The notes beneath the pieces were generated by a model, which saw only the letters and a program-made list of their open reading frames with translations, was not told the origin of the DNA and made no database searches. Below are positions 1 to 64,000 of a DNA stretch of 64,000 nucleotides, piece by piece. The position numbers and the translations under genes were made by a program. Source of the DNA: Macrostomum lignano (lineage: Eukaryota); the NCBI GenBank assembly GCA_002269645.1, contig NIVC01000481.1:62001-126000 (forward strand), read 5' to 3'. Numbering within the stretch: the stretch's first letter is position 1; every line of letters begins with the position of its first letter.

Positions 1-332
1 AGAATATCTAGCAACTATATACAATTTTTAACAACCCGATCAAGCATCAGCAGATCCGTCACCTCTTATCTCCTCACTGACCGCTGGTGTTCCCCCCAGA
101 ACAGACAAACATAGCGCAAAAAAATTAAATTTATCTTCTTACGAGCTAAATTCCTAATCTTGCTTTTGCAGCCTTTGCAGCGAGGGTCGGAAGGCTAATT
201 ATAGGTCAAGTGGGCAACCTCTGAGCATAAAGTGCGCACATAAAGAGACGAGAGAGTTTGTCAGTGGGTTGAGCTCGAGCCTAACGCTGCCGCAACAGCA
301 GCAATCGCAGAGCAATTTCGGACACTGCAGAA

Positions 333-335
<3 letters not shown>

Positions 336-378
<43 letters not shown>
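336..378. repeat. (CT)n microsatellite
   Basis: Uninterrupted CT dinucleotide run. Confidence 0.95.
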
Positions 379-379
<1 letters not shown>

Positions 380-679
380 ACTGGCCAAACTTTCGGCACC
401 AAAAGATAAAAACTGCCCCCCACCCCACTGCAGATAGAAAAGTGCAGTTCAGACTGAGTAGGAACTTGGCGCTGGGGAACACATCGAGCTACCATCGGAT
501 TTTGGGGTGCCCCATGCGCAACTGTGTGAGGCTCTCTCTGGTGTGCTGTTGGGAATAACATAACTGCATGTGCTTGAGAGGGGTGGCGGCTGATCTTCAT
601 ATTGGGACATTGGGAATTGGGATTTGGATTTAGCGAATCGGGTCTGGGAATCTGGGGGAGGAAGTTGAAATGGAGGATT

Positions 680-1152
680 TGGGAAATGGGGAATTCGGAT
701 TGGGGAATTCGGATTGGGGAATTCGGATTGGGGAATTCGGATTGGGGAATTCGGATTGGGGAATTTGGATTGGGGAATTCGGATTGGGGAATTTGGATTG
801 GGGAATTCGGATTGGGGAATTCGGATTGAGGAATTCGGATTGGGGAATTCGGATTGGGGAATTCGGATTGGGGAATTCGGATTGGGGAATTCGGATTGGG
901 GAATTCGGATTGGGGAATTCGGATTGGGGAATTCGGATTGGGGAATTCGGATTGGGGAATTCGGATTGGGGAATTCGGATTGGGGAATTCGGATTGGGGA
1001 ATTCGGATTGGGGAATTCAGATTGGGGATCAATTCGGATTGGGGAATTCGGATTCGGGAATTCGGATTCGGGAATTCGGATTCGGGAATTCGGATTCGGG
1101 AATTCGGATTCGGGAATTCGGATTCGGGAATTCGGATTGGGGAATTCGGATT
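680..1152. repeat. 14-bp minisatellite (GGGGAATTCGGATT)n
   Basis: About 33 near-perfect units, each with an EcoRI site; GGG variant units near the 3' end. Confidence 0.95.
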
Positions 1153-1479
1153 TGGAAATTTGGATTGGGAATCGGGAAATGTTGAATCGGGAAATGTGGA
1201 ATCTGGAGATAGGGTATCGGGCAATTGGTAATTTCGACATATTTAAAATCCCGATATTTTAGCATCTGATTGAGACAATATAGACGAAGACCTGCCTTGA
1301 TCACAACGATCCTCAACTGTCTATAGTCAAATTGTCTCTATTTCAAGCATAAATTACTTAATAAAACCTAAATAAGTATATTTTAAGAATTCTAGTTTCC
1401 TAGATATATTCCAATAACCGTTATACTGCTGCTAAGTGTCCAACCCATAAACTGATCCTTTCACTCTGATGCCCAACAG

Positions 1480-19475
<17,996 letters not shown>

Positions 19476-19891
19476 ACAAAAAGGGGTCGAGCTGAACCCG
19501 ACCGACCGACCGAAATGACAGCTGCCGCCGCAGATCCCTGACATGGCACAGACTGAAGTTCAAGAGTTGTTCAGGATATTCTTATTTTGCTTTCATATTA
19601 TCTGTCATCGTCATTTAAGCATGGATGTACATTGTATAATATCATTCAACAGTTTGTATCACGGGTCATTCCTTTAGAAATCATAAATGTACTTTATTTA
19701 TATAATATAAACCTATACATAATATAGAAGGTCATTGTTATTTGTCTAAATGTAATTTTGATGTGAAGATAATGTGATAAAGTGTCTATGTACCTGGTAA
19801 ACCGATTGAACAGATTTCAGGCTTTCAAGTATTCTTTGCTCCTCAGTTTAGCCTGTCTATTCTGTGTTACTTTGCTGTTTCCTTTGAATTC

Positions 19892-19897
19892 AATAAA
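19892..19897 (+). promoter_or_regulatory. Candidate polyadenylation signal for PLC
   Basis: First AATAAA I found, about 420 nt after the stop and just before the (TATC)n array. Confidence 0.35.
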
Positions 19898-19981
19898 TCA
19901 TATTCATATTTTGCAGTGCAGTGACTTCAACACATTTCATTTCAGCCACCGCTTGGTTGTTAGATATTGTCCGTCTTTTAT

Positions 19982-20660
<679 letters not shown>

Positions 20661-21059
20661 GTTGAAGTTGTAACTCGTTCTGCCTCTCACTATTTGCATA
20701 CTCATCAGAGCTTCATCAAGCAGCATTGTAATTTCGTTGTGTTGCTAAACTACATTTCTCTTTTCCAGTGCGCACTTGCAGCGAGAACAGCACCACAAAC
20801 CAGTAACTTCCGGTCCCATCAGCCTCTTTGGTGACCCACAGCGTCACTCTTGATGCTTTGCTCTGCTTAAAAGCGATTTTATGCTAGCAATTTCGCGAGC
20901 AAAGCCGAGCCGCTGATTGCGCTGTCCCAGTTTCCTTTTCGGGGGGTGGCTGCAGCTGCGATTGCCCGCTCCGTTTGTTTTGGGAACTTTGGATCAGAGT
21001 GAAGCCAGTTGAGTTGAGCTGAGTTGAGCAACTTTGCTGTTGATTTGGTGCCTCACGTG

Positions 21060-21350
21060 CTACTCTCTCTACCCTTTTATCTCTACCCTACTCTCTCTAC
21101 CCTACTCTCTCTACCCTACTCTCTCTACCCTACTCTCTCTACCCTTCTCTCTCTACCCTACTCTCTCTACCCTACTCTCTACCCTTCTCTCTACCCTTCT
21201 CTCTACCCTTCTCTCTACCCTTCTCTCTACCCTTCTCTCTACCCTACTCTCTCTACCCTACTCTCTCTACCCTACTCTCTCCTTCCTCCTCTCTCTACTC
21301 TCATCCCTACCCTCCTCTCTCTACCCTACTCTCACTACCCTCCTCTCTCC
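21060..21350. repeat. 14-bp pyrimidine-rich repeat (CTCTCTACCCTACT)n
   Basis: Direct read. Confidence 0.9.
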
Positions 21351-21904
21351 TTTTCTATCTTCCTTTCAATATCGAGTTTCATGCCAAAGTTACTGGCCCA
21401 CCGCCCACGCACTCACAGGTGGTTATAAATCACCTGTGTAACAACCCAGTGTCTATTCACCTGTAATTTATTTCTATCACTGTATAAACTTTATTTCAGT
21501 AATCGCAAACTCTCACTTTTAGCACAACATTTTCTCTTAACTTCCTGTTGGGGTCCCTTCGTGCAGAAACATTTACCAACTACAGGGCAACTCGGTAAAA
21601 AAGTAGTACACACTGCACTTGCTTCAAACTAAACAGCTTTAGCAGGCATCGCAGAAAATCGGCTTATATTTCTTTACTAAATATAATCTAGTATTAATCA
21701 GTTCTCGTTGGTTTTTCACTTCCCTCCTACGTTTAGGCTGAGATAAGTATTACAGTTTTTGAAGCATTCAAATCTTGATAAAAATCTGGCCAATAAACAG
21801 GTGCGAAATTCGTGAGAATGGTTGGCGTAGGCAGTAAACCATTGAGGAAATTTACATCTACTACACTTTATATGCTTAGGTAATTTACAATGTCTTCGGT
21901 CAAA

Positions 21905-22602
21905 ACTTGAAATCTCGTATCCAAGGGATATCTTCGTTGCTAGGGATCTCTAAACCATAACTAATATCTCGTATCCAAAGGAAATCCTCGTTGCTAGGCA
22001 CCTCTAGACCCAAACAAATATCTAGTATCCAAAGGAAATCCTCGTTGCTAGGCACCTCTAGACACAAACTAATATCTCGTATCCAAAGGAAATCCTCGTT
22101 GCTAGGCACCTCTAGACCCAAACAAATATCTAGTATCCAAAGGAAATCCTCGTTGCTAGGCACCTCTAGACACAAACTAATATCTCGTATCCAAGGGAAA
22201 TCCTCGTTGCTAGGCACCTCTAGACCCAAACTAATATCTAGTATCCAAGGGAAATCCTTGTTGCTAGACACATCTAGACACGAACTAATATCTAGTATCC
22301 AAAGGAAATCCTCGTTGCTAGGCACCTCTAGACACAAACTAATATCTCGTATCCAAGGGAAATCCTCGTTGCTAGGCACCTCTAGACCCAAACTAATATC
22401 TAGTATCCAAGGGAAATCCTTGTTGCTAGGCACATCTAGACACGAACTAATATCTAGTATCCAAGGGAAATCCTCGTTGCTAGGCACCTCTAGACACAAA
22501 CTAATAATCTCGTATCCAAGGGAAATCCTCGTTGCTAGGCACATCTAGACACGAACTAATATCTAGTATCCAAGGGAAATCCTCGTTGCTAGGCACCTCT
22601 AG
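21905..22602. repeat. 54-bp minisatellite, about 12-13 units, partly A/B alternating
   Basis: ATATCTCGTATCCAAAGGAAATCCTCGTTGCTAGGCACCTCTAGAC(C/A)CAAAC(A/T)A. Confidence 0.94.
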
Positions 22603-22619
22603 CACAAACTGTCCAACAA

Positions 22620-23114
22620 TCACGGAAGCAAAGAATCCGTTCCCATGTAAAATGAGTCATTCTCCATCGCGGAAGGCTGCTCTCGAACAACCCGGATGTG
22701 AACATTCGACTCCAGTGAGTGCTTTGGTGAAGAGCTGGAGCTGCCGCCGCATCCGCAGCCTCCGCCGCTGCGAGATCGCCCAGATTTTTTTTCAACCTCA
22801 TCTCCGCTCGCTGCAGCATCTTCTTTCGCGGCAGCAGAGTCTGGCGATATTCGACTTTGAGTGTCGTTGTCGGGTTCCTGACTACCTCCTCCGGCACCGC
22901 TAACCCGGATGTTGGCCAGCACCACCTGCTGGTGCTGCTGCAGCTCCCTAGATCGAAGCCGATTCCTGATTCTCTGTCGAGCGGTCTCAACGAACCTGTC
23001 ACCGCTGGTTGTGCTTCGCTTCAGCGGCGAGGTGAGACAGAAAATGAAGAATGAGCAGAAGAAAATAAAGTCCATTGTGAGGACTATGACTGTGAGTAGT
23101 TGGCTCAGATCCAT
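22620..23114 (-). CDS. Hypothetical 164-aa single-pass membrane protein (or last exon of a larger gene)
   Basis: Non-repetitive GC-rich island between two satellites. Hydrophobic N-terminal LLTVIVLTMDFIFFCSFFIFCL followed by a basic, then Ser/Gly/Gln-rich tail, similar in style to neighbouring exons. No family recognised. Confidence 0.5.
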   Translation of the reverse strand: MDLSQLLTVIVLTMDFIFFCSFFIFCLTSPLKRSTTSGDRFVETARQRIRNRLRSRELQQHQQVVLANIRVSGAGGGSQEPDNDTQSRISPDSAAAKEDAAASGDEVEKKSGRSRSGGGCGCGGSSSSSPKHSLESNVHIRVVREQPSAMENDSFYMGTDSLLP

Positions 23115-23271
23115 TCTGAGTTCGGTCTGGGTTTCTGTTGATATTAACTTATCTGAGTAGATTGATGACTGTTGGTATTTGAATCAACCATTTGAGTTAT
23201 GAATGGAGGTTGTGCTGATCTGTAGAGCCATAGACATTTTATTGTTATTATACGTATACAATAATAAATTA

Positions 23272-24303
23272 CGGAGTGTCAGGGGAGGATTTGTGGCGTC
23301 AGAGGGGGATTTGTGGTGTCAGGGGAGGATTTGTCAGTGGAGGATTTGTGGTGTCAGGGGAGGATTTGTCAGTGGAGGATTTGGAGTGTCAGGGGAGGAT
23401 TTTGAGTGTCAGGAGAGGATTTGGAGCGTCAGGGGAGGATTTGTGGTGTCAGGGGAGGATTTGTGGTGTCAGGGGAGGATTTGTGGTGTCAGGGGAGGAT
23501 TTGTGGTGTCAGGGGAGGATTTGTGGTGTCAGGGGAGGATCTGGAGTGTCAGGGGAGGATTTGGAGTGTCAGGGGAGGATTCGTGGTGTCAGTGGAGGAT
23601 CTGGAGTGTCAGGGGAGGATTTGGGATGTCAGGGGAGGATTTGTGGTGTCAGGGGAGGAGTTGTGGTGTCAGTGGAGGATTTGTGGTGTCAGGGGAGGAT
23701 TTGGAGTGTCAGGGGAGGAGTTGTGGTGTCAGTGGAGGATTTGGGATGTCAAGGGAGGATTTGGAGTGTCAAAGGAGGATCTGGAGTGTCAGGGGAGGAG
23801 TTGTGGTGTCAGTGGAGGATTTGGGATGTCAAGGGAGGATTTGGAGTGTCAAAGGAGGATCTGGAGTGTCAGGGGAGGATTTGGAGTGTCAGGGGAGGAT
23901 CTGGAGTGTCAGTGGAGGATACGTGGTGTCAGTGGAGGATCTGGAGTGTCAGGGGAGGATTCGGGATGTCAGGGGAGGATTTGGAGTGTCAGTGGAGGAT
24001 TCGTGATGTCAGTGGAGGATCTGGAGTGTCAGGGGAGGATTTGGAGTGTCAGGGGAGGATCTGGAGTGTCAGGGGAGGATTTGGAGTGTCAGTGGAGGAT
24101 TCGTGGTGTCAGTGGAGGATCTGGAGTGTCAGGGGAGGATTTGGGATGTCAGGGGAGGATTTGGGATGTCAGGGGAGGATTTGGAGTGTCAGGGGAGGAT
24201 TTGGAGTGTCAGGGGAGGATTTGTGGTGTCAGGGGAGGATTTGGGATGTAAGGGGAGGATTTGGAGTGTCAGGGGAGGATTTGGGATGTCAGGGGAGGAT
24301 TTG
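23272..24303. repeat. 20-bp G-rich minisatellite (GTGTCAGGGGAGGATTTGGA)n
   Basis: About 51 units between the minus-strand ORF start and the LRR gene start. Confidence 0.95.
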
Positions 24304-24838
24304 AAGGTTTAGGGAAAAGGCTGGGGTTGGGGTTGGGAAAAAACGGCCTTAGAAGAACAAAGGAGCCGCATAATGTCCCAGATCTAAAGAGTGGTAAAAC
24401 GCGTTTACCTTTGGATTTTACAAAGGCCCTCCATTTATTGCACACAAAGACAAACGCGCGAACAAAGACTTATTCTAACTAACGTATATGCACAAAGCAA
24501 TTAAAATAAATCTAAAACACACCCAAATTCAATCCTCTCTCCCCTCTCTGGTCTTTCGTCTTTTTCCTTTCCTCTTTTTTTCCGGCCAAAAAAGTGGCAC
24601 GAACCAACCGGAGCATACACCGGGGGGGGGGGGTATTTCAACCCCCGCACTGAGTACATCCAAGCCCTTCCCTTCCACTCCAACTTCCAGGTCTCTCACT
24701 GTCTCGTCCAATAAGCTTCGGCCTTAGTCTTTTTCTAGTTTTTCTTTCTAAATAAATGTTCTTGCTTTCACGGAATTCGATTGTGTTGAACTTGTCTGCC
24801 CTTCATTCTCTCCGTGTCTCAGTTATACTAAGCAAGTT

Positions 24839-27800
24839 ATGTTGCACCTTTGTAGTCTAACATACTTTCTACTAATTAATCTATTAATAACGGCTGCATC
24901 GTCAACTGCAATTAGGAAATTTTCCTGGACTTTGCAAACCAACTACGTGAACAGCAGTTTAAGTGGTAGCTGTTGTTATTATTCTGGTAGATTAGTGATT
25001 CGTGTCGGCACTGCAGAATCGGAGACTGTACCAGGTTCACCTGTAGGGAGCCTCGCCGACCTGAGCCGGGTCAGTGTACGAATCAACGGACTGCCTAACT
25101 CAGACCAACTGCCAGCAATTGTGTCGCTTTTGAAGGCTGCCAGGTCTGCAGAGCAGCTAGAATTCACAGGTCCAGTAAGAGTCCTGTATCTGTACCAGCC
25201 TCTGCAGTCATTGCCTAAATTGACTCATCTAAAAGCTGCCTGCACTACTCAGCAAAGCGACTTTGAGCTGATTTCTGAACTAGATAATGCCAAAAATAAA
25301 GCTCTAATTGATGTGGAATTGCATAATTGCATTTGGCGCAATCGTTCGTCTGTTCTGTTGAACAATTTGGCTTCTCTGGTGTCCGCTAAATACAATGGCG
25401 GCCGTCTCGATCAGCTGAGTGTCGGCGAGATCAAAGGATTGCCTAATTTGCGATATCTAATCTTATTGAATTGCGATTTGGTCAGTATAGAAGTTGGCGC
25501 GTTTGATGATTTGCAGGTAAATTCATTTTTTTGTGTTTTCGAATCCGTCCTGTCCTTGGGTGGTTGTCTCTGACCTCTCGTCCTGTCCTTGGGTGGTTGT
25601 TTCTGACCTCTCGTGGTTGTCTCTGACCTCTCGTTCTGTCTTTGAGTGGTTGTCTCTGACCTCTCGTGGCTGTCTCTGACCTCTCGTTCTGTCTTTGAGT
25701 GGTTGTCTCTGACCTCTCGTGGCTGTCTCTGACCTCTCGTTCTGTCTTTGAGTGGTTGTCTCTGACCTCTCGTCCTGTCCAATGGTGGAATTGTTTTTGA
25801 CCTCTCGTCCTGTCCAAGGGTGGGATTGTTTTTGACCCCTCGTCCTGTCCAAGGGTGGATTGTTTTTGACCTCTCGTCCTGTCCAAGGGTGGGATTGTTT
25901 TTGACCTCTCTTCCTGTCTTTGGGTGACAGCCTCTGATCTCTCGTCCTGTCCTTGCGTGGTTGTCTCTGACGTCTCGTCCTGTCTTTGGGTGGTTGTCTC
26001 TGAACTCTCTCGTCCTGTCCAAGGTTGGAACTGTTTTGACCCCTCGTCCTGTCCAAGGATGGTTGTCTCTGACCTTTCGTTCTGTCTTTGGGTGGTTGTC
26101 TCTAATCTCTTGTGATGTCCTTGGGTGGTTGTCTCTGACCTCTCCTGATTTCCTAATTTTTCTTTGAGTGGTTGCCTCGGAAATCTCGTCCTGTCCTTTG
26201 ATGGTTTTCGCTCCTGTCCTTCAGTGAGTCTTAGCAGAATTTTTCAACAGGAAATTTAAAATTTCCCAACTCATAATTTTCCCTCCATTGCAGGCCCTCC
26301 TCCAACTGACTGTCAGCGGAAATCCCAGACTAAAAGTGCTCCCAGCGGGTGTCCTCCGCAACCTGATCAACCTGAGCTCGCTCAGTCTGCGCAGCAACGG
26401 TCTTCAAGACGTGGCTTCAGCTTTCAACGGACTCGGCTTGAAGCTGCTGGAGCGGCTGGACCTCGCCGGAAACGAGCTGAGCTGGCTTCCTGCAGGCACT
26501 TTTCAAGGTCTGGGGCGGCTTCGCACCCTGCGACTGGATGGCAACCCGCTGCTACGGTTGGCTGACAAACCCTGCATAGCACTGTGCTCACTAACCAGCT
26601 TGAGAACGTTGAAGTTTGATGCTAAACTCGGCAAAGAAGATGCAGCAGGTGTTGCAGCAACAATTTGCAACAGGATTGCTTTGAATAGTACGGGAAATGT
26701 GCGATTGCTGATGCAGGCAGGTGTTAGGCCGCAGCCATTGAAGCTCAACTGTCCGCCCGGCAACGGAGTGCTCTGCCGGCAGAAGAGGCTGCTTCAGCCA
26801 CTGCGGGCTGACGGGGCTGAGGTCTGTCTGTGCACCTTGGTTGCCTAATAGTCTAGAGAACTTGTGTTGCATACTACTCTAAGTAGCTTGTACACCCTGA
26901 ATTCTGAATCCTTCAGTGCCCTCTATAAACCCTCTGAACTCTGAATCCTTCAGTGCCCTCTATAAACCTTCTGAACTCTGAATCCTTCAGTACCCTCTAT
27001 AAACCCTCTGAACTCTGAATCCTTCAGTGCCATCTATAAACCTTCTGAACTCTGAATCCTTCAGTGCCCTCTATAAACCTTCTGAACTCTGAATCCTTCA
27101 GTACCCTCTATAAACCCTCTGAACTCTGAATCCTTCAGTGCCATCTATAAACCTTCTGAACTCTGAATCCTTCAGTACCCTCTATAAACCTTCTGAACTC
27201 TGAATCCTTCAGTGCCCTCTATAAACCTTCTGAACTCTGAATCCTTCAGTGCCCTCTATAAACCCTCTGAACTCTGAATCCTTCAGTACCCTCTATAAAC
27301 CCTCTGAACTCTGAATCCTTCAGTGCCCTCTATAAACCCTCTGAACTCTGAATTCTTCAGTGCCCTCTATAAACCTCTAAATTCTGAATCCTTCAGTTCC
27401 CCCTAAACCCTCTGAACTCTGAATCCTTCAGTGCCCTCTATAAACCCTCTGAACTCTGAATCCTTCAGTGCCCTCTATAAACCTCTAAATTCTGAATCCT
27501 TCAGTACCCTCTATAAACCCTCTGAACTCTGAATCCTTCAGTGCCCTCTATAAACCCTCTGAACTCTGAATCCTTCAGTGCCCTCTATAAACCCTCTGAA
27601 CTCTGAATCCTTCAGTGCCCTCTATAAACTTTCTGAGTTCTGAATCCTTCAGTGGCCTCTATAAACCCTCTGAATTCTGAATCCTCTCTCTTCTAGAAGA
27701 AGCAAGAGGAATCTCTGCAACAACAACAAGCGCAAAGCCACCCCAACATGGCTTTGCTGATAATCTTCGGAGCCATCTGCCTCGCCCACCTGGCTGTCAC

Positions 27801-28069
27801 CATCGCCCTCGCCTGCGTCTGTTGGCGCGCAGTTCGCGGAAGACGCCACCAGAACTGGCGCCATCGTCAGGCCGATCAGCTGACCGCGCCAGCCGCCTGC
27901 GTGAAAAACCTGCTGACTAGCGACGAGATTGGCAGTTTCGGCCTCTCCGAGGAAGCGGGCGGAAACGGCGGCGGCGGCCTGACGACGGCGAGCACCTCGT
28001 CGGAGTCTGCGGCCGCTGTCCTCATCAGCTTCCGCTCTCGGGCCAGCGATGCTCGAGCTGGGGAGAAAG
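24839..28069 (+). CDS. Leucine-rich-repeat type I transmembrane protein (signal peptide, LRRs, TM, short tail); exons 24839-25516, 26294-26821, 27697-28069 (or read-through to stop at 28083)
   Basis: Signal peptide MLHLCSLTYFLLINLLITAASS; LRR motifs LPNLRYLILLNCDLVSIEVGAFDDL, LSSLSLRSNGL, LERLDLAGNELSWLPAGTFQGLGRLRTLRLDGNPL; TM ALLIIFGAICLAHLAVTIALACVCW; phase-0 GT-AG junctions fit. The 3' end is uncertain. Confidence 0.85.
25545..26220. repeat. ~33-bp minisatellite (GGTTGTCTCTGACCTCTCGTCCTGTCCTTGGGT)n
   Basis: Fills LRR intron 1. Confidence 0.92.
26895..27685. repeat. 37-bp minisatellite (CTGAACTCTGAATCCTTCAGTGCCCTCTATAAACCCT)n
   Basis: About 21 units filling LRR intron 2 up to the acceptor. 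Confidence 0.95.
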
Positions 28070-28129
28070 GTGAGCGACTCTAAATTAGCCAGTTAAGAGT
28101 ATCTTACTTTTGATCTTAAAAGTTCTGAC

Positions 28130-28608
28130 TCACTGATTCCAAAGTCCTGACATACACTAATCCTAAAATCCTGACACGGATCCCAAAGTCCTGACACACA
28201 CTGATCCCAAAGTCCTGACACACTGATCCCAAAGTCCTGACACACTGATCCCAAAGTCCTGACACACACTGATCCCAGAGTCCTGACACACACTGATCCC
28301 AAAATCCTGACACGGATCCCAAAGTTCTAACACACTGATCCCAAAGTCCTGACATACACTAATCCCAAAGTCCTGACACACACTGATCCTGAAATCCTGA
28401 CACGGATCCCAAAGTTCTAACACACTGATCCCAGAGTCCTGACACGGATCCCAAAGTCCTGACATACGCTGATCCCAAAGTCCTGACATACACTGATCCC
28501 AGAGTCCTGACATACACTAATCCCAAAGTCCTGACATACACTGATCCCAAAGTCCTGACACACACTGATCCCAAAGTCCTGACACACACTAATCCCAAAG
28601 TCCTGACA
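28130..28608. repeat. 20-24-bp minisatellite (TGATCCCAAAGTCCTGACACACAC)n followed by degenerate (TGTC)n to ~28850
   Basis: Direct read. Confidence 0.92.
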
Positions 28609-29274
28609 ATCTGTGACTGTCTCTGTGTCTGTGTCTGTGTCTCTTTCTCTGTATCTGTCTGTTTGTCTGTGTCTGTGGCTGTCTGTGACTGTTTCTGTCT
28701 CAGTATCTGTCGGTGTCTGTGCCTGTTTCGCTGTATCAGTCTGTGTCTCTCTGTGTCTGTGACTGTCTCTGTGTTCGTGTCTGTGTCTTGTCTGTTTCTC
28801 TGTATCTTTCTGTGTCTCTGCGTCTGTGTCTGTCTCAGTGTGTATGTGCAAGTGTATGTGCCTGGCTCCATTTCTCCCACTAGTTTCGGACTAAAATAGA
28901 AAACAGCATTCTTCACTTGCTACTTGCAGCAGTCAAATTAGAGTGAAACGCGTATAAACCTCCATGTTTCAGACTATAAAATCGGTGACGGGATTCATCC
29001 CCGACAGAAAATCTGTTATGAATTTAACGAGGACGCTTGATTGGTTTTTTTGTGTTTCATCTTACCTGTTTTGTGTCAGACAAAATGCTTTTTGTTTTGT
29101 CTGTTTTGACAGTTGTTGCTGGGTCTACAGTAGCTAAAATCGTCCTGAGAATTTTTTAAAGCATAAAACGTTCTGGCGATAATTTTATATTATTTTTTGA
29201 AGCCTTAACATTAAGTTTAAGGTCAATTTTTTCATGAAGTCCCTTGTTCTTTGTCTAATACTAAAGCCTACTGT

Positions 29275-29620
29275 CAGATCCCGAGGTCCCCAATGCGATC
29301 CCAAAGTCCCTAACCTAATCCCAAACTCCCTAATCTGATCCCGAAGTCCCTAATCTAATCTTAAAGTCCCTAATCTGATCCCAATTCCCCTAATCTGATC
29401 TCAGAAGTCCCTAATCGGATCCCAATGTCCCTAATCTGATTTCAAAAGTCCCTAATCTGATCCCAATGTCCCTAATCTGATCCCAAAAGTCCGTAATCTG
29501 ATCCTAATGTCCCTAATCTGATCCTAATGTCCCTAATCTGATTCTAATGTCCCTAATCTGATCCCAATGTCCCTAATCTAATCCCAAAGTCCCTAATCTA
29601 ATCCCAAAGTCCCTAATTGA
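29275..29620. repeat. ~20-bp minisatellite (AATCTGATCCCAAAGTCCCT)n
   Basis: About 17 units; same family as 32726-33525. Confidence 0.92.
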
Positions 29621-30119
29621 ATCATTGATAAATAATACGTAGATTATAATGAAAACTAATATGCAATGCTAATTTTTTAAAAACGTCAATAATTTGTTAC
29701 GTTTTTTCTGCTATTTTTTATTACGCTAATTTCTCATTTTAAAAGATACTGACTATAGTACCCATTCGTACACAATATACATAATAAAATAATATTAAAC
29801 TTATACAAAGCTCTAAGCCGCTACACTTCAACTGTCTCATAATTCAGCTGTTTATCTGAGGAAGATAATATAATTCTAAGTTTGCTTACTTTTAAGGTGC
29901 ATTGGCAATAAAGCTTATGGGCCATTCCCACGGGTATTTGCAGTTGCATGTCTTTACAACATGGTACGTTGGGGCTCAACTTGGTTGGACTCAAATCAGT
30001 GCTGATATCTCTCAAGGCGTAGGGTTTATGATAACAAATTTCTGAATTAGTCACTGGGATTTCTAGTGTGATACTGAATTTCTGAATATCTTTGAATCCT
30101 CTGTTTCAGTTTTTCAGTG

Positions 30120-30390
30120 TTCCTGTGTGTCATCCTGAATGCCTGTGTGTCACTCTAGATCACTGTGTGTCACTCTAGATCCCTATGTGTCACCCGAATC
30201 CCTGTGGGTCACTTTGAATACTTGTGGGTCACTTTGAATACCTGTGTGTCACTTGACTGAATCACTGTGTGTCACTCTAGATCCGTGTGTGTCACTCTAG
30301 ATCCCTGTGTGTCACTCTAGATCCCTATGTGTAATTCTAGATCCCATTGTGTCACTCAGATCCATAGTATGTGTCACTCTAGATCCCTAT
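30120..30390. repeat. 20-bp minisatellite (TGTGTGTCACTCTAGATCCC)n
   Basis: Degenerate tandem units. Confidence 0.85.
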
Positions 30391-31059
30391 GTTTCTCTCT
30401 AAATCTCTGTGTTCCTCTTTTGACCCTCCGTATCACTCTCTGTGCCTCATATACTGCAGTACAAATGTACATGCATGTGTCACTCTATCCCTACATGCAT
30501 GCACATGAGTCTAGTTTGTACCTACCTCTATTTCTGTTCATGCAGCAGATACTGTAATCTTAAGTCTAAATTTCAAACAAAGGAGTCCCAGGCACCGTGG
30601 TAAGTTTTAACATTTTTAGCCCCGCGGGACCCCTGGTTTAAAGATAAAAAACGACGAGAAGTTTAAATCGAGTGCCTTACTGAAGAACAGACCGCATTCT
30701 TATATTTTCGATTTCAGACCGTATTCAAGCTCTGCCATTGGCTGAGAGGCCCTAAAAATAGCCTCAAGAATTAAGCATTTGAGCTAATCCTTTCAATGGC
30801 TGCGACAGCCCCTACCAGCAGCCATTCCCATTGGCCCAAAATCCCAGCTAATGCTTCGCTGATATGACTATAAGAATCCCTTCCGAAACATTTCAATTCA
30901 AGTTTTCCCGTAAGATTTTCTTTTACAGGTGCATTTCTTTTCAATCCGCTATCGTTTCTCAAGCAATTGGTCTTCTAAAACGACCTTCATGTGAGTTGCG
31001 CTTGCTTTGTTATTCATTTTTGTGTCATTTTTCTTCTCACAATCTTACTCCGTGACCTC

Positions 31060-31196
31060 ATCTATTTCTCTCTCTTATCTCCCTCTCTCTGTATTTAAAC
31101 CTACTTCTCTCTCATCTATTTCTCTCTGTGCCTTAATCTACTTCTCTCTCTCTCTCTCCCTCTCACTCTTATCTACTTCTCTCTGTGATTTAATCT

Positions 31197-31260
<64 letters not shown>

Positions 31261-31397
31261 TATCTACTTCTCTCTGTGACTTAATCTACTTCTCTCTCTC
31301 TCTCTCTCTCACTTATCTACTTCTCTCTGTGACTTAATCTACTTCTCTCTCTCTCTCTCCCTCTCTCACTTATCTACTTCTCTCTGTGACTTAATCT

Positions 31398-31477
<80 letters not shown>

Positions 31478-31530
31478 CTACTTCTCTCTGTGATTTAATC
31501 TACTTCTCTCTCTCTCTCTCACTTATCTAC

Positions 31531-31566
<36 letters not shown>

Positions 31567-31637
31567 TATCTACTTCTCTCTGTGACTTAATCTACTTCTC
31601 TCTCTCTCTCTTATCTACTTCTCTCTCTCACTTATCT

Positions 31638-31707
<70 letters not shown>

Positions 31708-31795
31708 GTCTCTCTCTCTGTCTCTCTTATCTACTTCTCTCTGTGACTTAATCTACTTCTCTCTGTCTCTCCCTCTCTCTCTCTCTCTCTTATCT

Positions 31796-31835
<40 letters not shown>

Positions 31836-31863
31836 TATCTACTTCTCTCTGTGACTTAATCTA

Positions 31864-31905
<42 letters not shown>

Positions 31906-31931
31906 CTACTTCTCTCTGTGACTTAATCTAC

Positions 31932-31967
<36 letters not shown>

Positions 31968-31972
31968 TATCT

Positions 31973-32015
<43 letters not shown>

Positions 32016-32039
32016 CTACTTCTCTCTGTGACTTAATCT

Positions 32040-32092
<53 letters not shown>

Positions 32093-32170
32093 CTACTTTT
32101 CTCTGTGACCTTATCTACTTCTCTCTGTCTCTCTCTCTCTTATCTACTTCTCTCTGTGACCTAATCTACT

Positions 32171-32209
<39 letters not shown>

Positions 32210-32270
32210 TATCCATCTCTCTCTTCTTTATCTCCCTCTCTCCGTGTCTCAATCTACTTCTCTGTCTTCC
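31060..32270. repeat. Compound repeat: (CT)n tracts alternating with TTATCTACTT...GTGACTTAATCTACTT spacers
   Basis: Direct read. Confidence 0.93.
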
Positions 32271-32725
32271 TTTCGTGTTCAGTAGAATTTCAAACCATGA
32301 AACACGAAAAAACATCTATCCTAATTCTATTGCCGTTTTTTAAACTCGAGTCATTGCTCCAGTTCATGCTCCAGCTTTACTATCTCTCTCTCTTTCTCTC
32401 TCTCGCTAATGATGAAGGACAGTGAAATCGCGAAGAATCGTGTCAGATTTTTTGTTCTATGATCAAAAAGTTTTTACAATTTGAGGATTTGCATTCGCGG
32501 CGACTCGCGTGCAGCGATGGGTGCTCGCACAAACTCACAGCTGTTTGGAGGAGAGAAAAGCAAGGCTTTCTTCTGTCACGCGAACCAAAAAGCGTCGGTT
32601 TTTGTTAAAATGAGCAGCTGAATAAAATCATCAAGAAAATATTGCAATAAAAGTACATTTGAAACTAAAACTACAGCTAAAAATTTTGATCGTTGTCAGA
32701 CCAGAGCTTGAAGGAAGCAAGTAAA

Positions 32726-33525
32726 TCTGATCTTAAAGTCCCTAATCTGATCCCAATATCCCTAATCTAATCCCAAAGTCCCTAATCTGATTCCAATATC
32801 CCTAATATAATCCCAAAGTCCCTAATCTAATCCCAAAGTCCATAATCTGATCCCAAAGTCCATAATCTGATCCCAAAGTCCATAATCTAATCCCAAAGTC
32901 CCTAATCTGATTCCAATATCCCTAATATAATCCCAAAGTCCCTAATCTAATCCCAAAGTCCATAATCTGATCCCAAAGTCCCTAATCTGATCCCAAAGTT
33001 CCTAATCTGATCCCAAAAGTCCCTAATTTGATCTCAAATTCCTTATCTGATCCTAAAAGTCCCTAATTTGATCCCAAATTCCTTATCTGATCCCAAATCC
33101 ATAATCTGATCTCAAATCCATAAACTGATCCCAAATCCCTAATCTGATCCCAATATCCCTAATCTGATCCCATAGTCCCTAATATGATCCCAATATCTCT
33201 AGTTTGATCCCATAGTCTCTAATCTGATCCCAAATCCCAAATCTGATCCCAAAAGTCCCTAATCTGCTTCTATATAGTGTCATCCGATCCCAAAGTCCCA
33301 AGTTGATTCCAAAAGTCCCTAATCTGCTTCTATAAAGTTCCTAATCCGATCCCAAAGTCCCAAGTTGATCCCAAAAGTCTCCAAAGTCTCCAAAGTTCCT
33401 AATTTGATCTCAAAGTCTCCAATCTGATTATAAAGTCCCTAGTTTTATCCCAAAGTCCTTAATTTGATCCCAAAGTAACAAATGTTATACCAGATCTCTA
33501 ATTTGATCCCAAAAGTCCCTAATGT
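32726..33525. repeat. ~20-bp minisatellite (AATCTGATCCCAAAGTCCCT)n
   Basis: About 40 units, decaying toward the 3' end. Confidence 0.92.
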
Positions 33526-33946
33526 GATCCCCATGTCGCCAGTTTATTCCATCGACATAGGTACAGATATGCACGAATATAATATGTAATGCTAACGTCC
33601 ATCCGACCAGAGCTTGTAGGAACCAAGTAAAACAGTTCAAAAAAGGGAAAATAACCAACAACTGCTGCGTCATGGTGGACGACGAGCCGTCTTTGCAAGC
33701 AGCTGTGTTTTCTTAGAAACCTATAACAAGCACAGAAAGACAAGAAGCAACAGTTAATTAGTATTGAAAACGCTAGGTGTAAAAAGGGTGCAGCTTGGAT
33801 TGACAAGGCCACCCTCCACCCCCCTATTAGCATTAAGCTACGTAGGAGGCTTTCAGTGAGGAGGCGTTGCCGCCTATTTCGCTAATACGAGCGTTTTTGC
33901 GGAGCGAGAGTCAGACATCCAATAAAATAATTTCTGACTTTTTCAG

Positions 33947-48098
<14,152 letters not shown>

Positions 48099-49159
48099 CT
48101 TACATAGCTTACTGATTTTGTACTCAAGCAAACTTTTCGAGTAAATAATAACATTGAGTTGCTTGTAAATCTCTGTAAAAATTATGTAAAACTTGTGCTT
48201 TATTCACTATTCGATTCGATATTTATTCAATGTGTAATTTGTTGCTCATTAAATTATGCATAGCTTCTATTACCAAGGTTTATGGTATGAAAACTATATA
48301 CAAAGACGCAAATCTTTAATCAAAATCAAGAACATTGGAATGCTTTGCTTCTTTATATTTTAAGAGTAATATTTTAATCGTTATGGTGCCACAGTGCCAG
48401 AACTGTACCTGCTACTTTTAAACATTTTAGTTTAGTTTCCAATCATTTTCACTGAACAGTACTCGAAGGCCACACGCACAAAAGGAACCAGCAAAGCATC
48501 TGATGATGCCCTTAGAGTGTCGAAAATTTCCAAATTTCTACAATCGCTACAGCAGGTAGAAGCTCAAGGCATGCAGATTCACCTTTAACTTGAATTGCAA
48601 TTTTTTTCTTTAACGACTTTTCTATTGTATAAGAACGACAGGGGGTGCTCGACTAACACTGCTAGAGAAGAGAGAGAAAGAGAGGAAATTCCTTTGAGCG
48701 CTGACTCAAAACGCCTCTGCAGACCCCCAGGTGATTAATTGGTCAAATCGTCTATGAGCGCCCCCAATACTGACACCTTTTCTCTCGTCAAAAGCCAATG
48801 ACAACTAAAGACTCCAAAAATCAGTCATTTTTCAGACAACTTTAAGCTGGCTATGGCTTCACCCCCAGGTTTAGCTATAAAAATTTTGCTCAGCTCTATT
48901 TCTCTTTCAATTGAGCATGAATGAGTCTGGCCACTTCAATTGGGCTTCTCCATGCTCCACCACCATCCAGATTCTTGAGACATTATTTACAATGACCCTG
49001 TATGGCGATATATAATGGTATGAAATGTTGCAATTTTATATCCATACTGAAAGGCGGTTTTCAAGTGTATTCTTTTTTGTTAGAGCCAATTGGACCCGAA
49101 GTAATGTATTTTTATGGCACGCCAGTTTTATAATTATGCTGGGAAAAATGACAAAGGTA

Positions 49160-49840
49160 GAGAAAATGACAGGCAGAGAGGCAGAGAGAAAGAGGGGGTA
49201 GGAGGGAGAGAGTGAGAGTGAGAGAGGAGGGAGAGACAGGGAAGAGAGAGTGAGAGGGAGAGAGGGAGAGGGAGAGAGGGAGAGGGTGAGAGAGAGAGGG
49301 TGAGGGGGAGAGGGAGAGAGGGTGAGAGGGAGAGGGTGAGAGAGAAGGAGGGGGAAAGAGGAAGAGGGAGAGGGAGAGAGTGAGAGGGAGAGGGGAGGGA
49401 GAGAGGGAGAGGGAGAGAGAGTGAGAGGGAGAGGGGAGGAAGAGAGTGAGAGGGAGGGGAGGGAGAGAGGGAGAGGGAGAGAGAGTGAGAGGGAGAGGGG
49501 AGGGAGAGAGGGAGAGGGAGAGAGAGGGAGAGGGAGAGGGGAGGGAGAGAGGGAGAGAGGGAGAAGGTGAGAGGGAGAGGGTCAGAGGGAGAGGGTCAAG
49601 GGAGAGGGAGAGAGGGAGAGGGTGAGAGGGAGCGAGAGGGAGAGAAGGAGAGGGAAAGAGGACGAGGGAGAGGGAGAGAGGGAGAGGGAGAGGGGAGGGA
49701 GAGAGGGAGAGAGGGAGAGGGTGAGAGGGAGAGAGGGAGAGAGGGAGAGGGTGAGAGGGAGAGAGGGAGAGAAGGAGAAGGAAAGAGGAAGAGGGAGAGG
49801 GAGAGAGTGAGAGGGAGAAAAAGAGAGGGAGAAAGAGATG
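49160..49840. repeat. (GAGAGG)n-like purine tract
   Basis: Direct read. Confidence 0.92.
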
Positions 49841-50614
49841 AGCAGAGGAAATATTGGACAAGAAGGAATCAGAGTTAGAAGCAGTCCCAGTCTGCTCGAA
49901 AGCATAACATATCCCGGACATCTTTAAAAAAGTATTCAACAAGAAAAACTAAAATACAGGGTATTTTTGAGCCTGCCTGTCAATCGCAAGAACAGCACGA
50001 GGGATGCCCTGCTCCACCTCCAGTCGATGAGCTTTTATCTCCGCCACGGGCAGTTTGTTGGCTCAGTTTATTGCACAAAGCTCCACTTTAACGATCTGTT
50101 AAAGTGGTTTTGTGTGAGCACTGGGGGCCGCCCCACCAGCCCTTCAGTCCGTGTTTATCCACCTGCTATCGTTGCGTTAACCCCCCCCCCCAAACAGTTC
50201 TATCGACTCGACTTTTCCCTGTTCCCCTATATATAATCCCGAACTGAGCTCAAGCCCACGAGGCATATTTGAGTAGAATAAACACACTGCAGGTCCTGAA
50301 AGGTGTGTGCATAGTGATTAACAGAAAAGCAGGTGTGCTAGTGTCTAGTCCCTGTATATTCTCGATAATTTATTATTTCAGAATTGGAATCTAATTGAAG
50401 CAGGTGCAACAGGTGCAGGACAGAATAGCTAATTCAAGTCCTGCATACAAAAGCTATTGCAGAATAAAATAATCAAAGACTGTTCAGAGCATTACAGACC
50501 AGCACCTCAAAAATAGATTTGCTGAAAGCTTAAAACAATTAATAACGAATAGAAAGTCAATCAGGGCTGATGTACACCCTTGTGAGCTCTGGATGGCTAT
50601 GGGACAATGTCGCC

Positions 50615-51881
50615 CAGGGGTGTCGCCATGAAGCCAGGAATTCTATAGATCTGCATGACTAAATTGCTAGGTTTACATGTACACTATTTTCATAATCGGT
50701 GTTTTCAGCACTCATTTTGGCGCCGCAGGCACTCATTTTGGCGCCGCAGACACTCATTTTGGCGCTGCAGGCACTCATTTTGGCGCCGCAGGCACTCATT
50801 TTGGCGCTGCAGGCACTCATTTTGGCGCCGCAGACACTCATTTTGGCGCTGCAGGCACTCATTTTGGCGCCGCAGGCACTCATTTTGGCGCTGCAGGCAC
50901 TCATTTTGGCGCCGCAGGCACTCATTTTGGCGCCGCAGGAACTTATTTTAGCGCCACAGACACTCACTTTAGCGCCGCAGACACTCATTTTAGCGCCGCA
51001 GGCACTCATTTTAGCGCCGCAGGCACTCATTTTAGCGCCGCAGGAACTTATTTTAGCGCCACAGACACTCACTTTAGCGCCGCAGACACTCATTTTAGCG
51101 CCGCAGGCACTCATTTTAGCGCCGCAGGCACTCATTTTAGCGCCACAGGCACTCATTTTAGCGCCGCAGGAACTCATTTTAGCGCCGCAGGAACTTATTT
51201 TAGCGCCACAGACACTCACTTTAGCGCCGCAGGCACTCATTTTGGCGCCACAGGCACTCATTTAGGCGCCACAGGCACTCATTTTAGCGCCGCAGGCACT
51301 CATTTTGGCGCCGCAGACACTCATTTTGGCGCCGCAGGCACTCATTTTGGCGCCGCAGGCACTCATTTTGGCGCTGCAGGCACTTATTTTGGCGCTGTAG
51401 GAACTGTAGGAACTCATTTTGGCGCCACAGGCACTCATTTTGGCGCCGTAGGCACCTATTTTGGCGCCGCAGGCACTCATTTTGGCGCCATAGACACTCA
51501 TTTTGGCGCCGCCGTAGGCACTCATTTTGGCGCCGTAGGCACCTATTTTGGCGCCGCAGGCACTCATTTTGGCGCCATAGACACTCATTTTGGCGCCGCC
51601 GTAGGCACTCATTTTGGCGCTGTAGGAACTGTAGGAACTTATTTTAGCGCCGCAGGCACTCATTTTGGCGCCACAGGCACTCATTTTGGCGCCACAGGCA
51701 CTCATTTTGGCGCCGCAGGCACTCATTTTGGCGCCACATCCACTATGTGTTTGTCCCCCTGAAGCAAAATTATTGATTTCCATAACGGGTCACAAAGATG
51801 GGATGGGGGGAACAAAGCATTGGCATGTCCCCCATAGCTTTTACTGGGGGACATGTTCTCCCCCCCGGGGTGGCTGTCGCC
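50615..51881. mobile_element. MITE-like element (hAT-type terminus CAGGGGTGTCGCCA) carrying a 21-bp array (CAGGCACTCATTTTGGCGCCG)n at ~50705-51735
   Basis: Left terminus at 50615-50628. Flanks of the array are homologous to those of the 59440-60885 array. Right end is degenerate. Confidence 0.6.
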
Positions 51882-52319
51882 AGTTAAAAACATAGTTATT
51901 GAGCTTTATTCTTCAGATCTAATGAAACTAAACTGTCACGTGTGAAAATCCGAGTTTTTCAACGAGGTTTAAGTTAATATTATAAGTTACTCGCCCACTG
52001 CTCAATCAGTACACGACAGTGCGCACACTGCATGCTTATGACTTGATTGATTGATATCAATTGAATATCTTGAATATTGACAAGGATATACAAGACTCCT
52101 TGGTAACAGGGACTTGGTTCCTATCCTAACAGCCATTGTGCAGTCGTGTCTTTTGTGCCTCGTGTCGCTGGCGGCTATTGAAATGCTAATGTCTGTGCCT
52201 AGATAAAAGTCAGTAACCATTTTTTTCTGTAAAAATGTCATCAACTATGCTGAGAAGCAGTATAGACAAGCTATTGACATTTTGAGCATTAGGAAACTGA
52301 CATGGATTGACTCTCATTC

Positions 52320-53520
52320 TCATTTCGACGCCATCGCTCTCATTTTGGCGCCATCGCTCTCATTTTGGCGCCATCGCTCTCATTTAGGGCACATCGCTTT
52401 CATTCAGGGCGCCATCGCTTTCATTTAGGGCGCCATCGCTCTCATTTAGGGCGCCATCGCTTTCATTTAGGGCGCCATCGCTTTCATTTAGGCGCCATCG
52501 CTCTCGTTTAGGGCGCCATCGCTTTTATTTTGGCGCCATCGCTTTCATTTAGGCGCCATCGCTCTCATTTTGGCGCCATCGCTCTCATTTAGGCGCCATC
52601 GCTCTCATTTAGGGCGCCATCGCTCTCATTTAGGGCGCCATCGCTTTCATTCAGGGCACATCGCTCTCATTTAGGGCGCCATCGCTCTCATTTAGGGCGC
52701 CATCGCTTTCATTTAGGGCGCCATCGCTCTCATTTAGGGCGCCATCGCTCTCATTTAGGGCGCCATCGCTCTCATTTAGGGCGCCATCGCTCTCATTTAG
52801 GGCGCCATCGCTTTCATTCAGGGCACATCGCTCTCATTTAGCGCGCCATCGCTCTCATTTTGGCGCCATCGCTCTCATTTAGGGCACATCGCTTTCATTT
52901 AGGGCGCCATCGCTCTCATTTAGGGCGCTATCGCTTTCATTCAGGGCACATCGCTCTCATTTAGGGCGCCATCGCTCTCATTTAGGGCGCCATCGCTTTC
53001 ATTTAGGGCGCCATCGCTCTCATTTAGGGTGCCATCGCTCTCATTTAGGGCGCCATCGCTTTCATTCAGGGCACATCGCTCTCATTTAGGGCGCCATCGC
53101 TCTCATTTAGGGCGCCATCGCTCTCATTTAGGGCGCCATCGCTCTCATTCAGGGCACATCGCTCTCATTTAGCGCGCCATCACTCTCATTTTGGCGCCAT
53201 CGCTCTCATTTAGGGCACATCGCTTTCATTTAGGGCGCCATCGCTCTCATTTAGGGCGCTATCGCTTTCATTCAGGGCACATCGCTCTCATTTGGGGCGC
53301 CATCGCTCTCATTTAGGACGCCATCGCTTTCATTTAGGGCGCCATCGCTCTCATTTAGGGTGCCATCGCTCTCATTTAGGGCGCCATCGCTCTCATTTAG
53401 GGCGCCATCGCTTTCATTCAGGGCACATCGCTCTCATTTAGGGCGCCATCGCTTTCATTTAGGGCGCCATCGCTTTCATTTAGGGCGCCATCGCTCTCAT
53501 TTAGGGCACCATCGCTTTTA
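52320..53520. repeat. 21-bp minisatellite (GGGCGCCATCGCTCTCATTTA)n
   Basis: About 56 units. Confidence 0.95.
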
Positions 53521-53554
53521 CTTTGACGCAATCTGTCTCTCTCTAGTTTCCTTG

Positions 53555-53705
53555 ATTTTAGCGCCGTATCTCATAGATTTTAGCGCCATATTTATAAGAT
53601 TTGAGCACCATATTTATTAGATTTTAGCGCCATATCTATTAGATTTTAGCGCCATATCTATCTGATTTTAGCGCCATATCTATCTGATTTTAGCGCCATA
53701 TCTAA
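53555..53705. repeat. 22-bp repeat (GATTTTAGCGCCATATCTATTA)n
   Basis: About 6 units. Confidence 0.88.
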
Positions 53706-54439
53706 AGACATGTAAGCATAGAAATTCACTGATAATTTGTACAGCTCAATGCATTACACAGTGAGGTGGGCCTGCATGAGTTCTACAGAAATCAGGAGGC
53801 TTCTATACACAGTCATATAAATTATATCACGCAACTGTCCACTTTATTACAATAATTGAATTTGCAGTATCCGGCAGCCCCTATGAATATTTGGGCTATG
53901 CCTGCTGGCCCCATATTCCTCAGGACATCTGCTTTGCAGTTTTCAGCTTCTTTTAATATTTTTCCCTCAACTCCTTCGTAACTTGAATCTGCGTGTTGTT
54001 GCACAGCCTTCTGACTTCTTTCCCGGCTTTTTTTTCCTTGATCATTTTTTTGCTTGTCAGCTGGCTTCCTTCCGCTGCTCCGGTATTGAGGCTTTGAAAT
54101 TTCTTCTTTTAGGAGAGCGTCGGCTTTAAAAAAATAAGAGGATATATGCTGCTATAGCTCACAGCTTCTTCTAACCTGCTCAAGGCATGCCGGGTGGATT
54201 CTGGTCGCGGTTCCGCTGTCAAACAACTATGGGACTTCCGTTTTTCCTACCTGAGCTACCTGCCTACCTGCGTATTGCTTTTTATTGCGACCGCCATCGA
54301 CTGTTTCTGTTGAAGTGTGGAGCTCCTGCTTTAAAAGATAGCTGCATGTATAAGTGTGCTTTGATAGAATCAAGGAATGCTTGGGTAGAGTATTTGGAGT
54401 TGGAAATGTATTGCAGTTCATTAGCTTATGATTTCACAT

Positions 54440-55120
54440 CTTGGTTCTTGTGCGCTTTGTTATACTTGCACGCTTTGTTACTTGCGCGCTTTGTTACTTG
54501 CGCGCTTTGTTACTTGCGCGCTTTGTTACTTGCGCGCTTTGTTACTTGCGCGCTTTGTTACTTGCGCGCTTTGTTACTTGCGCGCTTTGTTACTTGCGCG
54601 CTTTGTTACTTGCGCGCTTTGTTACTTGCGCGCTTTGTTACTTGCGCGCTTTGTTACTTGCGCGCTTTGTTACTTGCGCGCTTTGTTACTTGCGCGCTTT
54701 GTTACTTGCGCGCTTTGGTTCTTGTGCGCTTTGTTATACTTGCGCGCTTTGTTTCTTGCGCGCTTGTTACTTGCGCGCCTTGGTTCTTGCGCGCTGCTTT
54801 GTTACTTGCGCGCTTTGTTACTTGCGCGCTTTGTTACTTACGCGCTTTGATACTTGCGCGCTTTGTTTCTTGCGCGCTTGTTACTTGCGCGCCTTGGTTC
54901 TTGCGCGCTGCTTTGTTACTTGCGCGCTTTGTTACTTGCGCGCTTTGTTACTTACGCGCTTTGATACTTGCGCGCTGCTTTGGTTCTTGCGCGATGGTTT
55001 GGTTCTTGCGGGTCTAGTTACCTGCACGCTTTGTTACTTGCGCGCTTTGGTTTTTGCGCGCTTTGTTACTTGCGCGCTGCTTTGATTCTTGCGCGCTGCT
55101 TTGGTTCTTGCGCGCCTCTT
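54440..55120. repeat. 16-bp minisatellite (GCGCGCTTTGTTACTT)n
   Basis: About 40 units. Confidence 0.94.
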
Positions 55121-56439
55121 TGCGCGATTGTAACTTACTTGTTTTTGGCAATTGTTTAGCCAATTTGGATTTGCAATCCAGACAGCCAATTCTAGAACCC
55201 CCCCCGGCTTGACAATCGCTTATTGATGGAGTGGAGAAGGATATGAATAAGCGCTGATTGTACGCCACCTTCATTCAATTTTTTTAAAGCTTCTTGTCCA
55301 CAAGGCCGCTCAGATTTTATAGCCCATTGTAATCGCAGCTACACGCCAGAGTAATCCGATGACTCAGAGCCCAGAAGGCAGACAACTTCTTCAAATAAAA
55401 GCCAAGCAGCGGGGGAAAAGTCTGAGGAGCATGTTCCCCAACTCTTGTCAATCTCTTCCTCACGCCCGATCCCCTCCCCCGCTTTCCCCTTTCATCCCAT
55501 CTCAGGATTTCTCTCTTTAGGGCCAAGTCATGCGATAATAATCTGTGGAATTGAAATAGCTTGTATATGTATTCTATAGGGGCCTGGCTTCATTCACTCT
55601 CCCAGTCTCCCGCACACCTCCGGCTGACTGACTGACTGACTGATTACTTGATAAGCGATAGATTCATTTGGACCCCATAAGATACCTATTTAAAATATAA
55701 GTCTAGCACCGATTGTACCGCGGTACACACTGCTGAATGCAGTGCAGAAGATCTGATTTTCAATTGTCTATGGTCGCAACATTGCCTTTGTCAAGCTAAT
55801 TTAGAGAGCCGACAACCAAAGAATAATAGTAGCATGCAAATTCAATCCAGCCTCTCCATCTTTTTGAAACTTCACAATAGCAATCTGGCTCGCTCAAGGT
55901 TTGGGTGTCTCTTCAACTCTCCTCTCTCTTCTCTCTGTTTCATTTCTCAATCTAATCTCTTTCCATTTTTCCTCTCTTTTCTCTCTTCTCTCTCCTCTAT
56001 TCTCAGCAGAGACAGGTTGGGCCATAGACAACTGAAAAACGTGACTGAGAAACAATCAAGCCTTTAAGAATTATAATTGCTTTATTCATAGTCACAGAGT
56101 TTTATCAAAGACAGCCTGTGTAATTCAAGAATCGAGTGAACTTTGGACTTTGGAATGAACAACAAAAGTCTGTGTTTAATTATCTCTTGTTAGACTTGTA
56201 GCCCGACTAACTAAAGTCTGTATAGTAATTGCTTCAATTTTAAGTCTCCACTGTCTGTAGCAAAAATAGCTCAAAAAACTTCAAACCTCTTAGTCTGCTG
56301 CTCTATTGGCACAATTGATTTCCTGTCTGTGACATCTTTTCTTAACTGACAGTTCGCAAAACAAACAATATTTACTGATGTAGATGCAAGTTTAAAAGTT
56401 TTTTTTAAATACGCATGTGCCTCATCGTCACATTTCTTT

Positions 56440-57200
56440 ATCCGCCCCATCGCAGTGTAATTCAGAGGTTATCCGCCCCATCACAGTGTAATTCAGAGGT
56501 TATCCGCCCCATCACAGTGTAATTCAGAGGTTATCCGCCCCCATCACAGTGTAATTCAGAGGTTATCCGCCCCATCACAGTGTAATTCAGAGGTTATCCG
56601 CCCCCATCACAGTGTAGATCAGAGGTTATCCGCCCCCATCACAGTGTAGATCAGAGGTTATCCGCCCCCATCACAGTGTAGATCAGAGGTTATCCGCCCC
56701 CATCACAGTGCAGATCAGTGGTTATCCGCCCACATCACAGTGCAGATCAGTGGTTATCCGCCCCCATCACAGTGTAATTCAGAGGTTATCCGCCCCCATC
56801 ACAGTGTAGATCAGAGGTTATCCGCCCCCATCACAGTGTAGATCAGAGGTTATCCGCCCCATCACAGTGCAGACCAGAGGTTATCCGCCCCATCACAGTG
56901 CAGACCAGAGGTTATCCGCCCCCATCACAGTGCAGATCAGTGGTTATCCGCCCACATCACAGTGCAGATCAGTGGTTATCCGCCCCCATCACAGTGTCAA
57001 TCTGGGGTTATCCGCCCTCATCACAGTGTCAATCTGGGGTTATCCGCCCCCATCACAGTGCAGCTCAAAGGTTATCCGCCCCCATCACAGTGCAGCTCAA
57101 AGGTTATCCGCCCCCATCACAGTGCAGCTCAAAGGTTATCCGCCCCCATCACAGTGTGATTCAGAGGTCATCCGCACCCATCACAGTGAAATTCAGAGGT
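56440..57200. repeat. 31-32-bp minisatellite (GTTATCCGCCCCCATCACAGTGTAATTCAGAG)n
   Basis: About 24 units with a gradient of variants. Confidence 0.94.
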
Positions 57201-57759
57201 TAGATAATCAACTTTCCTTAAAGTAATGCCAGGTCTATATAATTGGCATTTAGTCTATTCAACAACTGCTAACAAGCAAATGCACAGGTACACTATAGTA
57301 TTGTGTGGCCCCAACTTGTAATCAATACTCAATGCTTTGGACTGCATGAAAAAATTAGGCACAAATAGATGAGTCTAGTGAAGCGGAAACAGATCGAGGA
57401 GGACTGATAGAAGCTGCAGGCATACTGCGGGTATGCAAGTTCGTGATCTAAACTATCGTTTGCTTGAAAACACGGCGACTGGACCATTTGAGCAACGCAA
57501 CGATATAGGCTATGCAATCCGAGGGTTTTTTCCAAGCTCAGGTTACATCCGGGTTGATTAAGATTGGAAATGATCTGAGCCCATGGTATGCCTGACTTGT
57601 GAGAGATCAACTTATGAATTATGATTATCAATATTTTTCCTGTCGACTTGTGATTAAGCTAAGCATGATTGCTATGCATTTTTCTGAAAAGGACCTCATT
57701 AGGCATAGCTGTACCCCCGAGGACCTAACGGTGCCCCATTATAGGACCTGAGGGTGACC

Positions 57760-58680
57760 CACTAGGGGACCCGAAGGGGACCCACTAAAGGACCCGAAGG
57801 GGACCCACTAAAGGACCCGAAGGGGACCCACTAAAGGACCCGAAGGGGACCAACCAAAGGACCCGAATGGGACCCACTAAAGGACCCGAATGGGACCCAC
57901 TAAAGGACCCGAAGGGGACCCACTAAAGGACCCGAAGGGGACCCACTAAAGGACCCGAAGGGACCAACCAAAGGACCCGAATGGGACCCACTAAATGACC
58001 CGAATGGGACCCACTAAAGGACCCGAATGGGACCCACTAAAGGACCCGAAGTGGACTCACTAAAGGACCCGAAGGGGACCCACTAAAGGGACCCACTAAA
58101 GGACCCGACGGTGATCCACTAAAGGACCCGAAGGGGACCCAATAAAGGACCCGAAGGGGACCCATTAAGGACCCGAGGGTGACCCACTAAAGGACCCGAA
58201 GGGGACCCAATAAAGGACCCGAAGGGGACCCACTAAAGGACCCGAGGGTGACCCACTAAAGGACCCGAGGGTGATCCACTAAAGGATCCGAAGGGGACCC
58301 ACTAAGGACCCGAGGGTGACCCACTAAAGGACCCGAGGGTGATCCACTAAAGGATCCGAAGGGGACCCAACTAAAGGACCCGAATGGGACCCACTAAAGG
58401 ACCCGAAGTGGACTCACTAAAGGACCCGAAGGGGACCCACTAAAGGACCCGAAGGGGATCCACTAAAGGACCCGAAGGGGATCCACTAAAGGACCCGAAT
58501 GGGACCCACTAAAGGACCCGAAGGGGACCCACTAAAGGACCCGAATGGGACCCACTAAAGGACCCAAATGGGACCCATTAAGGACCCGAGGGTGACCCAC
58601 TAAAGGACCCGAGGGTGACCCACTAAAGGACACGAGGGTGATCTACTAAGGGTCCTGAGGATGACCCAGTGAATGACCCG
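57760..58680. repeat. 23-bp minisatellite (GGGACCCACTAAAGGACCCGAAG)n
   Basis: About 40 units. Confidence 0.95.
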
Positions 58681-58837
58681 AGAATGACCCACTGAAATAT
58701 TAGCAAAACTTTTTGAGCCTCAAAATATTGATTATACTTCAACATGACTGCTCACCAACAGAGCTGAGCCGAGAGAAAAGTCATCAAGTGAATGCAGAAT
58801 ATTGAGAGAAAGGATTGAAAAACCGTGTGTGAAGATA

Positions 58838-58870
<33 letters not shown>

Positions 58871-59384
58871 AAAGACGGAAGGCTGAAGAGTGAAAGAATT
58901 CTGTCAACATCATATTGCTGCTGGATGGATGGATGGGGTGCTGGGGGGAGCTTGCTCCCAACGGACCCACCAATATCAGTCGCTCGATTGCAGCGCTCCT
59001 ACAGGCAACCAAATTTTATACACTGCAAGAGTGTGTATGTGCTCAATTCCAACTTTGGCTCTGACCCACCCCCAGCCAAACTCTCGTCTACATGCATACT
59101 TATATATAGCTATATAGCGAGCTGATAGCAATTGCGGTCATCACTTGCCACCCCCAGAGCGACACCCCCACTCATACATCTCCCCCGGAGGCACACACTG
59201 CAGATTGCAGATTGGATTCTGCGCGCCACTTCTTCATACTCTTCAATAACCCCCTCTGCTGCCGCTGCTGCTGCCTACTAGCTGCAGCTTGCGGATCTCG
59301 AGCAATGGAGACAGACAAACATCCTTCAGAATATTTTGTAGACTCTATTGAGTATGGGTCTCCACTCCTTTATAGCTATGTACA

Positions 59385-61055
59385 ATACATTATTTTCAGA
59401 ATCCGTGTTGTCAGCGCTTATTTGCATGGCAGTACAACTTTTTTGCTCAGCAGGCACTCTCTTTTGCTCAGCAGGCACTCTTTTTTGCTCAGCAGGCACT
59501 CTTTTTTGCTCAGCAGGCACTCTTTTTTGCTCAGCAGGTACTCTTTTTTGCTCAGCAGGCACTCTTTTTTGCTCAGCAGGCACTCTTTTTTGCTCAGCAG
59601 GCACTCTTTTTTGCTCAGCAGGCACTCTTTTTTGCTCAGCAGGCTCTCTTTTTTGCTCAGCAGGCACTCTTTTTTGCTCAGCAGGCACTCTTTTTTGCTC
59701 AGCAGGCTCTCTTTTTTGCTCAGCAGGCTCTCTTTTTTGCTCAGCAGGCACTCTTTTTATTGCTCAGCAGGCTCTCCTTTTTGCTCAGCAGGCTCTCTTT
59801 TTTGCTCAGCAGGCACTCTTTTTTGCTCAGCAGGCACTCTTTTTTGCTCAGCAGGCTCTCTTTTTTGCTCAGCAGGCACTCTTTTTTGCTCAGCAGGCAC
59901 TCTTTTTTGCTCAGCAGGCACTCTTTTTTGCTCAGCAGGCACTCTTTTTTGCTCAGCAGGCTCTCTTTTTTGCTCAGCAGGCACTCTTTTTTGCTCAGCA
60001 GGCACTCTTTTTTGCTCAGCAGGCACTCTTTTTTGCTCAGCAGGCTCTCTTTTTTGCTCAGCAGGCACTCTTTTTTGCTCAGCAGGCACTCTTTTTTGCT
60101 CAGCAGGCACTCTTTTTTGCTCAGCAGGCTCTCTTTTTTGCTCAGCAGGCACTCTTTTTTGCTCAGCAGGCACTCTTTTTTGCTCAGCAGGCACTCTTTT
60201 TTGCTCAGCAGGCTCTCTTTTTTGCTCAGCAGGCTCTCTTTTTTGCTCAGCAGGCACTCTTTTTTGCTCAGCAGGCTCTCTTTTTTGCTCAGCAGGCACT
60301 CTTTTTTGCTCAGCAGGCTCTCTTTTTTGCTCAGCAGGCACTCTTTTTTGCTCAGCAGGCACTCTTTTTTGCTCAGCAGGCACTCTTTTTTGCTCAGCAG
60401 GCTCTCTTTTTTGCTCAGCAGACACTCTTTTTTGCTCAGCAGGCACTCTTTATTGCTCAGCAGGCTCTCTTTTTTGCTCAGCAGGCACTCTTTTTTGCTC
60501 AGCAGGCTCTCTTTTTTGCTCAGCAGGCACTCTTTTTTGCTCAGCAGGCTCTCTTTTTATTGCTCAGCAGGCTCTCTTTTTTGCTCAGCAGGCACTCTTT
60601 TTGCTCAGCAGGCACTCTTTTTATTGCTCAGCAGGCTCTCTTTTTTGCTCAGCAGGCACTCTTTTTTGCTCAGCAGGCTCTCTTTTTTGCTCAGCAGGCA
60701 CTCTTTTTTGCTCAGCAGGCACTCTTTTTATTGCTCAGCAGGCTCTCTTTTTTGCTCAGCAGGCTCTCTTTTTTGCTCAGCAGGCACTCTTTTTTGCTCA
60801 GCAGGCACTCTTTTTTGCTCAGCAGGCACTCTTTTTTGCTCAGCAGGCACTCTTTTTTGCTCAGCAGGTACTCTTTTTGGCGCCGTACAGGCATTTATTT
60901 TGACGCCGCAGACACTCATCTTAGCGCGGCCTGCAAGCTATATTTTTGTCGTCCTGAAGCGAAATTGTTGATTTACATAACGGTTCACCTTTAAGGTTGG
61001 GTGGAGGGACAAAGCATTGGCATGCCCCCCCGTCCCCCAGGTGGCGACGCCCCTG
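59385..61055. mobile_element. Second copy of the 21-bp-array MITE family; array (CAGGCACTCTTTTTTGCTCAG)n at 59440-60885; right terminus TGGCGACGCCCCTG at 61042-61055
   Basis: Right terminus is the reverse complement of the 50615 left terminus at 13/14 positions. Shared right flank CCTGAAGC.AAATT.TTGATTT.CATAACGG.TCAC...ACAAAGCATTGGCATG.CCCC and shared left flank ATGTACA...TATTTT.CA.AATC.GTGTT.TCAGC.CT.ATTT. Confidence 0.65.
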
Positions 61056-64000
61056 TCACACAGTGTAAGCAATTGCAATTGTTATACTCCTAATATAGTA
61101 ATAGAAGTAGCTATAGCAATTTTTATTATTATTATTCGATAAACGTAAACGATTCGATGCACATGGTATACGAAGGGTAAGGCCACGACGTTAAATAGCA
61201 AAAGTTAAAAGAATGACGCCCCTTAATTGACGGCCATTGGTGCTGGCGCCAGCTAAATAAATTGGTGCCTCAATACTGCTGTACATACATGTATGGCAGT
61301 ACATTTGTAAAACGAAAAAATCACCCGAAATTCGTATAGCTGACTGCATGTGTAACAATACATGCATATATGTAATGTGCAAGGCTATAAAGAAGGGATG
61401 AAAAAAAGAGATGCATGTAAAAACCATCAATATGCAATCTCGCAAATTTTGTCAGCGAGAAAGCTCTGTGAATATCAATTAGAGCTATATAAGAAAGGCA
61501 CGTGAACAACATATCAAAAAGATCCACATTCTGAGTCTGCATCCAATCGAAAGCAATATAACAGTTTTTGTGCTGACAAAATGGAAAATTCCTATCTCCG
61601 TAATGTATTGTTTTGAAAACCTGCCTATAAATTTTCCAAGAAACGTAGTTTTTCGTCCATCTGTTTGAGTAGTCCTTTGGCATTGTAGAATACGTATAGT
61701 ATACATATATTGTGTACTACAGCTTGTACAGTGTGGTAGGTGGAAGATTTTTCTTCGGGATAATATACTACCACAGATTGCTAGACGACTTTAATGCTAA
61801 TTAAAAATCTTAAAAGTATCTAGCGTTCCTGTTCACTTTATCGAAATACGACGAATGCTAAGAGTAGCGCAGATTATCGAACAAACGAAACAAAAGAGCA
61901 AATTTATTTATTAAAAAACAGCTGTTTATTATTTAAATACTTTATAGAAAATACGCCTTAATGCAAAAAAAATTAAAACCATCTGTCAGCCTAAACATTT
62001 TGTTTTACTTTATAAAATTTAAAATACGTATACATTTATTTGCCCAAACGCTTCCCACCAATTCAATTTAGTTTTCTACGTTACCGTTGTTCCTCAGTAT
62101 GTAGTTGTGCTGCGCTGCGCTCTAGGGTCAATAATTTCGGTGCATATTGTTGCCTGTAGTTATGCAGCGTAATGAAAATATTTGTTATCTACAAATGTAA
62201 ACATTACATTTGACATTGTTTGCTTAAGCATAACTGTAATTTATGTCTTTTATCTGTTCGAGAAACATCCGATTTTACAAGCACAAATTGCGGCGGATGA
62301 TGTAAGTGTTCGTCATCTATCTTGTATGAATTAAAAAATATGTAACTCTGTAATATTTAGTTTTCTAATTTAAATGGAGTTAACTTTATTAAGAAAAAAA
62401 TTTACTACCACAAAAATTTCTAACTCAGAGTCAGTCTGCTAACCTTAAGCTTGTATATAGATTAGGCCTATAGCTTTAAAACATACATAATATTTTTAAT
62501 TTTAGTTAGGCCATGGCCAGTCCAGGAAAATCGAAATGATATATAAGTCCAATTGCCATTCTTTTTAATTAACTTTTCTAGTAGCTTTAATTTTGTAACT
62601 AATTTTTTAACAAAAAATGTATTAGGCCCTACAATCATTTCCTATGATTATGCGTAGGCCAGGGAAAAACTAGAACTTATCACAATATACTAAATCTCTA
62701 AGGTTTGTCTGTCCTTAAATCCTACAGAGTAAGCCTACTTTAAGTTTTAAAAGGTATTTTTTAAAATTTTTTATAATTCATATTTATAATAACATGATTG
62801 TCATAAATAAAAAACTACTATACAAATATAAAAAACAGGAAATTTTTGTTATATATTATGTGTAATATAAACTATATTCCATACCTAGCTCACAATATAT
62901 ATTATATTAGAAAATTCTGGTGCACATAACTTCATAAGCAAAAAATATACAAAAAGCGGTATACATACCACACCCAAGAAGGTTACATGTAAGCTGGAAT
63001 TTTCCAGTGTACCATTGAAAAGTTTGGCTATTTTGGCGTACCACTTTGGCGTACCACTTTGAGCTTGAGAAATTTTTGGCATACTAATTTTGGTGAATAT
63101 ATTCAATTATTCATGCCATATATAAAAATTGTAATATAAATTAACCCTTTTTAGTTTTTACATAAAATGAAGGAAAATTTGTATAGTCTAGAAAATCAGT
63201 AATAAACTTTTTGCTTTTTAAAAATTAACAATGAATAAAACTTGTGTAAATTATTGCTAAGAATGTAAATTTTGTATTCTTTTTTGTAGGTTAAATTTAA
63301 GTTTGTTTAAGATGAAAATATTTGTAATTTGAAAAAATTTTTTGTACAAAAGCCTTTCTTAGAAAACTCTACTCGTGAAAACTGAATGACCTTTTTAGGA
63401 GGAATTTTTGGTGTACATTTTAGGGAATTTTTTGTTTTTAGCATACACTGGTGTACATTTAGCTGAGATAAGATTCTTGTTCTGGCGTATACTACATGAT
63501 CCAAACCGTGGTTTACATGGCATATAATATATCAAAATCCCAGTATAAGACCAAGACTGCCACACACCAAGACTGCCACACTTGGAGGAGCTAAGGAGAG
63601 GAATTAGACTCAATGTATTATTGGATAATGGTATGGACTAAGAAAAGATAAAAAAGAAAGTAGGAAAAACTAGCAAAACAAGGCTATCACTATGAGCTAT
63701 AGATAAAAAGATGGCCTTTTTCATAAAAAAAATTTGCACTAAAAACGGTTGGACATATGCTGCACTAGCATATTCTGGCATAAGGGAGAAAAATCTAGTG
63801 TAGTACAGCGTAAGACAAAAAATAATTAGCACAATTTGGTAGTGTGACAGGCCTTTTGGCTCTGTCTTTCTAAACTTCTAACTATTAGTGTTTATTAAAT
63901 ATCCTACGAGCTGCCACCAAAGTTGTTACAGGCCTTTCACCTCTTACTTTATCAATTTTAATCCCACCGATTTGCCAACTACAGTTATCCTGATTATACT

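What the first reader, a model, noticed from the sequence alone, without database searches (positions are those of the whole stretch)
50705..51735. About 30 tandem E2F-consensus sites carried inside a transposon-like element
Seen: roughly 30 TTTGGCGC octamers (counted by eye, mostly TTTTGGCGCC) at 21-bp spacing, about two helical turns, plus a central block of TTTAGCGC variants. Established: TTTSSCGC is the E2F/DP consensus, TTTGGCGCC is a preferred E2F1-3 core, and MITE-borne E2F minisatellites are reported in Brassicaceae. Inference: an animal parallel in which mobile arrays could titrate E2F/DREAM complexes or give nearby genes or the element itself proliferation-coupled regulation. This would be notable if the host is a neoblast-based flatworm.
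Basis: partly seen in the sequence, partly recalled or inferred. Interest (0 to 1): 0.7.

Follow-up and report, generated by a model that had tools for sequence, protein, structure and literature searches.

The report
Flatworm transposon-family minisatellite with E2F-like motif
A 1-kb run of 48 copies of a 21-base unit in the flatworm Macrostomum lignano does carry 31 perfect matches to the E2F binding consensus, but it looks like an ordinary fast-changing minisatellite: it belongs to an old transposon-linked repeat family whose other copies have largely lost the motif, and nothing shows it is kept for E2F binding.

Summary
Window 50708-51738 is 48 units of GCACTCATTTTGGCGCCGCAG. It has 31 TTTGGCGC, 24 of them TTTTGGCGCC, and a central block of 16 TTTAGCGC.

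The host is Macrostomum lignano. The window is 100% identical to NIVC01000481.1. 45% of it is tandem arrays.

The array belongs to a dispersed family:
- Array B (59438-60878) shares both inner arms with A.
- A third copy, C3, lies in an ALAD intron on another contig. It has a perfect 16-bp terminal inverted repeat and an 8-bp target-site duplication, so it is a true non-autonomous DNA transposon.
- A and B have no recognisable ends.

The arrays grow by block duplication and change length between near-identical gene duplicates. The E2F octamer is not maintained. Intact units are 31/48 (A), 6/57 (D), 0/7 (E), about 1/71 (B), and 10/23, 9/19, 6/17 (C3 in three paralogs). The single most variable base is the G/A that switches the consensus on and off.

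No copy lies near a cell-cycle gene. E2F binding was not testable here.

Verdict: a new member of a known kind, a tandem-repeat-containing MITE-like family. The E2F match is most likely incidental. Low interest.

The parts
50644..50707 (+). Left inner arm of copy A. The part 50661-50707 is shared with C3.
   Evidence: 72-73% identical to B 59353-59413. About 67% identical to C3 L002 10599-10649.
50708..51738 (+). Array A: 48 units of the 21-bp minisatellite GCACTCATTTTGGCGCCGCAG. It has 31 E2F-consensus octamers and 16 TTTAGCGC units, with higher-order blocks of 84, 105 and 87 bp.
51739..51833 (+). Right arm of copy A. The first ~32 bp are shared with B and C3. The rest is shared with B only.
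   Evidence: 81% identical to B 60938-61030. 66% identical to C3 over the first ~35 bp.
51824..51855 (+). Perfect 11-bp hairpin (CATGTCCCCCA / TGGGGGACATG, 10-nt loop) at the point where A/B homology ends.
   Evidence: Its function is unknown. It is absent from B.
52318..53516 (+). Array D: related 20/21-bp units YTCATTTAGGGCGCCATCGCT. 6 of 57 units keep CTCATTTTGGCGCC.
53554..53704 (+). Array E: related 22-bp units GATTTTAGCGCCATATCTATYW. None has an intact octamer.
59353..59437 (+). Left inner arm of copy B.
59438..60866 (+). Array B: about 68 units of the derived 21-bp unit GCAGGCACTCTTTTTTGCTCA. It matches the A unit at 17 of 21 positions and has no E2F octamer.
60867..60931 (+). Three ancestral-type units at the 3' end of array B (TTTGGCGCC, TTTGACGCC, CTTAGCGCG).
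60938..61030 (+). Right arm of copy B.
8383..8762 (+). 32-bp-unit array TGTGTTTTTGGCGCCTCTGAGTGACACACCTG. It shares only the 10-mer TTTTGGCGCC with A, so kinship is uncertain. It starts about 20 bp after a 5' splice site.

Best explanation
Array A is the internal minisatellite of an old, non-coding, transposon-linked repeat family of Macrostomum lignano. The family module is a ~50-bp left arm, a 21-bp tandem array and a ~35-bp right arm.

In at least one lineage (C3) this module sits between 16-bp terminal inverted repeats and is flanked by an 8-bp target-site duplication. That copy was therefore moved by a cut-and-paste transposase supplied in trans, as with a MITE of the hAT/P type.

After insertion, each array grows, shrinks and is reshuffled by replication slippage or unequal exchange. 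Variant units drift to high frequency or replace the original.

The match to the E2F consensus is a property of the founder unit, copied passively. It is not maintained by selection.

Shown here: array structure, family relationship, TIR and TSD of C3, and length and composition turnover. Inferred: the transposase class, the slippage mechanism, and neutrality.
For: (1) Host and background. The window is M. lignano. 45% of it is tandem repeats in about 41 arrays. Simple and tandem repeats make up 15% of this genome (PMC5730564).

(2) Family. A and B share both arms. C3 on another contig shares the inner arms and the same unit consensus.

(3) Mobility. C3 has the perfect TIR CATAGGCGTAGGAACG and the 8-bp TSD GATGTTGG. 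An unbiased scan recovers it as the only perfect candidate.

(4) Array dynamics. A contains higher-order blocks. A has 48 units in the window and 50 in the 99.5-99.9% identical duplicate locus. C3 has 23, 19 and 17 units with different G/A orders in three ALAD paralogs whose arms are 96-99% identical.

(5) No maintenance of the octamer. Intact fractions are 65%, 11%, 0% and ~1% in A, D, E and B, and 35-47% in C3. The most variable site is the G/A inside the octamer.

(6) No coding capacity and no RNA family.
Against: A and B have no recognisable TIR or TSD, so their own mobility is only inferred from shared arms. Only three independent loci were seen, and genome-wide copy number is unknown. 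Within A, TT and GCGC of the core are invariant in all 48 units. Fewer sites vary inside the octamer (2 of 8) than outside (10 of 13; Fisher p = 0.03). The core ATTTTRGCGCC is also the part shared with the diverged arrays D and E. Some constraint or amplification bias on the core is therefore possible. The TIR of C3 begins CATAG, which does not fit the hAT YARNG end.
Confidence: 0.75

Rival explanations
1. The arrays are functional E2F/DP (DREAM) binding platforms. They would titrate E2F in proliferating neoblasts or germ cells, or confer proliferation-coupled regulation on nearby genes or on the element.
For: There are 31 perfect TTTGGCGC sites, 24 of them TTTTGGCGCC, which from my own knowledge is half of the palindromic SELEX optimum for E2F1-4. 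The spacing is 21 bp. In Brassicaceae about 85% of E2F motifs lie in TEs, mostly MITEs. They bind E2Fa and may dilute the factor. TT and GCGC of the core are invariant in A. C3 lies about 0.5-1.3 kb from the annotated start of ALAD.
Against: The octamer is not conserved. B, D and E have lost it in 89-100% of units. In C3 it varies from 6 to 10 sites among paralogs. The commonest variant (TTTAGCGC) breaks the S at position 4 of the consensus and is the most frequent polymorphism in every array. The neighbouring genes are a cadherin (A lies 2.6 kb past its stop codon) and ALAD, not cell-cycle genes. Almost any 21-mer matches some transcription-factor consensus. By a rough estimate, a genome with about 115 Mb of tandem repeats should hold hundreds of arrays carrying TTTSSCGC by chance (inference). 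A non-autonomous element has no transposase gene for E2F to drive.
Confidence: 0.06
2. The conserved core ATTTTRGCGCC, with its GGCGCC palindrome, persists for a mechanistic reason that has nothing to do with E2F. One option is that it is a binding site for the family's transposase or a host protein, like the subterminal repeats of hAT and P elements. The other is that the palindrome itself promotes slippage, so units that keep it are the ones that get copied.
For: GCGC is invariant in all 48 units of A, while the neighbouring CpG at unit positions 17-18 varies in 15-25% of units. The core is the only part shared with D, E and perhaps the 8383 array. In the clam MITE DTC84, a palindrome in each core repeat was proposed as the hotspot for array length change (PMC3879986).
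Against: Four units folded as single-stranded DNA are no more stable than shuffles (z = 0.03). Array B expanded to about 68 units after losing the palindrome. The motif does not occur in the arms of C3 outside the array. Counts of variable sites are confounded by block duplication, so there are few independent events.
Confidence: 0.12
3. A, D, E and B are not transposon copies. They would be pieces of one old local tandem or segmental duplication, later broken up and diverged. The C3 element would have merely captured the same minisatellite.
For: A, D, E and B all lie within 10 kb on the same strand. A and B have no TIR or TSD. D and E share no arms with A.
Against: Homology between A and B is confined to sharply bounded arms plus the array, with unrelated DNA beyond. 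The same arm-array-arm module occurs on a different contig inside a TIR/TSD-bounded element.
Confidence: 0.1

Closest known systems
Tandem-repeat-containing MITEs: DTC84 and pearl-type elements of bivalves, Tetris of Drosophila virilis, DINE-TR1
   Same: These are short non-coding elements built as flank, internal tandem array, flank. Array copy number differs in every copy. There is a palindrome in each unit. The arrays can expand into satellite-like blocks (PMC3879986; PMC4079207).
   Different: The unit here is 21 bp, not about 150 bp. C3 has an 8-bp TSD and a 16-bp TIR, not the AA target site of the pearl/DTC84 type. There is no sequence similarity. The host is a flatworm.
E2F-motif-bearing MITEs of Brassicaceae (Henaff et al. 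2014)
   Same: A non-autonomous DNA transposon family carries the E2F consensus, and most E2F-consensus octamers in the sampled DNA lie inside the repeats.
   Different: In the plants, binding by E2Fa was shown and genome-wide enrichment was measured. Here neither could be tested. The motif sits in a decaying minisatellite, and the sampling was biased towards loci that hold the arrays.
hAT and P superfamily non-autonomous elements
   Same: 8-bp target-site duplication, short perfect TIR, and small size: 839 bp including 495 bp of array.
   Different: The TIR begins CATAG, which does not meet the hAT YARNG rule. No autonomous partner or transposase was found, so the superfamily is unassigned.
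Ordinary hypervariable minisatellites
   Same: 10-60-bp units, higher-order blocks, length differences between near-identical alleles or duplicates, and interspersed variant units.
   Different: This one is embedded in a dispersed module with conserved arms.

Membership tests
MITE / non-autonomous class II transposon | Terminal inverted repeats | tested here: inconclusive
   C3 has a perfect 16-bp TIR. A and B have none within 600 bp, nor in wider scans.
MITE / non-autonomous class II transposon | Target-site duplication flanking the TIRs | tested here: inconclusive
   C3 has a perfect 8-bp GATGTTGG on both sides in all three ALAD paralogs. None was found for A or B. No empty site was available.
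MITE / non-autonomous class II transposon | Small size and no coding capacity | tested here: met
   C3 is 839 bp. The only ORFs are read-through of the repeat, with no Pfam hit above cut-off.
MITE / non-autonomous class II transposon | Many dispersed copies in the genome | not testable with these tools
   Three independent loci (A, B, C3) were seen in about 150 kb of non-redundant M. lignano DNA. No whole-genome search was possible. A metagenome scan gave 0 hits.
hAT superfamily | 8-bp TSD | tested here: met
   C3. The P superfamily and a few others share this feature.
hAT superfamily | TIR ends with 5'-YARNG | tested here: not met
   The C3 TIR starts CATAG, so position 3 is T, not R.
hAT superfamily | Related autonomous element with a hAT transposase and matching TIRs | not tested
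Functional E2F/DP binding sites | Match to TTTSSCGC | tested here: met
   31 of 48 units in A.
Functional E2F/DP binding sites | Bound by E2F/DP in vitro or in vivo | not testable with these tools
   No binding data exist. No paper links M. lignano to E2F sites.
Functional E2F/DP binding sites | Motif conserved among related copies and orthologous or paralogous loci | tested here: not met
   Intact units are 31/48, 6/57, 0/7 and ~1/71 in A, D, E and B, and 10/23, 9/19 and 6/17 in paralogous C3 arrays.
Functional E2F/DP binding sites | Located at promoters of cell-cycle or DNA-replication genes | tested here: not met
   A is 2.6 kb downstream of a cadherin stop codon, with no gene called in the remaining ~6.4 kb of the annotated locus past the array (to window ~58.1 kb). 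C3 is in an intron of ALAD.
Brassicaceae-type E2F-MITE amplification | Genome-wide over-representation of the motif in the MITE fraction | not testable with these tools
   Only biased samples were available. 47 of 49 octamers in the window and 10 of 11 in L002 lie in the arrays.

The most novel reading that the evidence does not exclude
An animal counterpart of the Brassicaceae case. A transposon family would have spread arrays of high-affinity E2F sites through the genome of a stem-cell-rich flatworm. These arrays would be occupied by E2F/DP in neoblasts or germ cells, acting as a sink or as proliferation-linked enhancers. G/A unit turnover would tune the site number at each locus.
Probability: 0.05. 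Interest if true: 0.65.

Novelty: new member of a known kind. Interest (0 to 1): 0.2.

Why it matters
If the E2F reading were true, it would be the first animal example of transposon-borne E2F site arrays. It would sit in a model where stem-cell proliferation and transgenesis can both be studied, so it would be directly testable.

As the evidence stands, the value is modest. It documents an undescribed tandem-repeat-containing transposon family in M. lignano. It shows how fast its arrays turn over between the duplicated chromosome copies. It also warns that consensus matches inside minisatellites of this repeat-rich genome are expected by chance, and that such arrays contaminate gene models.

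Tried and rejected
- Whole-window repeat finder: swamped by microsatellites. I replaced it with TRF masking plus self-BLAST.
- Protein search with the ORF that runs through the array, to find other copies: one hit, a mis-annotated ALAD model. That hit led to C3. A look-up of that model's contig failed, so I went through the NCBI ALAD paralogs instead.
- Search of 1.8 billion representative proteins with the same ORF: only unrelated low-complexity repeat proteins.
- Metagenome scan for a two-unit pattern: 0 hits.
- TIR/TSD scans for A and B, narrow and wide, including a composite element spanning A-D-E: nothing credible. A CAGGGGYGTCGCCA-like motif on both sides of A and B looked like a hAT-type end. 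It lies in direct orientation and is partly palindromic, so I did not use it.
- tRNA/SINE head and Rfam: nothing.
- A Helitron-like 3' end (hairpin plus CTRR): the hairpin exists in A only and there is no CTRR. Rejected.
- Single-strand structure of the units: not different from shuffles.
- Coding repeat protein: no family above cut-off.
- Looked for an empty site in the duplicate cadherin locus and in the ALAD paralogs: all copies are occupied.
- The Wasik 2015 genome paper is not held in the library.

Full report
**What is there**

Window 50708-51738 is a tandem array with period 21 and consensus GCACTCATTTTGGCGCCGCAG. Splitting it unit by unit gives 48 units. All are spaced 21 bp apart, except two 24-bp and two 30-bp steps caused by small internal duplications.

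TTTGGCGC occurs 31 times in the array, 24 of them as TTTTGGCGCC. TTTAGCGC occurs 16 times, mainly in units 12-25. In the whole window TTTSSCGC occurs 49 times, against 3.7 +/- 1.6 in shuffles. 47 of these lie in four tandem arrays and only 2 in unique DNA. The excess, however, follows automatically from copying one unit in tandem.

**Host and background**

The 715-aa cadherin ORF at 33947-36094 is 99% identical to Macrostomum lignano BOX15_Mlig009452g1. Its paralog's locus, L005 (NIVC01000481.1, assembly GCA_002269645.1), is 100% identical to the window. The window therefore corresponds to about 62001-126000 of that contig. L001 (NIVC01000124.1) is a second copy of the locus, 97-99.9% identical.

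TRF masks 45% of the window, in about 41 arrays of 100 bp or more, separated by unique spacers of 0.3-1.4 kb. The genome paper reports that simple and tandem repeats make up 15% of this genome (PMC5730564). Minisatellites are thus the normal background here, not an exception.

**Family relations**

After masking the arrays, the only self-similarity that involves the finding joins the flanks of array A to the flanks of array B (59438-60878):
- Left arm: A 50644-50707 against B 59353-59413, 72% identical.
- Right arm: A 51743-51833 against B 60938-61030, 81% identical.

The main unit of B (GCAGGCACTCTTTTTTGCTCA) matches the A unit at 17 of 21 positions and has no E2F octamer. B ends with three ancestral-type units (TTTGGCGCC, TTTGACGCC, CTTAGCGCG) next to the shared right arm.

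Just downstream of A lie two more related arrays on the same strand:
- D (52318-53516) has units YTCATTTAGGGCGCCATCGCT, with 6 of 57 units still CTCATTTTGGCGCC.
- E (53554-53704) has units GATTTTAGCGCCATATCTATYW.

A 32-bp-unit array at 8383-8762 shares only the 10-mer TTTTGGCGCC. For A against 40 other arrays, a shared 10-mer has a chance probability of roughly 0.04 (my estimate). Kinship of that array with A is therefore uncertain.

**A copy with transposon ends**

A protein search with the ORF that reads through the array found one M. lignano gene model, an ALAD protein. It translates part of such an array as an exon. The NCBI ALAD paralogs led to three loci, L002, L003 and L004.

In each, an intron in the 5' part of the gene holds copy C3. 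It has the same 21-bp unit consensus, with 23, 19 and 17 units, and inner arms homologous to those of A and B.

In L002 the element spans 10495-11333 (839 bp). It begins and ends with the perfect 16-bp inverted repeat CATAGGCGTAGGAACG and is flanked by the perfect 8-bp direct repeat GATGTTGG. A blind scan for TIR plus TSD recovers exactly this pair as the only perfect candidate.

This is the signature of a cut-and-paste DNA transposon without coding capacity. An 8-bp duplication fits hAT or P elements. The end CATAG does not meet the hAT YARNG rule, so I leave the superfamily open.

The same scans find no ends for A or B, and the C3 TIR is absent from the window. What all three copies share is the module of left inner arm (~50 bp), array and right inner arm (~35 bp). 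The arms are only 65-72% identical, so the family is old. A and B are either a different subtype or decayed copies.

**How the arrays behave**

Array A contains higher-order blocks. Units 2-5 are repeated as units 6-9 (84 bp). A 105-bp block of TTTAGCGC-type units recurs about three times. Units 35-38 are repeated as units 39-42 (87 bp).

Between the window and L001 the flanks are 99.5-99.9% identical. The unit strings are identical except for two extra units in L001, giving 50 against 48.

The three C3 arrays lie between arms that are 96-99% identical, yet they differ in length and in the order of G-type and A-type units. Writing x for a unit that is neither type:
- L002: xGGGGaaGaxGGaaaaaGaaGaxG
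- L003: xGaGaaGGaaaaaGGGGaxG
- L004: xGGaaaxGGaaaaaGaxG

This is standard minisatellite turnover by slippage or unequal exchange. It runs faster than point substitution.

**Is the E2F octamer maintained?**

Units with an intact TTTSSCGC, by array:

| Array | Intact units |
|---|---|
| A (window) | 31/48 |
| A (L001) | 33/50 |
| D | 6/57 |
| E | 0/7 |
| B | about 1/71 |
| C3 (L002) | 10/23 |
| C3 (L003) | 9/19 |
| C3 (L004) | 6/17 |

In every array of the A/C3 type, the most variable position of the unit is the first G of GGCGC. It is G or A, with a minor-allele share of 33-47%. That is the base that turns the consensus on or off.

One observation points the other way. TT and GCGC are invariant in all 48 units of A, and fewer positions vary inside the octamer (2 of 8) than outside (10 of 13; Fisher p = 0.03). 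The core ATTTTRGCGCC is also what A shares with D and E. Block duplication means there were very few independent events, so this is weak evidence. If it reflects a real bias, the pattern (a conserved GCGC palindrome core and a free position 4) fits a mechanistic or other protein-binding reason at least as well as E2F.

Four units folded as single-stranded DNA are not unusually stable. Array B also expanded after losing the palindrome, so that alternative is not established either.

**Context**

The cadherin coding region ends at window 48098. A starts 2.6 kb downstream. No gene is called in the remaining ~6.4 kb of the annotated locus past the array (to window ~58.1 kb). C3 lies in an intron of a haem-synthesis gene. 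Neither position is a cell-cycle promoter. The ORFs through the arrays have no Pfam family above cut-off. No Rfam family or tRNA is present.

**Comparison with what is known**

- Tandem-repeat-containing MITEs are well described. Examples are DTC84 and pearl-type elements in bivalves, including the idea that a palindrome in each unit drives length change, and Tetris in Drosophila virilis (PMC3879986, PMC4079207).
In Brassicaceae about 85% of E2F motifs lie in TEs, mostly MITEs of the hAT, PIF and MULE types, plus Helitrons. They bind E2Fa, mostly lie far from genes, and may dilute the factor.
- I found no paper on E2F sites or on this family in Macrostomum.
- From my own knowledge, TTTTGGCGCC is half of the palindromic SELEX optimum of E2F1-4, so binding in vitro is plausible. 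Whether the arrays are occupied in vivo cannot be judged from sequence.
- Nearly any 21-mer matches some transcription-factor consensus. A genome with roughly 115 Mb of tandem repeats should hold hundreds of arrays that carry TTTSSCGC by chance (rough inference).

**Verdict**

The feature is real. It is a new member of a known kind: a minisatellite inside an old transposon-linked module of M. lignano. The E2F interpretation is not supported by conservation or by context, but binding data have not excluded it. I put about 5% on a functional E2F role. Interest is low (0.2).

Noticed in passing
window 40898-42129; L001 16972-30954: The 33-bp array TTGTGTCTTGCTGACTGTATGTGTCTCTTTCAT has 36 copies (87% matches) in the window. 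In the duplicate locus it has 423 copies (14 kb, 99% matches). This is either a very recent massive expansion or an assembly artefact.
   Followed up: partly
window 1-64000: 45% of the window is tandem repeats. About 41 arrays of 100 bp or more, mostly with unrelated units, alternate with 0.3-1.4-kb unique spacers inside and between three genes (PLC-like, LRR, cadherin). That is three times the genome average of 15%.
   Followed up: partly
L002 10400-11160 (ALAD intron); protein P0121: The UniRef ALAD gene model (A0A1I8GI...) translates part of the intronic minisatellite as an exon (STHFGAAGAHFGAAG...) and skips about 100 residues of the enzyme core. This is a likely annotation artefact caused by the open reading frame of the repeat.
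   Followed up: partly
window 50545-50626; L002 11476-11522: A 35-bp motif ACGAWTAGAAAGTCAGGGCNGNTGTACACCC, followed by GGGGTGTC, lies just left of copy A and about 140 bp right of copy C3. It may be a second small repeat that travels with or next to the family.
   Followed up: partly
window 50613-50628, 51866-51883, 59146-59172, 61040-61062: GC-rich, partly palindromic motifs of the type CAGGGGYGTCGCCA / GGTGGCGACGCC occur on both sides of A and of B, in direct rather than inverted orientation. No explanation was found.
   Followed up: partly
window 8360-8400: The 32-bp-unit array with TTTTTGGCGCC starts about 20 bp after a 5' splice site (GGAG|GTAAAA) of the PLC-like gene.
   Followed up: no
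window 28131-28608, 29277-29617, 32724-33531: Three separate arrays share CCCAAAGTCC-containing 20-24-bp units. This is a second family of related minisatellites, lying between the LRR gene and the start of the cadherin gene.
   Followed up: no
window 15015-15324 and 39624-40256: (ACAG)n and its complement (TGTC)n form 310-bp inverted-repeat arms 24.5 kb apart. This is probably a coincidence of microsatellites.
   Followed up: no
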